Shown in pieces: positions 1 to 64,000 of a stretch of DNA of 64,000 bases. Made by a program: the position numbers and the translations under genes. The stretch lies in assembly GCF_963921235.1 (NCBI RefSeq), contig NC_086097.1, positions 70,248,001 to 70,312,000 of the forward strand. The letters are read 5' to 3'. The first letter of the stretch is position 1. Each line of letters begins with the position of its first letter. The notes under the pieces were generated by a model that was not told the DNA's origin, searched no databases, and worked only from the letters and a program-made list of their open reading frames with translations. Origin of the DNA: Mobula hypostoma (Eukaryota).

Positions 1-75
1 ATATTCTTAACATCAGTTAAACCTTTCCATTTCAGATATATAAAAAGCCACTTTAATCAAAAAGCCATTAATTAC

Positions 76-166
76 CTGGCATACTCTGTCAACATTTTCT
101 TCTGTTGGCATTATAAAATAAATTGCTGGAACATCTGGAATCGGATCTCTGTCAGAGTGCAATAAC
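76..166 (-). CDS. SCFD1: SCFD1 (Sly1 homolog) coding exon 4
   Basis: 91 bp, tttttcag|...|gtaat. Translates [30 protein letters not shown], matching the SCFD1/Sly1 N-terminus. Gene continues beyond window start. Confidence 0.95.
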
Positions 167-863
167 CTGAAAAATTGTAATTACAAATTAAAACCAAATA
201 CTACAGATTATACCTAACATACTGATATACAGGGAAAATAACTTCCCCAGAAATAAAGCACAACAAATCTAACATTAGATTTATACAAATTATGTATTTT
301 GAAAGTTTTGAAAACTAATGGTGTATTTTCCCATGACTTATGGATTATTAATGTAGTCCTAAATGAATAATCTAAGCACTACGCTTCATGAAACTTCCGT
401 TGTTATTTAAGAGTGTCTAAGCAAGACAGCAACTGTACAGCATGCAGTTACTCAAAGGTGTAATTATGTTGACCAAAATGGCAAACCAAAATCTAATGTT
501 TACTTGCATTTTATTCACTAAATGAAAAAAACAAAACAAATTTATGAACTCCGAACAGCAAAGAATATCGTCAACATATCTACTAATTTTAACATGACTG
601 TGCTTAAGGTAGTATAGGCAGTCTATAAAGAGATTGTTCATATTCTTCATTTCTAAAAATCAACCATAGAACCATGCAAATCTGGTCCAGTTATTTTTTA
701 AATCGTTCAGGCCAATAAAACAGTCTAATTGAGAACAATTGTTTCAATTAGGATAATGATAACTAATTTAAGATATTTGAGGGAAAAACCCTTCCTTAAA
801 ACATGTCTTACTCCATTATGTTCTAACTTTAAATTCAGTTGTCCAAGATTAAATTAATCTTAC

Positions 864-952
864 AGGTGTAAAGTGATGCCCATATCTCTCAATTCTTTCA
901 CAGAGAGTAACGGTGAAATGATGTCTTGACCAAATCGGTCGTAGATCAGAAT
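864..952 (-). CDS. SCFD1: SCFD1 coding exon 3
   Basis: 89 bp, ctgtag|...|gtaaga. ILIYDRFGQDIISPLLSVKELRDMGITLHL; phase-consistent with exons 2 and 4. Confidence 0.95.
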
Positions 953-2013
953 CTACAGAAGAAACAATTATATTAGAAACAAAGAATTATGGCTTAAAGA
1001 ATAACACTTTTTTTTCTTTATATTAATGTGAATGCAGATTACTGCAGAGGTTGTGACTTTGAAACAAAAGACCAGAAGATCATCCATGGAAAAATAAAGT
1101 TTATGTTTCAGATCAAAGAGTTGGGGAAAAAAAACCCAGAAGTTTTAAGATGTAAGAAAAGGGGAAGGGCACAGGGAAGGACAAAGAGAAATCTGAAACA
1201 ACTAAATTGATAATGATGCAAGGAAATGGATTGGTCAAGAGAACAAAACAATGGCAATAACAAAATTCTCTGAAATTATAATATAGAGTCCAGAAGGTTG
1301 TTTTGTACTTAGTTGAAAAATAAGGTGCTCTTCTTAAGGTTTTTGGAGCTGTGTAGTAGGTTGAAGACAAAGGCCAAAGTGGGTGTGGAAATAAGAGTTT
1401 TAAGTAACAAGTACCCAGAGTTTAGGTTCAAGTTTGTGGATTAGTTTGGCCAGAAACTATCAGCATAATGACTTCCACCCATCATACATCTTCCCTTTGA
1501 TATTTTGCTCTCATCTCCACATGCATCCTAAAAAAAAATTGCTTTTATCCTTAATGTTTTTGTTGACCCAAAACATTAATTTAGATTCTCTCACCAGATG
1601 TTGCATAGCCTGCTGAATATCTCCAGCATTTCTGGCTTTCATTCATTAATACTAGTATTCCAGTGTTAGAAGCTTGTCCACTGATACACCAGTCCTACTG
1701 TCAACAAATACACTATAAATACTCCCAAATTTTATTTTTGTCACTACCAAAAAATATGTGCATTAAACTCGAGTGATACTGCTTTAAAATTAAGTAGAAA
1801 TACAAGTGCAAACAGTTTTAATTAAATCTGGTTATTGTATCCAATCAGATTTTTCTTAGCTGACACAATTTCAATCTTTTTGTCTTTGCCAAATTAATAG
1901 TGAGCTGAATGGAGTTAGAAAATACAATACTTTAAAAACTTAGCTTAAGAATTTTAATGATCAAGTTGTTTTATATGTGTTGACATTTGCCAACAGTCTA
2001 GAAATTCCCTCAC

Positions 2014-2084
2014 CTTCCATACTGGTTCTGTGGTGCTGTTTTTAACTGGAATGACATTGAAGTTTAACATTCGTTTTAGAGCAG
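2014..2084 (-). CDS. SCFD1: SCFD1 coding exon 2
   Basis: 71 bp, ttacag|...|gtgagg. (A)ALKRMLNFNVIPVKNSTTEPVWK. Confidence 0.95.
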
Positions 2085-2859
2085 CTGTAAAATAAAAGAA
2101 AAATAACCACTTAAGAGCTATTACTAAATTTCAAAGAATTACAAGTGCATATATTTCTACAGTACTGTCGCATTTTGCAATGATTAATTTAAAACAAACA
2201 ATAAGAAAAGTTCCTGAAACTTCTTGTAGTTTAATACAAAGAACATGTTACCACAGGTATTCTGGGGTTTGCGGACTTTCTTGTGCCCAATACTTGCAGG
2301 AGAAAAAAAAATGAGCAGGAAATTAACTGCTTAGTGATTAATTACTTTTGCATTATATTTGGACACAACAACGTGTATTTGGTATATAAGTAAAGCTTGA
2401 ATATAGGACATTTTCAAAACATGAATGAATTTATGGCAAGAAAATTGACTTAGATGTTGTAGAGTTGTGAAAGATAAAATAAAATCACCGAGCTCCTTTG
2501 TTCTCTGAAGCCTTTGATTTCTTAGCATTAATTAAAAGTTTCTCATTGTGTGAGAGCAGCAGTCTAAGAGTTTTTTTTCCCACAACAAAGAACTTGGAGG
2601 GAAACAGGGATTGCATTAATATGCTATTAAAATATTACTTAAACAAAAACACTAGCTCTAAACTGATTGCTTGGATCAAGCCAATTTGTTAAAAATAATA
2701 CTGAATAATAATGTCTTTTTTTGTTCAAATAATATTCCAAATATTACAACATTACTTAAGCATTCTATTAGTAATATATTGTAGTTTATTAAAAGTTTAA
2801 CGTAAACACTTTTGTGACCTCAGAATATCCCAAGGCGCTTTGCATCAATAAAAAAATCC

Positions 2860-3285
2860 AAAAGTTCAGAAGTAAATGTAATTACAAAGTTTACATATGT
2901 CACCATATACAACCCAGAGATTCATTTTCCTGTGTGTATTCCCAGCAATTCTATAGAATAGTAACTATAACAGGATCAAGGAAATATCAACTAGAGTGCA
3001 GAAGACAACAAACTGTGCAAATGTAAATATAAATAAATAGTAGTAAATAATGAGAACATGACATAACAAGATGAAGAGTTCTTAAAGTGAGATAATTGGT
3101 TGTGGGAACATCTCAATGGATGGGCAAGTGAGTGTAGTTATTCCCTTTGACAAGAGCCTGATAGTTGACTGGTAGTAACTTTTCTTGAAACTGCTGGTGC
3201 TGAGTCCTGAGGCAATTCTACCTTCTACCTGCTGGCAGTAGCGAGAAAAGAGCATGGCCTGGGTGGTGGTGATCTCTGATGATAA
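2860..3285 (-). mobile_element. Rex1/Babar-like LINE 3' fragment
   Basis: Minus-strand ...STSSFKKSYYQSTIRLL C-terminal motif and a 3' tail shared with the 51996-52816 element. Confidence 0.7.
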
Positions 3286-4084
3286 ATACTTCAAAAATAA
3301 GTATTTTTGAAATGTGGTCACTATTGTAATGTCAAAGTGCATTTAGGAAACTCAAAAAAATCTAATCAAGTAACATTTCCTGCATTGCGATAAAGACCAA
3401 ATTAACTGATTTAGCAATATTGGTTGAGTGATTAGTGCCCAGGACATCAAGGAGGATTCTCTTGCTTGTTCTCAGAATAATAAATGGAATGTGATTTATT
3501 TTTGTAATTATTTATGCATATGTTATTAGCCAGTGCTGCATAATTATTCATACGTATGTCATGAACAAGTGTAGCGTTTCTAATTTCCCCTGATTTAAGC
3601 AGTCCTCTGTGTCATTCAAAAATAAAGAGTAAATCCATAGCTGTGTACTTGGGATCACTTATAAATCAAAATGTATAAGTGACAAACTTCCTTAGCTGAA
3701 GCGCATTCATAAACAGCTTTCAAAGTTTAATAGTGTCGCAATTATGACAAGTTATACCAAGTTTTTTATTTCAGCGTTATTTGATTACTTGAATTTAAAT
3801 ATTCTCACTGCTGTGGAGGAGATTCAAAACAAAGCCTCCAGATAAACTTGCCAGACCTTGCATGTTCTTTATCAGTAACTTAACCACCGAATACAAACAG
3901 ATAATTTCTGTCATTATTCTATGAGGGTTCATCGTGTCCTAGTTTAACACCTTTTTATAATGCTTCACCAGAGCATCAGCAAGTTCAACCTTCGAATTTT
4001 AAACCTTATGAGAAATGAGGGTGCTACCAGTGAAGCTGCAGTCAAAATGTCTGTACCAACAACATTAAATAATTTCCATGTACC

Positions 4085-4490
4085 AGTACAAAGATTCAAA
4101 GGTTCATTCATTATCAAACTATACAACTCTGAAATTCTTCTTCTCCAGATAGCCACAAAACCAACAAAAAGAATGGCAGCACAATCAACTTCCAAGTCCC
4201 TTCCCCGTGCACAAAAAGAAAAACAGGCACATTGACCCCCAAATCCCCTCCCCTGCATACAAGAAACAAGAAAGATTGGGTGAAAACACTGAATCTATAA
4301 AACTATAAGACACACAAAAAAAGTCTATTGTCTAAGTCCACACCCAAAATGCAGAATACCTAGGTAACATTCTTCAGCCACAGTGGCTGGCCTTTTTATC
4401 TCCAGCAGAGAGCAATCCCACCAGCGATCAAAAGGCAGTCTCCTCTCTCCGGCAGCAGAGCAATTCACCAGCGATCAAAAGGCAGCAAGC
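4085..4490 (-). mobile_element. Non-autonomous retroposon fragment with LINE-like tail and an internal ~40-bp tandem duplication
   Basis: Tail resembles the one at 8352. cagcagagagcaatcccaccagcgatcaaaaggcag is duplicated at about 4403-4486. Confidence 0.5.
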
Positions 4491-4789
4491 AAAGTTTGAT
4501 TTAGGAGACAAGAAATTCTAGGCATCACTCCCCAGTGCTTGTTTTTATCATTACACTTGTTTTTCCAATTTCACCTTTAGTTATTTCTGAACTGAGCAAT
4601 TTTCCTTCTGTGTATTTAATTTTAATGAACTGTTCTACCCGATAGTATCCAACTCTTCATTGATTAATTACCCACGATGTATTTGACCAATTTCCATTAA
4701 ATTTCTGAAAATGAGATGTGATCTCTGGGAACCACTTCTCCCACTTTCAACAGGAATCAAAACTGCTTGGTAGTTTTACTTTTTGAAAC

Positions 4790-5510
4790 AACTGGACCCT
4801 CTCCAGTGTCAGTACATCTTGTTTTAGATACGGTACAGTGCCCAAAACTGCTCACAATTGTCCAAATGTGGTCTGACCAATGCCTTATAAAGACTCAGCG
4901 TTACATCCTTGCTGTTATATTCTAATCCTCTCGAAATAAATGCTAACATTGCATTTGCCTTCCTCATGACTGACTCAACCTGCAAGTTAACCTGTAGAAG
5001 GATTCCTTTCAGACTTTTGAATTTTCTCATTTAGAAAAGTCTATGCTTTTATTCCTTCTATCAAAATGCATGATCATATACTTTCTGACACTGTATTCTA
5101 TCTGCCACTTCTTCGCCCATTCTATTAATCTTTCTAAATCTTTCTGCACCCTCTCTGCGTCCTCAACACCATCTGCCCCTCTACCTATCTTTGTGTCATC
5201 CGCAAAATTGGCCACAAAGGCTTCAATTCCATCTTCCAAGTCATTGATAGATAATGTACAAAGAAGCAATCCCAACACAGACCTCTGTGGAACACAACTG
5301 GTTACCGGCAGCCAACCAGAAAAACCTCTCATTATTCCCAATCTTTGCCTCCTGCCAGTCAGCCAATCTCTACTCATGCTAGTATCTTTCCTGTATGACC
5401 ATGGACTCTAATTTTGTTTAACAGCCTTATCTGTTGCACCTTGTCAAAGGACTTCTGAAAATCCAAGTAAACAACAGCCACTGACTCTCCTTTGTCTATC
5501 CTGCCTGTTT
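4790..5510 (-). mobile_element. CR1 LINE RT fragment
   Basis: VTSCVPQRSVLG, FADDTKIG and LYKALVRPHL motifs; frameshifted. Confidence 0.9.
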
Positions 5511-6089
5511 GTGAAAGTCCACAAATGACTGTAAATCTAAAGAGGAAACTTCAGGTCTAAAGTATTGTGGTGTGCAGAGTTCCCTTTCATATGAGCTATG
5601 AAACATAGAGCTCAGCACAAAGGTACCATTTCCCTTCAGTACTGTTGTTTGTTCATTCTAACTTAATTTTGACTTGCTGCAATAACTTACCATAACCTTA
5701 GAATTCCCAGCCTCTCAGAATTACATCCACGATGGAACCAAATATGAATTTGCTGTAAATTTGAAAACCAGACTTCACACATCATCTGAAATTTGTTGCT
5801 GCAAGAACAAAAGACTATCAGCTGCCAAACCATTCATTATAGATTGAAGCTGAAAATTGTTTTCACAGTACAATGTCTCATTTAAAAGGAGTAACATTGA
5901 AAGAATTTTAGCTGTCCCATGGTGGTAAAGATTCAGAAGAGGACTACCACCCCAGCAGTCAGTAGAACATTCCAGCGATGGGACAGGAATATTTTATCAA
6001 TTGGAAGTTTTGAAATCAGAAATCTAACTTATACTTCTCAAGTAAATGAATATATATCACATGGTAACCAACATTAACTTATATTAATA

Positions 6090-7377
6090 CAAGTTTCCCC
6101 GGCTATCCGAAGGTAGAGCATTCCTATGAAACGGCTCGCAAGCTGGAACGTCGTAAAGTGAATAAGCAATGACCATTTATCAACATGGGAAAAAATTTTA
6201 ATAACGTACAAAATCATGCCAAATAACACACAAAACCTAAAATAACAGTAACATATAGTAAAAGCAGGAATGATATGATAAATGCACAGCCTATATAAAG
6301 TAGAAATACTTTTCTGCAGCACTGTCTAGCACAGCGAAAATCTCACGGCAGCACTCTCGGCAAAAACATTCTCTCCAGTAACCTTTAAGCTATGAAGCTG
6401 TCAAATCATACCAAATAACACATAAAAATACACAGCCTGTATAAAGTAGAAATAATGTATGTACAGTGTAGTTTCACTAACCGGAATCAGGAAGACTCCA
6501 ATAAATTGCAGTTTCGTCACAGTTAAACACTTGCTTATACGAATAAGCACCCAACGCAATCAGCAATCGCCTCTGATCTGGGCCGACACTCACGTTCCGA
6601 GTGGCACCTAATTAATTAGCTTGTTTCTTTCGGCTTTTTTCTTAAAGATGTGCTGGGTGTGTCCTGACTACCGCTGTACCGCTGCATTCTACGTGGCCCG
6701 GAGGTTGGGGACCACTGCTTAAACTATGAAGCTGCCCTCGCCTCAGAAACCGATCAAACCACCCATGACTACCTTTAACTTCCACTTTCGCAACACTTTC
6801 TCCACCATCAACCAGAGCTTTCTGTTTCAGCTTATTAAAAAGACTGATTTCTCCTTGAGTATAAGAAAACTTAACGGAACACCACGCTTTGTACACCCAT
6901 CAATCCACTCAAGCAATAGACTTTCCATTTTATCCATTATTGGATACCAACTAAGAGAGACCACTTTGCTACGAGCAGAATCAACAGTAACATCGGCAGC
7001 TTTCAAAATTCTTTCTTTGCGTATAAATAGCGCGAATGGTGGACGCAGGCAAGTTCAACGCGCGGACAATGTCCTTACTTCCTTCACCACGATCGAAACG
7101 CTTAATTATGTATGTTCTTATGAGCTCTTTTAGGCTTTTCCAATACCTTAGAACTCATCTTGCTAACGGATGCGCAAAATAAATTGAGATAAAGCAGGTG
7201 TTTAAGCAATGCCGGCTAGAATGCAGTTCCGTGGGAGGAGCTTGGCTGTTCGGGCGCACGCTGCCTTTTCTCGTAACAGTGAAAACACCTTCTGTTAGTG
7301 AAAACAGGTAACTAACGTAGGTCTTTCGTAACAGCGAGGTGTCGTAAAGCAAACGTTCGGAAAACAGGGGCCACCTG
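6090..7377 (-). mobile_element. Tigger/pogo-type DNA transposon, internally deleted
   Basis: TA|caagtttccccggctatccgaa ... ttcggaaaacaggggccacctg|TA imperfect TIRs. Minus-strand CENP-B-type HTH remnant (LLEWIDG...KGSHGWFDRFLRR). Confidence 0.85.
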
Positions 7378-7502
7378 TATACTCTTCAATTGACCAAAGA
7401 CTGTTTTATTTTTATTGCAGAGATACATTGGAACCAAATAAGAATTTGCTATAAATTTGAAAACCACAGTTCACACATCATCTGAAACTTGCTACTACAA
7501 GT

Positions 7503-7715
7503 CCTTCAGGCCCACCAAGCCCATACTGTCCTATTATACCCACGTGACCAATTACATACTAAACCGTACATTTTTGGAATGAATGGGGAAAACCGAAGCC
7601 CCACAGAAAACTCACTTGGTCACAGGGAAAACATACAAACTTCTCTCAGACAGCGGCAGAATTGAACCTGGGTTACTGGAGCTGTAATAGCCTTATGCTA
7701 ACCACAATGCCACAC
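7503..7715 (-). mobile_element. tRNA-derived V-SINE (HE1-like)
   Basis: Minus strand: A box TGGCATTGTGG, B box GGTTCAATTC, V-domain-like AGTTTGTATGTTTTCCCTGTG, CR1-like tail. Confidence 0.8.
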
Positions 7716-8351
7716 ACAATGAAAAGAATGGGAAACTTCTTCATTCATGTCTATCTTAACTAAGAGGTTCACGTATTGCCCTCTTCAGTCACAAAATAAG
7801 TGACCAAAGCACACAGAAAATATGTTATCTTCAATACTTAGAAGCCATCATAGAAGACAAAAAGACAATATTAATAATAATGTCTTTAATTCTGTAATAT
7901 GTCCTAAAGTGCTTTTCAAAAATGTTACAATGCGAGATTAGACATATTAGGATAGGTGCCCAGTAGCTTGGCCAGGGCCAGAGATAGATTTTCACAAATG
8001 TTTGACAAGGAGTACGGGTGGAATATGCAGTAACTCCAAAGCTTCAGGCCGGATAGCTGAGGACATGATCACAAACTATAAACCAATTAAAATCTGGTAC
8101 AGTCAACAGGACAAATAAACGGAGCATCAGAGGAATTTCAAAGGGTTGTAAGGCCTGAGATTACAGAAATAAGGAGGTCAAGGTTGTTAAGTATTTCAAA
8201 TACGTGGAAGGAGAATTTACAACCAAGGCATTGTCAGAAACCAGTGAAAGCAAACAAGCATCAGGGTGATAGATAAACAGGATTTAGCAAGACATAGGAC
8301 ACATGTAGCAAAGCCTTCTATGAAGGCAAGTGTCTAAAGGGTGCCATACAA

Positions 8352-9070
8352 AAAGTTCAAAGTACATTTATTATTGAAGTATGTACACATTATACAACCT
8401 TGAGATTCAGGCAGCCACAAAACAAAGAAACCCAAAAGAACCCATTAAAAAAAGACCATTAAACATCCAATGTGCAGACAACAAAAAACAAACCCTGCAA
8501 ACAATATAGGTAAGCAAGTAGCATTCAGAACAAAAGTGAGTCCGTAGACACAGAGCCTGGAGCAGCTGGAGCAGACCTACATCTCAGTTCAGTGCAGAGC
8601 CGAGTAAACATCACAGAGCCTGGAGCAGAGTCTACATCTCAGTTCAGCGCAGAGCCGAGTACACATCGCAGAGCCCTCAGACACAGAGCCTGGAGCAGCC
8701 GGTGCAGACCTACGTCTCAGTTCAGCGCGGCGCCGAGTAAACATCGCAGAGCCCTCAGACACAGAGCCTGCAGCAGCCGGAGCAGACCTACGTCTCAGTT
8801 CAGCGCAGAGCCGAGTAAACATCGCAGAGCCTGGAGCAGGTCTACATCTCAGTTCAGCACAGAGCCGAGTAAACATCACAGAGCCTGGAGCAGGTCTACA
8901 TCTCAGTTCAGCGCAGAGCCGAGTAAACATCGCAGAGCCCTCAGACACAGAGCCTGAAGCAGCCGGAGTAGACCTACGTCTCAGTTCAGCGCGGAGCCCT
9001 CAGACACAGAGCCTGGAGCAGCCGGAGTAGGCCACGGCCACAGCCACAGCCTCAGCCTCCAGCAGAGAGA
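8352..9070 (-). mobile_element. Non-autonomous retroposon hosting an expanded minisatellite
   Basis: LINE-like 3' tail (plus-strand aagttcaaagtacatttattatt...) followed by a GC-rich body. Confidence 0.55.
8546..9030. repeat. GC-rich minisatellite with mixed 78-bp and 54-bp units
   Basis: Recurring cagagcctggagcag...ctac(a/g)tctcagttcagcgcagagccgagtaaacatc, about 7-8 units. Confidence 0.95.
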
Positions 9071-10905
9071 GTATTAGAACAAATGCATCCAAAGACAGGA
9101 AAAGCATGAAAAAGATTTCAGCAATTGATAACTAGTGATATTACTGAAACAAAAATTAATCATTGTACTAACAGAGCAATAAGCATTTGAGAAATCAGCT
9201 CTGCATCAAACACACCAGGGTTATGAAAAGTTGCTTCAGCAACATTTTTTTGGATGGGCTTAGTGGTCAATAAATTAAACTGAGCAGATTAAATAGTTTA
9301 ATTTATTTATATTCATCTATGGGAAATGTTTGCCCAACAGTTGACATCACAGTATGATAACTCCAAGATGCACAGGATCAGAGAGGGGATGGTGAGACAT
9401 CCAAATGTTACAGCTTACACAGATCATTTTTTTTTATTTATATGCCTGAGGAGAAAAGTACATGTGAAAGAAAAAGCAAACAAAAATGGATACCTCAGAG
9501 TCTTGAGAGATGGTACATGAATGGAAAGAGAAGTCATTGCAATTTATTCTCTGCCTAGTAACTGGAACATTAGAATAGTATAGTGCAGAAGTACTTTCAG
9601 CCATTTTTCAAGAGAGGTTGTTATAATCAGAGTCAGGTTTATTACCACTGACATGCACCATGAAATTTGTTGTTTTGTGGTAGAAGTGCAGAGCAATACA
9701 TAAAATATACTATAAATTATAATAAATATTTTAAAAAGTGCAAAAAGGGCATACAAGGCGAGGTAGTGTTCATGAGTTCACTGTCTCCATGTTTTTGCCC
9801 AATCACTCAATTGCAGTTACAGAATCACAATGTCCCCAGCACAAAACACTCTTCTACCTTTCTGTATCATCAGCAAACTTAGAAACCTTGTATTTCTTTC
9901 CCTCCTCCAGGTTATTAATGTAATAGAAAATGTAAACAGGGATGGGCTCAGAACCCACCTTGTGATACCCCACTGGTTATCAGCCTTAAAACAACCCACT
10001 TATACCAAGTCTTCGTTATATTGTTCAATGGGACATGCAGGTTTCTCTGAACATCCATATCATTCAAACTCATAACATGTGCAGGCTCTCCTTCACATGT
10101 ACCACACACTCCATGACAATCTAATGCTGGGATACTAACCACAATATTCTGATGGGAAAGACTCACAGCTTATGTAATATTTTCTAATCAGGATTTTTTT
10201 GTTTCGAGACAACTGCTCCATTCAGCATAGATCTCAGTGCTGGTTATAGTTAAGCTGAATTATACAGTGAATTCATTGATTTCAGAATTAGAATCGGGTT
10301 TAATATCACTAATGCCATGAAATTTGTTGTTTTGCAGTAGCAGTACAGTGCAATAGATAAATTACAATAATATATAAAAATAAATAAGTACTGCAAAAAG
10401 AATTAAAATTATGTCTGTTCAGAAATCTGATGGCAGAGGGGAGGAAGCTGTTCCTAAAATATTGAGTGTGCATCTTCACACTCCTGTACCTCCTTCCTGA
10501 TGGTAGTAATGAGAAGAGGGCATGTCCTAGATGGTGAAAGTCTTTAAGGATGGATGTTGCCTTCTTAAAGGCTGATTTATACTTCTGCGTAGGCTCTACG
10601 CCGTAGACTACGCAAGTGGCTTACGCTGTTGTGAGCATTTATACTTGCCCGTTGGTGTGTCTGTGTCGCTCTGCAATTCACCGCCAAAACGCTAGTTCGC
10701 GGTGGGGTTTCTATGCTACTGTGTTGAGTTTCTTTGTGTACTTTAAACAATGGTGACAAAACTGAGTGCATCATGTTGGAGTTGGCGCTAATAAATGTTG
10801 AACAAGAGTTACTTTTATTGAAATTGCTGCAACGCAGAAAAGAGAGAAGACGTCGGAGGAGATGGTGTGTACGACCATTGAACGGATTGAGGCAGAAGGA
10901 GGGTG

Positions 10906-12428
10906 GCTTTGTGGAACAATCTACGTTCCGTGCCTATTCTGGTATCTGTTCCCCACTTTTCCTTCGCTACATTGACGACTGCATTGGCACTGCTTCCTGC
11001 ACGCATGCGCAGAGCTCGTTGACTTTATTAACTTTGCCTCCAACTTTCACCTTGCCCTCAAGTTTACCTGGTCCATTTCCGACACCTCCCTCCCCTTTCT
11101 AGATCTTTCTGTCTCTGTCTCTGGAGACAGCTTATCCACTGATGTCTACTATAAGCCTACTGACTCTCACAGCTATCTGTACTATTCCCCTTCTCACCCT
11201 GTCTCTTGCAAAAACGCCATCCCCTTCTCGCAATTCCTCCGTCTCCGCCGCATCTGCTCTCAGGATGAGGCTTTTCATTCTAGGACGAGGGAGATGTCTT
11301 CCTTTTTTAAAGAAAGAGGCTTCCCTTCCTCCACTATCAACTCTGCTCTTAAATGCATCTCCCCCATTTCACATACATCTGCTCTCACTCCATCCTCCCG
11401 CCACCCCACTAGGAATAGGGTTCCCCTGGTCCTCACCTACCACCCCACCAGCCTCCGGGTCCAACATATTATTCTCCATAACTTCCGCCACCTCCAACGG
11501 GATCCCACCACTAAGCACATCTTTCCCTCCCCCACTCTCTCTGCATTCCGCAGGGATCGCTCCCTACGTGACTCCCTTGTCCATTAGTCCCCCCCATACC
11601 TCCCCACTGATCTCCCTCCTGGCACTTATCCTTGTAAGCGGAACAAGTGCTACACATGCCCTTACACTTCCTCCCTTACCACCATTCAGGGCCCCAAACA
11701 GTCCTTCCAGGTGAGGCAACACTTCACCTGTGAGTCGGCTGGGGTGATATACTGCGTCCGGTGCTCCCGATGTGGCCTTTTATATATTGGCGAGACCCGA
11801 CGCAGACTGGGAGACCGCTTTGCTGAACACCTATGCTCTGTCTGCCAGAGAAAGCAGGATCTCCCAGTGGCCACACATTTTAATTCCACATCCCATTCCC
11901 ATTCTGACATGTCTATCCACGGCCTCCTCTACTGTAAAGATGAAGCCACACTCAGGTTGGAGGAACAACACCTTATATTCTGTCTGGGTAGCCTCCAACC
12001 TGATGGCATGAACATCGACTTCTCTAACTTCCGCTAATGCCCCACCTCCCCCTCGTACCCCATCTGTTACTTATTTTTATATACACATTCTTTCTCTCAC
12101 TCTCCTTTTTCTCCCTCTGTCCCTCTGAATATACCCCTTGCCCATCCTCTGGGTGCCCCTCCCCCCCACTCCTTGTCTTTCTTCCCAGACTTCCTGTCCC
12201 ATGATCCTCTCGTATCCCTTTTGCCTATCACCTGTCCAGCTCTTGGCTCCATCCCTCCCCCTCCTGTCTTCTCCTATCATTTTGGATTTCCCCCTCCCCC
12301 TTTCAAATCCCTTACTCACTCTTCCTTCAGTTAGTCCTGACGAAGGGTCTCGGCCTGAAACGTCGACTGCATCTCTTCCTAGAGATGCTGCCTGGCCTGC
12401 TGCATTCACGCAACTTTTATGTGTGTTG
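10906..12428 (+). mobile_element. Penelope-like retroelement, 5'-truncated (RT + GIY-YIG endonuclease + terminal repeat)
   Basis: FLRYIDDCIG RT motif; VIYCVRCSRCGLLYIGETRRRLGDRFAEH GIY-YIG domain; pyrimidine-rich 3' UTR; hammerhead-bearing terminus. Confidence 0.92.
12333..12368 (+). ncRNA. Minimal type I hammerhead ribozyme motif in the PLE terminal repeat
   Basis: agtc-CTGACGA-agggtctcggcct-GAAA-CGTC^gact: intact core, stem I agtc/gact, stem II, palindromic ACGT in place of stem III. Confidence 0.8.
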
Positions 12429-13079
12429 TGTGAATTTTCTGTGCTTGTCTGGCCACTGAGAGGCATGGACGAGGAAATGTATTTCAAATATTTTCAGATG
12501 TTGGCAGGTAGATTTTACGATTTGGTTCATCATTCAGAAGCAACCGGAAATGCACAGGAGGAAATGCGATGCTACTAAGTGGACCAATCACAGTTGTTAC
12601 GGTCTGCATTGCCACAATGCGTAGTTACATTTTTGGGGAGGTGCGCGTCAGGCTACGGCATAGGGTACGTGGGTACGCCGTACCTACGGCGTAGATTTGA
12701 CGCAGAAGTATAAATTGGCCTTAAGGCAGCACTGCTTCAAGATACTGTATCTTTGATGTCGGGAGGCTAGTGTCCATTTTGGATCTGGCTAAGTCTATAA
12801 CCCCCTGCAGCTTTTTCCTATCCTGCACTGGAGCCTCCATACCAGATGATGATGTAACCAGTCAGAATGCTCTCCACAGTATGTTTGTAGAAATTTGTTG
12901 GAGTCTTTCCTGACAAACCAAATGTCCTTAAACTTGTGATGAAGTAAATCCGCTGGCATGCCTTCTTTGTGATTGCATCAATATGCTAGGCCAAAATAGA
13001 TCCTCTGAGATGCTGACCCAGAAATTTGAATTTTGATGACCGGTACATGTTCCAATAGTAAATATTCCTAATTTCGAAA

Positions 13080-13175
13080 GCAATGCAAAATACAAGAGAA
13101 ATTCAGCAATTCACGTAGCATCTATGGAGGGAAAATGAAATGTTCACATTTTTGGCCGAGACCCTTCATCAGGAA
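13080..13175 (-). mobile_element. Degenerate PLE terminal-repeat fragment
   Basis: Minus strand CTGATGAAGGGTCTCGGCCAAAAATGTG followed by the agatgct-type hairpin segment. Confidence 0.7.
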
Positions 13176-14619
13176 ATTCAAAATGAGTTTCTCATTATCT
13201 CTAATGTTTGTGCTTCAAAAACCAGTATCAGCCAACGTAACCTAAATACTAAAAATTCAATACGATCTGAAATAACAAAATACCATTCAGCACACAAAAT
13301 ATTCAAAGTTAAACTTACAAGAGATCTCATTTCCTTCACTTCCTCTCAGCCCTCATCTCATTCCCTTATCATTTCTCTCCCCCACCAAACCCAGTGCCCC
13401 AACGTCCCTCTATCTCCTCACTCTCAGAGTGTTGCAAGTTGAATGCATTGCAATCCTGGCATGAAACTCGCATTACCAGGCAGCAATGACCCCTGTCCTC
13501 CTATTAAATGTTAACACCCATAATTCATTCCACAGGCAGCTAAAGACACTGGGAAAATAATACCAAAGACAGCTGTGCAAAACCGTCCAAGTTCATTCAA
13601 AGGATAGGCAAACTAACAACAGCACTGTCAACATTCCCAGTTCTTCGTTACACTCATGTCCTAACACAGGATTTCAACTTGCAATGTCAATGATTCCTTT
13701 CTTCCCACGGATGTTACTTTTGCTAAGCGGGTTATTTGTTGCTCAGTACTCAGAGTTGGCTATGTTGGACAAGCCATGTTGTTTGCTAGACAGACACTAG
13801 GACCCCATAAACATTACCAGCTGTCATAGGAAAAGATTACAAGAAAGGCAGACGAAGACATTTAAGGATGTGTTCATTTTTTCTTAAGTCCAATGACCTT
13901 GCAATTTCTGGTGGGTAACAGCTCAAAGTGAAGATAGTGCATTCGGGACGGCATCTGGAGCACACAGAAGCCTTGTGTGCGTCTTGGAAAAGGCAAAGCA
14001 GCCACCCAACCGCCCTAAGAGTCATTTTCTGCACCTGAAAAGAAGACTCTGTGGTTTCTATTCTGGCCTTATTACCCACTTAATAACGCGTGAAACCTAT
14101 CGTCCCTATCTTCTGGGACCTTCGAAGTGGATAGTGATCGTTGTTGACACTCCGAACGTTAACATTAGCTGCACTTCTCGACTGGAATTTCAATCGGAGA
14201 TTATTACTAACATAAACGTTACTTGTTATTGCACAAACATAAAACTGGTAAATCGATTACACGTCCCAATAAGAGCCAGTAATGCCGTTGATAAAAATTA
14301 GTGATCAGAACATTGTTTAAAAGGATCCTATATTGGTAAAGGAGATATTACATAATAAAAAGGTACCCAATCCAGTTCTTTGCGGAACGCATTCAGACCT
14401 GTATATGTCACCAAAGTTCAATATTAGCATATTCAACAAGTGAATAATAGACAATCACATAAAGTAAGAACGTCAAACAAGTTTATTTTTTCGCTGGCAC
14501 ACTAACACCGGCATTCCAAATAGCGGTGCCTCTTACTGAAAAATTATTGTTTTCAGAGACAAGACTCCAATAGTAAATGATAAGATGCTATAGCCACTTA
14601 AAAGGCTATTAAGAGAAGC

Positions 14620-14995
14620 TGAGAATTCGGCCGTAAGCCGCCGCGCATCACGTCTGGGAGCTCGCCCACAAGCAGCTGCACATCACGGAGCAGCGCGGCG
14701 ACGCTCTCTCCGGTCTCGGGCCTGGCACCACAGCTACAGTGAAGGTGTCATTCTCCTTCACAGGCAGGATCGGTGCGTTACCAAGTTCGTCAGCAGTCTC
14801 TCTAGCCCGGTCACAGCCCGTCCCTTGGTGGTGTTCAGAAGTTACTCACCTATCTGTTTCTCCCGTACGGACGCCGCCATCTTGCCAGCAGCTCTGCCTG
14901 ACGCAAACTCGGATGACGTGGCAACTGCAGGTCGGGCTCCGCGACCGGCCGTAATGATGCTAAAAGCCGGGCTACACGTCAAACACCAGCGTTTA
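14620..14995 (-). promoter_or_regulatory. CpG island / promoter of SCFD1
   Basis: Local GC and CpG enrichment in an AT-rich background around exon 1. Contains GATGACGTGGCA (14912-14923), TGACGCAA (14899-14906) and YY1-type CAAGATGGCGGC over the ATG. Confidence 0.8.
14850..14880 (-). CDS. SCFD1: SCFD1 coding exon 1 (start codon)
   Basis: caagATGGCGGCGTCCGTACGGGAGAAACAGATAG|gtgagt = MAASVREKQI. Strong Kozak context, inside a CpG island, phase 1 joins exon 2. Confidence 0.92.
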
Positions 14996-15132
14996 CTGAA
15001 ATTGTTAGAGAAGCTTTAACTTCCTCAGACAAGTTATTTCATTTGCACAGATTCGGGGGTAGATGATTGTTTTCCGCATTGGGAAGGACTGGTGGTCACA
15101 GCAAACACACGAGTTTCTCTTTAAGAGTAGCT

Positions 15133-15510
15133 ACAAGAATCTGCAGATGGTGGAATCGAAAAACAAATGGAGAAATGCATCGGGTCGAACAGCATCCAGA
15201 GCGACTTTTTTTTTGCTTCATATATAGATGCTCCCTATAAGGTTCCTTATAAGGAACCCGTTAAGGTTCCTCTAGCGGTATGTTTGGGCCTTGACCCGAA
15301 ACGTCGACTGTCCATTTCCTTCTACAGATGCTGACTGAGCCGTTGTCTTTCAGTTAGTCCTGACGAAGGATCTCAACCCAAAACGTCGACTGTACCTCTT
15401 CCTCGAGATGCTGCCTGGCCTGCTGCGTTCACCAGCAACTTTGATGTATGTTGCTTGAATTTCCAGCATCTGCAGAATTCCTCGTGTTTGCGAATTCCTC
15501 TAGTAGTTTG
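15133..15510. mobile_element. Cluster of PLE terminal repeats (older inverted pair with a younger copy nested at ~15346-15492)
   Basis: Reverse arm 15133-15200, forward arm 15284-15345, younger copy cagttagtcctgacgaagg...cctcgtgtttgcg. Confidence 0.75.
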
Positions 15511-17409
15511 TCTCTCCTCAACAAAGAGCCTCACAGATAAAAGTTTCCATCTACATCAACCTGCTATTATATAATTGGAGAAAACACCACAAATACTAGA
15601 AATTCGAGACAAAAATAGACTCAGAAGTCAAACATACCGTATCACATGGTTGCATGGTTTCCAACTCAACAATTTAGCCTTCTGATGAGATGTTGAATAT
15701 TTACTCTTTGCCATAGATGTTGCCTGGCCTGCTGAGTTCAGGCCTCGACCCTTCAGATGGGCTGCCTTTAACCTTCTCCAGTTTACCCAATGGCATTTGG
15801 CACGCAATATGCCCTCCTTTACACAAGGAAAACTAAATGCTGATCTATTGACCACTTCACAGAATCATTGCATCCTATCCATGAGGATAACCCTGAATTG
15901 CAGTCAATGGAATCTGTGTCCCACTATTAACTCATTTGGAGTTTCTACCCAAAGCACAAAGACTTTAAACTCGGCAGCAAATCACTGCAAAGCTCCTCAG
16001 CTGCAAATCATTCCTGGCAAAGGCCACAAGTTAAAACTGACATTAGCTTCAGGTACAGAATCTTATCTGCTGACCATGTGCACTGTTGCCTTCTGGATAT
16101 ATTTAGATTATGCCACTTCTGTGTTTTAGGTACTGAATCCTTGCACTTTGCACTAACATTTTATTAAAAAGACAAAAAAATGCAAGAAATTCTCATTCTG
16201 CATATGTAAACTTTATTTGAAATCATATAATGCGAATGTTAGTGGTAAATACACAAGTATTTCAGGAGAATATGTAAATAAATGATAATAATTAGATTAT
16301 CGACAGATAAAGTATATAAACTAATGTTAGGATAAAATGGAATTATAGCCAAGCAAACAAAATCATAATGGAATGAGAGGCAGCCTTTAAAGTGCAAAGT
16401 TTAAGTGACAGTCTAGTGAAATTCCCACAAAGGAGCAGAATATGGAAACTGAGTCATTTTTCAAAGCTCAAAAACCCATGGATGAAGCTCCTTTAGCTTA
16501 CACTTCCGGCATCTATAATTATCAAAGGCACAGAAAACATCCAGGAGATCCCATATTGCACAGGACTTATATTCCACAAGTCTGAGGAGCTCTTGCATGC
16601 CTCTTTCTGCTTAAAATAGCCATGAAGCAATCAAAATAATTTAATTCTTTAAATATAAAGCTTCAAGTTTATTCTTGCCTTATCAAAGGCTGTTCACCCC
16701 AAGAATTCAAACTGTATGGCTGCCGGACTTTATAGCTAAAGAAAAAAAATCATACCACATCTTGGCCTTGGAGTACAAGAAAAAAAGTAGCCATGATGGA
16801 CAATTACAGAACCCTGTGGCTGTAATTTACATTTCTGGGAAATATACTTCAAGGATGCAAAGGCATTAGAGTGTGTGTAGAAGAGGATTACTGAAATGAT
16901 TTTAAGGAAGAAAGAGTGTATTTTGTAGGCAGATTGGGGAACGCGCAGTTATTCCTCTGAAATAGGATAGATTGTGAGATCTTTCAAAGGTACCAAGTTG
17001 AGTTGGGCAGTTGAAGCATAGGGATCAAAAACATGGACAAAGAATGAAAATACTTAGCACAAAAGTGGCATGGGAAGACTGATGATGAGAGGCAAAAGTT
17101 TAAAAAAAAAACAAGCGCTGAGAAGTTGGGATCTGGAATGTACTTCTCTGGGTAGAATTGGAGGCTGTGTCTATGGTAGCAATCAAATGGTAGTTTGATA
17201 AAGGGTTTTAAATGTAAGAAAATGCAGGTCTCTGGGGAGGGTGGAGTAGGATCAAGTTAGATTAATTTTACATGGAACCAAAGGGCCACTCTCCATGCTA
17301 TAATCATTATGCCAATGAATCATTTAGAGCCCGGCTGTGAGGAGATTTCTTTTTATAGATAAAGACATAACTAAAATACATAATATGAATCCATATTCAT
17401 GAATCATTC

Positions 17410-17770
17410 CCTATACTCGAGAAGTCAAATGCAAGTGACAGTGTTGCACAACAGCTAATCCACAAGGGTGTCTCGCAGCTTCCACATTTATGTCACTTAA
17501 AATGTACATCCCACTCGACTTTGAACTCTTATCTTTGGCTCCTTCACAATCTTAATATCCAAAGCAAGCTCAAGGAACAGCAGCCCATCCTTTGCCTCAG
17601 CATACCTAGACACTCAATTTTGAATTTAATAATTTCAGATAACATTTCCTGCTTGTATCAAAACTAGCCAGTTCTGATGCAAGGTTATCCATTTGTAACT
17701 TTAACTCACTTTTTTTCTCTCCACAGACGCTGTGTGATTTACTGAATATTTCCAGCAGCTGTCGTGTTCT
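17410..17770 (+). mobile_element. Ancient PLE 3' remnant
   Basis: Degenerate similarity to the GIY-YIG C-terminus (gcaagctcaaggaacagcagcccatc...aataatttcag) and to the terminal repeat. Confidence 0.5.
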
Positions 17771-18556
17771 GCATCTGAGTTTTTCAATATTTTTGTTTCC
17801 TCTCAATCTTGTTCTCTCACTTTTTAATTTCTGTAAAAGGAAGATCACTCTCAATCGTTAATTCTGGGTCTCATTCCCGAACAGCATTTTCTATTTTTAA
17901 TTTAAATTTCTACCATTTGTGTTTTTTTTCTGCTTTTTAAATGTCAATTAGCTGTAAAATTTCATTTTTGACAGCTTGTGACATAAATAAAATCTTTACA
18001 TTTAAACATTTCAATCTGTGTTTTAGAAACCAGTTTCAATGGAGGCTTACAAGAAATATAGAAAAAAAAACTTGAGAACAATTTGGTTCATCAAAAAAAA
18101 AATGCAACATCCTTTCATTTATTATTTAAGCAAACATAGAGAAACAAGTTCATGTAAGGACACCATCCAGCTATAACTAAAACAATTATACATCACAGAT
18201 TACAGATGTCTTCACGAATTGAACATTAATAAGTTGATGTTATTACGGTCAGTTTATCCATAATCGACTATTGACCAATTTTGCCAGACAAAAATTACCC
18301 AAGAATTCAATGCCATACATATTTTTATTCCAATGAGATTATTACATGTCTACCTTTAACATGTTTTAGCAGTTGTTTTACATTTTTAATTGATAACCAG
18401 GTTCTAATATCTCAATTGGTAACCAAGATTCAACTTTCTTGTTATTCTGCATTAGTCAAATATATGCATTGATAAAAGCACACATCAAACTGAACAATTA
18501 CACAGTTAATCACTTGGATAAATTATTTATGATAGATACCTAGTCAAATACAATAG

Positions 18557-18567
18557 TTTATTTTATT
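18557..18567 (-). terminator. Candidate G2E3 polyadenylation signal (overlapping double AATAAA)
   Basis: Plus-strand TTTATTTTATT about 1.5 kb downstream of the stop, in AT-rich, apparently repeat-free UTR-like sequence. Other AATAAA candidates exist near 19636, 18118 and 16160-16217. Confidence 0.4.
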
Positions 18568-20048
18568 CACAAACAATATTCATTCACATAACAGTTCATT
18601 TGTACACATTCAAATTATTTTTCTGCATTAATTTTATTCACTAATGGTAGTCTTTGTACTGAAAGCTTTCCTCCCTAAATCTTACTATTTCTTTCATACA
18701 ATTATTTTCTTCAGAAATGGTATATAAATTTTGCTTATTTTGTTTGTTTTCTTTTTCCTGTTTAAATATGCAAAAAACTACAATTACCCACATCTTTTCT
18801 CAATGTAAAATGTTAGGAGATTTAGACAAGTTGTCAGAAGGAAAGCACGAATTTAACAAGTGACATATTTTATGGATTTTGTTCAAATGTAAAAATACAT
18901 TTGTAATACTGAATCCTTCACCCACTGCTGAAGATCTGAAATCAGGGTTTAAAGAGCAAGCTAAGGAAGACTGTACAACTTGTAAAAGCAGTATTTTTCA
19001 CAGAAATACATTAAACAAGAACATATTACAATATCAGCACCCAAGGAACCCCCCTTTTTGTTGCCAGACCAAACTATTAATAATACTGTTAAAGGGTTTC
19101 ATCTTTTGATGGAAATTAAATATATTTATAACAATTCTAAATAGTTTTATTTTTCTAGAGAAGCAAACTAAATGAGTTACCAATATAAAGTAATTTCTAT
19201 TTACGTTACAACTATAGTCCATCATGGTAGTTATAAGGTCAGAAATAAAATACAAAGTTTATATTTGTTACTGGCAAAACCAGTGAAGAAAATCTTCCAA
19301 AAGTCTACATACAAAGCAAAACTTCCAATTCCTCATTTTAAAAGTAAACACAAAACCTTACATATTTTGGTCATCCAAAATATTACTTTGGCAAATTACA
19401 ATTTACTGCACTTTAGAAAATTTAAATTTCATTTCATTGTAATTTTAAAAAATGCCATCATAAGTATAAACTTGTTGATGATCTATGTGGGTGTCATATG
19501 CAAAGCTATTAAAGAAAACTTCAAACCAGCTAATCAAGTAATTTCATAAGCAAATCTGTATTACATTAATCTAGAAATTGGATAACATTCTGAATATTTA
19601 GAAATCAATATATGAACCTCTCAGCTGCTTCAATATTTTATTCCTTCACCTCCTCTGGCAGAGAAAATCAGAATTGCTACTAGAACTTTCACTTAGCCAG
19701 AGCTGCCCAAGTAGAGAAATTGTTGTGCTTCAGCAAGATTAGAAACTAATGCAAATATAATTGTTACTGTGTTTCAACATCAAAGTATATTGCAACACAA
19801 CATGTCAGCAGGGAAACTGACAAAGGCATTCATCAAGGTTTAAGTTTCTGCTTCCCTTCCTGAATATTCTGCATAAAATAGTTCTCTAAGGAGGAATCAT
19901 TATCTTTTACATCCTGTAAACTTATTTCAAAACTTCTGCAAGCCACTGCTAAATAACTGGCAATTAAAAACAAAGATTGTAATTTTCTAAAAAGAAAACT
20001 GCTAGATAATGTACAAATTTAATAATTGACTTAAGAATATTTACAGCA

Positions 20049-20299
20049 TTACTTTCTTTTTAATTCAGGTGTGTTACAAATAGCAAAATCCATGCATTCT
20101 TTAAATTCCTCGTATGTTTTTGACATTGGTAGTTTCAAACAATTGACTGATGTTTGTCCTGTTGGAAATCTGTACTGTACTATTCCATCACTATGCAAGA
20201 ATTTAAGTGAAGGGCGAGGAACATAACTGATGGGTGGAATATTACTTGTGCCAGTTGCAAAACTCAAGATTCCTTCAAAAGAAGCTTTAGTTTTTCCAC
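20049..20299 (-). CDS. G2E3: G2E3 last coding exon (HECT C-lobe, stop codon)
   Basis: ttttcag|G GKTKASFEGILSFATGTSNIPP...FPTGQTSVNCLKLPMSKTYEEFKECMDFAICNTPELKRK*. HECT C-terminal pattern of the G2E3 type. Confidence 0.92.
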
Positions 20300-20859
20300 C
20301 TGAAAAGAAAAACACTGTTAATTCACAAAAATGGTGTGCATTTGAATGTGGTTCTACTTAACTATTTGGCTAACAGTCCAAATATTCAAAACCAGATCCT
20401 TGCTGTTGGTGTTGTTGGAGTGAACACCACAGCTACTTTGCCTGAAACAAAGGGCTCAGGGTTGAGTGCAATAAGTGCAAGCTGCTGCCGGGAATGGGCA
20501 ACAGTTCTCCATCACCTTGATTCTTCGGTCTCTCTCATTATCTACTGTTACATGTGATGAAAGCTGCTGTCTCCCCCTCTTCAGCCCTCACCAGCCTATA
20601 ATAAGAAGCCCAGCTATGGCTGCAGCACCACCTGCCAGTCTACCGAAATCAAACATGTGGATGAATCATTGCTGTGGAAGTACAGACAGTGGTCAGAGAT
20701 TTCCAGCTAGATACCCAGCACAGCACTGCTTTAATACTTCTTTGTATAATGTTATAATGATCACTATTAGTGCCAGCTTCATGAGCACTAATTCAGGGGA
20801 AGGCATTCTGAAGCTACCTTCTCACTTGGGTTTGCCCTCAAGATGAAGAAGGCAGCACT

Positions 20860-23372
20860 TTACGGCAGTGATTGGACTGCGACCAGTCACCGAGTAGGGT
20901 TCATGAGAAAGGAGCGGCCACTGGTGTGAGTGAGCCAGTGTTGGAGTGACTTTGGCTCATCAGGCTTCGGCGAGATCAGGCCTGGGCAAGGTAAACAAGC
21001 ATCTGGTAGGTTTCTCTTTTTCTTTTTGATTCTTTTTCCTGGTCGGTTAGCCCAAAGTTAGTGCAGTGAGAATGGCTTCCAGGCCAGTGTTTTGTTCTCT
21101 GTGTGAGGTGTGGGAATTCTGGGAGACCTCCAGCCTTCCAGATAACCACAACTGCACCAGGTGCACCAAGCTTCATCCCAGAGAAAACTATTAAGGAACT
21201 GGAGCTGCAGCTCGATGTCCTTCAGTTCTTATGGGAGAATGAGGAGCTACAGGGAGATAGTCACCCTGGATTGCAGGTGGCAGGTAACTGGGTGACTGCC
21301 AGGAGAAGGAAGGGAAATGGGCAGGCAGTGCGGAGTACCCCTGTGGCTGTTCCCCTCAATAATAAGTATACCACTTTGGATACTATTGAGGGGGATGGCG
21401 CAGTGACTGGGTCTCTGGCACTGAGTTTGGTGCTGTGGCTCAGAAGAGAAGAGAGGTAAAGAGGACTGCAGTGATAATAGGAGATTCAGAGGAATAGAGA
21501 CAAGATTCTGTGGGCACAATAGACACACCTGAATAGCATGTTCCCTCCCAGATACCAGGGTCAGAGTAAGCAGCCAGAAGTCTTGGTACACATTGGCACC
21601 AATGACGTAGGTAGGATTTATGAAGCTAGGTAGAAAGCTGAAAAACAGGATCTCCAGAGATAGGATTTTTGGCAGATGAACGTAGGGCTGAAGAACTGGT
21701 GCAGGGGGCACGAGTTCATTGAGATCACTTCTGGATTGCTGGACCGCTGGAAAATGATGCTGGAGAGGTAGTAATGGGGGACAAGGAAATGACGGAGGAA
21801 ATGAATAAGTATTTTGCATCAGTCTTCACTGTGGAAGACACTAGCAGCATGCCAGAAGTTCAGGAAGGTTCTTGGGAAACTGAAAAGCCTGAAGGTAGAT
21901 AAGTCACCTGGAACAGATGGCAGACACTCCAGGGTACTGAAAGAGATTGTGGGTGTATTAGTAATGACCTTTCAAGAATCAATTAACCCAGCATGGTTCT
22001 GGAGGTCTGGAAAATTGCAAATGTCACTCCACTCTTCAAGAAGGGAGAGAGGCAGAAGAAAGGAAATTATAGGTCAGTGGTTGAGAAGATGTTGGAGTTG
22101 ATTGTTAAGAATGTGGTTTTGGGTTACTTGGAGGCACATGATAAAATAGGCTAGAGTCAGCAAGGTTTCTTCGAGGGAAAATGTAGCCTGACAAATCTGT
22201 TGGAATTCTTTGAGAAATAACAAACAGGATAAACAAAGGAGAATTGGCAGATGTTGTGCATTTGGATTTTCAGAAGGTCTTTGACAAGGGGCCACATATG
22301 AGCTACTTAACAAGTTAAAAGCCCACAGTATTAATAGAAGATACTAGCATAGATAGAACAATGGCTGATTGGCAGGAGACAAAGTAGGAATAAAGGGAGT
22401 TTTTCTGGTTGGCTGCCGGTAACTAGCGTTCCACGAGCGTTGGGACAGTTCCTTATTATGTTATATGTCAATGATTTGGATGATGGAATTGATAGCTTTG
22501 TTGCAAAGTTTGCAGACAATGTGAGGATAAGTGGAGGGGCATGTAGTTTTGAGGAAGTTGAGAGGCTACAGAAGGACTTAGATTAGGAGAATGGGCAAAG
22601 AAATGGCGGGTGGAATACAGTGTCATGCACTTTGGTAGAAGAAATTAAAGGTTGACTATTTTCTAAATGGAGAAAAAATACAAAAAACTGAGGTGCAAAG
22701 GGACTTAGGAGTACTTGTGCAGGAATCCCTAAAGGTTAATTTGCAGGTTGAGTCTGTGATGAGGAAGGCAAATGCAATGTTTGTATTCATTTCAAGAAGG
22801 CTAGAATGTAAAAGCAAGGATGTAACGTTGAAACTTTATAAAGCACTGGTGAGGCCTCACCAGTATTTTAAGCAGTTTTGAGCCCCCTTATTTTAGAAAG
22901 GATGTGCTGAAACTGTTGAGGGTTCAAAGGAGGTTTATGAAAATGATGCCAGGATCAAATTGCTTGTCATATGAAGAGTATTTGATGGTCCTGGGCTTTA
23001 ATTCACTGGAATTCAGAAGAATGAGGGATGACCTCATTGAAACCTGTCGAATGCTGTAAGGTCTCTATTATAGAGTGGTTGTCGAGAAGATGTTTCTTAT
23101 GGTGGAGGAGTCTAAGACTACCCTCAGAATAGAGGGGGCATCCTTCTAGAACAGATGAAGGGGTATTTCTTTAGCCAGAAAATGGTGAATCTGTGGAATT
23201 CACTGCCACAGGTGGCTGTGGAGGTCAAGTCATTGGATATATTTAAGGCGGATATTGATTAGTCAGGACATGAAGGGAGAAGTCAAAAGGTTGGGGCTGA
23301 AGGGAAAATGAGAGGAACAAACTCAATGGGCCAAATGGCCCAAGTCTGCTCCTATATCTTATGGTCTTATGA
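20860..23372 (+). mobile_element. CR1 LINE deletion derivative (ORF1 remnant joined to RT, endonuclease missing)
   Basis: ORF1-like KELELQLDVL and esterase HIGTND; junction near 21745 jumps to the pre-RT region; ends in a tcttatggtcttatg tail. Confidence 0.88.
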
Positions 23373-23499
23373 ATGCCAAAGTATCACCTACTATACTACA
23401 TTTTGTTTGCAAGGTGTGTTCATTACTGGTCATTCCGCCATTTATTGTTCACATGCAATTTAGATTTATCCACATTAGTGGCTTTGGAGTCATATAGAC

Positions 23500-24030
23500 A
23501 ATAGCATGTAAAGTCTTAGGCACATATATACAGTTAGGGTGCCTAAGACTTATGCACATTACTGTATTTGTTAATATGGAGCGGAGAGCAAGTTTGTAAT
23601 TCTGGCGGGAGAAAATAATGTTGGGAATGGCGAAGGCTGAGTGCCGCTGGAGGTTGTATGGGACATGTGGCAGAGAAGGAGTGCCGGGGTGGGGAGGGTG
23701 TAGCATAGGTGCTGACACACCCAGCCCTGAGACACCAGGCGAGGTCATTTGATTCCAAACAGCTGGTTTATTGATCATAACAAAATGTCTCTGTGGTACT
23801 TCTTGCTCCCTCCCTTCTGCTATTCCCAGATATGATTCCACTCTCCCTGCCCCCTTCCCACTTTCAGTCCACAACAGAAACCCACATCAGAATCCGGTTT
23901 ACCACATTTGTCCTGAAAATGTTTTTTCTTTGCAGCAACAGTACAGTGCAATACATAAAATTACTATGTGGCATGCAAAAGTTGTAAGTGTGTGTGTGCG
24001 TGTGTGTGTATTCAAGACTTTTGTATAGAA
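23500..24030. mobile_element. Composite of tiny hairpin MITEs and an unclassified GC-rich repeat
   Basis: aaagtcttaggcac...gtgcctaagactt inverted repeat at 23510-23551; second similar unit with (TG)n near 23970-24030; LINE tail at 23888-23965. Confidence 0.5.
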
Positions 24031-24972
24031 CTAGATCAGGCTGTGGTAAATAGGAATTTAATGAATCAAGGGAGTTTACAGTACAGCAACCATCTTTTGG
24101 TTTCATGCTAATATTTACTATAGTATTTTTCCCCCCAAATGTCAGTTTTATTTAAGTAAAGCTCCAATGATCCAGGGCCCTTTGCATTTTGGTGATGCTG
24201 GATTGGCAGACATTTGAAACTACTGGATACTCCTATCAGCTCATCGACATGCTTGAATTCACTTTTTAAGTAAGCTGTATATGATAGTATGAACTTATCT
24301 GTGGACTAGTGTGTTAAAGAGAGAATGAGGAAAAACCAGGTGAGTGTAAAGGGAGTGCTGAAGTGCATGAAACCCAGTTCGTTTAAAGGGCAGGTGAACA
24401 TGACTCCGATAAATCTATACAGAGTATGGGAATGGAACTCTGGTGAGTTAAGAGGAGTAAAGAAATACCGCCTAGGTGAGCCAGATGCAGAGCAATGGGA
24501 TAGTGGACTATTAGTTTTACTGTACTTGAATTTAAAATTTTCCAGCTCAGATTTTGAATTCATGTCTTGGCATCTTGATCCAGAAACTGAGTGTTGTTCC
24601 AATAACATAACTAAATAAATCTCATGAATAAGGATTCCTTTCTCCCATAAACAATGTAGTTTGGCGGAAGAATTTTTCAAATGGTTAAAACTATTTTTTC
24701 AAAGATGGAAAAGAATAAACAATAACGAATAATCAGACAACTAATTTATCTAATGTGTAATTCCTTTTGGTGATAAGTGGATTCTCTTCAGAATTTCTTT
24801 GTTGTGTTATAAATTGCAATTACTGTTTTCAACCAATACAGATAATCACCTTGTTTGATACCAACATCATTGCTATTTCAGTTCCCTTTATCAAGAAGAT
24901 AGTACATAAGTTTGGCTGCACAAATTTTGCTGATAATTGGGTAGTGTGGCAAAAAGTGTAAAATTTTCATAC

Positions 24973-25187
24973 CTTCTACATCTGTCAAATAATCTCTCCA
25001 GAAGCTGATGGCTTTAGATTCTGCAACTATTCTGTTACTTCCATTCGGTGAAAAGTTGATGGAGAAAAGGTTTCCAATTATTTCAGCAGATAATTTCTGT
25101 GGTTTGTAACACAAAAGTTCAGAGAATTTTTCTGGATAGGTCTGAATACTTTCCAACACACCAAGAACTTTCAATCCTTCACGAAAC
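24973..25187 (-). CDS. G2E3: G2E3 exon (HECT)
   Basis: 215 bp, ttccag|...|gtatga. (R)FREGLKVLGVLESIQTYPEKFSELLCYKPQKLSAE...ISFWRDYLTDVEG. Confidence 0.93.
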
Positions 25188-25905
25188 CTGGAAAGGACCA
25201 AATTAAAGATCAAAGTCAAATCGGTTTTGAGGGACAACACGACCTGGACAAAGAAGAACAGAAATAAGTTAGATGAACAGCATAGCAGAAATAGCTCAAC
25301 ATAATGATGCACATAATAAACGGCCAAGTTGTTAACAATGAGGATAAATGAGGCACTGGTGAATGATTTCTGTAGAATCTAACGTTTCACGCGGAATGCA
25401 TATCATTTAACCCAGCATTAAAATAAATGCATTTACACACTCTTTAAAATAATGCACAGTTTATTAATTTCATACACTGTAATTTAAGATCTTTTATATA
25501 ACACACTAAAGTCAATAAAAGGATATAGGCCTGTAAAAATATCTTGTTTTATATGAAAAATATTTCACTGGCCTGGTAAACTAATTCTTAAACCCAAAAT
25601 AAAGACCACATATTTTATAAGATCTGAAGTGCATAGCTTCATACACTGTACACTATTTTAAACATCTGACAACAGGTAGAAGTTGGAACTGATTCCAAAT
25701 AAAATCAAATTGCAGCACAAGGTTTCATTCACCAATCCAAACTCCTATCAGTCCAGAATCCCATTGCCTTTGCTGACCACTGTTGAATATTATGCCATTT
25801 AATATAGTTTTTAACTAAACGCCAATTTTCTTCAACTCATTTTTTGTTTGTAAAACTTCTACAACTTCTACTGGGTTTGTGCATTTACAACATGCGATAC
25901 TAATC

Positions 25906-26568
25906 TGGAGGATGGAAGAGGAGAAGATGGCGGTGCGCGTGGCCACTTCGGTGGTGATGTCTGTTATTTGTCAAGTAGGGGACCGTGTACAATTCTGATT
26001 TGATGGAGACAGACGTGAGAGTACGGAGGAACATCCAGAGAAACTTCTGAAATGCCCGCTTCGCTGCCACTGTTACTGTGTAGTCCGGAATCTCCGGAGA
26101 AGGCCCCGAGTCCTCGGCTTTGCTTGTTTCGGCGGCCGGGACGAGGTTGAAGGCACTCAGCAGAGGATGGCGCTCGGGAGGCTGTACCGGAGGGGCTGGT
26201 CGGGGGCTCAAAGTTTTCGGACGGACGGATTCAGTGTTGGCTGTTGTCGGGTGCTTCCAATGCATCGGCAGTTGTCAGTGCCTGGAGGTTTATGGCAGGG
26301 AGTTTCTCCCTTTGCCACCTGCTATCAGGGACTCGGGACTTTAAGACTTTTTTTTACCATGCCCATGGTCTGTTCTTTATCAAATTATGGTATTGCTTTG
26401 CACTGCTGTAACTACATGTTATAATTATGTGGTTCTGTCAGTGTTAGTCTTTGGTTTGTCCTGTTTCTTCTGTGATATCACTCTGGAGGAACATTGTATC
26501 ATTTCTTAATGCATGCATGCATTTCTGAATGACAATAAACGAGGACTGAGTGTTCTCATAATCTAATC
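25906..26568 (+). mobile_element. Young non-autonomous bipartite retroposon (LINE-like head plus Rex/Babar-like tail)
   Basis: Begins ...gaagATGGCGG; CpG-rich body with no protein-like ORF; tail gaatgacaataaac...(taatc)n; ctaatc on both flanks. Confidence 0.7.
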
Positions 26569-26924
26569 CAACTAAATCTGATTAGATGGGTTCCCTACGA
26601 ATTACCATTATCAATCTTGCCTCTCAATGTCACAGAAATCTTTATTCCTCATCCCTATCATCATGCTATTTATACACATCAAAAACTTGGCCTCACAAAA
26701 CATTCGCTATGTTAATCCCATAAGCCCTTTTTCTCCATTCCCCCCACCCAACCATGCTGAGACAAGAAGTCCTAAATAGTGGAAATCAAAACTTTTACGG
26801 ATCATAGAGTTCAACTGGAATTTTATATGTAAAGAATTGTTTCAAAACAAATTCTCTTAAACTAAATTATACAAATAGTCACAACAGTTCTTTCATGAAA
26901 CCATTTAATTTTTTTTTGTGTAGA

Positions 26925-27540
26925 AGACCATAAAATATAGGAATAGAATTAGGCCATTCAGCACACCAAGTCTGTTCCGCGGTTCAATCATGAATATTTT
27001 TTTTAAATCCCAATTTCTCTCCTTCTCCTGGTAATCCTTAATCCCCATCACCAATGAAGAATCTATTAATCCCTGCCTTACACCCAATGACTTGGCCTCC
27101 ACAGCCCTTTGTGGCAATGAATTCCACAGACTCACCATCCTTTGGCTGAAGAAATTTTAGCTTACCTCAGTTTTAAAGAGTATCCCTTTGTTGAGGCTGT
27201 GCCCTCAGACCCTAGACCCACCTACTCATGGAAATACCCTTTATATCCAGGCTTTCCAGTATCTACTCTGTTTCAGTGAGATGCCCCCGCCCCTTTGCAC
27301 TCCATTGAATATATATCCAGAAATATCAAATGCTTCTCCTATGTTAAGCTTTTCATTCTTAGGATCATTATTGTGAACCTCATCTGGACTTTCCCCAGGC
27401 CTAGTACATCCTTCCTTTAATACCAGGCTTAAAATTGCTCATAATATTCCAAATGTTGCTTGACCAAAGCATTACAAAACATCAGCTGTAATCATTGCTT
27501 TACATTCTAGTCTTCTCAAAATGAATGTTAACACTGTATT
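26925..27540 (-). mobile_element. CR1 LINE 3' fragment
   Basis: MVSLWNSLPQRAVEAKSLG C-terminal motif and CR1 tail. Confidence 0.85.
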
Positions 27541-28399
27541 TTGTTACAGAATTCCAACAAAAGACTGGAATAGTCCCCACCATAATTATGTGTAATTCTA
27601 AAATATTATTAAGGAAACATATGCCAAGCAGACCCACAGCTGATACCATGGAGACTGACAACAAACTATCAAGAACAAATTAAGTATCTATTTGACATTG
27701 AGGGAAATTGATGAAAGGATACACATGAAAGACACACATACAATGAAATTTAAAACATATACTTACACCTTACAAATTATGAAACTAATCTGGGATTCAA
27801 TGATTATTTTATATATAAAATACTAAGTAGATTTAAATTCTGGAGGTTTGAAGCAGTGTACAAAACTTACTTTTTCAAAAAAAAATGTCTGAAGTGCAAC
27901 TGACGTAAGTATTGATGTCATTTCCCTATGACTAAGGCAATTTAATTTATAAGCTTCTTCGTAATTGCTTTGATCAGAAGCACTGTGCAAAGATTGGCTT
28001 CCACTTCGGCATAAGTGATACATCTGCATAAAGTTGCTGAACAATAAACTGGAGAGACTAGATTTTATTCTAGTCTTTAAAGATTTAAGAACTAACAAAA
28101 AAGGTAGGCCTAGAGGATACAACAGGTTTCAGATTCAACACTGAACTTTCTCTAAATCACCTGGAACTCTGAAAAACTGGGTTATTACCACCTTATCAGG
28201 CCTTCTGTCAAATGCAATCTGCTCCACGCCCTGGTGCGAATTGAAAATTGTTGGAGCTTGCAATCAAATACAACTTCTCGCTAAACTCTCATTGAAAATT
28301 GCCCAATTCACATTCACAAAACTGCCTAGGCCTCCAATTTTTAGGATATTTTGAATGCTCATTTATACAACTGATAGAAGTACAGAACAAACTGCAAAC

Positions 28400-28572
28400 C
28401 TTTCTAAGGGTGAGTGAACTCGATTGATTACGTGAAAGATCAGCACATCTTTCAACAGCAGCTCCTTATCGTCCAGTGACCATACCGGTCTTAAGCATCC
28501 AGCTATTGAAAGGTAATCAGCGTTTTCATTGATAAATAGTTTCAACTCTTCCAAGGTTGATGATTCTTTTAT
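28400..28572 (-). CDS. G2E3: G2E3 exon (HECT)
   Basis: 173 bp, attcag|...|gtttgc. IKESSTLEELKLFINENADYLSIAGCLRPVWSLDDKELLLKDVLIFHVINRVHSPLER. Confidence 0.93.
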
Positions 28573-28834
28573 CTGAATGTTCAAACATAATAAAGAAATA
28601 CGTCAAGCATTTAAGCATCAGTTTTTAACCACTGCTTCCTCACCCATAATCATGAATTTTATAAACGTCGAACAGCAGCTTTTAGAAGCAACATGATCTG
28701 AAACACTAAGATTGTATTAACTAACTTTATTATACTGCAGTTTTTGGCACTTAGTTTATTTTCCACCTTCCAGTTTTGTTGGTTTATAATTTAAATGAAT
28801 CAGATGCATGTGTAGCTTCCACATTACATACTTC

Positions 28835-29072
28835 CTTACCACACAGCATGAACCCATTTGGCCCATCACACCTATGCCAATGGACATGGCAATTCCATTC
28901 TCCCACTAATTTTACTCCCACATTCCCATAAACTTCCCACAACCAAACACCGATACACACGAAGGTTAATTTACAGTGCCCAATTAATCTACAACTCAGA
29001 GAATCTGTAAACTCCACATCAGAGATCAGGATTGAAACAAGGTCACTGGGGAGCTTATGAGCTGCAGCTCTA
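28835..29072 (-). mobile_element. Degenerate V-SINE
   Basis: Minus-strand B-box-like TTTCAATCCTG and CR1-like tail (gatgggccaaatggg). Confidence 0.55.
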
Positions 29073-29439
29073 TAAGATGGATGGTTGTATTGACTTATAA
29101 TATACAATTTAATAACCAAAATGTGGGGCATTGATTGAATTATGATTCAGGGAAGTCAAGATTCTGAATTTACGAGGGGGAAGAACCTTTCTCACTGAGC
29201 CATCTGCACAGAATTGCAATACAAGATCTCCTTGGTATGGACAGAGTGATCTAAACTTGCCCACCTCAAAGGAACTGAGGAGCAGCAGAGCCTCCAACAG
29301 AAGGTGCAGCACTGAAAACTTGAGCTTAGACATCTTGCAAAGCCCTGCGTGAAGCTGAGAATGTTTCATGACTTTTTTTAATGTCTTCATCGTTAAGATG
29401 AATAAAAAATTTAATTTATTTGAACTATTTTAGAAGGAA

Positions 29440-32400
29440 TAAAGGACTTAAAATTGGAGAGCTCCGAGAGAGGAGGTGGCACACAGGTTCGGGAACGAAG
29501 TTTAAAAGGGGAAAGCTTCGCGGGAACTCGACTATAACCAGCGCACCAATCGTGAGCTGGACAGCTGGAAGGTTCAGACATGAAAGGGAGACACTGCCCA
29601 GCGGATGGGTCATCAACAGAGTGGTCTGAGGCAGAGTGGGTAGGGCTTTGGCGAGGTTAGTGGGTTAGTGGGTTTCATTTTTTTTTCCCTTGCATTTTTT
29701 TTTTTGGAGGAATAGAGGGCATGTCCGTAGGGTTAGTACTTTGCTCTGGGTGTCAGATGTGGGAATCCTGGGAACCTTCCAGACTCTCAGATGGCCAGGT
29801 GCACCGAAATGCAGCTTCTGAGAGACCGTGTTAGGGATGTGGAGCTGCGGCTCGATGACCTACAGCTTATTAGGGAAAGTGAGCAGGAGGTAGATAGGAG
29901 CTACAGGGAGTTTGTCACCCCAAGGCTGCAAGAGTTAGATGACTGTCAGGGAAGGGAAGGGAAGTGCTCAGATAGTAGTGAGCACCCCTCTGGCCATCCC
30001 CCTCAGTAATCGTTATCTTGTTTTGGATGCTGTCGAGGGGGATGACTTGACAGAGGACGACCATGGCGATCGGATCTTAGGCACTGAGCCTGGTTCCGTG
30101 GTGCAGAAGAGAGAGAAGAAGATAAGGAATACGGTAGTCGTAGGGGATTCAATAGTGAGAGGAATAGACAGGAGGTTCTGTCAGCCTCATCGAGATACCG
30201 GCAAGGTGCGTTGCCCCCCCAGGTGCCAGGGTATGGGATGTCTCAGATCGAGTGCAGAGTATTCTGTAATTTGAAGGGAGAGGGTGACCAGTCAGAAGTC
30301 TTGGTACACGTTGGCACCAATGACATAGGTAGAAAAAGGGAGGAGGACCTGAACAGAGAATTCAGGAAGTTAGGTAAGAAGCTGAAAAGCAGGACCTCCA
30401 GAGTAGTAATCTCAGGATTGCTGCCTATGCCACGGGCTAATGAGCGCAAGAATAGCATGAGCAGGCATAGTTATGCATGGCTAAGAGACTGGTGCAAGGG
30501 GCAGGGCTTCGGGTTCCTGGATCATTGGGGCCTTTTCTGGGGGAGGTACGACCTATACTAAAAGGACAGGTTACACCTGAACCTAAAAGGGTCCAAAATC
30601 CCAGCAGGCAGGTTTAATAGAGCTGTTAGCCAGGGTTTAAACTAATTTGGCAGGGTGATGGGAACCGGACTAATAGGGCTAAGGAAGGGGAAAACAGAAG
30701 ATAGCGTACAACAGAGATGATAGAAAGGGCAGGCAGGAGATGAGGCATAATCACAGCCAGTGGGATAAGTTACAGGGCTACCCAACTCCCTGGATAGAGG
30801 CGTGGTGCAGTTAAAACAAAAAGCAACAAATACTGCACTGCAACACACACAAAATGCTGGTGGAACATAGCAGGCCAGGCAGCATCTATAGGAAGAGGTA
30901 CAGTCGCCGTTCGTCAGGACTAACTGAAAGAAGAGATAGTAAGTAACCTCTTCCTATAGATGCTGCCTGGCCTGCTACATTCCACCAGTATTTTGTGTGT
31001 GTTGCTTGAATTTCTAGCATCTGAAGATTTCCTCGTGTTTGCGTTTTTAAATACTGGACTGAAAATGTTATATTTGAATGCACACAGCATAAGAAATAAA
31101 ATGAACAATAATGAAATTCAGCTACAGATTGGCAAGTATGACGTTGTGGCCATCTCTGAAACTTGGCTAAAGGATGGCTGCCATTGGGAGCTGAATGTCC
31201 AAGGATATATGGTGCATCAGAAAGATAGGTTAGTAGACAGAGAGGGTGATGTGGCCTTGTGTACAAGAAATAATATTAAATCATTGGAAAGGGAAGGTGT
31301 AGAGTCTCTATAGGCTGAATTAAGAAATGACAAGGGTAGAAGGACCCTAATGGCAGTTGTACACAGGCCTGCAAACCGCAGCCAGGATGTGGATTATAAA
31401 TTACAGCAGGAGATAGAAAAGGCATGTCAAAAGGGCAAAGTCATGATAATTGTTGGAGATTTTAACATGAAAATGGATTGGGAAAACCAGGCCAAGACTG
31501 GACCTCAAGAGGGAGAATTTATAGAATGTCTAAGGGATGGCTTTTTAGAACAGCTTTCTGTTGAACCCACGAGGGGATCGGCTGCACTGGATTGGGTGTT
31601 GTGCAATGATCTGGAGGTGATAAGAGAGCTTGAGGTTAAGGAACCCTAAGGGAACAGTGATCACAATGTGATCAAGTTCACTTTGAAATTTGAGGAGAAA
31701 CTAAATTCCAATGTGTCAGTATTTCAGTGGAATAAAGGAAATTACAATGACATGAGAGGGGAACTGGCCAAGATTGACTGGAAAGCGACACTAGCAGGAA
31801 GGACAGCAGAACAGCAATGGCAGAAGTTACTGCGAAAAATGAAGGAAGTGCAAGACAGATATATTCCAAATAAGAAGAAATTTTTGAATGGAAGAAGGAC
31901 ACTACCGTGGCTGACAAGTGAAGTCAGAGCCAAAGTAAAAGCAAAAGAGAGGACATAGAAGGAAGCTAAAGCCAGTGGGAAGATAGAAGATTGGGAAGCT
32001 TATAAAAACTTGCAGAAAGAAACTAAGAAGGTCATCAGGAAGGAAAAGATGAATTATCAAAGATACTAAAAGCTTTTTCAAGTATATAAAGGGTAAAAGA
32101 GAGTTGAGGGTAGATATAGGACTAATAGAAAATGACACTGAAGATATTGTAATGAGAGACGCAGAGATGGCAGAGGAACTGAATGCGTATTTTGCATCAG
32201 TCTTCACAGTGTAAGACATCTATAGTATACCTGACATTCAAGAGTGTCAGGGAAGCAAAGTATGTGCAGTGAAAATTACGACTGAGAAGGTGCTCAGGAA
32301 GCTTAATGGTCTGAGGGTGGAGATATCTCCTGCACCTGATGGAATGCACCCTTGGGTTCTAAAGGAAGTAGCTGGAGAGATTGCGGAGGCATTAACAATG

Positions 32401-33807
32401 ATCTTTCAATAATCGATAGATTCTGGCGTACCGGATGACTGGAAAATTGCAAATGTTACCCAGCTATTTAAGAGGGGTGGGAGGCAGCAGAAAAGAAATT
32501 ATTAACCTGTTAGCTTGACATCAGTGGTTGGGAAGTTGTTGGAATCGATTGTTAGGGATGAGATTACGGAGTACCTGGAGGCACATGACAAGATAGGCCA
32601 AAGACAGCATGGTTTCCTGGAAGGAAAATCCTGCCCGACTAACCTACTGCAATTTTTTGAGGAAATTACAAGCAGGGTAGACAAAGGAGATGCAGTAGAT
32701 GTGGTGTACTTGGATTTTCAGAAGGCCTTTGACAAGGTGCTGCACATGAGGCAGCTTAGCAAGATAAGGGCCTATGGAATTACAGGGAAGTTACTAGCAT
32801 GGGTGGAGCATTGGCTGATTGGCAAAAAAACAGAGAGTGGGAATAAAGGGATCCTATTCCGGTTGCCTGCCAGTTACTAGTGGAGTTCCACAGGGGTCGG
32901 TGTTAGGACTGCCGATTTTTATGATCTATATCAATGATTTGGACTATGGGATTAATGGATTTGTGGCAAAATTTGCCAAGGATACAAATGGGCAAAGAAG
33001 TGGCAAATGAAATACAATGCTGGAAAGTATATGGTATATGGTCATGCACTTTGGTGGAAGAAATAAATAAATTTTGATGGGAGAGAATTCAAAATGCAGT
33101 GATGCAAATGGATTTGGGAGTCCTTGTGCAGGATACCCTAAAGGTTAACCTCCACATTGAGTCGGTGGTGAAGAAGGCAAATGCAATGTTGGCATTCATT
33201 TCTAGAGGTATAGAATAAAAAAAGCAGGAATGTAATGTTGAGGCTCTATAAGGCTCTCTTGAAACCACACTTAGTATCGTGCGCAGTTTTGGGGTCCTTA
33301 TTTTAGAAAGGATATACTGACACTGGAGAGGGTTCAGACAAGATTCACGAGAATGATTCCAGGAATGAAAGGGTTACCGTATGAGGAACGTCTGGCAGCT
33401 CTTGGGCTGTATTCCCTGGAGTTCAGGAGAATGAGGGGGGATCTCATAGAAACATTCCAAATGTTAAAAGACCGGAATAGATTAACTATGGTAGGGGAGT
33501 CCAGGACAAGAGGACTTCAGGATTGAAGGACATGCATTCAGAACAGAGATGTGGAGAAATTACTTTAGTCAAAGGGTGGTAAATCCGTGGAATTTGTTGG
33601 CATGAGCAGCTGTGGAGGCCAAGTCATTGGGTGCATTTAAGGCAGAGATAGACAGGTTCTTGATTAGCCAGGGCATCAAAAGGTATGGGGAGAAGGCAGG
33701 GGAGTGGGAATGACTGGAAGAATTTGATCAGCCCATGATTGAATGGTGGAGCAGATTCGATGGGCCGAATGGCCTACTTCTGCTTCTACATCTTATCGTC
33801 TTATGGT
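29440..33807 (+). mobile_element. Near full-length CR1 LINE (ORF1 zinc finger/SGNH esterase; ORF2 APE + RT), inactivated
   Basis: VVVGDSIVRG and VHVGTNDIG esterase motifs; YLNAHSIRNK, ISETWL, VGDFN APE motifs; [23 protein letters not shown] motifs; tcttatcgtcttatgg tail; many stops and frameshifts. Confidence 0.95.
30841..31048. mobile_element. Fold-back PLE-derived mini-element with 13-bp TSD, inserted in CR1
   Basis: ~58-bp inverted arms; flanks aaatactgcactg (30828-30840) and aaatactggactg (31049-31061). Confidence 0.88.
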
Positions 33808-34300
33808 TTTAAATAGTCAAAATTAAAAACATGAACTAAAAGCAAGAATGATGAAAAATATAGCACTGTATTCCACAATAAACCACTAGGTTCTCAGGCC
33901 CTAAGTCAGGTCTAACCTGAAGCTCCTTTAATTGTCTCTACATGGAGAGGAACAATGGAGCACATTAAGATATTCGGTGGGTTGAGTATTTTTGTTCAGA
34001 AAAGCCATCATTTGCCATTAAGATTCAGCCCAATAATTTCTACCCCTCCCACATTCCATACTATATTGAAAATCAAAAGAATGGATAAAAAAGTTACTCT
34101 TGGGTTTACATGCACACAGTATTGCTCTTAGACTAGTCAGACGTTTTGCCCTCCCTCTTTGTGGCAAGTACTTATAACTCAGAACTGAACAGCAGCGAGT
34201 TGAGGACCTGTTGCTGATATGCATATTTTTCAAGACAGATCCAATTTAGAAATATTTCCAGTTTTAAAACAAATAACATTTGCATCACAACAATAATAAT

Positions 34301-36180
34301 AAACACAAGAGATTCTGCAGATGCTGGAAATCTAGGGCAACACACACAAAATGCTGGAGGAACTTAGCAGGTCAGGCAGCATCTATGGAAATGAATAACA
34401 GTTGATGTTTCGGGTCAAGGGGTTTCATCAGGACCGTAACGGAAAAGTGAAGAAGCCAGAATACAAAGGTGGGGGGAGGGGAAGGTCTACAAGCTGGAAG
34501 GTGATAGGTGAAGCCAGATGGGTGGGAGAGATTAAGCAAGAAGCTGGGAAGAAAACAGAAAAGGTAAAGGGCTGAAAGGAGAGGAAAGTGGACCACAGGA
34601 AAAAGGGAAGGAGGAGGGACACCAGGAGGAGGTGATAGGCAGGTGAGAAGAGAAAGTGTGAGAAGGGCTCCAGCATGGGGGGAATTAGAAAGAGGAAAAG
34701 GGAAGGGGGATACTTGAAGTTGGGGAAATCGATGTTCATGCCATCAGGTTGGAGGCTACCCAGATGGAATATGAGGTGTTGCTCCTCCAACCTGAGAGTG
34801 GCCTCATTGCAGCAGTAGAGGAGGCCATGCAACGACATGACAGAATGCGAAAAAGGATTGGAATTAAAATGGTTAGGCACCTGGAAATCCGGCTTTTTGA
34901 GGATGGAGCAAAGCTGCTCGACAAAACAAATCCCCAATCTATGTCAGGTCTCGCCAATGTAAAGGAGGCCGCATTGGAAGTGCTGGACGTCCCCAACAAA
35001 TTCACAAGTAATGTGCTGCCTCATCTGGAAGGACTGTTTGGGGCACCGAATGGAGGTGAGGGAAGAGGTGAATGGACAGGTTGCAGGGATAAGTGGCAGG
35101 AGAGAGTTAGTGGGGAGGGACAAAAGAATCACAGAGGGAGCAATCCTTGAGGAAAGTAAGGGGGGGGAGAGAATGGAGTAAAGATGTCACTGAAGGCAGA
35201 AATTGCAGAGAATGATGGGCTGGGTCTGGAGGCTCACGGGGTGGTCAGTGAGAACAAAAGTAACTCTATCCCTGTTATGATGGTGGGAAAATGGGGGGAG
35301 GTCAGATGTTCGGGAAGTGGAGGAAATGCCAGTGAGATCAATATCAATGGAGGAAGAAAGGAAACCCCATTGTTTGAAGGAGGAGGACATTCCTGATGTC
35401 CTGAAGTAAAGTCACATCCTAGGACCAGACACAGCAGAGACAAAGGAACTGAGAAAAGGGAAAGGCATTTTTTTTTAAATAACAGGAGACATGGTGGGAA
35501 GCATTATAGTCAAGATAGCTGTGGGAGTGGGTAGGTTTATAATATATCCGCAGACATTCTGTCTCCAGTGATTAAGTCAGAGAGATTGATAAAAGGGATA
35601 GGTGTCAGAAATGGACCAAGTGAACCAAGAGCAAGTTCGAAGTTGGAGGCAAGTTGGTGAAATTGACAAGCTTAGCATGGGTGCATGAAGGAGCACTAAT
35701 GAGGTCGTCAATGTAGAGGAGAAAGATTTGGGGAGCATTACCAGGGAAGTCTTGGAACATACACTGTTCCACATAGCCAACAAAAAGGCAGGCATAGCTG
35801 GGGTCCATGCACGTACCCATGGCTAGACCTTAGTTTGGAGAAAATGAAAGAAGCTGAAGGAGAAAGTGGGAGGCATTAAAAAAGAAATAGTTGAGTTCGA
35901 GGACCAGTTCTGCCAGACTGAGGAGGGTGATGCTGGAGGGAAACTGGTCATGTCTGTTTTCAAGAAAGAAGTGGAGAGCTTTAAGGCCTTCTTGAAGGGG
36001 GATAGAAATGTATGCGGTCTAGAGATCCATGGTGAAAATGAGGCAAACAGGGCCAGGGAAATGAAGGTTGTTGAGGAGATTAAGAGCATGTGTAGGTGGG
36101 AAGGAACTGAACCAAGAGGGATATAATTGAGTCATGGTTTGCAAACAAGTTCAGTGGAGCAGGAGCAGGTGCAGGTAGAA
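34301..36180 (-). mobile_element. Penelope-like retroelement (RT, GIY-YIG, terminal repeat), degenerate
   Basis: MGTCMDPSYACLFVGYVEQ, LLYIDD and CGLLYIGET motifs; terminal repeat 34301-34436 with a damaged hammerhead. Confidence 0.9.
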
Positions 36181-36480
36181 ACAATGAGCCTATTCGCAAT
36201 GAAGCTCTTTTCCTCAGAACATTGCCTCAATTGCATGATTCCTTTTCTCCACATTTTCTACAAAAAAGTTTTCTTTGGGAAGACCAATCAAATTTTATGA
36301 AACAATTTTATTTTATGGGCTTAAGCCCATCAGAAATTTTATTTAACTCATTTCATTTATACATAGTCAATATTTATAATTCAAGATTGATTCACATCTC
36401 AAGATTTCCTTTTGGGAAAAAAAACATGTGCTCAGAGACTGCCCTTGACCATAGGGTTTAAAAGTAGTTCATGATTTTAC

Positions 36481-36662
36481 CTTTATGATCTTTTGTGTTA
36501 TCTCAAATGATGCCACGTCTTCTATACTTGGCTCAGTTATCTCTGGTCCATAGGCCAGACAATTAAATAGTGTTCTGGATAAGAAGTTTGGTGACGGACC
36601 ACCATGAACTAAGGATAGTGCAATCATTCGTCCAGCCTCATAATACCAGTCCAACCTAAGAG
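36481..36662 (-). CDS. G2E3: G2E3 exon (HECT N-lobe)
   Basis: 182 bp, atgtag|...|gtaaaa. (A)LRLDWYYEAGRMIALSLVHGGPSPNFLSRTLFNCLAYGPEITEPSIEDVASFEITQKIIK. Confidence 0.95.
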
Positions 36663-37189
36663 CTACATAAAGAAATGAACATAAATATATAAACTTATAT
36701 CTTCTAATGCACTCAGATTAGGAGGATAAACAACCAAAAATCCCACTCAATATTTTCCATCACACCAGCTACTACACTTAAAACATCAATACTTGGACAT
36801 GAAAACTTTGGAACTTCCCAAGGTGGCAATAAATGATGTACAAATACAATATATTTAGTTAAATTGATTCAATTTCCTAATTATCAAGAATTCCAGACAT
36901 ATAGCAGCAACTTGGAAGAATAAGCCTCTTATTTTTAAATTTGAATGATTTGAAATCAAGGAAGCAAGTTACTCTTAAATGAGTATTTATTCTTCTGTGC
37001 ATTAAAAACAAGACAACTTCTACATCACTGATATGTGTTCCCACGGCAGACAATTTGCTTTACATTGTTTCAAAACAAGCTTTGTTGCTAATTGCCTGCA
37101 GTACCAGATGTTGAACTATGTGCTACTGTAATGAAGAAAACAAAGAAATAACACCGTTTGATACAAATCATTTTTCTACTTCAATAGAA

Positions 37190-39657
37190 TAAGATAGCAG
37201 GAGGATGGGAGCCAGAACACCACGTCAGAAAGTGGAGGGATGCAGAGGAAGATAGATGAGAGGGCCAGCAAAGAGAGACAGGAGCAAAGTAATGGATTTG
37301 ATGGGACAAACAGTTTAATACTAGGAAAATATGGCTAAAGGAGCATGGGTCAGTACTGTATATGGAACTATGATGTTGTGGCCATTACAGAGACTTAATT
37401 GAGAGAGGAACAGGAATGAACGCTTACTGTACCAGGATGGTAAGTGCTGGTGGGAGGGGGGTAAGAAAAAATAGTCTTACTTCTAATCAGGGACAATATC
37501 ACAGCTGCATTCAGAGGGAGCATAATGGAAGGCTCGTCCACTGAATCTATATAGGTAGAACTCAAAAATAGGAAGGGTGCAATCACTGATGACATTGTGC
37601 TACAGACCCCCACCACACCCCCCAATAGCCACTGGGACATTGAAGAACAGATATGCAGGCATATTAAGGAAAGGTTTAAAAACAATAGGGTTGTTATGGG
37701 GGACTTCAACTACCCCAATATAAACTGGGATCTTTTTATGCAAGGAGTTCACATGGGCAGAATTCATTAGTTGCACCCAGGAGGGTTTCTTAAAACAATA
37801 TGTAGATGTTCCATCAAGAAGAGGGGCTGCACTAGATCTGATATTGGGTAATGAGCCTGGTCAGGTGACCAATCTTTCAATGGGTGAGCAATTAGAGAAC
37901 AGTGATCACAACTCCTTAAGTTTTAAGATTGCTATAGACATATATAAGTATGGCCCTTGTAGGACAGTATTAAATTAGAACAGGGCAAATTACAAGACAT
38001 TAGATAGGAACTATGGAGTGTTAATTGGGAACAGCTGTTTTAGTTAAGTCCACATTTAACACATAGAGGGTGTTTAAAGACCAACTGCACAGAGTGCGGG
38101 ACAGGTACAGTATGTTCCAGTAAGGAGGAAATACAAGGATGGCAAGGTAAGAGAATCTTGGATGTCAAAGGAGGTGATGAATTTAGTCAAGAAATAGGAT
38201 GTAAGCTCAGGAAGCTAAAATCAAACAGAGTATTAGAGGATTATAAAGAAGACAGAAAAGAACTCAAGAAGGGAATTAGGAAAACCAGGAGGGGTAAAGA
38301 AAATTTCTTGGCAATTAGGATTAAAGAGAATTCCAAGGCATTTTATACATATATCAGGAGCAAGAGGATGACTAGGGAAAGGGTGCTACTACTCAATGAC
38401 AAAAGTGGGAACATTTGCTTGGATGCGAAGGATGTGCTTGAGGTCCTTCACATTAGTATTTGTCGAGAAGGATGTGGAGGATAGGGAGATCAGTGGGAGA
38501 GTATTAATATGCTAGGAAATGTTGAAGTAAAGGAGGAAGTAGTGTTGGGTCTCTTGAAGAAGCATTAAGTCCCTAGGGTTTGCTGTGATATACTTCAGTT
38601 TATTGAGAGAGGCAAGAGAAGAGATTGCTGGAACCTTGACCAATATCTTTGTATTCTCTCTAGATACAGGCGAAGTCCTGGAGGTCTGGCAAGTAGCTAC
38701 TGTTGTTCCATTGTTCAAAAAGGGAACCAGGGACAATCCTGGAAAATAGAGACTGGTGAGTCTGATGTCAGTGGTAGTGAAGTTATTAGAGAGAATCCTT
38801 AGGGATAGGATTTACCATCAACTGGATCTCTGCTGTTTGTGATATATATATGACTTGGAAGACAATGTAAATGAGTGGGTAAGGAAGTTTGTAGATGATA
38901 CAAAGATTGATGGTGTTGTGGATGGCATAGATGAATGACAAAGAATAGAGCGGGATAAAGGAGCCAGTACACTGTAAGGACAAGACATTTAAAAATGCTG
39001 ATGAGTAAAGGGATGTTGGGGTCCAAGTTCACAGCTCCCTGAAAGTGGCTACACAGGCTGATAAGGTGGTTAAGAAAGTACATGTCATGTTTGCCTTTAT
39101 TAGTCAAAACTCATCAAGCTATATTGCAGCTTTATAGAGCTCTGGTTAGGTTGCATATGGAATTGCATACAGTTCTGGTCACCCATATAATAGGGAGGAT
39201 GTTGAGTCTTTGGAGAGGGTGTAGAAGAGATTTACTAGAGGGCATGCGGCATAACAAGAGGTTGAACAAACCTAAGTTGTTTTCTCTGGAACAGTGGAGG
39301 CTGAGGTGAGATCTGATAAGAGGTTCATAAGATTATGAGGGGTATAGATAGAGTAGACAGACTGCATCTTTTTCCCAGGGTACTTCCCAGAGGGCATGCA
39401 TTTAAAGTGAGGGGATAATTTTAAAGATGTTAGAGGCAAGTTTTGTTTAATTTACCTGGGTTGGTGGTAGATGCAGATACATTTGGGACTTTCAAGACAT
39501 TTAAATACGCACGTGAATATGAAGAAAATGGAGGGATATGGACACTGTGTGGGAATAAAGGATTTGTTTAGTTGTCCATTTGATTTCTAATTTATTTGGA
39601 TTGGCAGAATGTTGTGGGCCGAAGGGCCTGTTCCTGTTCTATGCTCCATGTTCTATA
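37190..39657 (+). mobile_element. Degenerate CR1 LINE (APE + RT remnants)
   Basis: DVVAITET, MGDFNYP, KAFYTYIRSKR, LYRALVRLH motifs; tail gggccgaagggcctgtt...atgttcta. Confidence 0.88.
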
Positions 39658-40468
39658 CCCAACCAACAATTGTTCCCCTAGCACAACAAAAATACTCAAG
39701 AAATCTAGCAAGTATAATGTCATAGAAACATTATATACAATGTAGATTTACTGAGATTATAGGAGAGTGAATTCCCTTAAGATGTTGTATTGTTAGAGAA
39801 AACGAATGTTTAAATATTAGTTTTGGTTAACCATCATTAAAATCTGAGGCAAAACCTGCCATTTTAGTTTAATATTTGTATCCTTCTATTTGTTATCAGG
39901 AAAAAATTATGAAAAGCAAAATTACATCACAATGCAAAACTAGCACTTAATTTTAGACTTCTCAGATTTTATACATTGTAATTGGTTAACAAACATTCTG
40001 CATCCTAATGCAATGAAATCATTGTTCTTCTGAGGCTTCCTCTTTCTTACATGACAGTACATTTTCATTGACTTTCACAAGTATCCATCTTAGTGGACAA
40101 ACTGAGCATGCAATAATTGTGAAAGAGCATAATGAAGGATATTCAAACTGACATGGATATCAAAAAGGATATGCTCTTTTGTACTTGATACTTAAGAGGT
40201 TGTTATTTGAGATCCATAAAGTTTCAGTTTACCTGTCGAAATTTAATTCTACAATGAATTTAAAGTTCATTTCCATTTAACAGTGAATTGTAGAGCCACT
40301 CGGGTATTTTATTAGGATCTGATTTTGGGCAAAACCTCCAAGCAAAAGTCAACTCAAATTACAACTAATGTTAATTCTTCATCTTTTCTTGTACAACATG
40401 AAAATCAAATGGTAAAACAAAAAAAAATAAAGACCACAGTCATGAATTATATGTGAAAAATGTCTAAC

Positions 40469-40785
40469 CTTGAGAATTGAGAGTTAAGTTCTTTGAGGTA
40501 ATCAGACCATCAAATAGAGTTGAATTCTGAAGATGATGCATGAGCAAGTTAAAGAAATCACGAAGAGGGTTTTCAATGTCAGGCATTTCTTGAGGTTTTC
40601 CAGCCTTATCTGAATATTGAATACAAATTGTGCTGGCAGGATTAAATACTTTTCTTTTCATCTCTCTCAAAGCTCCTTCCCAGATGTTTGTTCTGTCAAC
40701 TTTGATTCTTGAGATGACATTTGATTTGATTTGCGACCTTAATTCCTTCAAAATGCTTGCAAGAGGTCTTGCTGCAAATATTTGG
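40469..40785 (-). CDS. G2E3: G2E3 exon (start of HECT)
   Basis: 317 bp, tttaacag|...|gttaga. QIFAARPLASILKELRSQIK...NIWEGALREMKRKVFNP...LLMHHLQNSTLFDGLITSKNLTLNSQ; phases match both neighbours. Confidence 0.9.
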
Positions 40786-41559
40786 CTGTTAAAAAAATAT
40801 TTGCAAGTTTGAAGTTGGTAAAGTAACTATGTATCATCATGTATTATTTCATGAAATACTCCGCAACTCCTCAGTAAGTCTTTTAACATTTTACAATTTA
40901 AAATATCAAAAGTGAAAGATATCCTAATGACCAATAGTCTTTAGCTCCAAACAGATCACAAGTTTAACCTTTAAGTCAAGAAACAATTAAAACAGAAATT
41001 TAGGACCTTAAACTCACTGATGGAATGAAATGGCTAACAAGGGGATTGAAGTTCTCCTGAAGTAATGAAGCTTTACCCTTCCTTCAACTGGTCCTTGTCT
41101 CTCCAAGGAGATTACATAACTGCAGCAAAGAAAAATCTAGTCCTAATGCTCAGTTAAATTCAAACTCTACCCTAAAACTTCTTTACAAATCAAGTCTCTC
41201 TAGTTAGTGTGATAGTAGCTAAATGTAATATACTTCAGAGAGATTATTTCTATCACTGAAAGCATTACTTTCATCAAAATTTCTTCTGCAAAGGATATTC
41301 TGATTATTACTTACCTTGGGGAGAACTGAGCCATGTTTGCTTACTGCTTTACATTTCACAAAACTAGAATCCATCATTTTGTGCATTCCAAATGTGGGTG
41401 AATTGTCTCAGAAATAAATACCAAAATTTTAAAATATCATTGACGCTGTAAAATATCAGTTGTTGATTATGCTTGGGAAAAATTAATAGTAGGTGGAAGG
41501 ACTTAGACTGGTTAATAACCCAACAGGCAAAGCTTAATTTTTAATGTCTAAGTTTTTGC

Positions 41560-41700
41560 ATTGTAGGGGAATTAAGGGTTATGGGGGTAAGGCAGATGGG
41601 TGGAGATGAGTCCATGGCCAGATCAGCCAAGATCTTATCGAATGGTGGAGCAGGCTTGACGGGCCACATGGCCCACTCCTGCTCCTATTTCTTATGTTCC
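41560..41700 (+). mobile_element. CR1 3' tail fragment
   Basis: ggagcaggcttgacgggccacatggcccactcctgctcctatttcttatgttc. Confidence 0.75.
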
Positions 41701-42059
41701 TAATTTGCAGCAATGTTTTAAAAAACAGTATGTTTGTGAAACATTTTCTAAATTGTAATAATCATTTAACTTTATGCTACATCATCAGATTGAATTCTAC
41801 CACTTGCATTCATTGGCAAAGAGAAATTTGATTTAGACACTAAAAATTAAAAAAAAGTTTCAAGGATAAGGTACTGAACTGAATTTGAGGAATGAAGAAC
41901 AAGTTCAAGAACATGAACTTACTAAATAATGGCATTACCACATGAACAGGATATTTCAGAGAATGCAACGCTTATAAATCAGTTGAAGAAATAACTGTAA
42001 TTGTCTTCTAATCCGTAGCCAGATTGTGAAATTAAACTAAGTAATTTAATTATTATTCT

Positions 42060-42442
42060 TATGTTGTTCAGGCTGTCCTCCCTCCAATTTTCCAAAGTCT
42101 TTCAGCCCCCTAAAACTGTACTAAACTTTCCACATTGGTCAGTTCCCCTCTTCTATTACAGTCACGAAGAAGAATCTCAGCCCAAACCACCAATTACTCA
42201 TTTCTCTCGTTAGATGCTGCCTGAGCTGCTTAGCACATAGTCGTCATAGAAAAGTACAGAACAGAAATAGGCCCTTTAGCCCATCTAGTCTGTACCAAGC
42301 TATTTAAACTGCCTTTTGTAACACAAGCAAAATGCTGGAGGAATACAGTGGGTCGGGCAGCATCTATGGGAAGGAATCTTGTGCCGAGTTCATCCAGTGT
42401 TTTGTGTATTGCTCCCAATAACTGCAGCATCTGTAGTCTCAT
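42060..42442. mobile_element. Degenerate PLE terminal repeats, including an older fold-back unit (42319-42442), plus a CR1/SINE tail piece
   Basis: aacacaagcaaaatgctggagg...ccagtgttttgtgtattg inverted arrangement; decayed hammerhead region near 42160-42190. Confidence 0.6.
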
Positions 42443-43068
42443 AATATTTGGTAAACCACATACATTACGGAGAGTTAAAGTTAGAAAAATAAACTAAATT
42501 AAAATTCCTTTGGCTTGATTTTCATAACTCCAGAATCCCCATTGAAAGAAAGAGCCTTGGATTTTAAAAAGCAAATCTCCTGGGTAGATTGTTTAACATG
42601 ATAGAGCTTCGTGCTGAAAGCCCATACAGTCAAGCAATGATGCATTGATAGATGCCATGTCACCCACCATTTGGAAAGTCTGGGACCTCTGAACTTGGAG
42701 AACACATTCATTAAAGCATTTGTCTTATTGTCATTTAGATGGCTGAATACTGGCAGTCTTTTTCCCTTGAATGGACATTAGGCAGCGTTAAAACATGATG
42801 AGTGTATAAGACATAGTGAAGGTTTTGCTGAAAACAAATGCATCAAAGTCAAAGATGAGCAGTGATAGGAGGATAGAAAGAATTAGATGCAAAATGGGAG
42901 TGGGAGATGTGAAGGGCAAGGAGTACAAGATGCAAACAAATATTTGTGATCTACAGAAAGTAGAATTTAGGATATCGATAGGATTAGGATATCTTCCTCA
43001 GTTAATCAAGTTCTGTCATTTTGTTTCATAATTCCAAGACAGAAAAAGAATCTTTGCCCAGTACTAAC

Positions 43069-43201
43069 CTATTTTTGCATTCTTTCAGAGTTCCACCTGA
43101 TAACCTTGGACACTTGGGTGAACGGAGTGAATCCTGGTTTTCTTTATATTTCCTCTTCCTTGAATTTATCCCCGAACTTTGGCTTTGTTTCCTTAATTTT
43201 T
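43069..43201 (-). CDS. G2E3: G2E3 linker exon (basic, NLS-like)
   Basis: 133 bp, cccatag|...|gttagt. (E)KLRKQSQSSGINSRKRKYKENQDSLRSPKCPRLSGGTLKECKN. Phase 1 in, phase 2 out, exactly what is needed to join the flanking exons. Sequence itself is poorly conserved. Confidence 0.8.
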
Positions 43202-43700
43202 CTATGGGACAAATCATAAGACAATTTGAAAACGTTCAATCTAGCACTTTTACAAAATCTAATAAAAACTGAATCTTTACAATCTACCAGATTGTTCAAT
43301 TTTAATAATCTACTATTCATATACAACAATAGTAAAGACCAAGCACAATAGAAACAGAAGTATTTTTATAACAAACTTCAAGTAAGTTGGATGGCTAAAG
43401 TGAATAAGGTGCAGATAACATTAGAAACAAAAGGAATAGGTTGTTTAATCCTTTGTGCCTGTTTTGCCACTCAGTAAAATCATGGTTACAGTGTAAATGG
43501 ACTGCCACTTTCCTCAACTAACAGCTTTTCCTGTGATTCCTTTATTAGCTAAAAACACATTGACCTTATTTTGAATATAATGTACCCACTCAGGTACAAA
43601 ATTTTAAAGATTCACTGTTCTCTAGTGATGGGTTTTCTTCTCATCTCAATCCCAATACTGACTTTTGTTCACAACAATCCAGCCAGATAAAGATTATCTA

Positions 43701-46700
43701 CAAGACCATAAGAAATATGAGCAGAATTAAGTTATTCAACCCATCGATTCTACTCCAGCATTTCACAATGTTGATTTAGTAACACTCTCAACACCATTAT
43801 TCTGCCTTCTCCCCATAACCTTTGACGCACCTACTAATCAAGAACCTCTGCTTTGAATCTACCCAATGACCTGGCCTCCAAAGCTATCCATGGCAATGAA
43901 TTCCACAGATTCACCTCTCTGGCTAAAGAAATTCCTTCTCATCTGTTTTAATGGGACATCCCTCCATTCTGAGGCTGAGCTCTCTGGTCCTAGACTGCCC
44001 CGCTATAGGAAACTTCCTCTTCACATCCACTCTTTTGTGACCTTTCAATAGGATTCAACAGGATCCCCCTTCATTCTTCTAAGCTCCACAAGTATAGGGC
44101 CAGAGCCAAACATTTCTCAAGTTAACCCTTTTATTCCTGGAATCATTCTCATGAACCTCCTCAGGACCCTCTATAATGTCATCACAATTTTTCTTAGATA
44201 CAGGGCTCAAATCTGTTCACAATACTTCAAGTGTGATTAACCAATGTTTTATAAAGATTCAGCATTATGTCCTTGATTTTATATTCTAGTCCTCTCAAAA
44301 TAAATGCTAACATTGCATTTGCCTTCCTTACCACCAACTCAACCTGGAAGTTAACCTTTAGGAATCCTGCAGGAGAACTCCCAAAGTCCCTTTGCACCTT
44401 TTTTCTCCCCATTTAGAAAATAAGTCTACCTTTATGCCCTCTACTAATGTGCTTGAGCATACACTCCCTTACACTATATTCCATCCATCTCTTCCTTGCT
44501 CATTCTCATAATCTGTCCTGCAGACTCCTGCTCCTTCACTGCCCGTCCACCTATCTTCGTAAGGTGATTTGATCTTCAAACTTGGCCACAAAGCCATCAA
44601 TTCTGTATTTCAAATCAATAAAATATGTTGTTAAGATAAGTGATCTCAACTCCAACCCTTACAGAACACCACAGCAGCCAATCAAAAAAGTCCACCTTCA
44701 TTCCCAATCTTCCTTTCCTGCCAGTCAGCCAATCTTTTATGCATGTTGGTATCTTTCCTATAGTACCATGGGCTCTTGTTTAGCTGCCTCATGTGCAGCA
44801 CCTTGTCAAATGCCTTCTGAAAATCCACATAATCAACATCCACTGGCTCTCTTTTGTCTATCCTGTCTGTAATTTTCCTCAAAGAATTCCAACAGATTTG
44901 TCTGGCAATATTTCCCATTAAGAAAACTAAGCTGATTTTGCCCTATATTACCACGTGCCTCTAAGTACCCTAAAACCTCATCCTTAATAATGGATTCCCA
45001 ACATCTTCCCAACCACTGAAATAAGGCTAAATGGCCTGTAATTTACTTTCCTCTGCTTCCCTCTATTCTTAAAGGGTGGAGTGACATTTGCAATTTTCCA
45101 GTCTTCCAGAACCATTCCAGATTCTAGTGATTCTTGAAAGATCTAAACATTTTTACCTCCACAATCTCTTCAGCTATCTCTTTCAGAACCCTGGGGTGTA
45201 GTCCATCTAGGCCAGGTTACTTATCTATATTCAGACCTTTCAACTTCCCGAACACCTTCTCCTTAGTAGTAGCAACTACACTCACTTCTGCCCTGACACT
45301 CTTAAACTTCAGATATACTGCTGGTGACTTCCATAGTGAAGACTGATGCAAAATACTTATTCAGTTCATCTGCCATTTCTTCGTCCCCCAATTACTACCC
45401 CTCCAGCATTATTTTCAAGCAGTCTGCCATCTATTCTTGCTTCTGTTTTACTTTTCATATATCTGAAAAAAAAACTTCTGCATCCTCTTATATTATTGGC
45501 TAACTGACCATCATATTTCATCTCTTCTCTCTATGGCTTTTTACTTGCCTTCTGTTGATTTCCCAATCCTTTAACATCCCACTCAGTTTTGCTATATTAA
45601 AGCCCTCTCTTTTGGTTTTATGCTGATATGACTTCCCTAGTCAGCCACCCTTTATTTCATCAATCCTTTAAAATACTTCTTTGGAATTTATCTATCCTGT
45701 GCTTTCCGAATTGCTCCCAGAAACCCCAGCCATTGCTGTTCTGCTGTCACCTATGCTCATGTCCCCTTCCAATGTACTTTGGCCAGCTCCCCTCTCATGC
45801 CTCTGTAATTCTCTTTACTCCATAGTAATACTAATTTAACTTTAGCTTCTCCTCTCCAGCTGCAGGGTGTATGTTATCATATTATCATCACTGCCTCCGA
45901 AGGGCTCCTTTACCTTACACTCGCTCAATAAATCCGGTTCATAAAACACCCAATCCAGAATTGCCTTTTTTCCTAGTGGGCTCAACCACAAGCATCTCTA
46001 CAAAGCCATCTCACAGGCATTCTACAAATTTCCTCTCTTGGGTCCAGCACCAACCTTATTTTTCCCCAATATACCTGAATAATTAAATTCTCCATGACTA
46101 TTATTGCCCCCTTTACATGCTTTTTCTCCCATTGTAATTTGTACCCCACATCCTAGCTACTGTTCTGAGGCCTGTATATAAATCCCATCAGGGTCTTTTT
46201 ACCCTTGCATTTTCCTAACTTTACCCACGAGGATTATGTGTCTTCCAATTCTACGTCAGCTCTTTTAAGGATTCAAATAAATTTTTTGCCAACGGAGCCA
46301 ATCCAACCCCCTCTGCCTACCTGCCCGCCCTTTTGATACAATATGTATCCTTGGATGTTAAGCTCCCAACTACGATCTTCATAGAACCCCGACTTAGGGA
46401 TGCCCACAACATCATACACGCCAATCTGTAACTGCACTACAAGATCACCTATCTTATTCTGTATACTGCAAGCATTCAAATGCAACTCCTTCAGTCCTGT
46501 CTTCATCACCCTTTTCAATTTTGCCCTCTTGTAACAATTCAACTCATGCACTGACTGCAATTTTGTCCTATCATCTGCATGTCCTTCCTCAGTCTAACAA
46601 TACATTGCATCTTACTTGTATATCAACTACTCCATCCTCAGCCCCATCACTCCAGTTCTCATCCCCCTACCAAATTAGTTCAAATCCTCTGGCAAACCTA

Positions 46701-47700
46701 CTTGCAATGATATTAGCCCTCCTTGAGTTCTGGTGTAATCTATCCCTTTTGTACAGGTCATATCTTCCCCAGAAGACATTCCAACGATTTAGAAATCAGC
46801 AATCCTGCCCACCACACCAATTCTTAAGCCATGCATTTATCTGCCAAATCAACCTATTCTTACTCTCACTGCCGCGTGGCACAGGCAGCAATCCAGAGAT
46901 TACTATCCTGGAGACTATGCTTTTCAGCTTTCTACTCCCTATATTCTCCTTCAGGACCTCAAACCCTTTTGCTACCCATGTCATTGGTACCAATATGTAC
47001 CACAACTTCAGGCTGTTCACCCTCATCCAATAGAATGCTGTGGACCCGATTTGACTCTGGGACCTGGAAGGCAACATATACCTGAGTGTCTTTTTCACAT
47101 CCACAGAATCTCCTGTACTCTCCTTTAACTACTGAATACCCTATTACCGCTGCACTCCCTTCCTCTCACCCACTGAGCCAGACTCAGTGCCATTGACAAG
47201 GTCGCTGCGGCTTCCCCAGTAGGTAACACCCCACAACCCCCCAACACTATCCAAAGCACTATACTTAATATTGAGGGAATGACCACAGGGCTACTTTGCA
47301 GTGGCTGCTTATTCCCTTTCCTTCTCCTGACAGTCACCTAGCTACCTGTCTCCTGCTGCTTAAGGGTGAGTACCTCCCTGCAGCTCCCATGTGATCCAAA
47401 GGTCATCCAACTGCAGGTCCAGTTTCTTAGCATAGTCTCTAAAGAGCTGTAGTTCAATAGACTTTGTGCAGATGTAATTATCAGGGAGACTGGAGGTCTC
47501 CCAGATTTCCCACATTTCACATGACAAATATACCACTAAACCTGGACCCATTCTCCCTGCACTAGATACATACTAATAGAAAAAAAAACTCACTAGAAAC
47601 TCACTTCAAGCCTTCACCCCTTCTTGTGTCACTTCTTTAACCAAAGCCTGATCACTCACAGAATGGCTGTGCCCACAATGGTCACTTCACAACTTTTTAT
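43701..47700 (-). mobile_element. Near full-length degenerate CR1 LINE
   Basis: Minus-strand ORF1 (CEMWEIWE, LDLQLDDL, IVISGLLPVPR), APE (LNACSIQNKI), RT (YVDFQKAFDKV) and tail at 43701. Confidence 0.92.
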
Positions 47701-49452
47701 TGGCCTTTGCCAAATGCCTAATAGACCATGATTGAAGGTCGCCCTATAAAACTTAAGAATTTTATGTTTCATTGAAATTAACTAATTCTTCTTGCACCAA
47801 ATTGGCTCACTCCCTCCTTAAAGGTATCAATTTGGTGACCTACATTGAGTCTCCTGTGATAGAAACATAGCTTTCTTTAGATCAGGAGACAAGACATTTA
47901 CCAAATTTTTTAGGTGGTGTCTCACAAGGGCTCCATATAATTGCAGCAAAGTGTGTTTATTCTTATACTGAAATTTGTTTACAATATAGGTGAACATCTT
48001 GTTCACTCTTGTTCACCTTCCTAATTGCTTACTATACCAGCACATAAACTTGAATTGAGTTGTGTACAAGTATCTTTCTGTCCCTGTATACATACATCCT
48101 TGTTTTCAATCATATCATACAAAGCCATTTTTGAAGCAAATGAAGATGGATGGAGCTAGGACACTGCCCTCAGGAATTCCTGCTGCGAAATTCCTGGAAC
48201 TGGAATGATTGACCTTTAACAACCACAATTCTTTGAGGACTGTTCCAATCACTTAATTGTTTACCATCGACCATGTTCATCAAGGAGCTTTGGTGAACAT
48301 CTCTGCTGATGACTGATGAGTATTTAGCCAGATTAGATTTAAATCACAATTTTTCAATATTTATATATTCAGCCATTAGTCTGTCATCCTGCAATCATGT
48401 CTCTGTAATGGTCATCAGATCATATTTCTAATTGTATTTTCTGTTCTTTTGTTCTGAATTTTGTGTCCACATACAGTTTTGCAAACTCTAGCTTTACCCA
48501 CTGATTTATTCTTATAGTTATATTCTCTATTCCATCCCCTCAATCTATCTGTTCCATCATTGTTAGCTTCTCTACTGATTTACCATATCTTCTTTGATCC
48601 CTTGCTCCTAACTATTTAGTTTAAAATCCTCCCTACTTCTCTTTCTTCACTGATTCCAACATGACTCAAGTACAGACTGTTGTAATGTGCCATTCCCACT
48701 TTCTTGACCACTGGGGCCAGCACTGATGAACAGGAATTCACTTCCATCAGTACTTAAGGCCTGCATTCATTTCACCAATCTTATTTGCCCTCTGTGTCAA
48801 CATACATGTGGCTTAGAAAATTATCCAAAGGTGTTTTCAATTTTCCTTTTTAATTTGATGCCTAGTTCTCCATACTAACTGTTTTTATTTGCTTATGTGG
48901 TGCTTTCTCTTGTGGTGCTCCTTGGAAGCTTGGATCCACATGGAATGTTTGCTTAAAACAGCACAGGTGAGAAGTGATTGGCAAAGAGGTAATATTTGTC
49001 ATTTAATCCAAAATGAGATCCCAAAGATGGTCACTAATGAATCTAGATGCTGTCTGAAATGCTGAGTTCTTCCTGCATTACTCAATACTTTAACATGGTA
49101 GCTATAATGAACCCACAATGGTCCAGTGTATTTTATGATTAATAAAGCACTTCTAGAGTCCAATTAGGATAAAACGAAGTATGGTGAGTGGTAGCTTATG
49201 GAGAAGTGACAAGAATTTACTGAGTCACATGACCAGACACATCTTGCAATTCTACGCATGATAGTGGAGGATAACTATAGTGCGAATATATCTGACTGAA
49301 TTTTAAGAAGTTCTTTGAATAAAGTTCCATACAAGTTTCAAGACCATTTATTCAGTAATGTGAAAGATCAAAACAAGTGATGACCTAGAATTGACGGAAG
49401 CAACTTCTTAGCCATTTTCATGCTTTAAGTAGAAATGTTATTTGTAAATTAC

Positions 49453-49577
49453 CTGACTTGTACACAATCTCTCTGCACTCGGGACACTCCCAACTTTCCA
49501 AACAGCTTGCCAACAATGAACAGGCCTGATGAGTTCCACTGGAGCCACAGTACTTACAAAGTACAATGTCCCATTTA
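49453..49577 (-). CDS. G2E3: G2E3 exon (third PHD/RING finger, C-terminal half)
   Basis: 125 bp, ttttcag|...|gtaatt. KWDIVLCKYCGSSGTHQACSLLASCLESWECPECREIVYKS. Confidence 0.94.
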
Positions 49578-50019
49578 CTGAAAAAAGTACTGTTATTAAT
49601 TTCTTTCAAAAATATTTTTCATTACATTAACTGTGTGATAAATCAAAGCCAATTAATTATTTTCTAACATGCAAATCAGTGACTAGGGTTACTTGCAACT
49701 GGTACAATTATGCAAGTTAAACAAGAACATATTAACTATAGATTAATACCATCTACAATATATTGCACAGATCAACATTTCCTAATTTGAAAAATAACAG
49801 GGTTGGTATTTTATGATAAAGACAATCATTGGGATGAATCCAATTATTTTTTTCCAGCCTTTAATTTAGGAGTCAGAGCATTCATTTGACAAACTAATAA
49901 TCTATATCCATCAATATGATAAGAATATTAAAATGTATTTCTGCCAAAATGATGCATCTCCTCAAAAAATAGAAGTGACAAAACAATTTTAAAACTGCTT
50001 TATTGCAATACACATTGCA

Positions 50020-50515
50020 TTGCAGAAGACAGGAAGACTCTACAACTCATCACTGGCATGAGCCTAACTGCCATCAAAGACACATATACTGAAAGGCACT
50101 GGAAAAGTGCCAGCAATATTATAAGGGATCACATCCACTCAGCTTATGGACTGTTTGTCCCACCTCCATTAGGGAGGAGACTCTGTAGCATCCATGCCAG
50201 GACCACCAGACTCAAAAACAGTAACATCCCCCAAGCCATCTGGCTGATCAATGCCTCCATCCATTACCCCCACCACCACTACATACACTTCACCTAGTGT
50301 CACTAGGTGGCATGGACATAAAATCATTTCATGTACACAAGTTACTTGTGCAATGTGTTTTGTAGCATTGCTTTCCTATTTATATTTGCACTTTTTTATT
50401 ATGCTGTTTATGCTTATTGTGTATTTTAATGCTGTATTAGATACAGAGTAACAATCATTTCATTTTTCTTTACATACAAGTGCTGAAGAATGACAATAAA
50501 CAAATCTGAATCTTG
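50020..50515 (+). mobile_element. Rex1/Babar-like LINE 3' fragment
   Basis: IIRDHIHSAYGLF...RLCSIHARTTRLKNS; tail gaatgacaataaacaaatctgaatcttga. Confidence 0.75.
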
Positions 50516-51995
50516 ATATACACAACAAGGCAGCTATACAGAGATAATAATACAGGCCGCTCCTTCGGGCATGACATGGTAATACATGTGATCAGTATCT
50601 ACTGGAATTGAGTAGAAGTGAGCAGGATTATATGCGAAACCAGAGGTGAGTAGCAGTAGTTTCCAAAATTGAAACTGAGTTTAGGTGTTTTATGTCCTCC
50701 AAAGCTTTCAAGACAAAATAAATCTAATAATATCAACGTGTACAAGAGATAGCACTGAAGTACGGTACTTTATAGCATTACTTCTATTATTTTTATATTT
50801 TCCAGAAATAACAGAGGTTTTAAATTAGTCAAACTTGAAAATACTGAACTGAAACTCGTCCTCTATTTAAGTCGCAATAAAGCAACACTGTCCTTTTCCC
50901 TAGTGGATTTCCAAAGCTATGGGCAACTCCACTCTGAAACAGAATGGATTTTTTTGAAGTACGAATAACAGGCACATTTGTAATTTCTGCACAAATATGC
51001 ATGCCCCTAAGGTGTTGTCAAGACATCTTTTTGTTGTTCTCCCCATCCCCCCCCCAATTTTGCTTAAATGGGGCACAAGGAAGGGCAGAGGGCACATGAA
51101 ATTGAGGAGGTCCCCCAACTACTATATTACTTAACTTTAACAAGCTGTGAAAGGTTAGATCCAATTATGATATTGATTCCAAAAAGTATAAAACTGTTTA
51201 TTCCTTACTTGATTGGCATGGTTGCAAAGATTAATATATTAATAATTTTTAAATTAATTAATTTAAAAATGCCAATTTACCTCTACCCCTTCCAAAATTT
51301 AAAACTTAGAGATTTTAGTAGTTTGAGAACTATTAACTATTTGATGTCACAAATAGTTGGATAAGCCGGATTCCGTACTTCAGCTGTGTTTTGTAGATCA
51401 GCCTCACTCCACCAAAGCTGTAGAAGGCCTAATCTCTACTCCTGCTGCAGCAAGATTCTTTCAGCAAATTTCTGCAGGGAAAGCACTTTATAGATGAGCA
51501 ACAAATGTGGCAACTTGTTTCTAACTGCAAATTCTAACCTATAGGTTTTACAATTATGTGGTAAAGCTAATGAGATCATCCATTTACATTACTTGCATAG
51601 CTAAACTCTATTAGTACATTTCTGATTGTTGAGAGATAACATACTTCAGTAAATATAGTGTGCTTACATTAGCTGATAAAAAATATTTCTGTTTGGTATC
51701 AAAATGATTTATTTGAAAAACAACACACAGAAAAGAAGTTTCTGGTGGTTAAAATGCCCTTATTGGTGTGATAGAACTTCAAAGTCTGAGGTAGCAGGCT
51801 CTGAAGGAATCAGAGATACAGTGGATTCTGGTTAACTGAGACAATCAGGAACAGTACATCTTGGCCCAATTGAGCGACTGCCCTAATTAGCTGAAGTTTC
51901 AGGGAAATAGTTAAAAAGTAACAAAAAAAAGATAACTAATTTGTTCTGTATTTCAGTTAAATACATAATTTATTACTCAGTTTAACTGAGAAACA

Positions 51996-54900
51996 AAGTT
52001 CCAAGCTCAAAATAAAATTTATTATCAGAGTATTATCGTGTCACCACATACAATCCTGAGATTCTTTCTCTGCGGGGATACTTAGCAAATCTATAGAACA
52101 GTAAAATGTACATAAGATCAATCAACTCCAAACTGTGCAAATGCAAATATAAAAAATGGCAATAAGTAATGAGCATGATACGAGTCTTTAAGGTGAGTCC
52201 ATCAGTTGTGGAAACACCAGAAGTAGAGTGAATGTAGTTAATTTCTTTTGTTCAAGAGCTTGATGGTCGAGGGGTAGTAACGGTTCTTAAACCTGGTGTT
52301 GCGAGTCCTGAAGCACTTGCACCTTCTTGCTGGTGGCAGCAGTAAGGAAAGAGCATGGCCTGAGTGGCAAAGATCTTTCACGATGGATGCTGTTCTTCTA
52401 CTGCAACGTTTCATGTAGATCATGTAGATGTACTTAATGGTTGGGAGGGTTTTACCCATGATGTACTGGGCCGAATCCACTTCCTTTTGTTGTTTTTTCC
52501 ACTTAAAGGCAGTGGTGTTCCCATACCAAGCCACAATACAGCCAGTCAGCACACTTTCCACCACACATCTATCGAAGTTTGCCAAAGTTTTTGATGACAT
52601 GCCAAATCTCCAAAGACTGCTGAGGAAGTAGAGGTACTGCTGTGCTTTCTTTGCAATTATATTTATATGATGGGTCCAGAACAGGTCCTTTGAGATAGTG
52701 ACACCCAGGAATTTCAAGTTACTGACTCTCTCTGCCTCTAATCCTCCAATGATTACTGGCTCATGGACCTCTGGTTTCCCTCTCCTCATGTCTACAATCA
52801 GTTCCTTGGTCTTGGTCAGCTGCAGGGATGTGGACTACAAATTACAACTGGAAATAGAAAAGGCTTGTCAGAAGGGCAGTGTTAGGATAATTGTGGGGGA
52901 TTTTAACATGCCAGTGGATTGGGAAAATCAGGTCGGCACTGGATCTCAAGAGAGAGAATTTGTAGAATGTCTGCGAGATGGCTTTTTAGAACAGCTTGTT
53001 GTTGAGCCCACTAGGGGATCGGCTGTACTGGATTGGGTATTATGTAATGAACCGGAGGTGATTAGAGAAATTGAGGTGAAGGAACCCTTAGGAGACAGTG
53101 ATCATAACATGATTGAGTTCACTGTAAAATTTGAAAAAGAGAAGCCGAAATCTGATGTGTCAGTATTTCAGTGGAGTAAGGGAAATTACAGTGGCGTGAG
53201 AGAGGAACTGGCCAAAGTTGACTGGAAAGGGACACTGGCGGGAAAGACAGCAGAGCAGCAGTGGCTGGAGATTATGCGAGAAATGAGGAAGGTGCAAGAG
53301 AGGTATATTCCAAAAATGAAGAAATTTTTGAGTGGAAAAACGATGCAACCCTGGTTGACAAGAGAAGTCAAAGCCAAAGTTAAAGCAAAGGAGAAGGCAT
53401 ACAAGGAAGCAAAAATTAGTGGGAAGACAGAGGATTGGGAAGGTTTTAAAACCTTACAAAAGGAAACCAAGAAGGTCATTTAGAGGGAAAAGATTATAAC
53501 TATGAAAGGAAGCTAGCAAATAATATCAAAGAGGATAAAGCTTTTTCAAGTATATAAAGAGTAAAAGACAGGTGAGAGTAGATATAGGACCGATAGAAAA
53601 TGATGCTGGAGAACTTGTAATGGGAGATAAGGAGATGGCAGAGGAACTGAACGAGTATTTTGCATCAGTCTTCACTGAGGAAAACATCAGCAGTATACCG
53701 GACACTCAAGGGTAGCAGGGAAGAGAAGTGTGCGCAGTCACAATTACGGCACAGAAAGTACTCAGGAAGCTGAATAGTCTAAAGGTAGATAAATCTCCTG
53801 GACCAGATAGAATGCACTCGCGCGTTCTGAAGGAAGTAGCTGTGGAGATTGCGGAGGCATTAACGATGATCTTTCAAAAGTCGATAAATTCTGGCATGGT
53901 TCCGGAGGACTGGAAGATGGGAAATGTCACTCTGCTATTTAATAAGGGGGCAAGGAAGCAAAAAGGAAATTATAGACCTGTTAGCTTGACATCGGTGGTT
54001 GGGAAGTTGTTGGAGTCGATTGTCAAGGATGAGGTTACAGAGTACCTGGAGGCACATGACAAGATAGGCAGAACTCAGCATGGATTCCTTAAAGGAAAAT
54101 CCTGCCTGACCAACCTATTACAATTTTTTGAGGAAATTACCAGTAGGCTAGACAAGGGAGATGCAGTGGATGTTGTATATTTGGATTTTCAGAAGGCCTT
54201 TGACAAGGTGCCACACGAGGCCACTTAACAAGAGCCCATGGAATTACGGGAAAGTTACATACGTGGATAAAGCGTTGGCTGATTGGCAGGAAACAGAGAG
54301 TGGGAATAAAGGGATCCTATTCTGGTTGGCTGTCGGTTACCAGTGGTGTTCCACAGGGGTCTGTGTTGGGGTCACTTCTTTTTACATTGTACATCAACGA
54401 TTTGGATTATGGAATAGATGGCTCTGTGGCTAAGTTTGCTGACGATACGAAGATAGGTGGAGGGGCCGGTAGTGCCGAGGAAACGGAGAGTCTGCAGAGA
54501 GACTTGGATAGATTGGAAGAATGGGCAGAGAAGTGGCAAATGAAGTACAATGTTGGAAAGTGTATGGTTATGCACTTTGGCAGAAAAAATAAACGGGCAG
54601 ACTATTATTTAAATGGGGAAAGAATTCAAAGTTCTGAGATGCAACGAGACTTGGGAGTTCTCGTACAGGATACCCTTAAAGTTAACCCCCAGATTGAGTC
54701 AGTAGTGAAGAAGGCGAATGCAATGTTGGCATTCATTTCTAGAGGAATAGAGTATAGGAGCAGGGATGTGATGCTGAGGCTCTATAAGGCACTGGTGAGA
54801 CCTCACTTGGAGTACTGTGGGCAGTTTTGGTCTCCTTATATAAGAAGGGATGTGCTGACGTTGGAGAGGGTACAGAGAAGATTTACTAGAATGATTCCAG

Positions 54901-55456
54901 GAATGAGAGGGTTAACATATGAGGAACATTTGTCTGCTCTTGGACTGTATTCCTTGCAGTTTCGAAGAATGAGGGGAGACCTCATAGAAACAGTTCGAAT
55001 GTTGAAAGGAATGGACAGAGTGGATGTGGCAAAGTTGTTTCCCATGATGGGGGAGTCTAGTATGAGAGGGCATGACTTAAGGATTGAAGGGCGCCCATTC
55101 AGAACAGAAATGCGAAGAAATTTTTTTAGTCAGAGGGTGGTGAATCTATGGAATTTGTTGTCACGGGCAGCAGTAGAGGCCAAGTCATTGGGTGTATTTA
55201 AGGCAGAGATTGATAGGTATCTGAGTAGCCAGGGCATCAAAGGTTATGGTGAGAAGGTGGGGGAGTGGGACTAAATGGGAGAATGGATCAGCTCATGATA
55301 AAATGGCAGAGCAGACTCGATGGGCCGAATGGCCGACTTCTGCTCCTTTGTCTTGTGGTCTTAGTGACATTGTGTGAGAGATTGTTATTACACCATTCAG
55401 CCAAATTTTCAATCTCCCTACTGTATGCTAATTCATCACCACCATTGATACAGCCT
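51996..55456 (-). mobile_element. Rex1/Babar-like LINE 3' part (51996-52816 and 55356-55456), split by CR1
   Basis: 183-aa ORF ...KFLGVTISKDLFWTHHI...KKAQQYLYFL...VVESVLTGCIVAWYG...RFKNRYYPSTIKLLN. Confidence 0.85.
52817..55362 (+). mobile_element. Young 5'-truncated CR1 LINE (APE C-terminal part + RT)
   Basis: Long open segments 52817-53483, 53728-54228 and 54300-55274 with [35 protein letters not shown] and KFADDTKIG; few disabling lesions. Confidence 0.96.
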
Positions 55457-56149
55457 TCAAAATTATATATTTAAATGAAATAAAGACCAATACTACTAGA
55501 GTACAGTACTATAAAACTGTATTGGTTCCTAATAGATAGCAAGTTATCCAGTGTACGCTGCAATGTTTTTTTGATTGACTGTAAATGAACAAAATCAGTG
55601 CTGACACCTAGTGCAGATAATGGACACCGCTTTGACAATTGCATCATCCAAATCTTCATTTTAATTGTAATATTCAAGATAATTGTTGATGTCTCCAAAT
55701 TCTTTTTAGATCTTAATCTGAAGTAGTGAAATCGTTCATTTTCACTCCTGGCTGTTTCTGGCAGCTCCAAGCCGGAATGTTTGAAAGCACAGTGAGCAAA
55801 ATGGTTCTGAATTGTCTAACTGCTTATTTCTCTCTCACAATCAGTTACAAAAATCAAAGCTTTTTGAACACAAACCCACACAACTGATGCTATTTAAAAA
55901 TTGTTCGCTCTAGGCACGGTGTAATGTCCAACGACCACACAAGTGTATGTGACTGACACTAGTTAGTAACTGTTCAGCAGCAATATCATGTACCAATTTA
56001 GCAGCATATTGTCCCAAATAAACGAAGGGAATCCGGAGCATTTTCTTGATTAATTTTTCCTTTAAGAGTCATTCCAAATAAGTGGCTGCCCTGATTAACC
56101 AATGGTCCAATTAACTGGAATCCACTTTAATTCTTTCTTGCAATTATAT

Positions 56150-56776
56150 TGTGACCATGAGGAATTGAGGATATATAAAAAAATCATTTTGAACCTAAGT
56201 AACCTCTGGCTAAAAGAATAATTGGGACTGAATAGGAAATTTTGAACTGAAGTAAACTGTCCTCAGCAGTTAGAAAAAAAACAACTTATACGAGTTTTTT
56301 CTTAATTAGCAGAGAGACATTGAAAATTGATAAATGATATTGTGCCCTTGCTTGTCTAGGGGAAGGGAGGACTCAATGATAAGGACTGGAATGAACATCC
56401 GTCTGTAATTAAGTCAGGACCTTGCAAAGAGAATAACTGATAAGGACTGGACAGTACATCTATCTGTAATCAAACCTTGATTTAGCGGACTCTCTTCTCT
56501 AAGTAATTAAGTTTTGCACCAACAGACTTGGTGGGCGTACCAGTTCTAACAGCTTGCAACAGTAATGTATGGGACTTACTATATATAAATATACCGCTGT
56601 CACCTGACTAAAGGAGTCCACTTGTCAGATGGTTGGCAGCACTGACATGCCTTCCCTTTGACAACTGGGTCTCAAACTCCTGCAGGAGAATGCGCAGTAA
56701 ACTGTGGTGACGATAAGAAGCTAGTCTCCCGAGTTTTATTCAGATTTGACTTTAACAACCACGCACACCTCCCACA
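56150..56776 (+). mobile_element. Candidate solo LTR
   Basis: TGTG...CACA ends with ATAT/ACAT flanks; duplicated tgataaggactgga...tctgtaat (56377, 56438); TATAAA 56584; AGTAAA 56696. Left end could instead be 56341. Confidence 0.5.
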
Positions 56777-58074
56777 ACATGGATATTGGATGGTTTCAAC
56801 CCACAAATCCTCAGTGAATTCCTCATCTCCAGTAATCTTGTATGTAATGGTTTCAGCAATTGTGAGCTGTGGTATTTGAAGATGATAATCTACATCTTCT
56901 GAAAAAGGAGATGGGGCAACACACAAACCTGGGTTAATTACAACCATTGTACACCCCATGGTATTGAAAAAGGAGATACCATTTTGGAAAAGAAGCATGA
57001 AAATATATGGATTAATATTCCAATTAAATTATTTTTAAAAAGGACCTGCTTTGTTCAAACTGCATTTAAGCATAACAACTTTCCAACTGTATCACCTGTG
57101 CTGGAGACTGCATAAAATGTGTCTGTAAAATATTCTCAATAGGCACCTGGAATTCTGAAGCAGGGGGAAAAAGAACACTGATGATCTGCAAAACTACTTT
57201 CTGTAGCTCATAAGACTCTTCACAAACTGCATTCTTCTGAGCACAATTTTCCATTTGATAACCAGGTGTGGTACAACTAAAGTTTAAGGCACCACTGATA
57301 TTGATTTTAAAAAAAATCATCTTGCATTAAAGATGTAAAGTAGAAATATTAATTTTATCAAAATGTATTATGTTGCGAATGCATTAAAGTTAATTTAAAA
57401 AACTAATTTGCTGTACAATTTAGATATCAGTGATGCCAGGCTATTTGCTGCTTTGACTGTAAAGAACAGCACTTTGACTGTAAAGAACAGCAATTTAGTG
57501 GCAAGAAAAACTGAAAGTGGGAGATTTCATTCAGAAATTTAATTAAATTTTGAGATTACATTTTTTTTAAACCTTCACTTGCAGTGTTATTAGCAAACAA
57601 GCAGCCTGGCAATCTTAGTGAAATAGTTGGTCAGCTAGAAACAGTTACCTACAATTATCATGTTAATTCAGAACTTGAGATCCTAGTAGCGTACATCTAA
57701 CTGGATTCCGGTAAATCAAAGAGCAGATTTCACCAAGAGGAGGAGGAATATGGTGAAGGAAGGGGTGAAGCCCTATTTGGTATCTAAACAAAATAAAAGA
57801 CATTATGTATTGGTAGTTGAGATCTATTACCTGCAATTCCTGTACCAGACAAGACCATTGGGACATATAATGTATGGAGGAAACACTTCCAACTGACAGG
57901 ATCAAGTTCAGGATTTCAAAGCCTGACCACAGTTTCCAAGGGGTGCCATTCCAAATGGAAAAAAAGTGCATCCTGGACAGCAATGGCCACAGGGGAGGAA
58001 GAGCTGGAACTGTCAGGGTGCATGCCTCACACAAGCAAGAGACATCATCTCCAATAGGTCTTCAGGAGTCCTTA

Positions 58075-59085
58075 CAACTGACATCAAGATTGGGGGCATA
58101 CTGGATGTGAGGAAGGTTATCAAAACTTACAATGGGATCTGGACCAGCTGGAAAAATGGGCTAAAGAACAGCAGATGGAATTAAATGTCCTCAAGTCTGA
58201 GGTGTTTGGGAAGACAAACCAGGGTAGAATTTACACAGTGAGCAGAAGGGCACCATGTAATGCAGCGGAATGGAGGGATCTGAGAATACAGATCCATAAT
58301 TCCTTGAAAATAGTGTCACAGGTAGACAGGGTCATTAAAAAAAAGCTTTTAGCCTTCATAAATCAAAGTACAGATGTTAATATTTAAGTTGTAGATGTCA
58401 GTGAGGCCTAATTTAGAGTATTACGTGCAGTTTTGGTTACCTACCTCCAGGAAAATTACCAAGAAGACTAAAGGAATGCAGAGAAATTTTACATGGATGT
58501 TGCCAGGAGTTGATGACCTGAGCTATAGAGAAATGTTGAATAGGATATGACTTTATTCTCTACAGCCTAGGAGAATGAGGGGAGAATTGATAGAGGTATA
58601 CTAAATTATGAGGGGTATTGATAGGGTGAATGCAAGCAGGCTTTTTCCACTGAAGTTGGAGGAGACTAGAACTAGAGGTAACACATATAAAAATTGCTGG
58701 TGAACGCAGCAGGCCAGGCAACATTTATAGAAGAGGTACAGTCAACGTTTCGGGCCTGCTGCGTTCACCAGCAATTTTTATGTGCGTTGCTTGAAATTCC
58801 AGCATCTGCAGATTTCCTCGTGTTTGCATAGAACTAGAGGTCATGGGTTAAGGATTAAAGGTGAAATGTTTAATGGGAACATGAGGAAAAACTTCACTCA
58901 GAGGGTGTCAGCAGAAGTGGCGGATGTGGGTTCGATTTCAACATTTAAGAGAAATTTGGATAAGTACATGGATGGGAGGGGTATGGAGGGTTATGGTCTA
59001 GGTCCAGGTCAATGGGACTATGGAAATTAATAGATCAGCACTGACTAGATGGGCCACAGGGCTGTGCTGTGGTGTTCTGTGACTC
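58075..59085 (+). mobile_element. CR1 LINE 3' fragment
   Basis: Post-RT motifs, RTRGHGLRIKG...NFTQRV, tail gatgggccacagggc. Confidence 0.85.
58680..58828. mobile_element. Fold-back PLE-derived mini-element with perfect 13-bp TSD, inserted in CR1
   Basis: tagaactagaggt at 58667-58679 and 58829-58841; inverted arms of ~36 bp. Confidence 0.9.
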
Positions 59086-59840
59086 CAGGGTGGACTACCA
59101 GAAGTGATGCCTTTAAGTTAGTGTGTGGCACTCATAATAATCCAGAATTGATATTGTATTTTTTTTAATTTATTCCCTTTCTACTGCAAGTCATACTGAT
59201 GACTGATAGGTATTGATAATATGGCTGAGATTTGTGGTGCTCCAAAGGAAAATGGATTAGTCGAAAAAAAATTACAGACCACAAGGTTAGAACAGGACAG
59301 TGTAACTAACTGCGCTGTTCTTGCACAGAGCTGGCCTTGACTTGTTGAGCTGAAGACTTCTTCACTGCTGTCAACTTCATCATTTTTTTTGATTATACTT
59401 CTTCTCCTTCATCTCACTGGCAAAATGCAACATCTCAGTGGCATCCTTTTCACTCATATTGATGGTTCTAAAAATGCCTTTTGGTCTCCCAAACAATGGA
59501 ACTGCCTCTGAGTACTGAATTTCTAGGTTTCACTGTATTCCTTCCAACTCACTTATGTTTAACTAAACTGTCATTACACTGAAATGGGAAGATCAGGCAA
59601 AAATAACACAGGCTTAAAATATATAAATGAAAAACCTCAGGTTTTTGCAGCACTGGGACCAATTCTGGGGAAAGAGATACTTGTTCATGCAGAGTAACTG
59701 CTGTGTAATAGGACTAGATCTGGTGTTCTAGAGAGAAGTTCACTCATATGGTTGGGAGCAAATAAAATAATGGACGATAAAAACCAGCATATGCTGTAAA
59801 AAAAAAGTGGAATAAGGTGCACAAAGGAATGGGAGAGATC

Positions 59841-60115
59841 ATTTATTTAGCAATACAACACAGAGTAGGGTCTTCTGGTCCTTCAAGCCATGCAGCCCCA
59901 GCAACCCCAGAACCCCAATTAACTCTAGTCTAATCATGGGACAATTTACTATGACCAATTAACCTACTCAGTACATCTTTGAACTGTGGAGGAAACCCAT
60001 GCATTCCACGAGGAGGACATATAGAGGCTCCTTACAGAATGGTGCCAGAATTGAACTATGAACTACAGAATGCCCCGTGCTATAACAGTATCACGCTAAA
60101 TGATACGCTACCATG
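59841..60115 (-). mobile_element. tRNA-derived V-SINE
   Basis: Minus strand TGGTAGCGTATCATTTAGCGTG head, AGTTCAATTC B box, V-domain-like GGGTTTCCTCC. Confidence 0.7.
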
Positions 60116-61129
60116 AAGATAAATGGGAAAAGAAATGGATACTTTGGGAGAAGACAAACATGCATACATGCTTTTTAAACCCACTTTTGTGAATCATGGT
60201 GAATAAGAATTAAGATGAAGTGATTTACAAAAACATGTCAAGATTAAGCACTTATTGTCATGCATGTTCAGAAACCACAGGAGAAAGGAAAAAAGAAAAT
60301 AGCGGGTGCCAATGCTAACTGCGGAACACAGTGCTAGAGATGAGATTTTCTTGAGAGATCTGTATAGAATTCACAATTACTTGGAAGCCAGAATGGAACC
60401 TATACATTGGGGCTCCTTCATAGGAGAGCAGAGGAACAGATGTTCAGGAATTTACAGAAATGAAGAACTGTGTTGGTGAAACTGGGTGATCCCAGTTTTG
60501 ACTGGAATAACAGATAGGTGCATTGCAACAAAGGGAAAGTGGGATGAATCAAAAGCTACTTATGTATTGGTGCACAACAGCATTGACACATTTACAGATG
60601 ACAGAAATCTTATAAGCATAGCAACGAATGAGATTAGAATATACAGGAAGAAAACAGACAAGCTGGTGAACATCCAGCCAAAATGAATTAATCTGAGAGA
60701 GAGAATTGCAAGGTGCTATGGTCTGGATGTTCAGAGACAGAGACGTATACATGTACCCGAACATATCGCTGCACGTGATAAGCATATTAAGAAAATGATT
60801 TTTTGTGCTATATTAATCATGAAGAGCCAGCGAGAACAAAAGCAAAGATATTTTATTCAATCTGTGCAAAAAATATAAGAAATTAATTTCTGGACTGAAC
60901 ACGGAAGTCTTTAAAGTGGGCATGAAAGATACCAGAACTGTTCAAGGGATGATGCATTGTACCTCTAAGATTAGAGAAGAAACAAGGTTGAGTAATGAGC
61001 AAAAATGAAGTACAACATCATGACTGATCGGTTTAAAAATGGCAGACTGAGGCAAACTGTTCCCATTAGCAGATTCAATCATAGATGAGGGGACAAAGAA
61101 TAAAAACTTTGGCAAAAGATTAAAAGGAT

Positions 61130-61735
61130 GACCATAAGATATAGGAGCAGAATTGGGTCATTTGGCCCATCGAGTCTGCTCCACTGTTTCATCATGGCTG
61201 ATCCAATTTTCCTCTCAGCCCCAATCTCCTGCCTTCACCAAATATCTCTTCATGCCCAATCAAGAATTTATCAACCTCTGCTTTAAATATACATAAAGAC
61301 TTGGCCTCCACAGCTGCCTGTGGCAAAGAATTCAACAGATTCACCACTCTCTGGCTAAAAAGATTCCTCAACTCCATTCTAAAAGGAAGCCCCTCTATTC
61401 TGAGACTGTCCCCTCTGGTCTTAGACTCTCCAACCATAGGAAATATCCTCTCCACATCCACTCTCTCAAAGCCTTTCACCATTCGATAAGTTTCAATGAG
61501 GTCTCACCTTATTCTTCTGAATTCTAGTGAATATAGGCCCAGAGCCATCTAGTGCTCTTCATATGACCAGCCATTCAATCCTGGGGTCGTTTTCGTGAAC
61601 CTCCTTTGAACCCTCTCCAGTTTCAGTACAACCTTTATGAGATAAGGGGCCCAAAACTGCTCACAATACTCCAAATGAGGCCTCACCAGTGCTTCATAAA
61701 GTTTCAACATTACATCCTTGCTTTTATATTCTAGT
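61130..61735 (-). mobile_element. CR1 LINE 3' fragment
   Basis: FSQRVVNLLNSLPQAAVEAKSL; tail ctcctatatcttatggtc. Confidence 0.9.
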
Positions 61736-62719
61736 CGTGATTGGTTAATTGGCTATGTCACTGTATGACTGTAAGATTTGAACAAATCAATAGATTTCAA
61801 CTCTCAAGTATGATAGAGTATCAAAAGCACACTTTACTTCTCAAATGATAACCTCCCAGAGTAAATGCCTGATATTTTACTGACCCACAAGTTGAATATC
61901 CATTCAGTTGTCTACCCTCAAAACCCAAACTTACTTGAAGCAAGCCCCACCCTATTACTTTGCCATCCTGTTTCATCCCACTGCCAGGCTGACCTGTTAA
62001 ATCTGTTAAGTTGAATAAATATTTATGCCTCTAATATTCATTTACATTTAGAAATAAATTTAAAAAAAATTAAATAACAAGGACATTAAAAAATAATTAA
62101 ATGTAAGTAAATTAAGTACATGATATAAATGATCTTGTAACTGGTTTTCTCTCCATATGTTCCACCCCCCCCCCCCCATTAAGATGAACAAGACACACCT
62201 AGTGCAACACTAGCAGGCAGGTTTTCTGGTCTAAGTGCTATGGAATCTGTGGATATTATCACCAACCGCCAATGGACTCCAGGAGTCCAATGTTGGAACG
62301 CAACTGCCCAAGGATTATAATCAATTATGTGGGTATTCAAGACACTAGTCTTCCACTTAGTAGTCCTAAACTTCTGCAGTTACCTGGGTAAAAGTCTGCA
62401 GCTCAGAGTAGAATTCCTGGATTTTTGATAGACATTCCAAGTAAATATTTCATAATCCAGAGGCATTAACCATTTGAGAAGGAACAGTTAGGCACGGATT
62501 TAAAAAAACAGATCACTTCAACTTCATACTTACAGCAAGCTTCCATATGTAGTGTGTATACACTGAGATTTAATTAGAGACCTCATCAGAAAATAACAGT
62601 TTTACTCAAAACCCTATTTTATTTTGTTTTAAGGAATTCAGTGTTGTGACTTTTTAAAATTAATTTCATCTGGTTAATTTCATCAGATATTTTAAAATGC
62701 AAAATAAACAGGATATTAC

Positions 62720-62836
62720 CCTTCAGGTTCTGTATATTCTCGTCCATCTTTACAGAGGCATCTTCTTGCGTCACATCGGTGATAACGGTGCAGCAATTCC
62801 GCAAATGCATTTTCTTCAAGTTCCCAGGAAGCATCC
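62720..62836 (-). CDS. G2E3: G2E3 exon (third PHD/RING finger, N-terminal half)
   Basis: 117 bp, atgcag|...|gtaata. [39 protein letters not shown]. Upstream exons lie beyond the window end. Confidence 0.94.
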
Positions 62837-63299
62837 CTGCATAGAATGAAATGAAACAGTTGGTAATAGAGGAAGAAGTATTGCTGCATAAAGAGTGGAA
62901 ATGAGGACAGGCTTTCTGCAATGAGCAATACAAGTTCATAAAATATCTAAAATCAACACTTTCTGGATTCAAAACTGCAATACTGTTTTCATCTCCAGGC
63001 ATTCAAATTGGAAAATCAAAAAAAAAACCTAAATTCTCCCAGTGGAATAAAGGGCCGAGTCAAATTATTATTGTAAAGTGAGGGAAATGATGCAACATAA
63101 TTAAAATAATGGGAACTAAAAGAGGAAGGATCACTATAAATTAAAGTCAGTGCTGTGCAATCACGCCTATTCCTCTTAAATTTTCTTGTGTTGTATTTAT
63201 TTATTTCTTTCATCCAAGGGAGTAAAAAATTTTTATGCTGCGTCTTCATCACAATGTACAAGTAATAAATTGGGGAAATGTGGGAGGATATTGCCCAAA

Positions 63300-64000
63300 C
63301 ACTAAGATTGTATACATATATGTACAGTCAAATATGCAATCAGATCAATGTGTATTGATCTATCTGATGGCCTGGTGAAAGAAGCTGTCCCAGAGCCTGG
63401 TGGTCCTGGCCTTAATGCTGCAGTACTGTTTGGCAGACAGTAGCAGCTGTACACTTTGTGGTTGGGGGTGGCTGGAGACCCTGATGATTCTCTGGGCCCT
63501 TTTTACGCAGCTGCTGCTGTAAATGTCCTGAACAGAGGAAAGTTCACATCCATTCTCTGCAGTGCCCAGTGATTGAGAGTAGTACAGTTCTGGTACCAGA
63601 AAGTGACACAGCCAGTCAGGATGCTCTCGATGGTGCCTCTGTAGGAAGTCCTGAGAATATGGGTACCCATGTCGAACTTTATCAGCTGTCTGAGGTGAAA
63701 GAGGCACTGTTGTGCTTTTTTCACCACACAGCTGGTATGTACAGTCCAGGTGAGATCCTTGGTGATCTGTATACTGAGGAACCTGAAACTACTCATCCCC
63801 TCAACTACAGTCCCACTGATGTCAATCGGAGCTAGTCTGTCTCTGTTCCTCCTGTATTCCATGATCAACTCCTTCGTTTTTCGACATTGAGGGAGAGGTT
63901 GTTTTCTTGGCACCACTGTCAGGACGTTGACTTCTTCTCAGTAGGCTGTCTTATCATTGTTGGAAATAAAGCCCATCAATGTCATGTCATCTGCAAAGTT
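63300..64000 (-). mobile_element. Rex1/Babar-like LINE RT C-terminal region
   Basis: Minus strand FADDMT at window end; KTKELIMEYRR...KKAQQCLFHLRQL...TIESILTGCVTFWY; SIKARTTRLWDSFFHQAIR. Confidence 0.85.

Follow-up and report, generated by a model that had tools for sequence, protein, structure and literature searches.

The question raised by this locus is whether a Penelope-like element in Mobula hypostoma carries a genuine hammerhead ribozyme in its terminal repeat and, if so, what such a motif may do inside an intron of SCFD1. The motif at 12333-12368 of the window (the whole stretch of 64,000 nucleotides that was analysed) was confirmed as genuine and correctly positioned. Both core boxes, the GUC triplet, the predicted cut 3' of 12364 and the palindromic ACGT were found by direct reading exactly where the original prediction had placed them (Table 1). 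The boxes CUGANGA and GAAA, plus a UH at the cut site, were recovered by direct reading and by a minimal-hammerhead descriptor alike. This descriptor, composed after the motif had been seen, matched once on the two strands of the 64-kb window, and once in 300 shuffled windows (dinucleotide-preserving block shuffles of the window). Folded alone, the motif has a helix I of four Watson-Crick pairs and one wobble and a helix II of four pairs. Positions 15.2-16.2 lie in a palindrome (ACGU, 12360-12363) and A12344 provides an extra base; helix III can form from the palindrome in a dimer only, the monomer being without it. Since the motif lacks helix III, it was expected that Rfam models would yield no hammerhead match, either at the gathering score or at E <= 10 over 11000-14000; the three matches obtained at E <= 10 in this interval were at chance level and belonged to unrelated families. 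The fold energy of the motif is unremarkable (z = -0.01).

Table 1. Features of the locus, in window coordinates.
Feature	Position	Strand	Remarks
Minimal type I hammerhead motif	12333..12368	+	Read from the sequence and found by descriptor; predicted scissile bond 3' of 12364
Stem I arms	5' arm 12333-12336; 3' arm 12365-12368	+	Direct reading
Core box CUGANGA	12337..12343	+	CTGACGA in DNA, N7 = C; direct reading and descriptor
Extra base between positions 9 and 10.1	A12344	+	Predicted to be unpaired in the favoured register
Stem II	12345..12356	+	Pairs G·U, G-C, G-C and U·G, with a loop of 4 nt; G·U in place of G-C at 10.1-11.1
GAAA box, palindrome and GUC triplet	12357..12364	+	GAAA 12357-12360; palindromic ACGU 12360-12363; GUC ends at 12364
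5'-truncated Penelope-like ORF	10905..12037	+	C-terminal RT part (YIDD), CX4CX2C linker, GIY-YIG endonuclease with CCHH
3' UTR / pseudo-LTR	12038..12427	+	Ends at the short-tail end of the family; end approximate
Host element with inverted ends	10561..12729	.	Arms 10561-10606 and 12684-12729; Penelope-like fragment inserted inside
SCFD1 intron 1	2085..14849	-	Transcribed opposite to the hammerhead
Decayed terminus, SCFD1 sense orientation	13085..13180	-	GAAA box broken
Incomplete terminus adjoining the 15350 copy on its upstream side	15287..15349	+	Without first core box
Nearest same-strand sister terminus	15350..15453	+	A replaces G12
Second, diverged Penelope-like fragment	34338..36090	-	ORF about 69% identical at the DNA level; its hammerhead (34431) is decayed, with a broken stem II

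Stems I and II, both claimed originally, are present, but the A-U register implied for stem II is poorly supported by folding, with a pair probability of 0.02 as compared to 0.87-0.97 for the register that pairs G12345-U12348 with G12353-U12356 and leaves A12344 unpaired. The pair typical of position 10.1-11.1, G-C, is absent from this copy and replaced by G·U; a purine-pyrimidine pair is tolerated at this position, and we took G10.1-C11.1 as typical, not as defining, for class membership. In the lowest-energy fold predicted for the monomer, core residues G5-G8 are paired with 12361-12364 (probabilities 0.98-1.0), hiding the core. The open-core fold has a predicted probability of 1e-3 for the motif alone and of about 1e-6 with its natural flanks, and helices I and II do not form in the fold predicted for the wider context. 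For the dimer, the double hammerhead is predicted at -12.9 kcal/mol versus -23.4 kcal/mol for two misfolded monomers. These nearest-neighbour predictions ignore Mg2+, non-canonical core pairs and proteins and may thus underrate the active fold. The description of this copy as intact therefore holds for its core, which is complete, whereas the G·U pair and the predicted misfolding speak against extending it further. The available text of PMC544870 holds nothing on G·U at 10.1-11.1.

Next we considered the element that carries the motif. As predicted, this is a minimal type I hammerhead in a Penelope-like terminal repeat, lying on the same strand approximately 300 nt 3' of the ORF stop codon (12035-12037), an arrangement of a class described in PMC4209133. 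The ORF is interrupted twice, by a frameshift near 11010 and by an in-frame stop codon at 11585-11587. Its last 149 residues match the GIY-YIG domain above the Pfam cut-off, and tblastn with relatives carried the alignment on to 10905, taking in the RT YIDD motif, RT and endonuclease being continuous across one frameshift; an RT match in Pfam was obtained on relative P0007, below the cut-off. A CX2-5CxxC linker and a CCHH motif were both found in the ORF by pattern. Both are features of Neptune and Nematis (Craig et al. 2021, PMC8557442), and among vertebrates only Neptune and Poseidon are found according to Li et al. 2026 (bioRxiv 10.64898/2026.07.22.740005), which is why we favour Neptune over Nematis. 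We infer that the element is a Neptune-type, EN+ Penelope-like element, its putative clade being assigned by motifs and not by a tree.

Fifteen protein relatives were matched, the best with 97% identity in Mobula hypostoma, 90% in Hypanus sabinus and 66% in Rhincodon typus; the full-length ray and whale-shark proteins are 66-90% identical to the ORF. These identities indicate that the family is young. The family sequence pattern had no match in metagenome contigs. Four ray proteins annotated as mucin-2, DIPK1C, CHID1 and NYAP1-like isoforms (P0003, P0004, P0010 and P0015) contain the endonuclease region of the element, and are either annotation artefacts or exonised copies. We also observed, 3' of the motif at 12372-12385, a pyrimidine tract ending in AG that resembles a splice acceptor and recurs in the loose ends of diverged families described below. 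Introns are known from Penelope 5' UTRs, and that of D. virilis has its end in helix I.

The original prediction had placed the motif in SCFD1 intron 1, and it indeed lies between exon 1 (14880-14850) and exon 2 (2084-2014), which join in frame, and 2.5 kb separate it from exon 1. Exons 3 and 4 match SCFD1 (PDB 1y9j, E about 1e-13). The prediction had left the orientation unstated: all SCFD1 exons were found on the minus strand, so the plus-strand motif is antisense and the pre-mRNA contains its reverse complement only, in which the same descriptor detected no hammerhead. The motif at 12333-12368 is thus no part of SCFD1 pre-mRNA. The Penelope-like fragment is itself nested in a host element with inverted ends, which are flanked by TAA; a short interrupted reading frame of this element continues across the 1.5-kb insertion. 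The host element may be Harbinger-like; it had no Pfam match. Elsewhere on the minus strand, the open frames 24878-25378, 40464-40826 and 62619-63002 are presumably G2E3-like exons, G2E3 being a neighbour of SCFD1 in other vertebrates, and gave no Pfam match at E 0.01. A tandem repeat at 8514-9030 has long repetitive open frames on both strands.

To what extent the terminus recurs within the window was assessed with an iterated HMM, seeded from the window copies themselves. About ten related termini had been noted originally; their number is somewhat higher, with 19 matches in the 64-kb window, of which 15 (10 plus, 5 minus) have E <= 2e-4. The copy at 12333-12368 was held to be the only one in the window with a complete core, and the descriptor bore this out, being passed by one of the 15 copies; the closest sister (15350) has A for G12, and others had a box missing, had lost stem II, or consisted of tail pieces only. 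A retrozyme-like tandem is absent, there being one complete motif in the window and broken nearest sisters 3 kb away. At position 11.1 (12356), C is present in 5 of 7 readable window copies and U in the copy at 12333-12368. Stem covariation, scored on six decayed window copies after three rows of an initial nine-row alignment had been dropped as partial or misaligned, was matched by 172 of 500 shuffles. At 15287-15453, two termini of different subfamilies, both with broken cores, stand in direct tandem. They precede the start codon of SCFD1 by approximately 400 nt and lie on the strand that a divergent promoter transcript would have.

A tail with two 3' end classes is characteristic of Penelope-like elements (Craig et al. 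2021, PMC8557442; Frangieh et al. 2024, PMC11167929). In the inverted pairs 30841-31004 and 58680-58789, one short and one long 3' end lie approximately 30 nt apart, and the copy at 12333-12368 ends at the short-tail position. A 7-nt match between long tail and target site had raised homology-primed insertion as a candidate, which we rejected since three other copies end at approximately the same short-tail position.

The family is very abundant in public contig runs, as the original prediction had supposed of this repeat. Part of 11500-12700 is contained in 20 of 24 listed runs, and at least half of its words in 18 of these; the matching runs come from 8 studies. Four runs were compared with 12060-12480 (421 bases), two of contigs (X1 and X9) and two of raw reads (X21 and X22). 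X1 gave 90,942 contig records and X9 gave 3,778, most of them at least 90% alike; contig depth sums do not equal copy numbers, the contigs carry neither strand nor RNA ends, and the RNA origin of X9 is a guess. X21 and X22 contributed 0 and 6 reads, the six lying outside the motif, which is too few to bear on it.

Contig depth is highest over the motif. In X1, loose ends accumulate at 12333 (626 records, with diverse flanks) and at 12368/12369 (202 and 532 records), that is, at both edges of stem I, indicating that diverged families have the hammerhead block in common but not its flanks. These edges are the best evidence for conservation above neighbouring positions. Within the block, the variants listed, probably those with a share above about 10% as judged from the lowest shares given, fall at N7 (16%), loop II (12%) and 11.1 (22% C), and no core position is among them; on this list, 0 of 12 core positions vary compared to 26 of 273 flank positions, a difference that is not significant (P = 0.30). 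U at 11.1 (12356) accounts for approximately 78-80% of contig depth in X1 and X9, and C for about 20-22%. U may be a subfamily allele, its share being possibly inflated as the reference itself carries U. That U11.1 is a private CpG decay of the copy at 12333-12368 is doubtful, given its approximately 78% of depth versus 12-16% for the other listed CpG-type changes, with reference bias again possible. Over 12333-12370, a few X1 contigs run from the motif end back to the motif start with 0-3 bases between (depth 32-65), and these are possibly natural back-to-back hammerhead dimers at rare loci.

We consider it highly probable that the motif represents a minimal hammerhead inherited from a young, very abundant Neptune-type ray element, that it serves a tandem master element, and that the lone antisense copy studied here is a passenger. 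The copy is regarded as a passenger because it lies outside SCFD1 pre-mRNA, lacks an intact partner within the window and has its core hidden in the predicted fold. By analogy with published elements, an active master element would be transcribed as a partial tandem in which two motifs pair via their ACGU palindromes; the protein of the element would probably assist the dimer, and a cut 3' of GUC would process the precursor RNA. For the present copy, reverse transcription would have begun at the short-tail site approximately 60 nt 3' of the motif and halted early, so that a 1.5-kb fragment with a single motif resulted.

Activity of the motif at 12333-12368 in cells, by which an antisense transcript through SCFD1 intron 1 would be cut with the 15350 copy 3 kb downstream or family transcripts in trans as partner, appears very unlikely to us. 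The core is complete, a swapped-dimer partner requires only ACGUC and the 3' arm of stem I, both kept by the 15350 and 15287 copies, and the family is present in X9, a run guessed to be RNA; however, the strandless contigs of X9 bear on no plus-strand transcript, two misfolded monomers are predicted to be favoured over the double hammerhead, and only 1 of 9 assayed Xenopus dimers cleaved (Li, Clavereau and Pollet 2026, bioRxiv 10.64898/2026.07.22.740005). The position in intron 1, 2.5 kb from exon 1, and the status as sole window copy with a full core would also suit domestication as a regulator of SCFD1, as with the conserved intronic hammerheads of amniotes. We assign this next to no probability, as the motif is on the wrong strand for SCFD1 pre-mRNA, the core is broken in the only SCFD1-sense copy found (13085-13180), and the copy at 12333-12368 is a young insertion within another mobile element, so that a full core needs no selection.

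It is likewise quite improbable that the motif has ceased to be a ribozyme in this lineage, even in master elements, and is kept as a signal, structural or for protein binding, close to the start of reverse transcription. The predominance of U11.1 in X1 and X9, although G10.1-C11.1 is called highly conserved in the class (PMC4209133), would be consistent with such a loss, as would the unimpaired insertion in vitro of hammerhead mutants of the Anolis carolinensis Poseidon element PAc (PMC11167929) and the lack of a 5'-end pile at the cut site among the loose ends listed. Diverged families, however, have in common a block with both core boxes, most readable window copies carry C at 11.1, and the share of U may be inflated by the U-carrying reference. 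Tolerance of purine-pyrimidine pairs at 10.1-11.1 argues in the same direction.

Returning to the inherited hammerhead of a tandem master element, the single locus is of little weight, being a relic of a described class and antisense to SCFD1. The family itself, a young vertebrate one with a very high copy number, would by contrast give power for strand-bias and end-mapping tests on the role of Penelope hammerheads, called unclear by Craig et al. 2021. One speculation, for which we see only a small chance, is that in the most amplified recent ray subfamily U11.1 would weaken its pair and the monomer would lock the core in an extended hairpin, so that the ribozyme is tuned off unless the protein of the element opens it. 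If true, the near-identical copies would be an assay: fewer complete intronic motifs on the sense strand than antisense or core-broken ones would be the first sign of host-transcript cutting in vivo.

Minimal hammerheads in the pseudo-LTRs of metazoan Penelope-like elements, including Neptune, Poseidon and Xena of fishes, were described in 2014 (Cervera and De la Peña, PMC4209133). The ray motif resembles this class in its type I layout, a helix I of 4-5 bp, an additional base between 9 and 10.1, a helix III consisting of the palindrome only, and its location in the terminal repeat of mostly dispersed single copies. It differs in its short helix II (4 bp, two wobbles), closed by G·U instead of G-C; the G-C pair is not part of that paper's own descriptor. 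No shark or ray is named in the portions of PMC4209133 consulted, two supplement files among them, and we found no published description of the ray family, which the supplements of the 2026 preprint (bioRxiv 10.64898/2026.07.22.740005) may cover. As reported in PMC4209133, minimal hammerheads have no activity as monomers and low activity as dimers; dimer-cleavage work by Lünse et al. is cited in PMC6765202.

Cleavage by PAc occurred only with protein, and no read ends matched its hammerhead (Frangieh et al. 2024, PMC11167929). Given such precedents, the original idea that this repeat family spreads a self-cleaving RNA through the genome goes too far. Like PAc, the ray element belongs to the vertebrate Penelope-like elements, carries a minimal hammerhead and has, in its tail, two 3' end classes approximately 30 nt apart. 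Unlike PAc, which belongs to the Poseidon clade and was assayed for cleavage, it has the linker zinc finger of Neptune and Nematis, and its cleavage is predicted from sequence. Vertebrate non-LTR retrozymes, found in the sole chondrichthyan genome sampled by Li et al. 2026, likewise have type I hammerheads, which descend from the terminal repeats of Penelope-like elements; they consist of non-coding units in tandem, every unit having its own motif, whereas the single motif of the ray copy is still joined to an ORF.

The canonical type I hammerhead of Rfam models has a looped helix III, which the ray motif lacks, in keeping with the absence of an Rfam match. The intronic hammerheads of amniotes are canonical, few-copy and conserved, while the motif at 12333-12368 is minimal, repetitive, young and antisense. 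With the RECK intron motif, one of these conserved amniote hammerheads (PMC6155905), it shares a hammerhead core within an intron.
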